This document shows positions 1 to 64,000 of a DNA stretch of 64,000 bases, piece after piece. The notes beneath the pieces were generated by a model, which was not told where the DNA came from, ran no database searches, and worked only from the letters and a program-made list of their open reading frames with translations. Within the stretch, counting starts at the first letter, position 1. Each line of letters opens with the position of its first letter. Source of the DNA: Felis catus (taxonomy: Eukaryota); contig NC_058377.1 of the NCBI RefSeq assembly GCF_018350175.1, positions 10,106,001 to 10,170,000 of the forward strand. The letters are read 5' to 3'. The translations under genes were made by a program, and so were the position numbers.

Positions 1-52
1 TCACTGTCTTATCCTGTTAATTTTTCACTGTGGCTTCTTTTTCTTCCTCTAG

Positions 53-133
53 GTTTTCCACGATGACGATGCCATCCCTGGTTGGGAAGGGAAAATTGTA
101 GCCTGGGTGGAAGAAGACCATGGAGAGAATTAA
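53..133 (+). CDS. DIXDC1: DIXDC1 last coding exon (end of DIX domain)
   Basis: Pyrimidine tract + AG at 51-52; reads [29 protein letters not shown], the DIXDC1 C-terminus; DLAT follows as in human. Confidence 0.95.
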   Translation, partial: [26 protein letters not shown]

Positions 134-1377
134 TGCTGAGTATTAGACTGGGGGCTTGTGGAACTTGGCGCCCCCTGGCTGTTTCACTCAGGAAAGAGGA
201 CTAAAACCAGAATACACTAAGAAGTTTCTAGTTCGTGCTACCAAAACAGAAGCTTCTCCAAGTGTAACAGCCCCAGGCCAGTGCTGTTTCTGTGCCTGGT
301 ATATGTAGTACATTTTTTAAAACCCCTGTCAACTGTAGACCATGGGTCCATCTGGAGTTCCTTGTCCGTGGGAACACAGTGTTTTATTCTACTCTGAGGA
401 CAACAAACCAAAGGCCTTAACCAATGGGAATGGATGATCCCGCTCCTGTAGGGGCATGGCTGCTATTATCTGGAACCTGGGAATTGGATGCATCACTCCT
501 GTGTGTTACAGTTTTATTTTAATTGGCCTCAATGGTTGCAGCAATCAGAGTCCCAGCATTTGTACTCACAGACAAGGCAAAGGTACCAGCTTTTTTGCTT
601 CTTTGCAGCTATTGCAAACCAAGAATAACTCATGAGGCGGTACCAAAGATGAAAACCCACTCTTCAGGAATTTTTTGGACCGGACATGGATGGTGCTGAA
701 CTGTTGACTGGATGGAAAAAGCCCATATCGTGCTATACTTGCTAAAACCACGATTGAGGAAGACCTTTGGCTGCCTCTTGTGTCTTAACTGGTTCTGCAA
801 CTTGTCCTTTAGCCCATGGAGGGCATGTTTCATGTACTGCCAGTTTTCTCTAGGGACTCTGTCACTGTAGAGCCATGTTTTCCCCTTCCAACTGATGAAC
901 TTTGTGTTTGAAAGGAAAAAGGAGTTTAAAGTCTCCTTAAAAATCCAGGCGGGTATGGAAAGGTGCTGCTACCCATATTTTCTTGACTTTCTTTCTCTCA
1001 TGACTTCCTGTAGCTCGTGGCATCTCCTCTGCAGTCAAAAGGAGACAGACCATTAATTTTGGTATTTGTGATTTATGAGTACTGAGCATGAGTCACTGGT
1101 CTGCCCCTCCTCATTTCAAGGCCAGAGTTATTTTCTATTATATATTTAGTCTAGGTTGATCCTTTAGGGCACAATAGGAACCATGGGGCATGGAGCATGA
1201 GTTGTGAATGGCAGGGTTGATTCTGGGTAAAAAACCTAGAATCCTTTCTCATGTGCAACACTGTCCAGTGTAGAAGCTAAAAGAAGAGTTAAACTTCAGA
1301 GATTACTGAATAACTAGGGTTTTCTCAGTCACTTACCAAACACCATCAACTAATCAGCCATATGTATATATATGTAT

Positions 1378-1421
<44 letters not shown>

Positions 1422-3390
1422 TCATTCCCCAAAGCAGTCAGCCTGTGACCACTGCCAACCAGAAGAGTCAGACATGTCAGTTCTGGGTTCTTGATCTGTC
1501 TGTCTCTATTTCATCTCCCTTTTCCAACTGTTTTAACAAACTACTCACTGGAGCTCTGAAATGACATTTTGTTGTTTTATATAGATGTGTCTTTTAAAAA
1601 TAGTTCATGTTTGGAGAATTCTTTTGTACTCATTTGCCTTTTGTCTGAGAACCATGTCTANNNNNNNNNNNNNNNNNNNNNNNNNNNNNNNNNNNNNNNN
1701 NNNNNNNNNNNNNNNNNNNNNNNNNNNNNNNNNNNNNNNNNNNNNNNNNNNNNNNNNNNNNNNNNNNNNNNNNNNNNNNNNNNNNNNNNNNNNNNNNNNA
1801 TGCTGATGACAACTAACTCCTGGTTCTAATTCTACCTGCCATTTTCCTCGTGGAGGTAGTTTTATGTTGTGGAGGTAGTTTTACATAATCTATTTGATTG
1901 CTCCTCTAGCAGATGGAAGGAGCTCATAAGATACCTGATATCTTTCAGTAAGTTCACTTGATCTTCTCCTTTTGAAGAATTTCTCATCAAAAATGACTGG
2001 GAAAGTTTGGGACAGTCAGTCAAAAGCAAGAATAATACATTATGAAGCAAACAGAAGAAAACAGTATATTCTGAGTGTTTTTTTCCCCCAGGAAGTCTGG
2101 AATAAAAGTCCTCATGTCACCAATTTCTCTGTTGCATGAATTTTAGTGTTTTACTATAAGACAGCATGAGAGTTGTCAGGCCAAAATCCGTTACTGTATT
2201 TCCAGTACAATTGATCTTGAATGTCTGTTTCTTTAGTTTTTACTTGTCAGTTTTCTTTGAGCAAACGTCCTTACCGTTATGGAGAATTTAACTTTTCAGA
2301 GAAAATTGAGTGGAAGAAAAATGCCAAAGTCCTTCACCTTATTTGGCTTTTATAGCTCTGTCCTTTGGAAGAGGAGATGCATGGCCTTAGTGCCTCTATA
2401 GAAATCTGAAGTTGAAGTCAGGGGAGAAAATGAGGTAATTTTTTCCCCTTTAGCTCATGAATCTCCTATGCCACAGGTAATAACGAAACACCCGGATTAT
2501 AGGATGTCACTCCAGTAATTCTTGTGTACAGTGTATTGGCAATCCTCATTCCAGTTTCTGAAGACCAGAACCTTGTGAGGAAGTGTTGTGCTTTGGTTCC
2601 TTCTGGTTTGAATTGATTGCTGTTTGTTACTCTGGCTGTACTAGAAGCCTCTTGATTTATTCAGAGAACTGTCCCCTAGTGACATTTTTGAGGGGTAGTC
2701 CATCCTGACACTGCTGAAATTCTCTTTGAAAAAACCAAGGGACTAGAATGTCTTGAGCTCACATAACCTGTAAATCCTGTTAGATTAAAAAAAAATGATC
2801 CTCTCACAAAAACTAGTTTAGAAGAAAGTTCAGTTCCTCAAAAGTCATCATTTAAAAATTGACAACTATTCTCAGTTCCCTAAATTAGCTGGAATTGGAA
2901 CACTATATAATTTGTACCTAAAGAATTTGAGTTAAACTCTCCTTATTGGCATTCCTACTTACTACCATTTCAGCTCCTTTTGACCAGGATAGTTGAAAAT
3001 TAGGGAAAACACATCAAATCCAAGAGGACTCTAATAATTACTGAAAAGCATTTATGGCATAATTATAATTTTCATTTTTTCCATAAAATAAGCATTATGA
3101 TTGCACACTCCTATTGTCTGAATTTATGTAAGAGGTATAGCTTGCTCAAAATATATATGTAAAATTATATTTTTCTTAGAAACATGGATGTTTGCAAGCA
3201 TTGCTTTCAAAGAGATTACCACCATGCATTCTCCCTGTTTTATGTTTTCATGAAGACTGTGTTATATCAGAGGCTTCTGATTATCAAAGTGATAACCAGT
3301 TTTTTAACTGCCTGTATGTACCAGATTTGTGAACTAATTTTTAAAAAAGCAGAAAAAACCATGAATAAAATGGAGTTTGCAAACTAAATA
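134..3390 (+). other. DIXDC1: DIXDC1 long 3'UTR
   Basis: Repeat-poor stretch after the stop; AATAAA at 2101-2106 and 3364-3369; 3' end approximate. Confidence 0.65.
1360..1420. repeat. (TA/TG)n-(CA)n microsatellite
   Basis: Alternating purine-pyrimidine tract ending in about 20 CA units. Confidence 0.95.
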
Positions 3391-3683
3391 CCATTCATCA
3401 TTTTCACTTGTGTTTATTGACCGAAATTAATCAGTAAAGCCATTTACATTTAGTGAAAGTCCATTCCCTCAAGTGATCTCCCTGGTAGCATGTTTACTCA
3501 TTACTTGGGGAGTGGAGATAAGGATTACTTCATTGCTATAGATATTTTACCGTTGTTATTTCAAATGTAAGCACGAAACATTATTATTGTCAAAGAAAAT
3601 TCATTGACTTAGCACTTCTTTTGAAATTATATGTAAATGTGCAAACAAATAAGAACCTGAGCATCAACTATGTAACAAAAGTC

Positions 3684-3894
3684 TTTTTTTTTTTTAATGT
3701 TTATTTTTGAAGGAGAGACAGAGTGTGAGCAGGAAAGGGGCAGAGAGAGAGGGAGACACAGAATCCGAAGCAGGCTCCAGGCTCTGAGCTGTCAGCACAG
3801 AGCCCGACGCGGGGCTCAAACCCATGAGCCATGAGATTATGACCAGAGCTGAAGTCGGACACCCAACCGACTGACTGAGCCACCCAGGAGCCCC
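3684..3894 (-). mobile_element. CAN-SINE (felid type)
   Basis: Reverse-complement tRNA-like head, CT tract and A tail; flanking ACAAAAGTCTTT repeat. Confidence 0.9.
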
Positions 3895-3963
3895 TGTATG
3901 ACAAAAGTCTTTAATGCAAAAGAGACATCAGAGACTTTCAAAAATGTGTATTTAAAACAACCA

Positions 3964-4150
3964 GGGGCACCTGGGTGGCTCAGTTGGTTAAGCGTCCAAC
4001 TTCAGCTCAGGTCTTAATCTTGCAGTTTGGTTCGTGGAGTTCAAGCCGGGCGAATGGCTCTGTGCTGACAGCTTAGAGCCTGGAGTCTGCTTCGGATTCT
4101 GTGTCTCCCTCTCTCTCTCTCAAAAATAAATAAACATTAAAAAAATAATA
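3964..4150 (+). mobile_element. CAN-SINE
   Basis: GGGGCACCTGGGTGGCTCAGTTGGTTAAG head, CT tract, AATAAA and A tail. Confidence 0.9.
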
Positions 4151-4646
4151 AAATAACAAGAGAAAACCAAACTTCATTAAAAAAAAAAACCCAACTATTC
4201 AGTCCACTCAACAACTGCATCTCTTTCTCTGCCATCTCATTTTTTACTTTTTACAGTTTCCTACTTGAGTATGAAATAGTACTGTCTTTAATTTTCCAAA
4301 TGTTTAATTACTAGCAAAGGGTGACATATTTTCAAATGTTGGTTTTTCCTTTTTTTCTTGTTCTTGGTGTTCTATGACCATCTGTACACTGGGGACTTAG
4401 AGATCTAAATACAGCTCAGAAATGAGTTTTTTTTTTTTTTTTAAATTACAGGATGATAATCCTACAGAAGCGTACCTAACAAATGTTGTAGGTAACTTCA
4501 TTTATTCAAACCACACGAACTCAACCTCCACTATTTACCAGATACTATACTAAACTCCGGGGATACATCAAAGAACAATATAGACATGCTCCCCGTTCTC
4601 ACGGGGTTATAGTTTAGTTTCGGTATGAAATACTTCAAGCATAACA

Positions 4647-4810
4647 GGGGCACCTGGGGGGCTCAGTCGTTATCTCACAGAGCGCCTGAGCCCTATAGCT
4701 CGGAGCCTAGAGCCTGCTTCAGATTGTCTCCGTCTCTCTCTGCCCCTCCCCGTCACGCTCTGGCTCCCAAAAAATGAATGAACATTTTAAAAATTAAAAA
4801 AAAAAAAAAA
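4647..4810 (+). mobile_element. CAN-SINE, internally deleted
   Basis: SINE head and tail with the B-box region missing; TSD GAAATACTTCAAGCATAAC / GAAATATGTCAAGCATAAC. Confidence 0.85.
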
Positions 4811-5039
4811 GAAATATGTCAAGCATAACGAAGTTTTTTTGCGATCTAAAGGGATTCTATAGATTAGAAACGCAAATCTGTTTTGTAACCTTGTATCTTC
4901 CTACGCTTAGTCCCGTTACAGCACAGCTGAATGGGGAAACTAACCTTCCGTTTGGCGGCCCTTCATTTGGCTGGAAAACCTGTTCCCTGGGATGGCCGGT
5001 TATGCTACAAACGCGAAACTAAGGCTTTGTAACCTCCCG

Positions 5040-5990
5040 CAGACTGCACCGAGTGAGGCCCATACCTGAGCACGGAAGGGTCGGGGAGGGCGGGAGCGGG
5101 GGTGGGGGAGGTTACACCACAGAAACGAGCTGACCCGCTCCGCTCGCCAAACCTTCCTCAGCGCTCCAAGACCGCGCCCTTGGCCTCGGGCTCTCAGCAT
5201 CAGGCGCGTCCTCCCGCTCACCACTCCGCTTTTCTCAAAACTTGGCCACTCCTCTCAGCCCACCTCTCAGACCATTCTGCCTTTAGTAGCCGGCTCTTGC
5301 CGCCTTTTTAGGCCCCTCCCTGGAGGCTCCGTCTTACTCTGAGATGCCTTAGGACCCTTCCACCTTCCTACTCCTCCCTGCGTCTCATTTCTCCCAAACT
5401 TGCCCCTACGTTGCCTCCGCTGGAACACCCCTGCCCCCGTGGCTCCAAAGTAGTCGCCCCTACCCTCTGTGGGCCACCCGTTACCCCACTACCGGGAGAA
5501 CAGCGGACGTCCCACCCATTTCTGGTCTGGGGAGGGGTGCCGCCAACCTTTTGGAGCCCATTTTACGACAATGTGCGGCTGCGCGTTGTGGCTGACGGCA
5601 ACGCCGCACTGCTCTTGGAGAGGTCACTCCGGAGACGGCTTTGGTTTTGGGGTGTGGGGGTCGCTGGCAGTATGTGGCGAGTCTGTGCTCGACGGGCACG
5701 GAATGTGGCCCCACGGGCAGGATTCGGGGCTCGGTGGACGGCCTTGCGAGAGGACCCGGGAGCTCCGTGCGTGACCCCGCGGGCTGGCGCGGCTCCGGCT
5801 CGTTGCAGCAGCGGGACCGCGGGGTATGGCAGGGTCCGCGCACTCTGCGGGTGGAGCCCCAGCTCGTGGGCCACACCGAGGAATCGCCTCGCGCTGCAGC
5901 TTTTGGGATCGCCTAGCCGCCGCTGTTACAGCCTGCCCCCGCATCAGAAGGTGAGCCCCAGACCTGCCCTTCACGGGAGCCAGTTTGTCC
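5040..5990 (+). promoter_or_regulatory. DLAT: DLAT CpG-island promoter / exon 1 region
   Basis: GC- and CpG-rich; GC-box-like G tracts at 5078-5108; spans the start codon. Confidence 0.8.
5672..5950 (+). CDS. DLAT: DLAT exon 1 (mitochondrial transit peptide)
   Basis: MWRVCARRA...YSLPPHQK; donor gtgagc; 279 nt. Confidence 0.95.
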
Positions 5991-6429
5991 TTCAGGGCAG
6001 ACTTCTTGGCGTTGGAATCTTCTCTCTGAGTCCTCAGTGATCCTCCACCCCGTTCCTAGTATGTATCATTTGTCCGTTCTCCAATACCCAGCTTTGCTCT
6101 GGCTGTTGAGCTTATCTTTCTGTTTATTCTATTGAAGGGAAAGAATTCCAGGCTTCCCTCTCCTGATCTAGTCCATTGAAAGAAGGGTTCCAAACCTGAA
6201 GCTATTTGTGCAGTGTCTGCTGAATTAGGTGCTCTGTCAGTCCCACAGGATTGTGGAGCAGGAACCCTGTCACTGGAGAACTGGTGGCAGGAACTCCCTT
6301 TCTGTCCCCAGTGCCCGGCATGAGATGAGACTCAGTACACTCTTCGCATTAAGTAAAATTGAATGAAATATTAAACCAGACTGAGAGATAACATTTTTTA
6401 AATTTATTGTTTCTTCTTTTTTCCTCCAG

Positions 6430-6531
6430 GTTCCATTGCCCTCTCTTTCCCCCACAATGCAGGCAGGCACCATAGCCCGTTGGGAAAAAAAGGAAGGGGA
6501 AAAAATCAATGAGGGTGAACTAATTGCAGAG
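6430..6531 (+). CDS. DLAT: DLAT exon 2
   Basis: [34 protein letters not shown]; cag / gtaagt. Confidence 0.97.
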
Positions 6532-6856
6532 GTAAGTTGTTTAAAATATGGAAATGAGTCAGAAGGAACTGGCTTAGCTACACTGAGTGTTCGCTTTCCA
6601 GATAAGTACTTATTCTTTTTGCTTAAGACTTAGATGGTTTTTACAACCTGATATCAGAGAAGGTTGATTAGAGATGCTGTCAGCAACTAGCCAGACTGAT
6701 TTTTAGCTAAGGTGTTTTTTTAAAATAATTCCTTTCAGATCTATAATAGAGGCTTTATCTTCACATCTTCACCAGACTGTTGAACTGTGTGATTCTAGGC
6801 ACAATCTAATAAATTTCATACTGGTAGCACGAGCTTAAGCTCCTGCTTTGTGTTAA

Positions 6857-6985
<129 letters not shown>

Positions 6986-7142
6986 TGAGTAGTACTTTGG
7001 TAATTTGTGGAACTTATATGCTTGGTGGAGTATTTTAACCCAGAGTTGAGAAAATAGGAGTTAAAGGTTCCTAAGTCTACTTTTCTAGGAGCTAAATTTG
7101 CCTTATAACTCCCTGTATTTACCCATTCCTTCTCTTCCTTAG

Positions 7143-7296
7143 GCCTGAGGATATTGAGGCCTTTAAAAATTACACACTGGATTCCGCAGCAGCACCTACC
7201 CCGCAAGCAGCCGCAGCACCAACCCCCGCTGCCCCTGCTTCACCACCCACACCTTCTGCTCAGGCTCCTGGTAGCTCTTATCCCACTCACATGCAG
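7143..7296 (+). CDS. DLAT: DLAT exon 4
   Basis: [13 protein letters not shown] + Ala/Pro linker ...SYPTHMQ; tag / gtgagc. Confidence 0.97.
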
Positions 7297-8504
7297 GTGA
7301 GCCTCAGCCTCTGGATGTTTGCTCTAGAAAATTTATTGTTCATTATTTTTTATCGATGGCTATCCCATCCTGGACACTGGTGTTAAATATGGCTAGCTGT
7401 TGTCATTTGAAAGTAAGTTGAGATTGAAATATGAAAATTGAGTTTTACTCCTAGCTGTTATTTCCAGGTATGTGAACTAGGACAATTCCTTTAACCTTTC
7501 CCAACCTCCACGTGGTAGACAAGATAGTTCTTGGCAGTGTTCGTTCAAGAACATTATAGAGTGTTTAGTAGGCCTCACACGTTATCTATTGAATAAAAGT
7601 CATCAGTTGATGTTTTTCTTTGACATATGGTGTTTTTTTCTAAGAGTGGGTGAAGTAGTCCAGTAATATTAATAAATGAGGAAACTGACAATAAAGAGTC
7701 AGTGTAAAATAAACATATAATAGCATTGCAAAAGAGCTGAAGGGAATAAATAGTAATCACTGTTGGTTCTGTTAAATCTGTTTCTAAGAGACTAAAGCAG
7801 TTTATTAGATACTAGGGTTATCCCATGTATATTTGTGTTTTGAATATTGGAAATGGGTAAAAAAGCAGCTGGCCTTTTTCTGAAGGTTTAAAACTGAAAC
7901 TTTTCTTTCACCTAGTGTCTTTGTAGAAATTTCTGTATAGGAATCATTTTCTTTTTTGCGCATGATGTTCTTCTCCATGGTCTGTTGTTAATAGACGTTT
8001 TGTGTGGTGACGTTTTGTGCGATGTTCAGTTCACACATTTATTTCATCCTGTTTAGCAAACTGTCTCTCACTACATAAGACTCACTCATTTTTCTCCATT
8101 TTCTGTGTGTAGCTTTGTGTGCAAAGTGTTACAGTTGTGTCTTAATTATCCTTTAAGATACTGTGTAGAGATTATTGGCCTCACTAGTTTTTAAGAAATA
8201 GGTGGAGATGACAACTTCTGAACAGAAAAAAACATTTAAAAAAGTTTGTAATTAGCATTCTAAGTTTGTGTTTCTTCTTTTTCGTGCCTTCCTGAGGCTT
8301 TATTTGAAACGATTTTTCTCTCAGCACAATCCTGGTGTTGAGAGGAAGCAAACAAAACCCATAATAACGGAGTAAAGCGTCCAAATTCAGTGGACACACA
8401 AGCCATACGAATGTCAAAGCACTTTTTCATTTAGGTCAGCCAATCTGATGTTTAGATTTTATTGGAGCGGAAGTCACTGTTGTAAGAACAGTTCTTTTAT
8501 TTAT

Positions 8505-9620
8505 TTTTCCTGCAAAGAGTGAAAGTTTTACTTCTNNNNNNNNNNNNNNNNNNNNNNNNNNNNNNNNNNNNNNNNNNNNNNNNNNNNNNNNNNNNNNNNN
8601 NNNNNNNNNNNNNNNNNNNNNNNNNNNNNNNNNNNNNNNNNNNNNNNNNNNNNNNNNNNNNNNNNNNNNNNNNNNNNNNNNNNNNNNNNNNNNNNNNNNN
8701 NNNNNNNNNNNNNNNNNNNNNNNNNNNNNNNNNNNTCCCTCTAAACCTACTTTGCTGAAGGTTTTTATCATGAATGGGTATTGTACTTTGTCGTGTGCTT
8801 TTTCTGCATCTGTCAAAATGATCATATGGTTTTTATCCTTTTTGTTATTAATGTGGTCTTTCACATTGATTTGTAAATATTGAATCATTCTTGCATCCCT
8901 GGAATAAATCTCTTTGATCATGGTGAANNNNNNNNNNNNNNNNNNNNNNNNNNNNNNNNNNNNNNNNNNNNNNNNNNNNNNNNNNNNNNNNNNNNNNNNN
9001 NNNNNNNNNNNNNNNNNNNNNNNNNNNNNNNNNNNNNNNNNNNNNNNNNNNNNNNNNNNNNNNNNNNNNNNNNNNNNNNNNNNNNNNNNNNNNNNNNNNN
9101 NNNNNNNNNNNNNNNNNNNNNNNNNNNNNNNNNNNNNNNNNNNNNGCAGACTAGGTATTAACTCCTCTTTATTTTTTTCAAGTTTACTTATTTTGAGAAT
9201 GAGAGCATGTGTGTGCACAAGCAGGAAAGGGGCAAGAGGGAGGGAGGGAGAGAGAGTGAGGGAGAGAGAATCCCAAGCAGGGTCCACACTGTCAGTGCAG
9301 AGCCCGAAATTGGGCTCGATCCCATGAACTGTGAGATCATGACCTGAGCTAAAATCAGGAGTCAGATGCTTAACCAACTAAGCCACCCAGGTGTCCTGGT
9401 ATTATCTCTTCTTTAAATGTTTGGTAGAATTCATCTGTGAAGCCATCTGTGGACTTTTGTTTGTTGGGAGTTTTGGGTTCAGTTTCAGTGCTAGTGATTG
9501 GTCTGTTCAAGTTTTCAGTTTCTTCCCAGTTCAATTTTGGAAAGTTATATGTTTCTAGTAATTTATCCATTTCTTCTCAGTTGTTCAATTTGTTGGTATA
9601 TAATTTTTCATAATATTCTT
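8505..9620 (-). mobile_element. LINE-1 ORF2 fragment, gapped, interrupted by a SINE
   Basis: Translates to L1 RT-region motifs [45 protein letters not shown]. Confidence 0.9.
9171..9397 (-). mobile_element. CAN-SINE inside L1
   Basis: Reversed SINE; degenerate TSD GGTATTA.CTC.TCTTTA. Confidence 0.9.
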
Positions 9621-10037
9621 TTTTTTATCTTGGTAAGGTATCCGGAAGTTTGGGAGAATGAAGTTTCCTCTGAGTAAAAGGATATATGCTCATACAGAGC
9701 ACAGCAAAATTTTAATGAAATACTTTAGACCAAGGTCATTCTGTGGAAATGAAAAATTCTAGCTTAACCTATGTAATAAAAAAGAAGAAAAGATATTCTG
9801 TGTTTAGAGATGTAATTGAATTAATTTTGACTATCTAGGAAGAAATCTTTCATGTATACCCATTGCTTTTAACTTTGGAGGGGGAGGAATCAAAGTATGA
9901 GTGATAATGTAAAGCTTGAGATTTGAAGGATGATTTAACTGGTGGGACATTGAGGCATTGAACTTTTACTTTAGGAAGGCATTAGACAGATGGGAATTTG
10001 GATGATCAGAGTCACTATCATTCCATAAAGCTATTGA

Positions 10038-10259
<222 letters not shown>

Positions 10260-11719
10260 TGAGGCACTGAGTTTTCCAATGAGGGAAGAGGATTGCCGTC
10301 CTATCCTATAATGAGTGAGTGATAACATGAAAAATTTTAATTTTGGGGATTCATTTCCTGGAACAGAATATGTCATAACAGAAGTGTATGTAGTGGGATT
10401 TGTCAGTTCCACACCACACTCTAAATGAATCAAGGATATGTCAACTTAGAGATTATTTTTAGGTTAGAGTTTGCTTCTTAACATTCTTATGTTGCTAAGA
10501 AGCTACATCAGAACCACCATTCTCTAAACTGGGCAAGGGAAAAAAGAAGAAACATGAGAAAAGTACTTCTAAGGCAGGAAAATACCAAAGAATTTAAGAT
10601 GACTGTGAGGAAAAACTAAAACCAGGGTTTGGATTGGTTTCATAGTTTGAGAACGACTGATGGAGTGTTTATATACCTGTTTGGGTATCATGTTACATTT
10701 CCATGTATTCCCTTTCTGATTCATTGTTATGCTCAGAACAAAACCCACCTAGACAATTGCATATTTGTGATGATATTTACAGATAATTAGTAGATGAATC
10801 TATTTCCTATCCAGTCCTCAAAGATGCAGTGGGAGATTCTGGGCATCCTCTGCAATGGTGGTTTTTAGATTGTGTTCTTCCAACCCCCTGAGTCCTTGAT
10901 GGTACCTTGGGGCAAGGAGACTTCATGATAGGACTTTGTTGTGCCCTGCCCCTTTTCCCAACTTCCACCAGGGCAACCAATTTTTATCCTTTTGTATATT
11001 GTATTCCTCCCAGAAGATTTTATTAGAAGAAAGGATTCTGTTTGTGAAAAAGAAATAAACAAACATCTTGGTAACAATAGATGAGCTTTGCATTTTAACT
11101 TGAATACCAGTATAGCTATGGAGATAGTATTGTAGAGACTTTAGGCACTGGAGAAGTATTACCTTGGTCCAACTCTATTGTGGCCCTGAAGTTTTTTTTT
11201 TAATCTCTTATTGGATATTATTGCTTAACTGGAGAAGGGAAAGATTCGTCAAAGATGTGTTCATCAGGGAGAGGCACAACACAACAGAAAGCCCAGATCT
11301 GCAAGGCAAAAATTGTTCTCTGCGATGGCTTCTTTTAGTTTTACTTTTGAAACACTTCACATTGGAGTTCTTTCCAAGAGCAGTAGCTGAATAAAATGTT
11401 AAGTTGTAAATTCCTTAGAAACCCTAGTAGTACCATATTCTTTACATTGGAATAGTTGAATACCCAATATAATCTCTTTGGAAAACTCCAAAGGTGCTTT
11501 TAGGGGCATAATTTATTCCACATCACTGTCAAACCTAGTAGTTCCCTTAATTTAACATCCATGTGGTTCTTATTTTTAGCAGTACAGCTGATGTCATACT
11601 GGTACAGTTGATGCCAGCTTGGGGTCTTATGGGTCTGTGTAGGGGCTTCCCTTAGAGATGTTTTAGAAAAATATTCAGAATTAACTACTGTCTGTAATCT
11701 CTCATAGTGTTATTTAACA

Positions 11720-11875
11720 GCTATTTATTTAGTATTTACTTTGTACCAGGTACTGTTTCTAGGTTCTTGGAAAATATTAATTCTTATAACGTCCCTGTGA
11801 GGTAGGTATTATTGTTACCCCATTTTGTAGTTGAAGGAACTGTGACATAGAGAGGTAGAGTAGCTCACCAAAGGT
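11720..11875 (-). mobile_element. MIR
   Basis: MIR core-like ccctgtgaggtaggtattatt..cccattttgtag..gaaggaactg. Confidence 0.7.
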
Positions 11876-11938
11876 TGGGTAGCTTGCTTGAAGGAGAAGA
11901 GCTTTTTACTTAAAACTGCTTTGAGTTTGGTGAGATAG

Positions 11939-12214
<276 letters not shown>

Positions 12215-12293
12215 TAAATTAAGGGATTAGACTGGATAATATCCTAGGTTCCTTCCCGCCCTAAGACTCTACGAATAGAGAAGGAGATAGTTA

Positions 12294-12412
12294 GGGCACC
12301 TGGCTGGCTCAATTGGAGGAGCGCGTGACTTGATCTTGGGGTTGTGAATCCAAGCCCCATGTTGGGTATAGAGATTACTTAAAAAAAAAAAAATCTGAAA
12401 AAAAAAAAAAAA
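12294..12412 (+). mobile_element. short CAN-SINE lacking the CT tract
   Basis: tRNA-like head followed directly by AGAGATTACTT and an A tail. Confidence 0.85.
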
Positions 12413-12623
12413 AGATGGACATAGTGAGCATTTGTGGAGATCTACAGGTATGTGGCACTGCACTGCCCACCTAATAGTTGTTTGACCTGTGTCTGTTTCT
12501 TTTTTCCTACTATCATGAGGTCTGCTGAGAACAAAGCTGAGATGACATGTTCTTTTTATGCTTTAGGTGTAGATATGTATATGGAAGTTAATACTTCATT
12601 CCCCAGTTTCTGTAGAATTTATA

Positions 12624-12939
12624 TTGTTGACTCATGAACAACACAGGGACTGGGGCACTAACTGCGCCCTTGCAAATCCGTGTATAACTTTGGATTCCCC
12701 CCAAATTTAACTGCTAAGCCTGCTATTGACCAGAAGCCTTAACCAACAACGTAGACAGTCCATTAACATATATTTAGTATATTATATAGATTGTATGCTG
12801 TATTCTTAAAGCACACTAGAGAAAGAAGATGTTATTAAAATCATAAAGGAGAGAAAACACATTTACAGTCCCATACCATAAAAATCCGTGTGTAAGTGCG
12901 CCTGTGTAGTTCAGACTCATGTCGTTGGAGGGTCAACTA
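12624..12939 (-). mobile_element. Tigger2a/MER28-like DNA transposon
   Basis: Degenerate TIRs GTTGACTCATGAACAACAC ... GTCGTTGGAGGGTCAACT resemble Tigger2 ends. Confidence 0.75.
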
Positions 12940-13653
12940 ATCTTTGTTACTGTCAGTACTCTTGGTATTTGCTTATGATGGTCAGGTTTCTGTTTATAAT
13001 ACATTAGAACCTTGATGTAACATGGCTTGTTTTGCTTAGAATTTAGTCTTGTTGCTATATGCTCTACATTATATACTATATATCTATTATGTACTTGTGT
13101 GAAGTCCAGGCATAGATAACATTGTCACCAGCCTTCTGTAGATGTTAGAATCATGTGAGTTTAGATTACGTACAATATTTTTGTCAAAGGAAACTTGATT
13201 TCTTACTGCCCTACATTTGTGGGGAGCTGGCAAGTAGTAGTGCTGGTTTATTAAGGTATTTTCAACATGGAACCTTCCAGCATAATTTATTAGTTTGACA
13301 TGACGTTAACTGAAAACAAAAACCATGTTGGTCATGTAAGAAAATGAGAATAAGAAGCAGCAAGAGGGTAAAGTGAAGAAAGCCTATGAAGATATTATAT
13401 ACTGGATAACAGTATTAAATTTCCTGCCTCTCCATGTTATCACAAAGATAACTTGGTACTGTCTTTGACATAAAGTATTGTTGTTCCTCTTCATATTGTT
13501 ATATTAAGTTGGTTAAGCAGGAGAAATGTGCATTATGATTTTTGAGAGAAAGATAAAAGTTAATATATCTTGACTTCTTAATAAAATGTAAAGTCCTTAT
13601 CTTTCAGACCAGCCTTTGCAGTGGTGAATTAACAATCTAACTTTTTTCAAAAG

Positions 13654-13807
13654 GTGGCCCCTGTACCTCCAACTCCCCAACCTGTAGCCCCTACACCTTC
13701 AGCCACCCGCCCTACTACTCCTGCTGGACCAAAGGGAAGGTTGTTCGTTAGTCCTCTTGCAAAGAAATTGGCAGCAGAGAAAGGGATTGACCTTACACAG
13801 GTAAAAG
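13654..13807 (+). CDS. DLAT: DLAT exon 7
   Basis: [10 protein letters not shown]...[24 protein letters not shown]; aag / gtaagt. Confidence 0.97.
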
Positions 13808-14257
13808 GTAAGTCTGTCTCTGTGGAATGGGGTTGTAAAGATAAAACTCACTTGAGTTTCCTTCTTAAGACTAGCGAGTACAACTATACAGTCATCTTAC
13901 ATGGAACAGTGGGGACAAGGATGAGAGAGTGAAATAATCTCCTTTGTTGCCATCACAGATAGGGAAACTTGCGCTGTATTCAGTCCATTTAGTATCTACC
14001 TATATAGTATAGATAGCATTTTCTTTCTCGGTTCTTGGGAACTACTTAATTGTTGGTGAAAGTATAATGTGCTTGTGCAGCAAAGTTGAATTTTATGACT
14101 TGACCTTGTATTAAGAAGTCTCTGTTAGTGAACAAAACCTAAACCTGGGGTGATTTGAAATGACTTTGAATGATAGAATTCATATAAAACTGAACTAAAG
14201 CTCCTTGAGGGCAAAGGGAAATGTCTTACTCCTATCTTTCTCTCCCCAAAGAGAAAG

Positions 14258-14495
14258 TATAGCTTCGTGGTAAGAGTATGGGGTCTTGAATCAGACCATC
14301 TGGGGTTTAATCCTGGCTCTATCATCTTCTGTGTAATATGGCTTTAGATGAATTACTTGTGTATGTCTATAGATGAATTACTTAAACCATCTGCTCTTCC
14401 ATCTGTAAATCTGAAATAATGTGTACGTTAAAACAGGCAAAGGGCTTAAGACAATATCTAGAGTATAATAGGTACTCAACAAATGTTAGTTCTGT
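14258..14495 (+). mobile_element. MIR
   Basis: gtggtaagagtatggg..aatcctggctcta..ctgtaaa..ggtactcaacaaatgttag pattern. Confidence 0.7.
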
Positions 14496-14715
14496 TGATA
14501 TTAATATTATTGCCTGGCATTTAAATAAATGTCTTTGGGCTAAAATTAAATGTAAGGTAATTAGTGTACTTACTTGAACAAAGTGGAAATTACTAATCCT
14601 GAAGCCTGGTTTGATGGCTTCTGCTATGAGCTAGTCACTGAATTACCACATTTAGCACTTCTTTTCTTGAAATAAGAATTCTCATTCACCATTTTTTGGA
14701 TAAGAAGATACTCTT

Positions 14716-14945
14716 TTTTTTTTTAATTTTTATTTATTTTTGAAGGAGAGAGAGAGAGAGAGAGGGAGAGCGAGAGAGCGCATGAGCAGGGGAGGGACAG
14801 AGAGAGAGGGAGACACAGAATTCAAGGCAGGCTCCAGGATCTGAGCTGTCAGCACTCAGCCTGACGCGGGGCTCGAACTCAGACTGTGAGATTGTGACCT
14901 GAGCTGAAGTCAGACGCTTAACTGACTGAGCCACCCAGGTGCCCC
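14716..14945 (-). mobile_element. CAN-SINE
   Basis: Perfect 14-bp TSD AAGAAGATACTCTT at 14702 and 14946. Confidence 0.95.
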
Positions 14946-16195
14946 AAGAAGATACTCTTAAGGGATCTCCCATTATGTTAAGTAGTAAGTTGCAATTTGA
15001 GTCTAGATACTGGTTATTTCCCCAGTTGTCTGGCTGTGGGCATTCAGTGCTGGTTATCATCTGTCTGCTGGCTTTTGTTTCATGCTTGGAAGGCAAGCCA
15101 GTCCCCCAAAGAATAAGAATAGAATGTTGTAAATTTTTTGGACCTCAGAGGATTTTTATAATATTTTAAGATGCTTTTTTCCGTCTTCATGTTGTTTCAA
15201 TGGCATATGGCCACTTTTTTATGTTATTTGGGACTAGAATTAGCAAAGTAAGTTGGAATAGATTTTAAGGGGAGGAGGGGCTGGATTAATAATTATATCT
15301 GAAGAATTTAGACAAGTGAAGAAGGACCGTTAATGAGATACTTAGCAACATTGGCTGCCATACACAAGATGTGAGTGGGGAAATCCCCATGTTCTTATCA
15401 GGCAATTAGAGTTAGGTGATTCATTTACCAGTATTTAAAATTCATCAAGTGTTGTCTGTGCATCTAACACTTGTTCATAAGACAGACAAGATTTCAGTTT
15501 CAGATGCCTGTATTACCAACAATAAAGAGTTAAATGAACAGAAAGGGAATGCAGCTTAGTAGTTAGGAGTATGGGCTCCAGAGCTGGAATGCTCAGGTTT
15601 GAATCCTGGCTCTGCTGTACTCTAGCTTTATGACCTTTTATGTTTCGGTTTCTTCATTTCTGTATAAAAATAATGGCTTACACGTTTTGAGGATTAACTA
15701 AGTTAACAAAGAGTGCCTGCACATAGACAGCATATAGAGATATTAGCTGTAAAAATGAAAATAACCTGTTATTATTACATAAGATGAATGCCAAGAAAGA
15801 AACCAAGTGATACACTATTGAGTGACAAAGTGAATATATGTGCAGTCATGACTGCTTTTAGACATGGTGGTTGGGAAAGATCTTTCTGATGAGGTGAAAT
15901 TTGATATGACCTGAAAGATGAGGAGTCAGCTGTGAGCCAACCATGTGAAGAACTGGGCACAGAGAGACCAGTAGTACACATCTGAAGTGGGAGAGAGCTT
16001 GGCACGTCTGAGGAACATAGAGGAGGCCAGTGTTCATGGAGCATAGTGAGCAGAGGGTTTAGTGGAAGGAGGTGAGGTTGGAAAGAAGGTGAGGGGCGAG
16101 AAGCAGGAGCACTTTATGGGTCATTGTATAATTTGAATTTTATTAAAGCATAGTAGGAAGCCACTAAAAGATTAAAATAAGGACAGGTTTTTTGG

Positions 16196-16199
<4 letters not shown>

Positions 16200-16243
<44 letters not shown>

Positions 16244-16420
16244 AATTTTAGAGAGAGTGGAGCAGGACATAGGGGCAGAGGGAGAAACAGAAAGAATCCT
16301 AAGCAGGCTCCATGCTCAGCACAGAGCCTGACATGGGGCTCGATCCCACAACCTCAGAATCAAGTCCTGAGCTGAAATCAAGAATTGGGCACTCAACCAA
16401 CTGAGCCACCCAGGCGCTCC
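16200..16420 (-). mobile_element. CAN-SINE with (TG)n in its tail
   Basis: Reversed SINE 16241-16420; about 20 TG units at 16200-16240. Confidence 0.9.
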
Positions 16421-16837
16421 AATAGGGAAGTATTTTTAAAATATCATTTTAGCTGCTTTATGCAGATGGGTCAAGTGAAAGCCAACGTCCCTGTTAAGAG
16501 GCTTTTGCTGGAGCTGACAGTGGTGACTTTTCCAGCATGGTGACAGTGAAAATGGAAAGAAATGGACAGCTTCAAGATACGTTTTTGACAGAATCAACAG
16601 AACTTAGTCAAGGATGGTACATGGGGACTTGACAACAGTTACTTCAAAAGAAAGGTGTGGTGGAAGTCTGAGTAAGCCGAAAAGTAGAATATGCATGGAG
16701 AAGTGGAGATAGCTTTGTGGACAAGTCATTTAAGAAGCTTCACTATGAAGAAAGGCATAGAAATAGGACGTAGCTTAGGAGAATATGGGCTCAAGAGAGG
16801 GCTTTTGAGAGTGAGTGATAGTAGAAGAGGTCTAGTA

Positions 16838-17051
16838 TGGAGTTTCTCAGCTGTGGCAGAGTTGATATTTTTGACCAGATAATTTTTGTTTGGGGGAGGG
16901 AGATGTCTTGTGTTTTGTAGGATGCTCAGTAACATCCTAGGCTTCTACCCACTATGTCATAGTAGCATCGCCCACTTGTAACAACGGAAAACAACTTCAG
17001 ACATTGCCACATGTCCCCAGGGGGGCAAAATTGTGTTGGTGAGAACTAGTG
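16838..17051 (+). mobile_element. MER20 hAT DNA transposon
   Basis: MER20-like body; 8-bp TSD GTCTAGTA / GTCTAATA. Confidence 0.8.
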
Positions 17052-18369
17052 GTCTAATAGAAAGGGATAAATAGATGGTGAGGGAAGGGCAGAATAATTT
17101 GGCAAGAAACAGTTTTTGAAAATGTAGGAAGGAAAGGATTGGCTTTTGATAGGAATTAAGGACATTTTGTGTTATTTTTATAGGAAAGAGGAGAATATGG
17201 GGTGGATTTATAGGCTTGGTGGTGGAGGACGAGGAGAATAACTCTGCTGCAGTTTGATCAAGAAAGTCTGAAGTGAAGGTATCGGCTGGAGACTGAGTAT
17301 GGGGAGGTTTGCAGTTAGAGAATTTGTTAGGTAGTATTCTCAGGGAAAGTGAATTAGAAGGAAATATAACTTAGTTTCTGGGCAGTTTATGTGTCTATTT
17401 CAGGTTTGTGGCTCTGAATTTAGAGTATAATCAGTCACCTAAGTGTGTACTTTTTTTGTCCCCAACAGCATTACGCTACTCTGATGCTGGCACTGAGAAG
17501 GCAGACCTTTTTTTTCAAGTTTTTATTTAAATTCTAGTTAGTTAACATACACGGTAAAGTTGGTTTCAGGTGTAAAATTTAATGATTATATCACTTACGT
17601 ATAATACCCATGCTCATCCCAACAAGTGCTGTCCTTAATACTCATCTTGCATTTAGCCTATCCCATGGCCATCTCTCCATCAACCCACAGTTTGTTCTCT
17701 ATAGTTAAGAGTCTCTTATGGTTTGCTTTCCTCTTTTTTTTCCCCTTCCTCTGTGTTCATCTGTTTTGTTTCTTAAATTCCACATAGGAGTGAAATTATA
17801 TGGTATTCGTTTTTCTCTGACTGACTTGTTCTGCTTATCAAAATGCACTGTAGCTCCATCCACCTTGTTGCAAATGGCAAGATTTCATTCTTTTTGATTG
17901 CTGAGTGATACGCCATTTATGTATATACTATATTTTCATCAGTCGATGGACATTTGGACTCTTTCCATAGTTTGGCTATTGTCGGTAGCGCTGCTATAAA
18001 CATCAGAGGGCATGTGCCCCTTTGAACCTGTATTTTTGTATCCTTTGGGTAAATACCTAGTAGTACAATTGCTGGGTTATAGGGTAGTTCTATTTAACTT
18101 TTTCAGGAACCTCCATATTCCTCCAGAGTGGCTACACCAGTTTGCATTCCCACCAACAGTGTAAGAGGGTTCCCCTTTCTCCACATCCTTGCCAACACCT
18201 GTTGTTTCTTTTGTTGTTAATTTTAGCTATTCTGACAGGTGTGAGGTGGTATCTCATTGTGGTTTTGATTTGTATTTTCTTAATGATGAGTGATGTTGAG
18301 CATCGTCTCTGTTGGCCATCTGGATATCTTCTTTGGACAAATGTCGGTTCATGTCTTCTGCCCTTTTCT

Positions 18370-18571
18370 TTTTTCTTTTTTTATTTTGAAAGAGAGAGAG
18401 CATGAGCCGGGGAAGGTCAGAGAGAGAAAGAGAGAGAGAGCGCGTCCCAAGTAGGCTCCACACTGCCAGCACAGAGCCTGATGTGGGGCTTAAATCCACA
18501 AGCTGTGACATCGTGACTGGATCCAAAACCAAGAGTTGGACACTTAACTGACTGCGCCACCCAGGCTCCTC
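18370..18571 (-). mobile_element. CAN-SINE (older)
   Basis: Reversed SINE between TSD copies at 18354 and 18572. Confidence 0.9.
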
Positions 18572-18587
18572 TCTTCTGCCCATTTCT

Positions 18588-18809
18588 TTTTTAAAAATTT
18601 TTTTTTCAACGTTTATTTATTTTTGGGACAGAGAGAGACAGAGCATGAACGGGGGAAGGGCAGAGAGAGAGGGAGACACAGAATCGGAAACAGGCTCCAG
18701 GCTCTGAGCCATCAGCCCAGAGCCCGACGCGGGGCTCGAACTCACAGACCGCGAGATCGTGACCTGGCTGAAGTCGGACGCTTAACCGACTGCGCCACCC
18801 AGGCGCCCC
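18588..18809 (-). mobile_element. young felid CAN-SINE
   Basis: CpG-rich, near-consensus; identical TSD copies at 18572 and 18810. Confidence 0.95.
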
Positions 18810-19220
18810 TCTTCTGCCCATTTCTTAACTGGATTATTTATTTTTTGAGTGTTGAGTTTGATAACCTCTTTATAGATTTTGGATACTAACCCTTTATCAG
18901 ATGTCAGTGGCAGATGTCTTCTCCCATTCCATACTTGCCTTTTAGTTTTGTTGTTTCTTATGTTGTGCAGAAGCTTTTATCTTGATGAGATCCTAGTAGT
19001 TCATATTTGCTTTTGTTTCCCTTGAGCCGGCAGACATTTTAGATTTTGACCAGGGAGTGACTATAACCGTGATCCACCCATTGGAACCTGGGTGAGGAAG
19101 TGTAGGGGATAGGGAGATGGGAGCGGTCAAGTCAGTGGAGTGGGGGGTCTTGGTGAGACTGAAGAAATTTTGCAGTAGGAAGGAATGGTCTAGAATAAGC
19201 GAGCTGAGAGGATCAGTGAT

Positions 19221-19800
19221 TGCGTGGGGTTTTCTGACACCTCTCTGTCATCAAATGTATGTTTTTTTTCCACACCAACAATCCATTCTCTGCCACCATT
19301 TGGGTATCCAACACTTCAATCCTGTTCTGACACTAACTATCCAGAGTTAGCATTGGGCCCCCCAGGCTTGAGGGCTCAGCCCCACAAGACAGCCCCACTT
19401 CTGATGCCAGTTATAGGTCCCAGGACCACCCATACTTCAGACCTACTGGCTGTAAGTCAGGACTTCCCAAGACCCCACTTTAGGTATCAAAATTCACTAG
19501 AACGACTCACAGAACTCAGGAAAGCACTGTACTTACTGTTATTGGTTTACTGTAAAGGATGTGCAGGGGCAGTCAGTAGAAGAGATGCATAGGACGAGGA
19601 GTGGTTTGTGGTGGGGGGGTGCAAAGCTTGCATGCCCTCACTCGGAGGACTGCCCTCCTGGCACATTGATGTGTTCACCGACCCAGAAGCTCCAAATCTT
19701 GTTGTTAAGAGTATTTATTTGATAGAGATTTCAGTAAGAAGGCATGGTTATTTAAATCCTTGGCTGTGAACTGTTGAACTCAACCTCTAGTCCCCCCCCT
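19221..19800 (-). mobile_element. MER21-like ERVL LTR fragment
   Basis: gtggggttttctgac.., ttctgacactaac.., ccacaagacagccccacttctgatgcca, ctcacagaactcaggaaagcac. Confidence 0.7.
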
Positions 19801-21285
19801 CCCACCCCCACCCCCCTTTTTGGAGGGACAAATGACTTAGCAAATATGACTACTTGTAATCATTTGGGGAGAAACTTTCTTTTTTACGTTTATTTTTATT
19901 TGTTTTGAGAGAGAGCGCATATACATGCTCAGGGGAGGGGTGGAAGGAGAGAGAGTCCCAAGTAGGCTCTGTGCTGACAGACACCACCCAGGTGTCCCAG
20001 ACAGAAACCGTTTTAAAGCCTAAACCCTAGTGTCCAAGTTTGATTTGTCTCCCAGGTCCCCATGTTTGTTTTCTATTTCTTTGAGGCAAAGCACTTTCAC
20101 ATCACTATCCCATTTGATCTTCAGTGCTCACACATTCCTTTGAGCAGGGGCCGGCATTATAACCTGTGTCCTATAGATGAGACTAAAAAGACCAGCACAG
20201 AGGTTGTGTCTAATTTTTATCTGACACAGCCCTGCATTTTTCCTCCTAGCCCGGTGTTCTTCCCTTTATACCATATTGCTTTATGATGGCTTGTTGTGCC
20301 TCTGTAGGGAGGACAGAAACATTTAAAAGATTTCAGCTGACTCCTAATGGGAATTTCTTGAGGGTGGCTGAAGCCCAACCAAAGGCAGGTGATTCTGTAG
20401 GTCTCCTCCTCTCAAGGGGCTGTGGTGTCCAGATCAGCCTTGGTGGTAATGGGAGGTTATGGGTTCTGTCTTTTATAAAAGAGGAGAATCTAATAGGGGT
20501 ACTGCTACCTCTGTTCTAGAGCTCCGGGTGAGGATAAGCACAATCCTAGCCAACTCATTTTTCATAATGAAGGAAAGGAGTTGGGACGAACTGCGTACAA
20601 CAAGAATCCTTTTAAAAGTCTGCCTTGGGGGAAGATGAATCAATTTGACCAAATTTTTTCTAGAAGTGGGCCAGTATAAAAGGTATTTTAAATAACTAAA
20701 TTCTGAATCTCCTTAGAATTAAGGTTCAGGAATCTGTTTGGGTCTAAAGTTAAAGCTGATTGGTTGTGGATGGGAGGAGGAAGGAAATTGAGTGAAAATA
20801 AAACTCAGCCTGTTGTGAGAGGATTTTAAAGATTTTTCCTCACGTGTGACATTGCACACACTTCACTCCCAGGCCTCTGACATAGGCCGGGTGAGAGCCT
20901 TGGCAAGTGTGACAGAGCTGTGAGTGATGGAGCCCACACGAGGAAGAAACAATTGTAGAGATAAGATCATTGCAGCTGAGAGTTATTCAAGCTATTTTGG
21001 AGTGAAAAAATTATCTGAAATAGTTGTCCTGTTGACTCTGTACAAAAGGAATTCTTTACGATCAAACGAATCTAGAACTCAAACGAGATCCATTTCAAGG
21101 TTCAGAAAGGGGTTTTTTTGGAGCTGCCTAGAGAAGAGGCAGCTAGACTTTGTTTTGGAGGTATCAGCATTAGCCATATGCCAGTATTTCCCAATTTAAA
21201 ACTAAAGGACATGAAAAAATGAAGAACAAACTGATACAAAACTCTGAAAGAGAAATACTTAACAAAGAGCATTTGCTGCCACAGG

Positions 21286-21322
21286 GTTTCCGTAGTGTAG
21301 CGGTTATCACATTCACCTAACA
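21286..21322 (+). pseudogene. tailless retropseudogene of the 5' half of tRNA-Val
   Basis: GTTTCCGTAGTGTAGCGGTTATCACATTCACCTAACA = tRNA-Val 5' end to the anticodon loop; 13-bp direct repeat AGAGCATTTGCTG (21266, 21322); no poly(A). Confidence 0.88.
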
Positions 21323-21578
21323 GAGCATTTGCTGTAGTAATTAAGAAAAGAATGGCTACAGCTCAAACAAGAGCACTCTGTGAATCAAAATTAATAATTG
21401 CATAAAAGCTGCTATTGTTTTTAGAGAGAACTTTAAGGTGCAGGAGTAGAGCAGTGACCACTTCAGAGGGTCTTTGGTAGAGAACCCTTAGAACTTGCAC
21501 TTCAGGATCACAGTGTCGATATCCTGGAGGAACCAGTGGTGTGCTGTCACATGTGTGATATTTATGCGTCTCTTCCAG

Positions 21579-21646
21579 GGACGGGACCAGAAGGCAGAAT
21601 CATCAAGAAGGATATCGACTCTTTTGTGCCTACTAAAGCTGCTCCT
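21579..21646 (+). CDS. DLAT: DLAT exon 8
   Basis: (G)TGPEGRIIKKDIDSFVPTKAAP; cag / gtgagt. Confidence 0.96.
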
Positions 21647-21835
21647 GTGAGTTACATTTGGCTTTTTTTTTTTGGCACTTTGTTCCTGCAAAATGTTTTG
21701 TCCAACCTGTTAGACCCTTTCATACATTATTTATGAATGAAATAGCTTGACCAGAATTGTGTTTTGCCTAATTTCACTGGCTAGCACTATATAGATATGA
21801 ATGTGCTATCATTCAGCATACACAAGGAAAGATGA

Positions 21836-22038
21836 GGGGCGCCTGCCTGGGTGGCTCATTCGGTTGAGCGTCCAACTTCAGCTCAGGTGTGATCTCACAG
21901 TTCACGAGTTCGAGCCCCGCGTCGGGCTCACTGCTTTCACTGCAGAGCCTGCTTCACATCCTCTGTCCCCTTCTCACTGTGCCCCTCCCCTGATCGTGTG
22001 CACTCTCTCTCAAAAATAAACATTAAAAAGGAAAAAAA
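21836..22038 (+). mobile_element. CAN-SINE
   Basis: TSD AAGGAAAGATGA at 21824 and 22039. Confidence 0.92.
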
Positions 22039-22132
22039 AAGGAAAGATGATAATGCTACATTGACACTCATTCCAATTTTTTTTTCCAGTGGTACTGAAT
22101 TTTTCCTAACAAACCCTCCTTCTCAGGCCCTA

Positions 22133-22343
22133 TTTTAATTTTTTTTTTAACGTTTTATTTATTTTTGAGACAGAGCGAGCGAGTGTGGGGGAGGGGCATT
22201 GAGAGATGGAAACAGAATCTGAAGCAGGTCCAGACTCTGAGCTGTCAGCACAGAGCCCCACACGGGGCTCCAACCCACAAACCGTGAGATCATGACCTGA
22301 ACTATAGTCGGATGCTTAACCGGCTGAGCCACCCAGGCATCCC
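22133..22343 (-). mobile_element. CAN-SINE
   Basis: Reversed SINE head and tail. Confidence 0.9.
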
Positions 22344-22921
22344 TGACTAGCTCTGTTTTTAAAAGCATGCTTACAAGTTGGTTGAATAGAGTTTGAATTT
22401 TATGTGGTTAATTATTCCACACAGGGATTAAATCCACATAACCAATCAACTAATATTTAGTTGGTTTAAATTGTTAAGATTATTAGCTAAAAGTAAGGAA
22501 AATGATTTAGTTATTTAGATGTTTGTTTTAAAATGAAAGATTTGTCATTGTTTTTTAACACTGTCCAGAAAAATAATTACCTTGTTTATGTTTATGTCTA
22601 CTTCTTTCAGTTTAAGAATGCTTTCATTGCTTTTCTTGAAGGTAATTTTGCAGATACAAAATTATTTTGACAAACTAATCATTGAACAAAGAAAAATGAT
22701 ACTTAAGACATGATTACAGAATTCTAAGTATAAAAATTAAAATCAGAACTGTTGTGTAAGCACAGTACAAATATGAGTCCCTTTTGCTCCCTTGGGATAG
22801 AAATAGCTATTTTCTGTAAGCCTTCTAATTTGTACTTTGCCATCTGTAGAGTCACTGACTTGCCCCAGTTGTATATGCCAGGATTGAATCAGTTACTAAG
22901 AGCTTTTTTACTTCCCCATAG

Positions 22922-23014
22922 GCTCCAGCAGCTGCTGTGCCTGCCCCGGGTCCAGGAGTGGCACCCGTTCCCACAGGTGTCTTCACAGATGTCCCAGTCA
23001 GCAACATTCGTCGC
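22922..23014 (+). CDS. DLAT: DLAT exon 9
   Basis: [31 protein letters not shown]; tag / gtaaga. Confidence 0.96.
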
Positions 23015-23368
23015 GTAAGAATATTACCCTAAATCTGCAACCAGCACCATAGGGGGCGTCTTTACTCTGATTGTTTAATTGCATTCATGGTTTGAAACAC
23101 TAACAGAGACTTTTTTTAGTTGGGAATCATAGATGACTAGTTTAAGATGTTTGCTTTGGCCAATTAGATACTTGGGAAAAACAAACATTACATTGATTAA
23201 ACACCACTAGAAGGGGCCCAGGTTATGGTGCAGTCCTCCATATTCCAGTTATAATGCTTGAGGTAAGCATTACCAGGGAGCTAGTAAAGGGGCAAACAGA
23301 GTCCTGAATTAGGTAATAAAGAAAAGAACCACTTAAGACAAGTGATGTTTTAATGTCTTTGATTCTAG

Positions 23369-23503
<135 letters not shown>

Positions 23504-24924
23504 TAAATTCTAAAATGTTTGTATTTCCCCACTAAACATATACGTTTTTGCCCATATTTTTTGTTCCAATATGCCAGTTGATGTTGGAAAATGGTGTCTT
23601 CATAATTTTAACTTGCCGAGAGAATATCTTGGACAATTTTCATTTTCTAATCCTTGATTAAAGCTTATTATTTAAAGTTGATTTTGCCTTGGATCCATTG
23701 TAGCCTAGCTCAGTCACTATGATCCCATGAAGCTAGATAAGATAAGCTAGATAAGAGTATGTTTACTCTGTGTTTGCAGTTAAGTACCAATTACCAATTT
23801 AGTGTTTAGTATAAGGCACTTTTGGGAAGATAGAATAAGGTATAGTCCTTCTCCATGAGTTTCAATTTATAATCTAATTGAGATAATGCATGTGAAAAAC
23901 AGAGAAGGCAATTTTTATTAAAATAAAAATACTTATTTGTACATCAGTCTCTTTATGGTAATGTCCTTTGTCTGCTAAATTATGTTGTATGGGTTAAGTG
24001 TTCTAGGAATTCAGAGGAGGAACCCAGTAAAAGTAGTTGGGGAATTCACAGTGGTGTAAGAAAAACTTGGTTAAGCCATGTAGAATAGTATGTGTTTGAA
24101 TTGCAAAGAAGTTGTAGAAAGTTCATTCTAATGATGGAATACCATAGAGGTAAAATGCTTTCAAGAAAGGAAGTAAGTATTGCAGATGTGGAAGAGAGAC
24201 TGCCTTTTTCTAGGGTGGGTATGCAGTTGTTGGTTTAGGGAAGACCTTGTTTACAAGCAGAACAATTTGGACTTGATGAATTAGACATGAAGAAACCAGT
24301 AATAGTGACATGATGATAGCAATATTTTAAGTAAGTTTAGTCTAAATAGATATATAGTGGTATGCTTTAATGGCAGAGACTAGTTATGCTTGTCCTGTAA
24401 GCATGATAAGGGTCTGGACTAGACGGTTGCATTAAGAATGGAGTAGGAGAGGGATATGAAAGATGTTTTCAAAGAAGTGAAAAGTAAAAGCCAGTGGCAC
24501 TGAGGGCATTAGAACAGCATTCAGCGCCTTACACAGGTTATCTATCTGTAGCCTCTCTGACCTCCTACTACTTTTCCCACTTGTTCACTCTGCTGCAAAA
24601 ACAATGGTTGCCTTGCTGTTCCTTGATGTTCCACCTGTGTACTCCTACTTGAGGCCCCTTGCACTTGCTGTTCCCTGTGCATGGAATATTCACCCCCTAG
24701 CATCTACCTGGCTTCCTCCTTTACCACCGTGAGGATCTGACTCAATATCACCTTCTCTAGTCTTTCCTGGTCACCTTATTCTAAAATTAAGGGAAGAGGA
24801 TTGGGGTGAGTAGTCACTTCTCCCTCTAGTTCTTTTCCTCTATTTTTTTTCTTTATCGTGTAACATTATTTTACATGCTGTATGTTTATTATCTATCCAC
24901 CCCTTTAGATTGTTAAGCTCCCCA

Positions 24925-25130
24925 GGGCACCTGGATGGCCCAGTTGGTTAAGCGTCTGACTTCAGCTTGGGTCACAAACTCTCAGTTTGACAGTTTGAAC
25001 CCCACATTGTGCTCTGTGCTATCAGCACAGAGCCTGTTTTGGATCCTTTGTCCCCCTCTCTCTCTGCCCTTTTCCCTTTTGTGCACATGCGTTCTCTCTC
25101 AAAAATAAGTAAACATTAAAAAAAAAAAAA
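24925..25130 (+). mobile_element. CAN-SINE (within L2-like sequence)
   Basis: SINE head, CT tract, A tail. Confidence 0.9.
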
Positions 25131-25394
25131 CATAAGCCCCTTGAGAGTAGAATTTTCACCCATTTTTTTCACTGCTTTATATCCAGGGCTTTCGAGCTAT
25201 ATGTCTGAACGGAGTACTCAAATATTAGATGCATGAAAGAATGAAGCAATGAAGCATTAACAGAGCTTTTTAACTGGCACAGAGGTTAAAGTTGATTGCT
25301 TACTTTCATTGTCAAAATGTTAAAGCTATTTTATAATTTATTTGAAAATCAGGCGTGAAAAATATATGTCCAATGTAATATTTTATTCATTTCT

Positions 25395-27097
25395 CTTAAA
25401 CAGCTTTATTTGGATATAATGCACATATAATACCATTCACCCATATAAAGTTTATAATTCAGTGGCTTTTAGTATATTCAGAATTCTGTGACCATCACCA
25501 CAATAAATTTTGGAGCCTTCTTATCACCCCAAAATGAAACCATTCTCTCCTTAGCCATAGCCCCCACCCCACCCCTCTCATCCTCCCCAACCCTAGACAA
25601 CTTCTTACCTACTTTCCATCTTAGATTTGCCTGTTTTGGATATTTTCTATAGGGATAGGGACTTCATGGAATCGATAAATCAACTTAGGGAGTATTGCCT
25701 TCTTAACAGTGTCCCCACTCCGTGAACAGGGGGTGTCTTTGCATTTATTTAGGTCTTTCATTTCTTTCAATCATGTTTATAATTTTTTGAGTGTAAGTTT
25801 TTGTACTTCTTTTGTTAAATTTGTTCCTATGTATTTTGTTCTTTTTAATACTATTATAAATTTCGTGTTCACTGCTGTTGTATAGAAATACCATTGATTT
25901 TTGTATATTGATCTTGTATCTCACAACCTTATTTTTTATTTAGTGTGTTCCTTAGGATTTTCTATATACAAAATCATGTCATCTGCAAACATAGTTGTAC
26001 TTTTTCCTTTCCAATTTGGATACCTTTTCTTGGGCAACTTCTCTGGCTGGCTTCTCTGGCTAGCAAAATGTTGACTGGAAGTGGTAAAGTGGACGTCTTT
26101 GTTTTGTTCTTGATCTTAAGGGGATGTAAGTCTTTTACCACTAAAGTATGATGATGATGACTATGAGCTTTTGTAGATCTGTTTTATCATCAGGTTGGGG
26201 AACTTCCTTTCTATTCCTAGTTTTTATGAAGTGGTGGTTGAATTTTGTCTGCTTTTTCTGTGTCTGTTGAGATGGTTGTATGATTTTTATCCTATATTCC
26301 ATNNNNNNNNNNNNNNNNNNNNNNNNNNNNNNNNNNNNNNNNNNNNNNNNNNNNNNNNNNNNNNNNNNNNNNNNNNNNNNNNNNNNNNNNNNNNNNNNNN
26401 NNNNNNNNNNNNNNNNNNNNNNNNNNNNNNNNNNNNNNNNNTTGTCTATATTCATAAATTATACTTGTCTGTAGTTTTGTTTTTTCTGGGTTGTTTTGTT
26501 TTTTTATTATATCTTGGTGTGGTTTTGGTATTGGATTAATATTGACCTCTAGAATGAGTGGGGAAGTGTTCCCTATTTTGGAAGAGTTTGTGAAGAATTG
26601 ATACTAATTCTTCTTGAAATGTCTGACAGAATTCACCAGTTGGGGAAGCCGTCTGGATCTAGGCTGTCTTACGTGGGTAGTTTCTAAATTATCATTCAGT
26701 CTCTTTATTGTTAGCTCTAGATCTATTCAGAGGTTCTATTTCTTTTTGATTCAGTTTTGGTAGTTTTTGTCTTTCTAGGAATTTTTCTCACAGTTAGCTA
26801 ATTGTGGCATATAGGTGTTCATAGTATTTCCAGTAATCTTTTTTATTCCTGTAGGGCATATAGTAATGTCCTCTACTTCATTTCTGATTTTGGGAATTTG
26901 AGTCTTCTTTTTCTCTTTGTCAGTCTGGCTAAACGTTTATCATTTTGTTGATCTTTTCAAAGAACCAACTTTTGATTTTGTTGAGATAAGTGAAAAAGGC
27001 GGCCTTTTTAATATACCATAACTTATGGGACACAGCTAAAGGAGTGCTTAGTGGGAAACTTATGGCTGAAAAGACCTACGTTAAAAAAGTTGAAACA
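25395..27097 (-). mobile_element. old LINE-1 (L1M-type), internally deleted, with an inverted 5' piece
   Basis: L1 3' end ~25395-25650 (-), ORF2 pieces ~25660-26985 (-), ORF2 piece YHNLWDTAKGVLSGK on + at ~27010-27097. Confidence 0.8.
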
Positions 27098-27203
27098 ACC
27101 AAATTTAGTTTCATTTCATCCTTTATACCTCAGGACATTTGTGTTTGCCCCTCTCACATCCCCTGCCAGGTGATATAGTTTCAGTGTTCAGGAAGAGAAT
27201 TGA

Positions 27204-27350
<147 letters not shown>

Positions 27351-27708
27351 TAAGTAAGATACTTCTGGGGAAGGTGTATATCCATCAGCAGTTTTCTTGT
27401 GGTTTCTCATGTAGAACTAGGAGTATAGGGGGTGCGGAGAAATGGAATACAGGAGGGAGATGACTTCCATAGGCAAAACAGATTAAAAGCAATGTAAAAC
27501 TGTTGACGAGGTAATGTTCAGTTAGGAAGGACTACAAATTCTTGTAGTGTAGGAAAGGAAGGTAAATTTACAGATATGAATAATTAAAGTTGATAACAAA
27601 CTTTAGAAAGCAAGGTTGAAATGGTTTTTATTTACCAGTTAATTCTGCTGAACTTTAATGAAGGCAAATTGAAAACAGTACCAAGAAACATATTTGTTAA
27701 TATTATGT

Positions 27709-27923
27709 GGGGCTCCTGGGTGGCTCATTTGGTTAAGCATCTGACTTTGGCTCAGGTCATGATCTCACGGTTCGTGGGTTTCAGCTCTGCATCTCAGGAA
27801 ACTAATATTGTTTCCTGAAGTGCAGAGCCTACTTCATATCCTCTGTCTCCCTGTCTCTGCCCCTCCCCTGCTTATGTGCTCTCTCTCTTAATCTCTCAAA
27901 AATAAATAAACATTTAAAAAAAA
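27709..27923 (+). mobile_element. CAN-SINE with a palindromic insert
   Basis: SINE head and tail; non-SINE 25-mer at 27794-27818. Confidence 0.9.
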
Positions 27924-28210
27924 GTATATGGTAGCATGTGGCTGGCATGGTGCTGTCTTTCACATGTTGTCTCATTTTAATCCTTATGGCCACCTTATGA
28001 ATTAGGGACTTTCACTTCCATTTTACAGATGAAGAAACTGAAGCTCAATGAGTTAAATAACTTTCCTTGGATTAATTTGTTAGGAAGTAGCAAAACTGTG
28101 ACTGGAACCAGGATTCTGACTCCTGTGCCTAGGCTTGTACTATGTAGATTCTTTTATGTTATTATTTAATTTTTATTAAAATAAGAGTGTATACATTAGA
28201 ATATTGCTCC

Positions 28211-28399
28211 CTGAGTGGCTCAGTTGGTTAAGCATCTGACTTTGGCTCCGGTCATGATCTCACAGTTTGTGAGTTTGAGCCCCATGCCAGGCTCTGTGCT
28301 GACAGCTCAGAACTCTCCCTCTTTCTCTACCGCTCCCCCACTTGTACTCTGTGTGTCTCTCTCTCTCTCTCAAAATAAAACATTAAAAAATTTTTTTCT
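28211..28399 (+). mobile_element. CAN-SINE, slightly 5'-truncated
   Basis: TSD TTAGAATATTGCTCC at 28196 and 28400. Confidence 0.92.
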
Positions 28400-28442
28400 T
28401 TAGAATATTGCTCCTTGGCTTACAGTGACCTACTCAACTTTT

Positions 28443-28752
28443 TTTTTTTTTTTTTAAATCCAAGTTAGTTAACATAATGAAAGAATGGTTTCAGGAGTAG
28501 AATTTAGTGATTCATCACTTACATATAACACCCAGTGCTCAAGCTTTGTATGGTAAAAAAAAATTTTTTTAATTTTTATTTATTTTTGAGAGAGAGTGAG
28601 TAGGGGAGGGGCAGAGAGAGGGAGACAGAGGATCCAAAGCAGGCTCTGTGCTGAGACCAGAGAGCCTCATGTGGGGCTCAGACTCACAAGTTGCGAGATC
28701 ATGACCTGAGTTGAAGTTAGATGCTGAACCGACTGAGCCACCTGGGCACCCC
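28443..28752 (-). mobile_element. CAN-SINE + L1 3'-end composite insertion
   Basis: L1 3' tip 28456-28540 and SINE 28564-28752 lie inside one TSD, ACCTACTCAACTTTT (28428, 28754). Confidence 0.85.
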
Positions 28753-29286
28753 AACCTACTCAACTTTTAATCTGAGGTCTACTCCCAAGAGGCAAATACA
28801 ACTTTTAAACTGTTTTTTTTCCCCCCTAGTATTTACTTTTGTATTTCTAAAAAACATTTTTCATTTGCCTTTTATGGGTTTTTCATTTTCTTTATCAACT
28901 TATTGGTATTAAGGAAGGCTAAGATTTAGCTTTGTTGTACTTTCCGTATACACACACACACACACACATACCATTATCCTATCAAATTGATTACAGCACA
29001 AATATTGGATAAATCAGTATTCAGTATTAATATTTTTATGCCCGTAAAAATATTATTTATGACTAAGAGATGTAATATGCTGTGAATAGTGACCAGGCTG
29101 ATCTTAATGGTTCCCTAAGAAGGAGCTAGTTTTCTATGTACTCACCATCAGTTCTTTCTGAAAGTTCCCAGGAGAACTCTAAGCCATTTTTCAGTCCTCT
29201 CAGATGTCACAGTAACCTACTCATGCTTTTTCCTTGGCCATCCCCCTCTGGGAGGACATCTGAGGGTCTTACTATGCCTTATAGAC

Positions 29287-29720
29287 TATATTAGTTTCCT
29301 AGGGCTTCTGTTACAAATGACTACAAAATTGGTGGCTTAAAAGAAAAATTTATTCTCTCATAGTTCTGAAGGCCAAAAGTCTAAAAGTAAGGTGTTAGCA
29401 AGGCTGCACTCCCTCCATAGGCTCTAGGGGAGAATCTTCCCTTNNNNNNNNNNNNNNNNNNNNNNNNNNNNNNNNNNNNNNNNNNNNNNNNNNNNNNNNN
29501 NNNNNNNNNNNNNNNNNNNNNNNNNNNNNNNNNNNNNNNNNNNNNNNNNNNNNNNNNNNNNNNNNNNNNNNNNNNNNNNNNNNNNNNNNNNNNNNNNNNN
29601 NNNNNNNNNNNNNNNNNNNNNNNNNNNNNNNNNNNNNNNNNNNNAGATCTTTTTTACTAAATAAGATCACATTGATAGATTCTGGGATTAAGACAAAGAT
29701 GTATCTTCTAGAGAGCTGTT
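29287..29720 (-). mobile_element. MLT1 (MaLR) LTR, gapped
   Basis: tattagtttcctagggct..acaaat.actacaaa.ttggtggcttaaaa..aaatttattctctcatagttctg. Confidence 0.75.
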
Positions 29721-30613
29721 ATGAACATATGTGTATAATTCGTTGTGTTGACCTACATTTTTATTTTTCCTGGGTTCATTCCTTGGAGTAGAATTGCTGG
29801 GTCATAGGGTAAATTAATGTTTCACATTTTAAGAGTATTTGAAGAAAACACTTCTTTGAAGAACAGATCAAGGCTACAGGGCAAGTTCTATGAATTGTTC
29901 ATTGATTCCTACCAAATGCCCTTCATCTGTTTGTTTATATAGCCATTCAACAGATATTTATTGAACATGTACTGTTGGCTATATTCATCAGTGAACAAGG
30001 TGAGAAACACCATGCTTACTCGCTTAGGAGGACAGGGTAGTTAAGAAAGGAGTGTTCGTTATGTCATTCCTTGGCTAGAGCCCAGTTGTGATAGTCACAC
30101 ACTATCATTAGAGCACATCCTTATGTTTACAAGTGACAATCCCACTGCCCTGCCCAGCGTGGGCACTTTGAGGGCTCAGCTTGGGCACTTTGAGGGATTT
30201 GGTACCATACCATAATATTCTAAAGCTTGTGCCTAGAAATAGCTGGAGTTCTTCCTGTGAAGTTTTAACTTTTTCTCAATTGCAGAATACATCAGCACGG
30301 GCCCTTACACAGACCCCAAGGAGGCTGTGGATACAATTTGGGAGTTTGGGAACTTGGCTGAGGGGGAAAAAGTCATTCCTTTCCACTAACCTCTAACTGA
30401 AATTTGGCATTTCCTCTTACCGTAAATGTAGAGAACAAATCAAAGAGGTATTAACAGTACTTGTGCTGGTGACCAGTAAAAATCACCTATTTTCATATCA
30501 CAGCTTTGTTTCAGGAGTCTTAAAAGTGGTTTTTGCTTATCACTACTTCAAAATTGTAGCAATTATTAGACCTCTTGCCTGATCTTATTAATACAGAAGC
30601 ACATGTGTCACAA

Positions 30614-30837
30614 TTTTTAAAAAATGTTTTAATGTTTATTTATTTTTTGAGAGACAGAGACAGAACTCAAGTGGGAGAGGGGCAGAGAGGGAGGGAGACA
30701 GAATCTGAAGTAGGCTCCAGGCTCTGCACTGACAGGCTGACAGCAGTGAGCCTGAGCTGGGGCTCAAACCCCTAAACCATGATATCATGACCTGAGCCGA
30801 AGTCGGAAGCTTAACCGACTGAGCCACCCAGGCACCC
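30614..30837 (-). mobile_element. CAN-SINE
   Basis: Reversed SINE head and tail. Confidence 0.9.
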
Positions 30838-31372
30838 GCAGTTTTGTTTTTTGAATAGTTTGGTAATTGAATTTCAGTATAGTTGGGGCTTTTTGTTTGG
30901 TTGTGTTTTTTTGTTATTTGTAATTTGAGTATTTTATTTTCTGTGTTAAAAATACATACTCTGAGAAAGGACACAGATGCAAAGGTACCTGTGGCATAAT
31001 ACAGATTGGGAATCCTATTTTTCTGTCCTGAGACACCACCATCCTACATCCTGAGCTCTGATTCTCCCACGGTGCAGTACACTCCCTCCACTCTTCCTTC
31101 CATCTGCTCGAGCTCTGCCTGGAGGCTCAGCTCCAGCCAGTCCACTGCATCTCAAAATCCAGGGAGTTCTTTGAGTTCTTGTTTAATTCTCACTGAATGC
31201 CGGGCATTTTCCACCTGCCAGTCAAGGCAAGTGGGAGGCAGTTAGAGGTTATGTGTAACCAACCCCATTTCTTGTCCATTTGCAAAAAGTCCAAGTTAGG
31301 GAAAGGGCATAGCAAAATGTCAACACCAGAAGAGATATCTCTCTGGCTGAACAGTAGGCCAGACTGAGATAA

Positions 31373-31648
<276 letters not shown>

Positions 31649-32132
31649 TGAATGTTAAGAATTACGTTATTTTTAAGGGCAGCATAATGCTTTTATTGCA
31701 TTTTCCACCTTTTGATTATGCCTTGTATTCTCATGGACACAAGGCCCTGAAAATAAAAGGTGAATAACCTATCAGAAGCTGAAAATAAGATATTTTCCAG
31801 CAATTTGCAAAAGGCACACAACTGACTTTTGTTCATATTGTAATGCTTGTATATTTTCATTAAAGTGTATTCTATTCAGGCCTTTTTCCCCACTTTCAGC
31901 TTTATTGTTGTAGTTAAATAGCAAATAAGAATTATATACATTTAGGTTGCACAACTTGATGTTGTGATATGTGTATTCATGCGCTTACCATTTTCCTTTC
32001 CTTTTTTTTTTTAATGGTAGTTCATAGGCCTTTCTTAAAGATGATCTTAAGGTCTTTTCATGTAACATTTTGTCTTTTTTTGTATGTTGAGAAGCAATTA
32101 ACATGATCTATTTTTAATCTCTTTTCTTCTAG

Positions 32133-32270
<138 letters not shown>

Positions 32271-32481
32271 TAAGTACCAAAATAAAGAGGGAGTTGTAAG
32301 CTCATTTTCATTCCATTATACCTGTTTTTGAGTCTCAGTTTTATAATTATTGGCATAGCCTGTTGGAGCTTCAGGTAGAGTCAGATACAAGTCTAGAATG
32401 AAGTTTCTCAGAGCAGCAATTCTTCTTTTACTAAATGCAGTTAATCCTATATGAGATGGGAAGGCTGAGTTATCACAGGTC

Positions 32482-32650
32482 AGGGATCAGCGTACGTTTT
32501 TGTGGAGCCGGGTTGTAAATCTTTTAGGTTTTCTGAGTCATATGGTCTCTGTTGCAAATACTCTGACATGGTAGTGTGAAAGCAGACAGAAGCACTACGT
32601 AAATGCATTTGGCGGGATTTGGTCTGTGAGCTGTAGTTTGCCAACCCATG
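32482..32650 (+). mobile_element. MER58-like hAT DNA transposon
   Basis: ttttaggtttt..atggtctctgttgcaaatactc..gatttgg..ctgtagtttgccaaccc. Confidence 0.7.
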
Positions 32651-32792
32651 CTCCAGATGGCTGTTTGGTCTGTCAAGCTGGAGGTTGAGCTAGAGGTGTA
32701 TAGTACATAACGAGTAAGTGGAAAATAATAGTATCTGGTTGGAATTACAGGGTAGGAGTTGGCATTTGGGCTGGTTACTGGCTAAAAATTAG

Positions 32793-32966
<174 letters not shown>

Positions 32967-35373
32967 TTAACCCAAGAATTTCTAGACTCTCCCAGGTCAC
33001 ATTGGTTCATTCTTATCAAGATACAAATATGTTATTATGCAAGTGGTTCTTTTTATTTTGAGTTAACCAGTTATTTTTGATTCTGTCCAGATAAGTTATT
33101 TGTAATGGGCATTACTGAATTTTTTAAAATGCCAATTACACCTACATATTGTACACATTTAATAAACACCAGATTTTGAGCTGTGTATTCGTAGTCAAGA
33201 GAACATGTGGCCTAGCCCTTTGGTGAGAAGTACTTCCATTGGGAAATGCAGAGGTAGAATTGTGGTTCCCTACTGAAACAGATACATAAAAGTAATCTGG
33301 ATGAAACCTTGAGGTTTTGAAATTTAATTGCCTCATGTTTTGCTTCATTTGAGGGAAAGAGAAGTCAAGGAAAGAGAGAAGTCCTTTCTCTTAGGGAAAG
33401 GGTTTGAATTAAAGATTGATTTTGGAATTTAACCCTGTTACATGATCTTGGTTTATCGTGGATGGGAAGGGTAGAGAACTTTAAGGAAAATAAGTGACAT
33501 TTTAAAAGTTAACATTTTCTTACACTTCTGCAACTGAGTGTTCTTTGTTTATTTTTCTATGAATTCCAAAATGGTTGTTTTCACCTCTTAAGATGGAAGA
33601 TATAAATATAAACCAGCTACTTGGTATAAATGAGAATTTGTGTGGGTATTTATTTAAACAACTTACATGTGTAATTCTGAGAGCAGAATTTACAATTAAC
33701 TCCAAATAAAAGAATATGCTTATAGAATTTAACAGAGAGAAGTTGTGAAAGTAGAATTCTTCCTCCATGATTAACTGGTGGTTACTGACAAATGAACTTA
33801 ATTGCCAGAATCTGTTACTCAAATAATATTGGAAAATTATATCAAGTAACTATGGAATAGTGTACATATGTAAAATATGGTTTCTAGTGAGATGTGTGCC
33901 AAAGTCCATTTATCACCAAGACCTGTCTGAAAAGAAGAGGGAAGAGATATACTGGTAAGCAGTTGGGAGTGCTGAAAGGTTAGAAGCCAAGTGGTCACTT
34001 CTACTTGGATAAAGTAAGAAATGTTCAGTGTGTACAAAAAAAAGTGTTCTGTGTTTTTCCACCCAGTGTTGTCTCGTGTACAATATGAAAGTCCTAAAAT
34101 CCTATTGGAGAGAAAAAAAAAATTGTTTAGGTTGCTTGCTACCCGATCAGCCTAAACATTTTTTTTTTCCATTTTGTTATGATTTGCCTTTCTTCTTGTG
34201 GGGGGGAAGAGTAGGAGGTGATATTCAGGATAATAAAAATGAACTGGGAACATTATCACAATTCCAGACTTTCTATTGAATTGATGTGTTTTAATAAATA
34301 TTTAGAATTGTTTATGATAATTTAAAATCAATCTGATCAGTGTTTTCTTGTGTATATGTGGAACAATCCCCGAAATTTAGGTCTTTCGGTGTTGAATTTA
34401 TTTCTAAATGTTCTTTGTTACATGGTGCACAAGTAACACTGCATATATTCCAGAAATATTTCCCTTGCTGTATTATTATGAAAACAATTCATTAATCTGA
34501 TTTTTCAGTAATTAGTAATGTTAGCTTGAATTGAAGATTATGCAGAAGGAACAAGTTTATCACAAGGGACCATCAGTATGAGGCACATCTGGTTCAAATA
34601 CATGAAACTTCAAAGATAATTCATTCTTGGCAAATGCTTATGGCTCTATTGTTCCCTTGAAAGAAAAATAAAAGGTTGTCTTCTCATAAGAATTACTGAG
34701 TTAAAAATTAATCTGAGCTATAACCTAAATCTGGACTCAGTCTATTTCTCTTACCAGAATTGAAAGAAAAAAAGTTAAAAGTTTTGGTTGAAATTATTTA
34801 AAAATTAAACTATATGTTTTCAATGCGTCTTGTCTAATTTTTGATCTGTTGGTAATTATTTTTCACATTAAATGATTAAGGCCAGGGATAGCTATGTATG
34901 TGTACACTCTTAATAGCAACGCATTTTAAGCATACAGTATTGGTAAAATAAAGGACTGAGTTTAGCAGAATATAATCTAACACTTCAAGCTCAAGGAGTT
35001 CTAAAGCACCTCGTGGTGGGGTGCAGCACATAGCAAGGTGAAAGCATAGTCTGGCCCTGTTAGATAGTTGACACCGATCCTGAGGTTTGTGATTGAAGTT
35101 ACAGGAACCCCAGGCCTGGTCTGAAAAAAAAGTTACCCAGCTGGAGAGATGATATGGAAAGGTAAGGTGGGAAGCATTCCAACTTTTTTTGAAGGATGGA
35201 AGTATAATAGGTGTGTTAACTTTAGGACATCATATTATACAGCTCTAGAAAATTTTCAGACAGTAAATTATCCTATTGCTGGGAGAATTCAAATCCAACC
35301 AGGTTTAGGAGAATTATATTTGTTTTTAAATATCACGGTATCAACTGTTAATATTACATATACTATATTCGTG

Positions 35374-35563
35374 TTTTTATTAAATTTATTTTTGAGAGCG
35401 AGCAGGGGAGGGGAAGAAACAGAGGGGACGGAGAGAGACTTCTAAGCAGGCTCTGCACTGTCAGCACAGAGCCCCATATGGGGCTTGAACACACAAACTG
35501 AGCTTATGAACTGAGCCAAAACCAAGAGATGGACACTTAACCTACTGAGCCACCCAGGTGCCC
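35374..35563 (-). mobile_element. CAN-SINE
   Basis: Reversed SINE. Confidence 0.88.
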
Positions 35564-35599
35564 TGACACTTTATTAGTGTGTAAAGTTAAAAAGCTTTA

Positions 35600-35710
35600 G
35601 AGGCGCCTGGCTGGTTCAGTCAGAAGAGCATGTGACTCTTGTTCTTGTGAGTTCAAGCCCCACGTTGGGTGTAGAGATTACTAAGAAAAATACTTATAAA
35701 TAAATAAATA
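35600..35710 (+). mobile_element. short CAN-SINE
   Basis: CT-less SINE; TSD AAAAAGCTTTA. Confidence 0.85.
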
Positions 35711-35925
35711 AAAAGCTTTAAAATTAACCAGGACTTTAAAGACCTTATGTTGAACTAGAAACTTACAAGGAAGATGTATTTATACAAGATGATCAAGGAT
35801 GTTTAAAGTTTGATGTGAACATTGTTGGGCTATAAATTGGAAAGTTGGTATCTTTGTGTTGAACAACCATCTGACAACTTAGATGCATGGAAGTTGAGAA
35901 ACACATCACTTCTGCCTTAAAATCA

Positions 35926-36085
35926 TTTTTTATGTTTATTTATTTGGGGACAAAGGGGCAGAGAGAGGGAGAAAGAGAATCCCAAGCAGGCTCTGCATTA
36001 TCAGTGCAGATCTCCTGAACCGTGAGATCATGACCTGAGCCAAAATCCAGTCGGATGCTTAACCGGCTGAGCCACCTAGGTGCCG
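35926..36085 (-). mobile_element. CAN-SINE
   Basis: Reversed SINE with an internal deletion. Confidence 0.85.
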
Positions 36086-36767
36086 CTTAAAATTATCTTC
36101 TTAGGAGAAAGGCACATGTCCCGAAGTCAGCTCCTTTTTCTTAAGGTTAGATTATTTTGCGTCTTAGGTGCAGTAACACCCAGCTACTGTTACTGCATCA
36201 CTGTATCCAAGACAAGTCCTTTTGATGTTAAAAGGTCTGAGTAGCTTGCACTCCTACCATCAGGGCTATTTTATAGAAGTACAGAGGTTCACAGAAGCAT
36301 AGGTTTGCATATTTTTACATTGGCCCTGTATCTTTATAGCTGGAGGAACTGCTTCAGTTCTTGGTAATAAAAATTTTACATAGTCTGGGATTTCTTCCTG
36401 ATGCAAACATTTACTAGAGACCAGAAAAACAAGGAGACCAGAATTTCAACCAGTAAACCAGGAATTCTCACAATTTACTTGGAAACAGGATTTTCCTAAA
36501 TGACAAGTTTGTTACTTTTAAGACCATTAGAAATAGCTTCAAAACAAGTATAGCAATACTGTTTTAATAGTTTCTGCTTCTAGCCAAGTGTGAGGGGAGT
36601 TAAAAAAAGTATAAACATGATGAGAAAATCTCATTTCATCCAAAAGAACTCTTAGGAAACATGAAACCAGTATTGAAGATAAACCACTACCTCTTCACCC
36701 ATAATGAAGGTCCTATCCTTCACATGCCTGTAGCACTGAAAACCCAAAAGGAGATGATGCTCTTGAC

Positions 36768-36902
36768 TTATACCAGTGGCATTATGATGATTAATGTAGC
36801 TTTCTCTTTGATAAATTTTGCTGTAGTCATTTCAGTATCCACAGATTCTGGAAGATTCAGATATAATCTGTACTTCTCAGGGACCTCAATCAATAAGTCA
36901 TC
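36768..36902 (-). CDS. PIH1D2: PIH1D2 last coding exon
   Basis: DDLLIEVPEKYRLYLNLPESVDTEMTTAKFIKEKATLIIIMPLV-TAA; ATTAAA on - at 36563-36568. Confidence 0.93.
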   Translation of the reverse strand, partial: DDLLIEVPEKYRLYLNLPESVDTEMTTAKFIKEKATLIIIMPLV

Positions 36903-37433
36903 CTAAGAATAACAAAGATGAAAATAGAAAGGATTTCTTGGTTAAAATATGTGTTACTGGGGATTATTCCCAGTTATTCATACCTTTCCCATAAAATGAG
37001 GATCCCATTTACTGCCATGTGACTTGGCAATAAACTGTAAAGTTGCTGTTGTAGCTCCCTGAGGTTTTGGGATTATTTGTTATTGCTCCTCAATACATCA
37101 AAAGTTCACTGCTATGGTGCCATAAAACAGCTGTTGCTGTCCCCAGATTATGTGGCATTGACTTTGTGACTGACCAGGAAACAGCAAGGAAAATTTATCA
37201 GCGATAGGAAAAACGGTGATCCAGGTTTGATAAAGGCCTTAGTAAAACTATCACAATAATTTGAAAGACAAGTAACGTGTACCTGGTTTGTGTCCTTAGG
37301 TAAAGAAGTGTGAAAATAGAATGTTGGTAGCATGCATTAGTCTTACTGCCTACATTTAATAAGCTACTACAAAAAGAGATGAGCTGAGAAAAGAATTTCC
37401 CAGTTTGTAAGTAGGATTAAAAGAGAATATACA

Positions 37434-37650
37434 GGGGCACCTGGGTGGCTCAGTCGGTTAAGCCTCCGACTTCAGCTCAGGTCACGATCTCACGGTCCGT
37501 GAGTTCGAGCCCCGAGTCGGGCTCTGGGCTGATGGCTCAGAGCCTGGAGCCTGCTTCTGATTCTGTGTCTCCCTCTCTCTCTGCCCCTCCCCCGTTCATG
37601 CTCTGTCTCTCTCTGTCTCAAAAATAAATAAACGTTAAAAAAAAAAAAAA
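37434..37650 (+). mobile_element. young felid CAN-SINE
   Basis: Near-consensus; TSD AGAGAATATACA. Confidence 0.95.
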
Positions 37651-37744
37651 GAGAGAGAATATACAGAGCCCAGGAATTCTACAACGTCAGGACTGAGAAA
37701 TAGGACTAAGTTTTATTTTCAACCAATTATTTCTCTTGTTAGAG

Positions 37745-38096
37745 GATTATACATCCTTGCCATTTGAATTCCTGTGAGAATATTCTTACTAGCCCTATTG
37801 ATGTAGGATTTGGCCTTGTGACCTGAGTTTGGCCAACAGAATGTGGAGTAAAAGTGATATATTCTATGTCTGAGAGAAAGTTTTAGGAGCCATTGCATGA
37901 GTTACCCATTTGTATTTTCCCTCTTCCATGAGAATGGCATGTCTCAGATGGGACCTACCCCTTCACCTGTATCTTGAAATGTGCAAGACCCTGGAGCAGA
38001 GGCCTAGGTGACATGTAAGCTGAGTAAACTGCTGTAAACCACTGAGATTGTGCAGTTTGTTACTAGAGTGTATTATAGTAAATGTTGACTGACACA
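37745..38096 (+). mobile_element. MLT1 (MaLR) LTR
   Basis: ttggccttgtgac..tttggccaacagaatgtg..tgtaaaccactgagatt..tttgttact..tgactgacaca. Confidence 0.7.
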
Positions 38097-38124
38097 AATT
38101 TATAGTATTACTTACTTGACTTAC

Positions 38125-38384
38125 CTCAGAAACACTAAGGTCACAGAGAGATGCGGAATTAATACCAGGTAATTCAACTTTTATTTCAATTTTCAGAGGT
38201 TTCTCATTCTGATCAGCCACAATTTTTAATTCATAGGCTGGTTCCTTCATCTCTACCTGGCTCTCTGTACTGGAAATCTCCTCTATCAGACACCTTGTTT
38301 TGCTTGAAACTTCATCTTTTGGCAATAAAAGTTGGAAGTCGTCTGGGTTGCTCACAGTACTACTTATCTGTTCAAGGGTTAGTT
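38125..38384 (-). CDS. PIH1D2: PIH1D2 coding exon 4
   Basis: (E)LTLEQISSTVSNPDDFQLLLPK...ELPGINSASLCDLSVSE; aag / gtaagt. Confidence 0.92.
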
Positions 38385-38724
38385 CTTCAGGAAAATAAAA
38401 GGCGGGGGGGGGGGGAGATGAAATTTAAAAAAATTAATCAACAACATAAAATACTATGAGCTTTAGTGTGTGTGGTGTTAGCCAAAATGACAGATAAAGC
38501 TGAAGCTAAATTAGTTTGGGAATCTTAAACCAAAGAACTTAGTTAAAAAGTTTGCAGTACTGAAAAATCTTTAAGGACATGCTAATATTTCTAATGCCCA
38601 ATCTTTCTATTTTTCTATCTTAAGTTTCTCTTTTAAAATCAAGATTTCTAGTTTGCAAAATGTACACAGGATGCAAAAACAATTTTAAGTCAGTTAAATT
38701 TTCCACTTACATTTCTTAACTTAC

Positions 38725-38970
38725 CCTTTTTCATTTTCTCTCTTAAATCTGTGGGGTCAGTTTGCATTCTCAACAGATTTTGTTTCATCCTTTGAATGCT
38801 TCCTTTTATTCTAAAGTTAGTAATGCTGTAAGAGTGTGAGAGAGTGAATTGGAGTTTTTCCTCAATGCATTTCATGGCCATCTGTATTAATTGATCTTTT
38901 TTCACTTGGTCCTTTTCTGCTGCCTGGAGAACATCAGGATTGTAGGCCACATCGATGACTGTATAAACAT
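38725..38970 (-). CDS. PIH1D2: PIH1D2 coding exon 3
   Basis: (D)VYTVIDVAYNPDVLQAAEKDQ...DLREKMKK; cag / gtaagt. Confidence 0.93.
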
Positions 38971-39332
38971 CTGTGTGTGTAATTCAGAGGGTGTGAAATG
39001 AAGACAACTCATTTCACTAATGGTACTATCAGTTAATTTATTAAGCCATAATCCTGATAAAACGAGAAAGTATAAAGTATTCCTGTATTTTTCAGAGGTA
39101 ATCACACAGTTGCTATATACACAAATTTTCAATTAGGGCATTTCTGGGCATTTTATATGGATTATTATTAGAAAAATTGAACCACATTTATATAAATAAA
39201 AGTGCTTATTAGTTATTAACTACAACCAAATAAAATATTTTACTTATACTGCCTTTACCAAGTAAAATCTGGTACATGCTTATTCCCAATAAAGTTTTTA
39301 AAATATGCTTAATCTCCCAAAATTCTATGTAC

Positions 39333-39456
39333 CTGATGTCTCAGACCTATCTTCTGGTCTGCCAATACTTAGAGGTACTGGATGAGTGTTTGACTGGGGA
39401 GCTGGGATCCTTTTCCACTGACACAGGTTGATGAAAAGTATTTTTTCCTTTGGTTT
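39333..39456 (-). CDS. PIH1D2: PIH1D2 coding exon 2
   Basis: KPKEKILFINLCQWKRIPAPQSNTHPVPLSIGRPEDRSETS; tag / gtacat. Confidence 0.93.
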
Positions 39457-39575
39457 CTAAAAAGCAAATTTTCATATCTCAAAACCTAGTTGTTTTTTTT
39501 AATCGTAGCCTAAAGTTAACTCAGATAATTTTATGCTCTAAAATAGCCATTCTGTGTATTAAAACTGTGTTTGAG

Positions 39576-40097
39576 CCCTTTCACGAAGACGGCACCTAAG
39601 GCGAAGAAGGAAGCCCCTGACCCTCCCAATGCCAAGGCCAAAGTAAAGGCTTTGAAGGCCAAGAAAGCAGTACGGAAAGGCATCCAGGGGCATAAAAAAA
39701 AAGGAGATCCGCACATCACCTACATTCCAATGGCTCAAGACACCGCGTCTCCAAAGGCAACCCGAATATCCTCGTTAACAGAGCCCCCAGGAGAAACAAG
39801 CTTGACCAGTCTTTCCCCGTGACTACTGAGCCAGCCATGAAGAAAATAGAAAACAACACACTTGTGTTTGTTGGGGATGTCAAGGCCAACAAGCACCAGA
39901 TCAAACAGGCTGTGAAGAAGCTCTATGACACTGACGTGGCCAAGGTCAACACTCTGATCAGGCCCGAGGGAGAAAAGAAAGCATATGTTCGACTGGCTCC
40001 TGACTATGATGCTTTGGATGCTGCCAACAAAATTGGGATCATCTAAACTGAGTCCAGCTAGCTAAATCTAAATTTTTCACCATAAAAAAAATAAAAC
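39576..40097 (+). pseudogene. RPL23A: RPL23A processed pseudogene
   Basis: Intronless; APKAKKEAP...[12 protein letters not shown]...[19 protein letters not shown]; ATG changed to ACG, frameshifts, A tail, 15-bp TSD AAAACTGTGT(T/C)TGAG. Confidence 0.96.
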
Positions 40098-40564
40098 AAA
40101 ACTGTGTCTGAGAAATTGTACTTTTACCTGATTTCCTCCAAGCTACCGACTTTCCTTCAATATACAGCTGCCACTGCCAGAGGAACTGGGAGGAAGGAGG
40201 GGGCACTGATCCAAGCAGCTATTCCAGGTGAATTTGACCTTATTTCACCACTTCCTTACCTCTCAGCCAACTAAGTTCTTTTTAGGTGAAAAACCTCCAA
40301 CTCTATGATTCTCTGTTAAATCATTTTACTTTTTTTTATTCTAGTAGAAAATGGCTTATTGTGAGATCTCCAAAATGTTTCCAGTGGGAACTTCCCATTC
40401 TTACTCCTTCAGCATGATCCTCCACACTGTTTCACTCTCCATTTAGAGTGGTAGTTTCCCTCGAGTTTTCTTAAAGTCGCAATAGCTAAAGGTAAGTTAT
40501 TCTCTGATTATTCCAGGATTATTTCAGTCAAGACCTCCCATCCCTGGGAACCAACTCTACATAC

Positions 40565-40741
40565 CAGGATCCTGGTTTGTAGACAGAGCCATGGTTCTGG
40601 GGCGGCACAGAGCTGTTCCCCTTCTTTCAGCTGCTGTTGAATAAACTTCTCGTAGCCCTCAGGGTTGCTTTCAGCCAGATCGTCTAGGAGGTTCCAGAAC
40701 TGAGTAACTTGGGTGAGCAGACCCTTTGAGGAAGACTCCAT
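40565..40741 (-). CDS. PIH1D2: PIH1D2 coding exon 1
   Basis: MESSSKGLLTQVTQFWNLLDDLAESNPEGYEKFIQQQLKEG...QTRIL; donor gtatgt. Confidence 0.95.
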
Positions 40742-41529
40742 GATTGAGGTGAATAGGCCTCTTAAGTCTGTGTAAAGATATGCCTTAAGGGGAAAAAGGT
40801 CTGTGTAGTGATTCATTTCTTCTTTTGGAGAAGGAAGAACAGGTCTTGTTTGGGTGAAGTCAGCACCTGTGTCTAACAAATTGTGGATCAGCACCACTTT
40901 TCTTTTCCTTATTCTCTAATTATCTAGCACCCCTTCTTAAAGTTCTCAGGTTGTCGTCTCAGATGTCAAGTCCTTACCTCTGCCTAGACCCTCTCAAGTG
41001 ATGAGGGTAGTCATTGAAAGTCTGGATTATGGGTGATTTTCTTGTTCCAATACCTGGGTTTTGGCTGACCGGTGCCTATCCAGTCCTGAAACTGCCAGAG
41101 GTGTGTGTGGGGTGAGGGCCACAGGAGACATCCTCATAGCTTCCTCCAGCTTAGGCAAAGCTGGAGCCGGAATGCCTAGATCCCATTTTAGCTTTATCAC
41201 TTAACTTAGGTGTGTGACCCTGAGCAATTAGGTTATATACATCAGTTAATTCTCCTCAAAATGACGGTAATACCTATGTCATAGGTTATTGTGAGAATTA
41301 ATTAATATGGAGAAACTGGGACACTTCGTTAACACTGTATGAGAGTAATAATACACCATCTGTGTCTAGAGATCACCTCCCTTGCCCTCCTCCCCCACTG
41401 GAGAGGCGTCCCACAGCAGCCACAGAATGAGGCAAAGAGGAGGTTTGGGTTCTCCGAATACTATAGTAGGGTTAAACTATTTTTTTTCTTTTTTTAGTAG
41501 GGTTATACTAAATGGGAAGCTTAACTAAA

Positions 41530-42324
41530 GGACAATCACTCCAGAGGTCGGCGAACCCACCTCCTCTCTTGGTTCCTTGACAAACAGCGACACCTGTTAC
41601 CAGGGTAACCAGACCGGGTCCAACATCTAATTGGGTCCGGAAAGCTCCAGGCAGAAAGGACTTTTATATCTAGTTCCGGAATCTCCTCCTTCTTGCTTTT
41701 CAGTTGAGCCCGACCCACTTCTTTTCCAGGAAGGCGCCCGCCTCCCTTCCGCACCTTTCGATCTCTAGAGGATCCTGGAAACTCTCCTTGTGAGAGTCTC
41801 CGCGTCTCCTGTTGGTGGGAAGAGTTTCTCAGGAGCACGACTTCCGGCCTGGAACGGAAGTCCGCTCCCTTGTCTCTCAGACCTCCCCCTCCCCCCTCCC
41901 CAAATCCCCGCCACGCGAGGCTGCGGCGCACGGTATGGGTGTGTTTGTGTGTGTCTGTATGGGGAGGGCGTTTGGAGGGAAGGTTACCGGGAGCTCCGTG
42001 GCCGCTGGGGGGCAGGGATCCCGGTGACAGAGATGGGGGTATTTTCTCTGACTTCCCCTTGGAAGCTTCAACCCCCCCTTCGGGCACTCTAGGTATTTCT
42101 TGGGGCCCAGTCGAGGATTGTACCCGTCCAGAGCCTCCCCATCCTTTCGGGAGAGCGAAGCCCAACCCCCGGGTCCGTCCCAGAGGAGCGTGAGCGGGGA
42201 ATGCCCCGTCAACCCGGCCCTCCGGATTCCGCGCCGGCGCAGACTCCGGCCTCAGTCCGGAAAGAGATCTTCCTGTCGGTCTGGGCTGGGGGCAAGGCAA
42301 CGGTGGCCTGGGCCGCGGGTGAGG
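41530..42324. promoter_or_regulatory. PIH1D2/NKAPD1 bidirectional CpG-island promoter
   Basis: CpG-rich, between divergent genes; inverted ETS motifs at 41839-41862; probable NKAPD1 exon-1 donor GTGAGG at 42319. Confidence 0.8.
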
Positions 42325-43129
42325 NNNNNNNNNNNNNNNNNNNNNNNNNNNNNNNNNNNNNNNNNNNNNNNNNNNNNNNNNNNNNNNNNNNNNNNNNNNN
42401 NNNNNNNNNNNNNNNNNNNNNNNNNNNNNNNNNNNNNNNNNNNNNNNNNNNNNNNNNNNNNNNNNNNNNNNNNNNNNNNNNNNNNNNNNNNNNNNNNNGC
42501 GGTGGGGTGGTTGCACAAAACCGCTGCTAGCTACACACTGGATACCCTTGTCATCTGTATTTTGGAGGCTTCTGTACAAATTAGAAAGTAAAATTCTCCT
42601 GAGTGGAGAAATTTAGGGCCTCTCTGCATTTGATGTCAAATGTTGACATTTGCTGGTCCCAGATAGTCTCAAATCCAGATATTTGCTTCATGACGAACTG
42701 ATTTTGGGATTCCACAGTTGATTTCTAATCTGCACCTGGTTTGCCTTGGGCAATCTGGCCTGGGGCAAGTTATGGCTTAAGGGAATTTCACCTACAAAAT
42801 AAGAATGAAGATGCTTGCCTCATATAAAACATGGGATTGTGTTGAAGATTAAATAAAATGGTGCTCTTGAAAGCACATAACTTTGTGCAGTTTAAAAGAA
42901 CTTCGACGTACATTTATCTCAGTTACATTCATCTTCATATTAGTGTGGTCAGACATTTTTCTTCTTTTAGTGGTAAAGGGAAAACTACCCCTTAGGACTT
43001 ACTTCTGACTTCTTGTTCAGTGATCTTTTCTTTACCTCGTGCTTCCTTATAATATTGTAATAAAAGAGGAGGTAATAAAGGAAATTATTTTTATTAAGTG
43101 TTATGTCTTGATTAATTTCAGATTGAAGA

Positions 43130-43198
43130 ATGTCCCGGGTTCCATTGGGGAAAGTCCTCCTGAGGAATGTCATCCGGCATACAGATGCTCACAATAAG
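43130..43198 (+). CDS. NKAPD1: NKAPD1 coding exon 1
   Basis: [23 protein letters not shown]; donor gtaaga. Confidence 0.92.
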
Positions 43199-44188
43199 GT
43201 AAGAGGTACAATCTGGTTATTCCTCAACATTTATTGAAGGCATACAGTGTGCCAAGCATTATTTTGGCAGTTTGGAGATACAAAGGTGAATAAAATCGGT
43301 AATTATAATCAATTTGATAAGTACTGTAATAGAGACATACACAAAGTGCTTCAGTGCACTGAGGAATGAATAATGAAATCTGCCTTGGGAAATAAGGAAA
43401 GGCTTCATAGAATGGGTGGTATTTGAGCTGCTGATGATATTTGAATTAGTTCTCGTTTAACAGGTTAAACTTTACCATGTGTAAAAGATCATTCCAGACA
43501 GAAGGAACATCATGTACTCACATGGCAACAAAAAGGAGCATGAAGCACTTGGGGCTTGGCAATAAACTGTGCATTCAGAAAGTAGGGAGTTGGGGGGGGG
43601 GCGGGGCCATGGGGTAGTGACGGAAGATAAAGCTTGAGTGGTAAGTTAGAGTTGGCTTGTGACGCTTTTTCCTCTAAATTATAATGAAACCATCAAAGTC
43701 TTTAATTTGTATTTGTATCTTAGATGATTAGTTAGCTGGGTAGGGGATAGATCAGATGGAGTGAAATAATAGAGACACCAGTGAGGCAATTGCAGCGCTA
43801 CAGGTGAGAGATGATGAGCCGTTCGCATGAAAACAGTGACTGTAGAGATGAAGAGGAATTTAGGAGATAGAATCCCAAGAACTTGGTGACTAATTGAAAC
43901 AGAAAGGATTATCATTTGATAACTGCGGCATAATTGCAAAATTAGTAAGGTGATAGGTGTGTCTGTGCAGGGTTAAAAAGTTCTCGTGTGGCTGCAGAAC
44001 ATTTGAGATTCACTGGGTCGGATTATTTAACCACTCTAGAAATCCTGAATTTGTTTCCCAGGTTCCTGGTTATAACCCAATCTGTAATGCAATAATTAGT
44101 GCAGAGTGTTTTGTCAGTTACTTTTCTTTGATGTAAAATGTTATTTTTAGTCATTTATTTGTATTTCTTTTCTTTAAAAAAAATGTAG

Positions 44189-44289
44189 ATTCAGGAGGAA
44201 TCAGATATGTGGAAAATAAGAGAACTGGAGAAACAGATGGAAGATGCCTACCGGGGAACCAAAAGGAAAATGTTACCCAGTAGTTCAAG
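44189..44289 (+). CDS. NKAPD1: NKAPD1 coding exon 2
   Basis: IQEESDMWKIRELEKQMEDAYRGTKRKMLPSSS; tag / gtgaaa. Confidence 0.93.
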
Positions 44290-45377
44290 GTGAAATTGCA
44301 GCTCTAAGAACCAAAATAATTCTGATCTTCTTTAGAACCATTAACTTTCACTTAAAAGCATTTTAGTACGCTATAGATGAGTTCAGTTCTGTGAATCTTT
44401 AAGCCTTCCTTCTTTCATAAATCTAGACCCACGCATAAAGATAGTGGCTATGATACATATGGCTTAATTCTTGGTACTGAATTCCAAAATTCTACCTTGA
44501 ACAACTTTAAAAGTTAAGGATTTTGTGTATTCTGACCTTGCTTGGTGGCTTTTAAGATTTACTGTTGGTAACTTACAGTCACTTAAGCTATCATTCACTC
44601 CTTTCCTCTGTTAGTCTTAGATTCTCTGTGAGCCTTTTCTTTACCCCATCTCCTTGTTGTGTTCACCAAGTCACACAGCCTTTCACATTACCTTCTAAAT
44701 AGTTTCAGTGTTGAGTATAAAGGATAATACAGGCTTAGTTGTCTTATCTATGGAGGTATAGGAATGTCTGAGTATTGGGAACATCTCTTGGGCTTCATAT
44801 GCCTGTTAGTGTAGAGCTGTGTATATGAAAAATGACTATACTAATAATGCTAATTTCTAAAGCCACCCAGGGAAACAATATATGAGATATTTAAGGAGAG
44901 TGAGTGTGCCTGCGGAGTACTCAGGCTTTGGAGTACATACAGCTCAGGATTGGCTGTATGTGAAGGACTTTAAGCAAGAAAGTATTTGGGGTCTCCAAGG
45001 TAAAGAAGGCATGGTCTCAATATAAAAATAAATATCTTTGCAGATATTTGCAGATAAAATGTTTCCTTTCTAAAGATGGTCCTTTGAGAATTTAGAAGTT
45101 AGTGCAGATGATGGTTTGTCTTGTATTGCTTGTTCAATTCCAAGAGGCATTTCCAGGAAGAAAATACTATTTTTAGAGTGAATTATTAATACCTGTCATG
45201 GTCTAATAAATCTTTAAATCATAATCTCTTTAGGGGCAGGATTCTGATTGTCTCATTTGCTATTACATTCCTAGCAGCTAGAACTGTGCCTAGCATATAG
45301 GCGGCCCTTAAACATTTTTGATAATTAGTTAGCTTGCGGAGTGACTTGTTAGTGGACCTTGTAAGCACAGGCTGTGT

Positions 45378-45591
45378 CAGTGGTTCTCAACTGGTTTTCT
45401 ACCCCAGCATCCTCATGGGTTAGGCCTTGTTCCTACTGTTACTACGACCTCAGTGCAGAAGGTTGCTGGTTTTCCAGGAAGGGAAAACCTTCCCTGGAGA
45501 TTCTGAAATCTCCAGAGTAGTTGGAAATTGTCACCAGCTGTGATTATTCTCAGCATCCTTCTTTGCATGCCCTCCTACTTGAGAATCAGTG
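45378..45591. mobile_element. hAT/Charlie-type MITE (MER5/MER112-like)
   Basis: TIRs CAGTGGTTCTCAA ... TTGAGAATCAGTG. Confidence 0.65.
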
Positions 45592-45857
45592 AGCGAGCTA
45601 CAGCATGCCATAGTCCATAAGTCATTTTTGTCTGTATTCTGCAATAGGATGGGTAGTAACGGTCAGATTTTCCCTGGATAAGTGTACAGACTTAGACAGT
45701 AGAACAGATCATGACTTTTTACATTTTTTTTTTTAATACTAATTATCAGGTGGTTGTTTTCCCCTTAGCTTGTTCAGTGGGTTTTGTGTATGACATTCCA
45801 TAAAGGAACCTTGCAGATTGCTTCCAAATATAAAAGTTCTTCTGTGTTTCCTTATAG

Positions 45858-46007
45858 CCGGATGCGTAGTGATGGTTTTGATGAAGAAAGTCAAAGAGAC
45901 TATTGGAGGCCAAAGACTGAAATTTCTGGGGCACTGGAAGATGACTTTCTTAAGGCTAAATCCTGGAATAAGAAGTTATATGATTATGAAGCTAATATGC
46001 CAGACAG
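45858..46007 (+). CDS. NKAPD1: NKAPD1 coding exon 3
   Basis: RMRSDGFDEESQRDYWRPK...LYDYEANMPD; tag / gtttgt. Confidence 0.93.
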
Positions 46008-46185
46008 GTTTGTAACTAAATTCTTGTGACCATTAATGATATCTGACTTGAGAGTATATACTTTTAAAAATTAATTATCCCTACAAAAACTTGCACACAA
46101 ATGTTCATAGCATAATTATCATAATGGCTCCAAAGTGGAAACCCAAATGTCTGTCAACTGATGAAGGGATAAACAAAATATGGTA

Positions 46186-46825
46186 CAGTAGTCCCCACCT
46201 TTATCCATGAGGATATGTTCTGAGACCCCCAGTGGTTGCCTAAAACCGTGAGTAGTACTGAACCGTATATATACTATGTTTTTTCCTATACATACATACT
46301 TATGATAAAGTTAATTTCTTTTTCTAGTTTTTAAATATTTGTTTTTCAGAGAGAGAGTGAGCACGAGCAGGGGAGGGGCAGAGAGGCAGGGCAGAGGATC
46401 TGAAATGGGCTCTGTGCTGACAGCAGAGAGCCCGACCCCAGGCTCAAACTCACACACCATGAGATCATGACCTGAGCTGAAGTCGGATGCTTAACCGACT
46501 GAGCCACCTAGGTGCCCCTGATGAAGTTTAATTTCTAAATTGGAGACAGTAAGAGCTTTACAATAACTAAAAATAGAACAATTGTAACAATGTACTGTAA
46601 TAAAATTTATGTGAATGTGGTCTGTCAAATATTTTATTAATACTGTATTCATCATTCTTCTTGTGATGATGTGAGATGATAAAATGCCTATGTGATGAGA
46701 TGAAGTGAGGGGAATGATGTAGGCATTTTGATGTAGCGTTAGGCTGCTGCTGACCTCTGACAATATGACAGAAGGAGGGCGATCTGCTTCCAGAAAGCAA
46801 AACTGAAGATAAGGGGGGACTAATG
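46186..46825. mobile_element. MER44/Tigger7 DNA transposon
   Basis: TIRs CAGTAGTCCCCACCTTTATCC ... GATAAGGGGGGACTAATG, preceded by TA. Confidence 0.8.
46320..46518 (-). mobile_element. CAN-SINE inside MER44
   Basis: TSD TGAT.AAGTT(T)AATTTCT. Confidence 0.9.
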
Positions 46826-47527
46826 TGATGTTCTTTGACGGTGAAAGGAATAAAGTACTGATATACTGTAACATGGATGAAGCTTGGAAACAGGTGGAAA
46901 AAACCAGACACAAAAGGCCACTTATTACATGATTCTATTTATATGGTATGTCCAGAATCAGCAAATCCATAGAGACAGAAAGTAGATTCGTGGTTGCCAT
47001 GGGCTACAGGAGAGGGAGGAATGGAGAGTTAGTGCTAGAGGATGGAGTTCCTTTTTGGGTGATGAGAGTGTTCTGAAATTAGATAGTGGTGACGGTTGCA
47101 CAACTCTGAATATACTAAAAGCCACTGAATTGTACACTTCAAAAGAGTGAATTTTATGGTATAGGAATTACATCTTAGTAAAATTGCTCTGTAAAAAACA
47201 ATTGTCCCAACATAGACCGCATTATCTTAAGAGTTGTTTTTGGAGAAGTATTTCACAGCTAAAGAGCAGAGTAAAAGAGTTCTTGAGAATGGCAAGTTCT
47301 CTTACAAATGGACAAAAGAATCCTTTGTGTCTAAAATGATAGTGTGCAGTACAGAAAATGTAGCCAGTTAAGTTACTGAGCTTGAAGATGGGGTTGGCTC
47401 TATGGTGTTTTCTTTGTTTTGTGTGCCTGTCTGTGTATGCGTGCACTCGTAAGTCTAATTTTTTTTTAACTTAAAGAAATGTATGTATTGCCTTAATAAT
47501 ACATATAATATCTGTGTCATCTTACAG

Positions 47528-47581
47528 ATGGGGTCACAGCGGTTACAAAGAGTTATACCCTGAAGAATTTGAAACAGACAG
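47528..47581 (+). CDS. NKAPD1: NKAPD1 coding exon 4
   Basis: [17 protein letters not shown]; cag / gtaagg. Confidence 0.93.
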
Positions 47582-47682
47582 GTAAGGCAAATAGGCTTAC
47601 TGAAAAAAAAGTTAGAAACCCAGTGAACCAATACCAAGTAATACTATTCCAAATCTGAACTATAAATTGGGTTCCTAATTTT

Positions 47683-47896
47683 ATTTATTTATTTTAAAAA
47701 TGTTTTTTATTTATTTTTGAGACAGAGAGAGCATTAGCAGGGGAAGGGTAGAGAGAGAGGGAGACACAGAATCTGAAGCAGGCTCCAGGCTCTGAGCTGT
47801 CTGCACAGAGCCCGACTCGGGGCTTGAACTCACGGACCATGAGATCATGACCTGAACCAAGTCGGATACTTAACCAACTGAGCCACCCAGGTGCCG
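47683..47896 (-). mobile_element. CAN-SINE
   Basis: TSD TGGGTTCCTAATTTT at 47668 and 47897. Confidence 0.93.
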
Positions 47897-48253
47897 TGGG
47901 TTCCTAATTTTATAAAGGAGATAACATTTGCCATTAAAAATGTAACCAGAAAATAATAGGCAATTTAGTTTGGAGATACTTGGTATTTTGCCGTTTCCTG
48001 ATTGATGTTCTGCATATACATAGCATTTAGGTTCTTCTACATAGTATTCCATACAGTAACTCAAGGTGACAGATGAGAATTTAAGAAAACAAAATGAGAA
48101 AACAAAAAGAGTGATAGTCTCATAGTAACCCTATGTCAAAGCTCTTATTTAAAATTCAGATGTTAACCCCAACTTTCTATCTAGAGTGTAGAATACTAAA
48201 ATATTAATAGACTTTTTATTTCCTATAGTAAAGCAGTTTCTCTTTTTTATTAG

Positions 48254-48762
48254 TAGTGACCAGCAAGATATTACCAATGGAAAAAAAAACATCTCCCCAA
48301 GTAAAATCATCTACCCACGAGTCTCACAAACACAAGAAGTCAAAGAAATCCCACAAAAAAAAGCAGAAAAAAAAGTCACACAAAAAACAGAAGAAAAGCA
48401 AAAAGGAAGCCACAGATGTAACAGCAGATTCCTCAAGCGAGTTTTCAGAAGAAACGGGGGCTTCTAGTACCGGGAAAAGGAAACAGCCACATAAGCGCAA
48501 GAAAAAATCCAGGAAAAAGTCGCTCAAGAAACCTGCTTTATTCTTGGATGCAGAAAGTGATACTTCCCAGTCCGATGATTCCGCATCCAGCAGTTCTGAG
48601 GAAGGCGAGGAAAGAGACACTAAGAAAACCAAAAGGAAAAAGAGAGAGAAAAAAGTCCATATCCCTGTAGTTAACAATGAAATACAGGAGAGGACAAACA
48701 AACGCACAAATTGGAAAGTGGCTACAGATGAAAGGTCTGCAGAGAGTTCAGAGGATGACTAA
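48254..48762 (+). CDS. NKAPD1: NKAPD1 last coding exon (Lys/Ser-rich)
   Basis: SDQQDITNGKK, then a frame change, then TSPQVKSSTHE...KRTNWKVATDERSAESSEDD-TAA; TAGTAG acceptor. Confidence 0.9.
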
Positions 48763-50671
48763 ATGAGAAAGAAACATTCTTCATTTGCCCATCTGACTGG
48801 TTACTTGCAGCTCTGTCACCTTGGGGTTTTGCCAGTGACTCTATTGCCCAGCACAGGGGCCGTGAGGTCAGAGCTGTCCTGTGCCATCTATATATGTTCT
48901 GACAGACTTGTCTTGTTTTGGCCTGTTAAACTTGATCCTCTTACTGTTAATAGGGAATCTGGTATTTTGTTATGAAGTTTTCTCGAAGAGATTATTTTTT
49001 GCAATTAATCACATTTAGGGTAGAGTGCATATACAGCAAATTAAAGGACCCAGAAAGCTGAACCCAATAATGACCTGGGTACACCAATTGGAATGTTGAA
49101 TCTGGGGAAGGGCAAGGGTTGGGATCAAGAGGTGGATTGGAACCAGTGCTGTGTAGAATGCTGTAAGGGAACATCGTGTTGCTATCTTTATATAGCAGGT
49201 GCCAGGACTTAACTTTTTGTGTCTTCAGCCTTGGTGCTTTGATCTTTCTGTATTTGGCCCCTTAGATATGGTCCAGTTTATTTAATGAGAAAAAATGTAT
49301 AAGAACAAGATATTTTTCCTTCATAACATCCATAGACCGCTGTTATGAGACTAGGGTTTTTTGGTCAAATTTCTCTGCTGGACAGGGTCTGTGGCTACAC
49401 TCAGTATACCCCTAAACATGGTAATTGGATAGTAAATGGTTTTCTACTTCCTTTGTTGTCTATTGCCTAAATGGCCTTGTGTTCAAAATTCTTTCTTCGG
49501 TTGTCTTAATCCTCAACCAAATGGGATAAAGTTAGGAATTGGTTATGCTGTTTAATGGTGCTCTGAACAGGATTCAGGGTTGCAACTGCCATTTAAATGT
49601 TATCTTCCTTGTTCATTTCTAAATCTATTAATGAACTTTAGATTTTCCCTGAAGTTATGTTGAATCAGTTCCAAAATGAAACAGGCTTCTCAGGGATGCA
49701 CCCACTTCTTCCCAGTCAGCCTTCTGATTAAAGCACCAAGCAGAGACCGTATTATTTCCCTTTGCTCTATACTGTGATCCCTACTGTTCTTTTTTTTTTT
49801 TCCTACTGTTAATTCTTAAAAAAAACCAAAATATCACTGAAAAAAAGCTGGTAGAACACAGGTGAGTTTTTTCATTATCACGGAATGTCAAGTGACATTG
49901 TTTTTCCTGGTTGTCACTTCATCAGCTGAGTAGAAAACTTGAAAACCCAGACTTTTGGTCTTGGTTCTGCCACTAACTAGTTATGAGGTCTGAACAGGTA
50001 AGTTAACCTTCCTGGCCTTACCTTCCCCATGTAGAATACAGAAATACTTCATGGTAGCATGACAGTGTAAGACACCAGCAATAGAATAGAACTATAACAA
50101 CATTCCATGAGGTGGTAATACTTTGTGGTTCTAACTACAAAATTTGTTCTTTCCAGAACAGATTTCTAATAAAGTGCTTAGTCACAAAATACATGGTTGG
50201 CTAGAGGTTCTCATCCCTTGATTATAAGCAGGTGCTACCTTTGAGGATATTTACTTGAAACATTAATACTTTGGTACTCAACTGTCATTGTTCCATGGCG
50301 TATATTTTTACCTTTGGGATTAGTGGGGGCCCACGGGTGGGAGGGCAGGACGTCTGTAATTACTACCTCTTAACCTAAAGCAATTGTTTTGTTCTTGAAG
50401 TAAGTGAAATCTTTGTTGGAAGGAGTCTTCATGTATTTTTTTGAAGCATTGTTTCTGTGCTGTAAAAGTATTGATTTTAGCACAGACTCAGGAAGATGGG
50501 CCAGTGGAACAAGGCATCTCCAGGAAGTTGGTTCTGTTTTGGGCTTGACCTTCCCTTTCTCCCATACTAGCAGGCCTATTTCTATCCCAAGAATACACAT
50601 CTTGCCTGTTTTGTTTTTTTTGGTTGTTTTTTTTTTTTGCCATGTTTACCTTTTCTTGGTCATGTATAAGC

Positions 50672-50677
50672 AATAAA
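50672..50677 (+). terminator. NKAPD1: probable NKAPD1 polyadenylation signal
   Basis: AATAAA preceded by TGTA and followed by T-rich sequence; another AATAAA at 50168. Confidence 0.6.
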
Positions 50678-50913
50678 GCTGTTTTCTGTTCTTCACCCTT
50701 CTCAACCCCAATTTCTCTTCTATACCTTAGGCTAAGGTTTTGATGGTTCTTCTAGCCCCCTTAATTAGTGGTTTAGGATGGCCCTTCAAAACCCAAGATC
50801 TCATTTGCACTACTGGTCTTGGAACACACTTGTTTCTAGTGTTCCTGCCCATCAGAGATCTCTATATTAAATCCTAAAATGGGGTTAAAAAAAAAAGAGT
50901 TGGAGAATTCACA

Positions 50914-50919
50914 TTTATT
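50914..50919 (-). terminator. TIMM8B: probable TIMM8B polyadenylation signal
   Basis: AATAAA on - about 210 nt after the stop, followed by a T run. Confidence 0.65.
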
Positions 50920-51128
50920 GAGCAACTGTTGTGATACAACATGGAATTTCTGAATTCCAAATAAATAAATTTCACTTTTTGAACATTTGATCTGTGACTT
51001 TTTAGCACCAACAGGCTTGGTAACAGCCTCAAGTTCACCTGACAATGGGCTGCCGACCTTCCCCCAGTGGCCCATCAATCTGCTCTAACAAGTCCTTTGT
51101 TTCTTCTGTCATTCTCCCAAGGGATGGC

Positions 51129-51296
51129 TTATTGTCCTCCTTTCTGTACAATCTGGGCAAAGCGACTGGTGATAGCAAGAGTAGTGTCAATGAAGCGGTC
51201 CACACAGCTAGAGAGGCAGTTTTCAGTGCGAGAGTCTAGGCGATTCCCTGGCTTCTCCACACATTTATCCCAGCATAGCTCCATGAAGTGATGCAC
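51129..51296 (-). CDS. TIMM8B: TIMM8B exon 2
   Basis: VHHFMELCWDKCVEKPGNRLDSRTENCLSSCVDRFIDTTLAITSRFAQIVQKGGQ-TAA; twin CX3C motif. Confidence 0.97.
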   Translation of the reverse strand: MHHFMELCWDKCVEKPGNRLDSRTENCLSSCVDRFIDTTLAITSRFAQIVQKGGQ

Positions 51297-52668
51297 CTAA
51301 GAAGAAAGAAAATAACCACTGATGTCTGCATATAGGTCTAACTCTGCCAACTTTATTTCCTTCCCATTCTTCTCATTTTCTATCACCTGATGGAATCATT
51401 CAATCAACAAACCATGGGCTCCCCTCTTTCCTCACTTCATAACTTGTCACCAGTATGGCCCAGATCCTTGTCCTTACCGTTGCAATAATCCTTTATTCTC
51501 TCCATTACTGTTTTTCTCTTTAGTGATTAAAAATTACTTTCCATCACGTCACCCCTGTGTTTGCTTAATGCATCAGTTCCTCTCAGCCACTCGGGGCACT
51601 CCCGTATTTAACCACTAACCTGTTGTGCTTCCATGAAGTACATGCATAGCATACTCGACCCTTAATATTCCTGGAATGCCCTCCCTAAAGATTTTTCCCA
51701 TTCTTCAACACAGTTCAAATTTTTACCTCCTTGAAGGCCACGGTCTATTTTTTACAACTGTGTTAAGTCCTTAATCAGATTGTAAGTTTTCAGGCAGGGT
51801 GAGTATCTTTTATCTTCCCAATTAGCTCCAGTGTAAGCTGGAAAGGTATGGTACCAATGAATGTCCCCCAAACCACTGCATTCATCTCACTCCAAATCTA
51901 TCCCTTACAGAGCAGTTCTTTAACCATTTACTGAGGGCGTCCTTTTTGGGATGCTGAGTACTCAGTCAATACTGTCTGCGGTCCTAAAGTGTGACTGTCC
52001 TCTCAGTCTGAGACGTGGTTAAGCAATAAGCCATACTGGGAGTGGTCCTGCTGCTAGTAAGCGACCACGCCGGGTTTCAAACGGTGGCGAAAGGGCTCCA
52101 AAACACTTGTTCTTAACTACAGTCCACACTGACTACTTCAGAGTCCACCTTTCTCCATTAATGTTCTACTACTTTGTCGTTTTCAAATACGTTATCGCAT
52201 ATGGTCTCTACAATCCAGTGAGGCAGCAGGCGACTGCAAAACCAGGACCCATATGGGTGGGTGTCTTGCCTAGAGGTACGTGGCCTGTAAGGGGCAGAGG
52301 CAGGATCAGAACCCCGACCTTCCGAATGCCAAGCCCAGAGAGCTCGCCGCCAAACTAGTTTCCGGTGACCTTGGCGTCGCCCGAACCTTTCTCCTCTGCT
52401 TTACACTTTCTCTTTCCCCCACGCCGGGTTTGCCGAACAGGCACCCGAGCACTACTGGTCACCAGGGCCTGGAGGGCCATGCTCATTTCTTTTCCGAGAA
52501 GAACCGGGCGCAGCAAGAACGAGCATTGGGCAGCCTCCCCGTAGCGAAGTGGCAGAGCTCTGCTAGTTTTTTTCTAGCGGCAGTCACTTCGCGGGCTGAG
52601 TATAGAGCCTGAAAAGTCAACCTGAGCCTCAGCCTCTTTTCTCTCCACCGCGGTCCTTGTCCTCGCAC

Positions 52669-52752
52669 CTGTGCCGTGAACTGCGCTTTCTGCTGTTCGG
52701 CTGCCACCAGGCGCTGCAACTCCGCTTCGTCCGCCTCACCCAGCTCCGCCAT
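52669..52752 (-). CDS. TIMM8B: TIMM8B exon 1
   Basis: MAELGEADEAELQRLVAAEQQKAQFTAQ; donor gtgcga; in-frame upstream ATG at 52797. Confidence 0.95.
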
Positions 52753-52944
52753 CGTCCACCTCGAACTCCCGGCCTTCTTACAAGCGTGTGTGCGCATGCG
52801 CGGCGGACGCGCGCCAGCTCCCGACTTCCGGTTCACCAGGCATTTTCCTGTTTCTTGTTTTCTTTCGTTGTCGAGGGGTGGGAGTAATCGAGTGACTGCT
52901 TCCGGGTTGCTGGGTGACCTTGAACCTTCGGGAGAAAGATGGCG
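52753..52944. promoter_or_regulatory. TIMM8B/SDHD bidirectional promoter
   Basis: 186 nt between divergent ATGs; NRF1 TGCGCATGCGCG (52791), ETS ACTTCCGGT (52824) and GCTTCCGGG (52898), ERRE TGACCTTGA (52915), YY1-like AAGATGGCG (52936). Confidence 0.9.
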
Positions 52945-52990
52945 AATCTCTGGCGGCTGGGTGTCCTGTGTCGTGCGCAAGGAGGCCGAG
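52939..52990 (+). CDS. SDHD: SDHD exon 1
   Basis: MANLWRLGVLCRAQGGR; donor gtgagg. Confidence 0.95.
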
Positions 52991-53424
52991 GTGAGGGGTC
53001 CTGGCAGCCGGAGGTTCTTAGTACAGTCTCCAGCCAGGGAAGGGAGTGCGGTGAGGATTTGCCTCCAGGCGACGAGGCCTCTTGAGCAGGGAATCCCTCC
53101 ATTCCGTTTGCCCATCTGGCTTCTGTCGAAACCATGGCGGTAATCCCTGTTACCTACGCGCCCAGACGTTTTCCCGAGCGCGTTATCACTCCCGCTCAGG
53201 GCTGACGTGGGGATGGATAATCTGAAAGAGAGCTCCTGGAAGTTACGGTCCTGCTGAAGCTGTTCATAAGAGTTCTGTTTTTTCTCCCCATACAAAGTCC
53301 GTAGAGTGCACCCACCCTGCATTGGAAAATTGTGTGTTAGGCTCTAAGTGCCAATGCCTGGTCTTGCCCATTTACCCGGAGTTGGCATAGGGGTCGGGAG
53401 ATCAACTTGATAATCATTCAACTG

Positions 53425-54700
53425 GGCATTTGTATTCAACCAGACACTGTAGTAGGATTGGGATACAGATGTGAATAAAACATAGTTCCTGCCCTCGAAG
53501 AGTTTTCATTTTTATACGGAAAACACACGTAAGCATAACTTAACATAAAGCACAAACTGTTGTACTGTACATAAATTATTATGGTAGTCCAGAGGAAGAA
53601 CATATTTAGCTGTATGTTTTGGAAAGGTTACCCTCTCTTGGTTCCTGAAGGAAGTGTGTCCTATTTGAGTCTTGAGGATAAGGAAGGCCACAGGACGAAG
53701 GACATTACAGTTGGAGCTACTGGAATGAGCTAAAGTAATGATGAAGGTGTAGGAATGTGAAGTAGGAGAATAAATAAACTAGATATTAGTGCATGAAACT
53801 GAAGGTGAGGAATGAGAGATGAATCTGGAAAGGTGAGCTGGAATCAAATCATGGAAGAACTTGTCTTGATAAGGAGTGTGCATTTACCTGCTCTGAAGGG
53901 GACCATTGAAAGATTTGATATAGAGTTGCAGTTTAAATCGATCACTTGAGTAACACTGTGGTAGATGGCCATCATAGGAGATGGGACCGGCTAGGACACA
54001 CGTCAGGGAGATGAGATAGGACACTGTTGGAGTAGTACAAACAAAGAGCAGATTATCTCAAGAAATGTTAAGGAGATGCATCAGTATCATTTGGTGATTG
54101 ATAATTTAGGGAGGGAAATTTTACATGACTTGGCAGATTTTTGGTTTAGGTTAAAGAGTGCCTGGGATGTTATTAAATAAAGTGGCGAACAAGCAAATGG
54201 AAGACGAGTTTGGTTGAGAAAGTGAGTTGAAGGATGATTGTAATTTTTGGCATGGTGAGTTTGAGGATCATGTAGGATATCTCAGGGGAGAGACCCAGGA
54301 GGCACTCACACTTCTGAAACTCTGGAGAGATAGCAGGGTTGCAGATACAGAATTGGGTGTCATCAGCTTATGGGTAGAATAAGCTGAGTGGACAAAACGG
54401 CCAAGGGTGGTCTTAAGACATGAGGAGAGCAATGGGCAGATGATAGAAAGTTGGGAAAACATTAAGAGTGAATGTAGGAGGAGTTTGATATAGGATGTCG
54501 GACAATCAAAGGGAGGACTAGAAGAGAGTTCATCAGAACAGAAGAGAGGAAAGGTCCAATAGGGTGGAGACTAAAGGGTGTTTGTTGGATGTGATCACAT
54601 GGAGACCATTGGCAACTTAAAGCAGTTTTAGTAGGGATGACAATAAGTTTCAGAGTTGAAGAATGATAGGGAAGTGAATAAGTGGAGGTGATTTAGCCAA
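53425..54700. mobile_element. degenerate L2 relic
   Basis: Purine-rich L2-like segments (aaaacatagttcctgccctc..., gagtttgaggatcatgtaggatatc); boundaries approximate. Confidence 0.6.
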
Positions 54701-54724
54701 CATTTTAAAGAAGCATAATTGGAA

Positions 54725-55204
54725 GAGCNNNNNNNNNNNNNNNNNNNNNNNNNNNNNNNNNNNNNNNNNNNNNNNNNNNNNNNNNNNNNNNNNNNNNNNN
54801 NNNNNNNNNNNNNNNNNNNNNNNNNNNNNNNNNNNNNNNNNNNNNNNNNNNNNNNNNNNNNNNNNNNNNNNNNNNNNNNNNNNNNNNNNNTCAGTCAGAG
54901 AAAGACATACATGTTTTCGCTCTTATATGGAACTTGAGAAACTTAACAGAGGACCATGGGGGAAGGGAAGGAAAAAAATAGTTACAAACTGAGGTACAGT
55001 ACAGAGAACAAACCGAGGGTTGATGGGGGAGGCAGGAGGGGGAGCGGAAAATGTGGGATGGGCATTGAGGAGGGCACTTGTTGGGATGAGCACTGGGTGT
55101 TGGATGTAAGCAATGAATCATGAGAATCTACCCTCGAAACCAAGAGCGCGCTGTATACTCTGTATGTTATCTAACTTGACAGTAAATTATATTTAAAAAA
55201 AAAT
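54725..55204 (+). mobile_element. 5'-truncated carnivore LINE-1 3' end (partly N)
   Basis: L1 3'UTR with A tail; TSD AAAGAAGCATA(A/G)TTGGAA at 54707 and 55205. Confidence 0.9.
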
Positions 55205-55532
55205 AAAGAAGCATAGTTGGAAATGGCCAATAGGAAGGAAGGAGAGGTGAAAGACACAGGAGAGAAATTACCTCTTATTGAGTAATTATGACATTCTGGG
55301 AATTATGCTAAGCACCTTTCATATGTTAATTTTCAGTGGAGTATTATGAAGTAAGTGCTACTATTTTCATTTTACAGATAAGGACATTTAGACTTAGAGA
55401 GGCTGTTTAACTTAATTGCTCATCACCTCACAGCTAGTAAGTGGTGGCATTGCGTGAACTAGGTCTAGTTTTTAACCAAGAGACAGGATCAAAAAGGGGA
55501 CAGAACGGGATAGGTTCAAGAGTACAAGTGTA

Positions 55533-55716
55533 GGGGTGCCTGAGTGGCTCAGTCGGTTAAGCGTCCAACTTAGGCTCAGGTCATGATCTCGTTAGTGAGT
55601 TCAGCCCCACGTTGAGCTCTTTGCTGAGGGCACAGACCCTGCTTGGGATTCTCTGTCCCCCCTCCTCTCTGCCTCTCTCTCTCTTAAAATAAATAAAACA
55701 TTTTAAAAAATTAAAA
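55533..55716 (+). mobile_element. CAN-SINE
   Basis: TSD AAGAGTACAAGT. Confidence 0.9.
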
Positions 55717-55908
55717 AAGAGTACAAGTAGAGAAACTGATCTTGAAAAGGAAGATGGTAATAGATGTACTTCCTAAATTAGACTGAATTCCTTGAGGACA
55801 AAGACTGTCTTGTCTCTTGCTCCAATGAAGAGCATGTTTTTACCTGCAGTAAATGTTTGTTGGATGAACAGATGAATAAATGGAAAGAGAAAGGAACTAT
55901 AATTTACT

Positions 55909-56120
55909 ATTTATTTATTTATTTAAAGTTTATTTTGAGAGAGTGCGCATGCGAGCAGGTGAGGGGGGAGAGAGAGAGAGAGAGAGAGAGAGTGCGAGCA
56001 AGCAGGCTCCACACTGCTAGAACAGAGCCCCATATGGGGCTTGAACCCATGAATCGTGAGATCATGACCTGAGTCAAAATCAAGAGTCAGACCCTCAACC
56101 AACTGAGCCACACAGGTGCC
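55909..56120 (-). mobile_element. CAN-SINE
   Basis: TSD CTATAATTTACT. Confidence 0.9.
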
Positions 56121-56369
56121 CTATAATTTACTTTATAAAATTGGTAAGAGTGAAGCCCTTTTACATAAGTGGTTCATTGATTTTTCAGTCTTTCAATGGC
56201 TACTTAGTCTGACTTCATAGTAATCCAGGGAAATATATACTGTCCTCATTTTACAAATGAGTTGTTATCCCCTGTTTGGAGTAAATAGCTTGCTTATGGT
56301 CATTTAGAAAGTCTGTTATTCCTGTTAAAGGAGAAATGTTTATGACTTCCCTTATATCTCTTTCCTCAG

Positions 56370-56486
56370 CTCTGTTTCTCCGAATTCCAGTAGTCAGACC
56401 TGCTTATGTCTCAGCATTTCTCCAGGACCAACCTGCCCCAGGACAGTGTAGAACACAGCACATTCACCTGTCACCCAACCACCATG
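56370..56486 (+). CDS. SDHD: SDHD exon 2
   Basis: (A)[38 protein letters not shown]; cag / gtacgt. Confidence 0.96.
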
Positions 56487-57914
56487 GTACGTTTTTTTTT
56501 TCTTTCATTGCTACTGCTTTTTGGGCTCTTTTCATCTTTGTCTTGGGTAATTTTCATGCCTTTGGCAGGACTTGCTATCTGTGGAGTGGAATTCTTATGT
56601 CCAACTCTGTCAGATGAAGACCTGTTTAGCCTGCACCTTGGGGCAGACAATGCCACAATGGTTGAAGGATGCCATTTACACTGAAAGAGAACCCTTCTGG
56701 TCTAAGTCTATGAAAATTTCAATTTTTTTAAAGGAAATAGTTTTGTAGGAAGAGTCTATAAAATATAGTCACTCTTATTTAGCTGATAGAGAGGAACCAT
56801 ATACAAGTAATTTAGAATAGTAGACAATTTAAAAAGTCATACATATTTATAGCTGTTAACTGAATTATTTTTATTTAGGTTGGTACTAAAATCACATGGC
56901 ATTTTTGGGGTGAATATTATGGAAAACCTGTAAGTGAATAGTAAGTTAACTATTATTTCCAGTTTTAGAGTCTGGAAAGATCTGTATTTTATAGAGATAG
57001 AGATAAAGATTCCTCTTGATTCTTAAGTCAATAACTTATGTACAGTTGCATCTGAATTATGAGAAATTAGGCAAGTATAGTTTTTCTGCTTTTTAGAGTT
57101 ATTTTGTCTTGGAAAATTCTTTGTTTCTGCATTCCTTTGTTTAGTTCAGTTAAATTTAGCAGAGTGGTTTTAATTTAAAGTGCATGGGACTGAAAGCAAG
57201 CCCTTGAAGTTTTAAACATCGTTTTTAATGTATGCGTCCATGTGCATTTTTCTGGGGAATATCTGTCCTTTTATTAGATTCCCAAAGAGATCTGTAACCA
57301 AAAAAGATAGAGGCTCCCAAAGAAATGTTTAAAGCCCATTTTGTTTTTCACTTATTTAAAAGAAGTTTTCATGTTCGTGTTCATACCTGTTTTGGACTAT
57401 TTATAAGTAATGGGACAGAAGAAGGACCATAATCGTAAAAGTTCACATCGGAACTTTTTGAATTGGCTGGTTTGGTTTTTTTTGGGGGGAGGATTTTTAG
57501 TATTACCTTCAAATTCTAAAAATTAGAATGTGTAAATAAAAGAGTAATGTTTTAAAGGAATTCCTCTGCTGGTATTAACTTACATTCGTAAAGTATCTGT
57601 CCATTACACTAAAGCCCAAGGTTGGTGGTTCTGCAAAGGTAGTTCATCCATCTTCTGGCCTGTCAGCAAATTGGATCAGTCTTCTAATGCATTTAAATAG
57701 GCACTGTGACACCTCGAGCTAAAGAGCGTCAAAGAAGGGAGATAGCATCTTTCTCATTTATCTTCTTTATCTTACTCTCTTTCTGCTCAGTTAAGTCTCA
57801 TATGCATACTATTTGCCATTCTGTCAGCTGGGTTATTTTGTGGCAAATACTGAATGTGAGATATGTGTGTTTTCCCCTTTCAACTCTTATAAATCTGGTC
57901 CCTCCTTTTTATAG

Positions 57915-58059
57915 CTGGTTCCAAGGCTTCATCTCTCCACTGGACTGGTGAGAGGGTGGTCAGTGTTTTGCTCCTGGGCCTAATTCCAGCTGCTTATTTG
58001 AATCCCAGCTCTGCGATGGACTACTCCTTGGCTGCAGCCCTCACGCTCCATAGTCACTG
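57915..58059 (+). CDS. SDHD: SDHD exon 3
   Basis: (A)[47 protein letters not shown](W); donor GCAAGT. Confidence 0.95.
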
Positions 58060-59809
58060 GCAAGTACAGCAGACCCTTCAGTGTTACGTTGCTAAATTTA
58101 TTTGCTGTGAGCTTGTCCCGTTACTGCAGATGAGGGAGAAGTTGATTGAGATACTCAGACCTGTAGACAACTTTAAAACCTATAAAGTATTTGTATGCCC
58201 AGATTTGTGTATCTGCCTGCCTATTTGATGTCTTCTCTTCCATGTCTAATAGGCATTTTGAATATAGCATGTTATAAAACTGAGTTCGTCGACTCCCCAG
58301 ATCTCTTCCTCTAGTACTCTTGCCGATCTGAATTAATGGCATTTGCACTCTTCTAATTGTGCATGCCTCAAACCTGGTCATCATCTTTGGTTTCAGTAGT
58401 AGTCACCTAACTGGTCCTCCTTCTGTCTATTCCCAACACAGCAGTCTCAGTGATCCTTTTAAAATATTAAGTCAGATGAAGACATTCTCCTTCTCAAAAC
58501 ACTTTGCTGTCTTTTAACCTTCCTCAGGCTAAAAGTCAGAATTCTCATGATGGTCTACTGACCCAAGGTAGTCTGGCTCTCTTTCTTCCCCAATTTCCAG
58601 CTACTCTCTCTGTCATTCACACCGGCTTTCATGATAATTCTTGGACACTCCAGGGACACTCCAGGCCTCAAGAGTCTACTTTGCTTCTGCCTGACACTCT
58701 CTTTCTCTAGTTACATGGCTTATTCCTCATTTCCTTCACATCTGAACTGTCACCTTCTCAATGAAGCCTTCTCTAACCACTTATTCACAATTATAGTGTC
58801 CTTCCCAGTATGTCTTATCCCTCTCCCCTGTTTTATTTTTCTCAGTAGTGCTTATTACCTTCTACTATACTGTATCATCTGTTTATCATTTTGTGTATTC
58901 CTTGTTTCCCCTCATTAGAATGAAAGCACTGATACAGAAAATTACAAGAATCACATCCATGGCTTAATGAATTATTGCAAGGGTAATGCTGCCCAGGTCA
59001 AGAAATTGAACGTTGCCACCTACTCCAGAAGCTTCTTCCTTGTGTTCTACCTCAGTCATAACTGTTCAGCATCCTCCCAACCAGGAACCATTATCCTGGT
59101 TTTTATAGTAATCACTCCCTTACATTTTAGTGTGGTTTTATCACTCAGTTGTGCATCCTTAGACACTGTAGTTAAGTGTTGCCCTTTTTAAAAAAAGAAA
59201 ACAGACTTTTGGCTGTTTTTGTTTGTTGTTATATATATTTAATGCCTAGAGCAGTCCCTGACACGCACTAAGTAAATACTTATTGAATGAGTGAATTCCC
59301 AGCTTCTATTTACTTTATCCGGTGTAGTTTGTTAGACTTTCTAAGTTAATTAACCCTCTGCAAAGTTTGTAAATAACAGGATCTTTGAGTTCATTTTATG
59401 TTGTTTTATAAGGACAACATGATATTGTGGGCAGGGGAAGCATTTTTGGGTTCTTAGAACTGAAAGGACTTGGGAATATCTTAACCAACCCTGTTATTTA
59501 CAGATGTGGACACTAAACCCCGGGGAAGGTTAAGTGATCTATCAGAATGATTTTGTAGATTAGTGTTACAAGGGATTTTGCTTACCTGATTTTCTAGGGT
59601 TGGTCAGGGAATTACCCTTTAATCTACAGACCTTTCAAAATACAGGATTCCATTGCATTATGAAATATTAGATCACAAGTACAGGAATATTTCTCTAATA
59701 TGTGGTTTTTGGCAGGAGATCATCTAAATCAACGAAAAGTCAGATTAAGAATTCTAATGTAATATATTTATATATATTTTTTATTCTATTCTCCAGTTAC
59801 CTTACTAAT

Positions 59810-59832
59810 TCTTCCTTCTCTCTCTCTCTCTT

Positions 59833-59879
<47 letters not shown>

Positions 59880-59899
59880 TACACACACACACACACACA
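59810..59899. repeat. (CT)n(CA)n compound microsatellite
   Basis: Read directly from the sequence. Confidence 0.95.
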
Positions 59900-61427
59900 G
59901 GATGACTTAAAAGAATGTCTATAATTGTGCATTAATTACTCAGCATCCATTCTCTTTTAATCCACATTAATTGGGCTTTTATCCTAACTACATAACTGAA
60001 GTAATTCTTACCAATATCCCCCAAAACCTTCATTTTTCCAAATCTATCTGTCTGTTCTCGGTCTTCCTCTTACTTGAACTCTCAGCACCGTTCAACTTAA
60101 TTGGCCATCCCCTCCTTAAATAATTTGTTTTGGCTCTGTAGACCCTGTGCCCACCATTTTCCTCCATCTCACTAGCTGCACCTTCTCAGTCTCTGATGCC
60201 AGCTTCTCCCCTTGTCTGACGTGTGAACGAGAAAGCCCTGAATCCTGGGCTCAGTTTTCCTTTCTTAATTTCTCTAATTTCCTGAGGCGAGCTCAGATCT
60301 GACCTCTTCTTGATCTGCAGTCCTGTGATTCCACTTGTCTAACCAGTGGAGTCCATTTGAATGTGTAATAGTCACCTCAAATTTAACATTGCCAAAAGCC
60401 ACTCTTGTCCGCCCCAAATCTCTCTTGATTTTCCCTTAAAGCTGCCTCCTTTCCTGTTCTTCCCTAACTCAATTAAATCATAGTTGCTCAAGCCAAAAAT
60501 CCTAGGAGTTATTGCAGATACTTCTTTTTGTCTTATCCCACATCCAGTCCATCACCTCTTTCTGTTTGTTCCCTCTTCAAAACATAGCCTGTCTAAATTG
60601 TCACTTCACACCATCTCCCCCGTCACCAGCCTAAGTTGAGCCAACAAACTTGCTGAGGCTACTTTATTTGCCTCCTAACTGGTTTTCTGTTTCTGTTCTT
60701 GCCCCCCTTCTGCTGCCTGCACTCTCCATTCACCATACTGCAGCCAAGGTGGTCTTTTTTAAAAGAAAAATTACATTTCTTTATAGGAGATACACAAATG
60801 GCTCATAAGCAACATGAAAAAATGCTCAACACCATTTTTTATTAGAGAAATGCAAATCACAACCACAATGAGCTGCCACTTCATACTTAATAGGATGGCT
60901 CTAATCAAAAAGATGGGCGATGACAAGTGTTTCAAGGATGTGGAGAAGTTGGGAGTCCTCCTGTGTCTGCTGGGAATTTAAGAAGTTGGAGCCGCTTTGG
61001 AAAACAGTTTGGCAGTTCTAACAAAAAGTTAGAGTCACCATATAACTCATCGATTCCACTTTTATGTGTACACCCCTCAAAATTGAAAACATATCCTCAC
61101 GCAAAAACTTGAATAGTAATATTCATGCAGTGTAATTTACAATAACCAAAAAGCAAAAACAATCCAAGTATGTGCCACAATGTTGATGAACCTTGAAAAT
61201 GTGAAGTGAAAGAAACTTGACACACAAGGCCACATGTTTCATTTATATAAAATGTATAGAATAGGCAAGTCTGTAGAAATAGAAAACAAGTTAGTTGTTG
61301 AATAATGAGCTCATGGATGCAGGGTTTCTTTTTGGGGTGATGAGAATTAAATAGTGATGATGTTGCACAACTTTGTGAATACACTACAAACCAGTGAAGT
61401 GTACTCTTGAAAAAGGGTTAATTTTAT

Positions 61428-61522
61428 GGGGCATGCCTGGCTGGGGCAGTGGGTAGAGCCTGGTACCTGATGTCAGGGTCGTGAGTTCAAGCTCCACATT
61501 GGGCATAGTGCTTGCTCGCTTT
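61428..61522 (+). mobile_element. short CAN-SINE
   Basis: CT-less SINE head. Confidence 0.8.
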
Positions 61523-61538
61523 AGAAAGTGTTAATTCT

Positions 61539-61761
61539 GGGGCGCCTGGGTGGCGCAGTCGGTTAAGCGTCCGACTTCAGCCAGGTCACAATCTCGCGGT
61601 CCGTGAGTTCGAGCCCCGCGTCAGGCTCTGGGCTGATGGCTCAGAGCCTGGAGCCTGTTTCCGATTCTGTGTCTCCCTCTCTCTCTGCCCTTCCCCGGTT
61701 CATGCTCTGTCTCTCTCTGTCCCAAAAATAAATAAAAAACGTTGAAAAAAAAATTTGAAAA
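61539..61761 (+). mobile_element. young felid CAN-SINE
   Basis: TSD AGAAAGTGTTAATT.T at 61523 and 61762. Confidence 0.95.
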
Positions 61762-61828
61762 AGAAAGTGTTAATTTTATGGTATGTGAATTATATCTCAC
61801 TAAAGCTGTTATTAAAAAAGTAAAATTA

Positions 61829-62066
61829 GGGGCGTCTGGGTGGCTCAGTTGGTTGAGCATCCGACTTTGGCTCAGGTCGTGATCTCGCGGTCTCTGAGTT
61901 TGAGCCCCGCGTCAGGCTCTGTGCTGACAACGCAGAGCCTGGAGCCTGTTTCAGATTCTGTGTCTCCCTCTCTCTCTCTGACCCTCCCCCATTCATGCTC
62001 TGTCTCTCTCTGTCTCAAAATAAATAAACGTTAAAAAAATAAAAAATAAATAAAAAAATAAATTTA
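61829..62066 (+). mobile_element. felid CAN-SINE
   Basis: TSD AAAAAAGTAAAATTA at 61814 and 62067. Confidence 0.95.
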
Positions 62067-62159
62067 AAAAAAGTAAAATTAGGTCACTCCTTACTTAGGT
62101 TACTCCCTACTTAAAAACACGTCTGTGGTGTCCCATTACATTTCATATGAAATTCAGAC

Positions 62160-62270
62160 TTTTTTTTTTAAGATTTTTTTAAGTAATCTCTGTACCCTAT
62201 GTGAGGGTCAAACTCACAACCCCGAGATCAAGAGTCATGTGCTCCATGGGCTGAGCCAGCCAGTCACCCC
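62160..62270 (-). mobile_element. short CAN-SINE
   Basis: Reversed CT-less SINE. Confidence 0.8.
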
Positions 62271-62613
62271 TGAAATAATAAACTTTTATTATGACCTTCA
62301 GGGCCCTATGTGATCTGCCTTTCCATTATGATCTGGTCCTCCAGTCACACTAATCTTTTTACTATTCCTCAAAGATGCCAAGGTCATTGTCACTTCTGTT
62401 TAGAACGTTCTTCTCATTCAGGTCATCCTTTCTAAAATATTTTCTCATACCACATACATATTTATTTTCTCCTTCACTAGAATCTGTTCCATAAAGGCAA
62501 GGATGCTGTCTTATTTGCTGTTGTTTCAACATCTATAACAGGTTCTGGCACATAATATCTGCTTCATAAATTTTTTTTAATTAATGAAAAATTCTATAGA
62601 GCATTTGTTTTAA

Positions 62614-62724
62614 AGTTTATTTATTTATTTATTATTAATCTCTACACCCAGTGTGGGACTTGAACTTACTACCCTGTGATCAAAGAGTCACACGCTTCTC
62701 CAACTGACCTAGGCCGGTGCCCCT
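62614..62724 (-). mobile_element. short CAN-SINE
   Basis: TSD GAGCATTTGTTTTAA. Confidence 0.85.
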
Positions 62725-62928
62725 GGAGCATTTGTTTTAATTAAACAAACAAACAACAACCAAGATTTTGTATATAGAGTGGCAGTTAACTACTGTCTTT
62801 GATAGAAGTAACTCTGGAAAATTCAATCTGAAGAATAGAGATGTCTTTATTATATTACTGGGAAACTCTTGATTCCTTCATTTTGGTTTATGAGTCTATG
62901 ACCTTGAGTTGTACTTTGAACCTGATAA

Positions 62929-63156
<228 letters not shown>

Positions 63157-63862
63157 CCTTTTTGACTTAATACCACGAGAATTGATTGTACACCTCTTTG
63201 CCTCTGCTCTGTCATGCCATTGAACTCACAATAAGGAGGAAATAACAGATAAGTCCATTGGTGAGACAAACCTCTTCTAATCGCCTGGTTATTTTTAGAA
63301 TTCAGTCTTTGAGGAAAAGGTTTGAGAGAAATTGTATCCAAGTAATTTGGGGACTGAGTTCCTTGTTCTGGTGAGTTTATGGGGTTGTCTCCCAGCTTCT
63401 CACAAGACTCAGCATAACTAAACATTGCATATGAGCTTTTGCCTGTTAGCTTTTCAAATTCTTAAAGGGAATTCAGCTTTATTACTATCAATACCTGATC
63501 AAACATCTATGTTTGTCCTGGGAATGATGGTGAAAGGGAAAGACTGTTCATTCACAAGTAAAGACTTTGCAGAAAATTAGTCAGTGTTTAATTTTTGAAA
63601 ACTTCCCTCTCTGTTATACCAGTTATTAATGGTTACATGTCCTAGGGAAACTTTAAAGTTAGGAAATCCTGCTCTTTGACATTACTCATTTCTAAAGCTT
63701 GGGAGGAGGAGCCTGGAGAGCTTCTGAGTGTAGAAAAATTCCACATAGGGAAGAGGTACCCTTATAGATGTATCAAAATATTACAGATTCTGAACTGAGA
63801 CTTAATCCTCAAATGTGTTTATTTTACTTGTCCTAATGTTCTACAAATATAAAACTGTAAGT

Positions 63863-63956
63863 AATAAATTGTTATTTTCCCACTGTAGGAATCTCTAATG
63901 TGAAAATGTATTCTTTGAAATAAAGTTTTTTTAAAAATAAAATGCTATATAATAAA
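63863..63956 (+). terminator. SDHD: SDHD polyadenylation signal cluster
   Basis: AATAAA at 63863, 63919, 63936 and 63951. Confidence 0.7.
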
Positions 63957-64000
63957 AATGTATTGTAGTCTTTTATGTATTAACTGTCCATAGTTTTATT

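Follow-up and report, generated by a model that had tools for sequence, protein, structure and literature searches.

The sequence supports the view that a short element in intron 7 of DLAT is a tailless retrocopy of tRNA-Val, flanked by a target-site duplication (TSD) and primed by microhomology. Its probable origin is L1 TPRT of an intact precursor tRNA-Val(AAC), primed in the anticodon loop, with an ancestor of the Val-AAC gene L008 as the probable source. The DLAT-intron copy is an ordinary case, its class being known from mammals, and leader-bearing tailless copies have been published before. Its features are listed below with their positions in the window, that is, the whole 64-kb stretch of DNA that was analysed.

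About 13808-21578, + strand: host intron, DLAT intron 7 (from coding exons and Pfam domains).
21259-21264, + strand: L1-endonuclease-like site TT/AACA, with a putative nick between 21260 and 21261 (from the sequence and the family flank profile).
21261-21278, + strand: left TSD in the extended parse, 18 nt, ending in the 13 nt of the perfect repeat (21266-21278; from local alignment).
21279-21285, + strand: seven additional bases that are likely the remnant of a pre-tRNA 5' leader after decay (L008 matches best among 22 distinct gene upstreams, 5/7).
21286-21322, + strand: tRNA-Val nt 1-37, which include the A box but lack a B box (from comparison with tRNA-Val genes).
21319-21334, + strand: right TSD, 16 nt and thus 2 nt shorter than the left, its first 4 nt overlapping tRNA nt 34-37.
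21579-21646, + strand: DLAT exon 8, 244 nt 3' of the insert and on the same strand (from Pfam).

Compared with eight identical Val-AAC gene bodies, the tRNA part showed three differences, at nt 16, 26 and 30. Two of the three CpGs of the body are decayed (nt 26 and 30), and nt 16 is a C. The 5' end is complete (nt 1 is present), the 3' end lies at nt 37 of 73 and no A-tail follows the insert. The sequence-only reading had correctly described the 5' part of a tRNA-Val that ends in the anticodon loop, the missing poly(A) tail and the seven extra bases between the left repeat and tRNA nt 1. No B-box motif was found in 21286-21600, and neither ARAGORN nor Rfam called a tRNA at the insert (7 chance Rfam matches, all below gathering). 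A complete cloverleaf is absent, so by that criterion the copy is not a functional tRNA gene; nor does it have the combination of A box, B box and A-tail by which tRNA-derived SINEs are recognized, being without B box and without tail. From its sequence, the copy without B box is predicted to be inert.

By eye, with the human exon layout as a guide, seven coding exons of DLAT were picked out upstream of the insert. The intron number 7 is correct, since the E3-binding domain detected by Pfam straddles exons 7 and 8, and Pfam identified lipoyl and catalytic domains in three further DLAT exons tested. Upstream exons and Pfam domain together confirmed the location that had been proposed before. 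The insert is in sense orientation relative to DLAT. Elsewhere in the window, we observed a frameshifted stretch at 39547-40046 (+ strand), the translation of which we take to resemble ribosomal protein L23a, probably as a processed pseudogene. ARAGORN called a tRNA-Gln at 56025-56108 (- strand) and a tRNA-Ala at 61544-61628 (+ strand), 84-85 nt in length, which are probably the heads of tRNA-derived SINEs.

The insert is bracketed by a perfect 13-bp direct repeat (21266-21278 and 21322-21334). As the sequence-only reading had stated, this repeat is perfect, and it gave 2 matches in the 64-kb window versus 0 in 100 shuffles. The motif TAACA, reported to lie just before the left repeat, is indeed present (21260-21264), but one base (A21265) intervenes and it is not immediately adjacent. 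It therefore more plausibly opens a longer TSD with a gap, and in a local alignment the duplication continued through TAACA once a gap of 2 nt was allowed. Judged from the sequence, the better parse would be a nick at TT/AACA and an 18-nt duplication whose right copy is short by 2 nt, presumably because the A-run of one TSD copy gained or lost 2 nt. On the gapped parse the target pairs with the RNA end over 4-5 nt, compared to 1 nt on the 13-bp parse. In the established TPRT mechanism the primer must derive from inside the duplicated stretch (Noll 2015, PMC5322556), and homology outside the duplication consequently makes little sense. The nick at TT/AACA is close to the L1 endonuclease consensus TT/AAAA, as cited in the same article (PMC5322556).

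The TSD and the TT/A site point to L1 ORF2p as the putative agent. In the preferred reading, ORF2p would have nicked the intron at TT/AACA, and the freed DNA end would have paired with anticodon-loop nt 34-37. Reverse transcriptase would then have copied to the RNA 5' end, including a leader uncut by RNase P, and second-strand cleavage 18 nt away would have led to the target-site duplication. Later neutral decay would account for the loss of two CpGs from the body and of one from the leader, for two other transitions and for the indel between the TSD copies. The nick position, the internal priming and the source gene are what we infer here. Taken by itself, a single copy fits internal priming and a pre-cut RNA ending at nt 37 alike; internal priming was favoured by Noll 2015 from 5S and U2 data (PMC5322556). 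The repeat, the gapped TSD with its loop pairing and the endpoints of the family described below support the earlier proposal of a tailless, TSD-flanked retrocopy primed by microhomology.

A CpG-tolerant search of the genome G000 with up to 3 mismatches returned 69 matches, which is a lower bound, versus 0 for the reversed control. Parsing separated 28 matches with the tRNA 3' part from 41 without it. Dropping L029 and L030, which have the same flanks as L028, left 39 independent 3'-truncated Val copies. One flank and one TSD are common to all five of L028-L030, L054 and L057, three of which are located on C2 within 0.4 Mb; they reflect either a single insertion that was copied afterwards along with the repeat or segment hosting it, or several hits at the same site. 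Of this shared-flank set only L029 and L030 were removed, and n=39 may thus overcount by two. TSDs of 11-24 nt scoring at least 20 were detected in 33 of the 39 copies; the counts out of 33 leave out L035, L060 and L067 (no anchored TSD alignment) as well as L031, L037 and L063 (score under 20).

The 3' endpoint is at nt 37-38 in 27 of the 39 copies and at nt 34-39 in 36, and tRNA end and right TSD overlap by 1-7 nt in 26 of 33. Left flanks are T-rich (17, 16 and 14 of 33 copies have T at -1, -2 and -3, respectively), followed by A, C and A where tRNA nt 35, 36 and 37 would fall (20, 23 and 29 of 33 copies). The target sites of the family pair with tRNA nt 35-38. Targets were therefore selected for loop pairing, implying that these loop bases were present in the RNA.

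The sequence-only reading had gone further and taken the DLAT-intron copy for a fossil of a 5' half, or of an anticodon-truncated precursor, which we do not favour. In such a scenario, the template would have been a 5' tRNA half, or a precursor, that had been cut at about nt 37 beforehand and was captured by its 3' end. The copy does end inside the anticodon loop; its likely leader, however, points to a precursor, and tRNA halves are usually cut from mature tRNA. A preprint describes tRNA breakpoints at nt 1-37 in L1 chimeras and interprets them as halves (10.1101/2025.02.02.635956). Against this, the family targets pair with nt 35-38, past the 30-33 nt reported for circulating 5' halves (PMC3654920), and Noll 2015, arguing for internal priming, states that no truncated intermediate, adenylated or sequenced, was found for 5S or U2, a test that did not extend to tRNA (PMC5322556). 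We therefore regard a pre-cut template as distinctly unlikely. A related idea, which we rate as improbable, is that the RNA was a 'pre-tRNA half', namely a leader-bearing precursor tRNA-Val(AAC), unedited at A34, that had already been cut in the germline anticodon loop. If this were true, the family, together with its inosine-as-G copies and with L007 and L038, would preserve intermediates of tRNA-Val processing, circular ones among them, in a form that can be dated. An origin independent of L1, either as a fragment captured during repair or as a full tRNA gene or copy with its 3' half deleted, would suit the 13-bp repeat taken alone as TSD, which puts the nick at a non-endonuclease-like site with a 1-nt overlap. 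The long flanking duplication, the intact 5' end and an endpoint common to 27/39 unlinked copies speak against it, making it very improbable.

We consider it likely that the seven extra bases are a precursor leader of some kind. The exact 7-mer followed by the tRNA start had no match in G000 apart from the DLAT-intron site, and no template for it was found within 1 kb of flank. The number of extra 5' bases differs among the copies (7 have none, 10 have 1-3, 14 have 4-12 and 2 have more than 12). The 14 extras of 4-12 nt were scored against 22 distinct gene upstreams, with random sequence at three base compositions as nulls and with decay rates estimated from the copies' own bodies. For seven of the 14, including that of the DLAT-intron copy, a gene upstream matched with p no higher than about 0.06; in six of these seven, copy and gene are of the same isoacceptor if G34 is taken as AAC. 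The extras of L041 matched the upstream of the C17 Val-CAC cluster at 9/9 bases (p <= 1e-4). For the other seven, no convincing match was found among the 22 gene upstreams.

For the DLAT-intron copy the best upstream was that of L008 (G000:C13:2835853), a Val-AAC gene, with 5 of 7 bases matching. Both mismatches are transitions, one at a CpG and one elsewhere. The match has p = 0.008, 0.022 and 0.030 at the three base compositions, each a single-test value among 14 extras scored, and its log-likelihood of -5.0 compares with -9.5 for the next gene (4.5 log units apart). In addition, L008 has the same anticodon, AAC, as the copy. A leader-anchored search yielded L008, L013 and the DLAT-intron site as the only tRNA-related matches, next to two weak others; a control pattern gave 24 matches. 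The candidates L075 and L076 from this search were rejected, with identities of 20/37 and 17/37, about half of which is forced by the pattern. An ancestor of L008 thus seems a rather likely source of the copy. The suggestion of a pre-tRNA leader is upheld as probable by the decayed 5/7 match to a Val-AAC upstream, but not in its exact form: a tRNA-Val gene carrying the exact 7-mer directly upstream of +1, whose absence the sequence-only reading had set as a refutation of the leader idea, was not found in G000.

The same L1 tailless insertion could have started from a Val-CAC RNA with C16, of the L006 type or of the decayed L040 type. A34 would then come from the target primer, and the 7-mer would be untemplated or a changed or lost leader. 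C16 is found in no AAC gene, in three CAC genes (L006, L040 and L049) and in 5 of the 39 truncated copies. From L006 the body differs only at the two CpGs and at nt 34; L040 has both C16 and A26, and its upstream yields the 7-mer, by eye, if 5 bases are skipped. However, L006 and L040 are both outside the two best ungapped leader matches, and the body of L040 differs at nt 6, 9, 30, 34 and 37. C16 does not fix the source either, because it is also present in L043, an AAC-type copy with G34, and in L007, the extra bases of which nevertheless resemble T16 genes. The resemblance to a Val-CAC isodecoder that had been suggested in the sequence-only reading holds for the body alone, where the two types tie, whereas CAC loses on the leader. 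With its C16 and A26, the 29-nt start has no exact match in G000 other than the DLAT-intron site, and no present-day isodecoder therefore matches exactly. We conclude that a CAC template is unlikely.

Nucleotide 34 was also considered as proof of a precursor template, which we rejected. A34 may be target-derived, and I34 has been seen at low frequency already on precursor tRNAs (PMC4446420). Since A34 is within the primer overlap and I34 occurs on precursors, it is weak evidence. Within the family, 12 of the 39 copies have G34 (L024, L025, L039, L043, L047, L053, L057 and others), which is absent from the full-length genes recovered and is likely inosine read as G during reverse transcription. 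Among the 16 copies that have at least 4 extra bases, 5 carry G34. One of the G34 copies, L039, shows a 5/6 leader match to the AAC gene L012, which fits editing before leader removal. L024 and L043 have C33-G34 in place of T33, against the usual CpG direction. The family keeps leader ends together with an inosine read-out and could help to locate former Pol III start sites and to order the steps of tRNA processing.

Two sister copies are more unusual than the DLAT-intron copy. L038 (G000:C11:151600055-151600125, + strand) is a tailless Val copy with a perfect 17-nt TSD and 17 extra 5' bases, which are decayed tRNA nt 60-73 plus CCA joined directly to G1. This suggests that L038 is circularly permuted and derives from a circular or ligated mature tRNA or from a template jump. 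L007 (G000:C11:82940985-82941090, - strand) is a tailless Val-CAC copy with a perfect 18-nt TSD. Its 30 extra bases consist of tRNA nt 54-73 and about 9 linker bases similar to trailer plus leader; in gene L005 both trailer and leader resemble this linker, or alternatively the trailer of L009 does. A circular or jumped precursor is possible in this case, and we take the sequence around L007 to be L1 ORF2-like. None of 2000 shuffles reached the 3'-end score of either copy, where the null used the tail of one gene and the observed score is the best of all genes. Looking for more CCA-to-G1 junctions returned only L038, and a non-exhaustive literature search retrieved no circularly permuted tRNA retrocopy.

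The class to which the DLAT-intron copy belongs was delineated by Noll et al. 2015 (PMC5322556), who report tRNA-derived tailless retropseudogenes from Schmitz et al. 2004 and describe processed and unprocessed tailless tRNA copies, a target complementarity of 2-18 nt and internal priming. Their screen asked for a complete 5' end with up to 20 nt of precursor before +1, a 3' truncation of at least 10 nt at a loop, a length of at least 30 nt, no oligo(A) and TSDs of 8-35 nt that are at least 70% identical (PMC5322556). In the DLAT-intron copy nt 1 is present with 7 nt between TSD and tRNA start, the copy ends at nt 37 of 73 without oligo(A), and the TSD is 13 nt and perfect, or 18/16 nt with one gap. 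Set beside the class as Noll et al. present it, the copy agrees in 5' completeness, loop truncation, lack of oligo(A), TSD and bases before +1, and differs only in species (the cat is not named in their main text), locus and the 2-nt TSD mismatch (PMC5322556). Their supplements list human cases, which may include Val precursors (PMC5322556). In tRNA-half/LINE-1 chimeras (bioRxiv 10.1101/2025.02.02.635956), tRNA nt 1-37 are described as retrotransposed by L1, but the DLAT-intron copy, as compared with the chimeras described there, has no L1 segment inside its TSDs. It would be a further example of a precursor tRNA copied by L1, with a source gene that can tentatively be named. tRNA-derived SINEs, too, are tRNA-derived, mobilised by L1 and flanked by TSDs. 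Unlike them, the DLAT-intron copy has no B box, SINE body or A-tail, and each such copy stems from the transcript of a tRNA gene rather than from a master element.

Of the 24 runs listed, 20 (organism A, from 10 studies) contained every word sampled; 14 of them may be the window's own source, and in run X18 a single identical contig spans almost the whole stretch. The insert looks fixed in organism A, with empty alleles possible. Organism B (run X21) has a single contig with matches to 21170-21201 and then to 21457-21491, separated by 145 letters compared to the window's 255. No tRNA piece was recovered from this contig, and the sole tRNA-like piece of X21 is on another contig. The shortfall of 110 nt exceeds the 56-nt insert, and the contig would be compatible with an absence of the insert in organism B. 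In runs X15 and X24 no contig extended over the flanks. A pattern for the empty site gave 0 matches in metagenome contigs. As a neutral intronic fossil, the copy is a possible presence/absence marker for carnivore phylogeny, and the decay of two of its three body CpGs suggests that the insertion is old.
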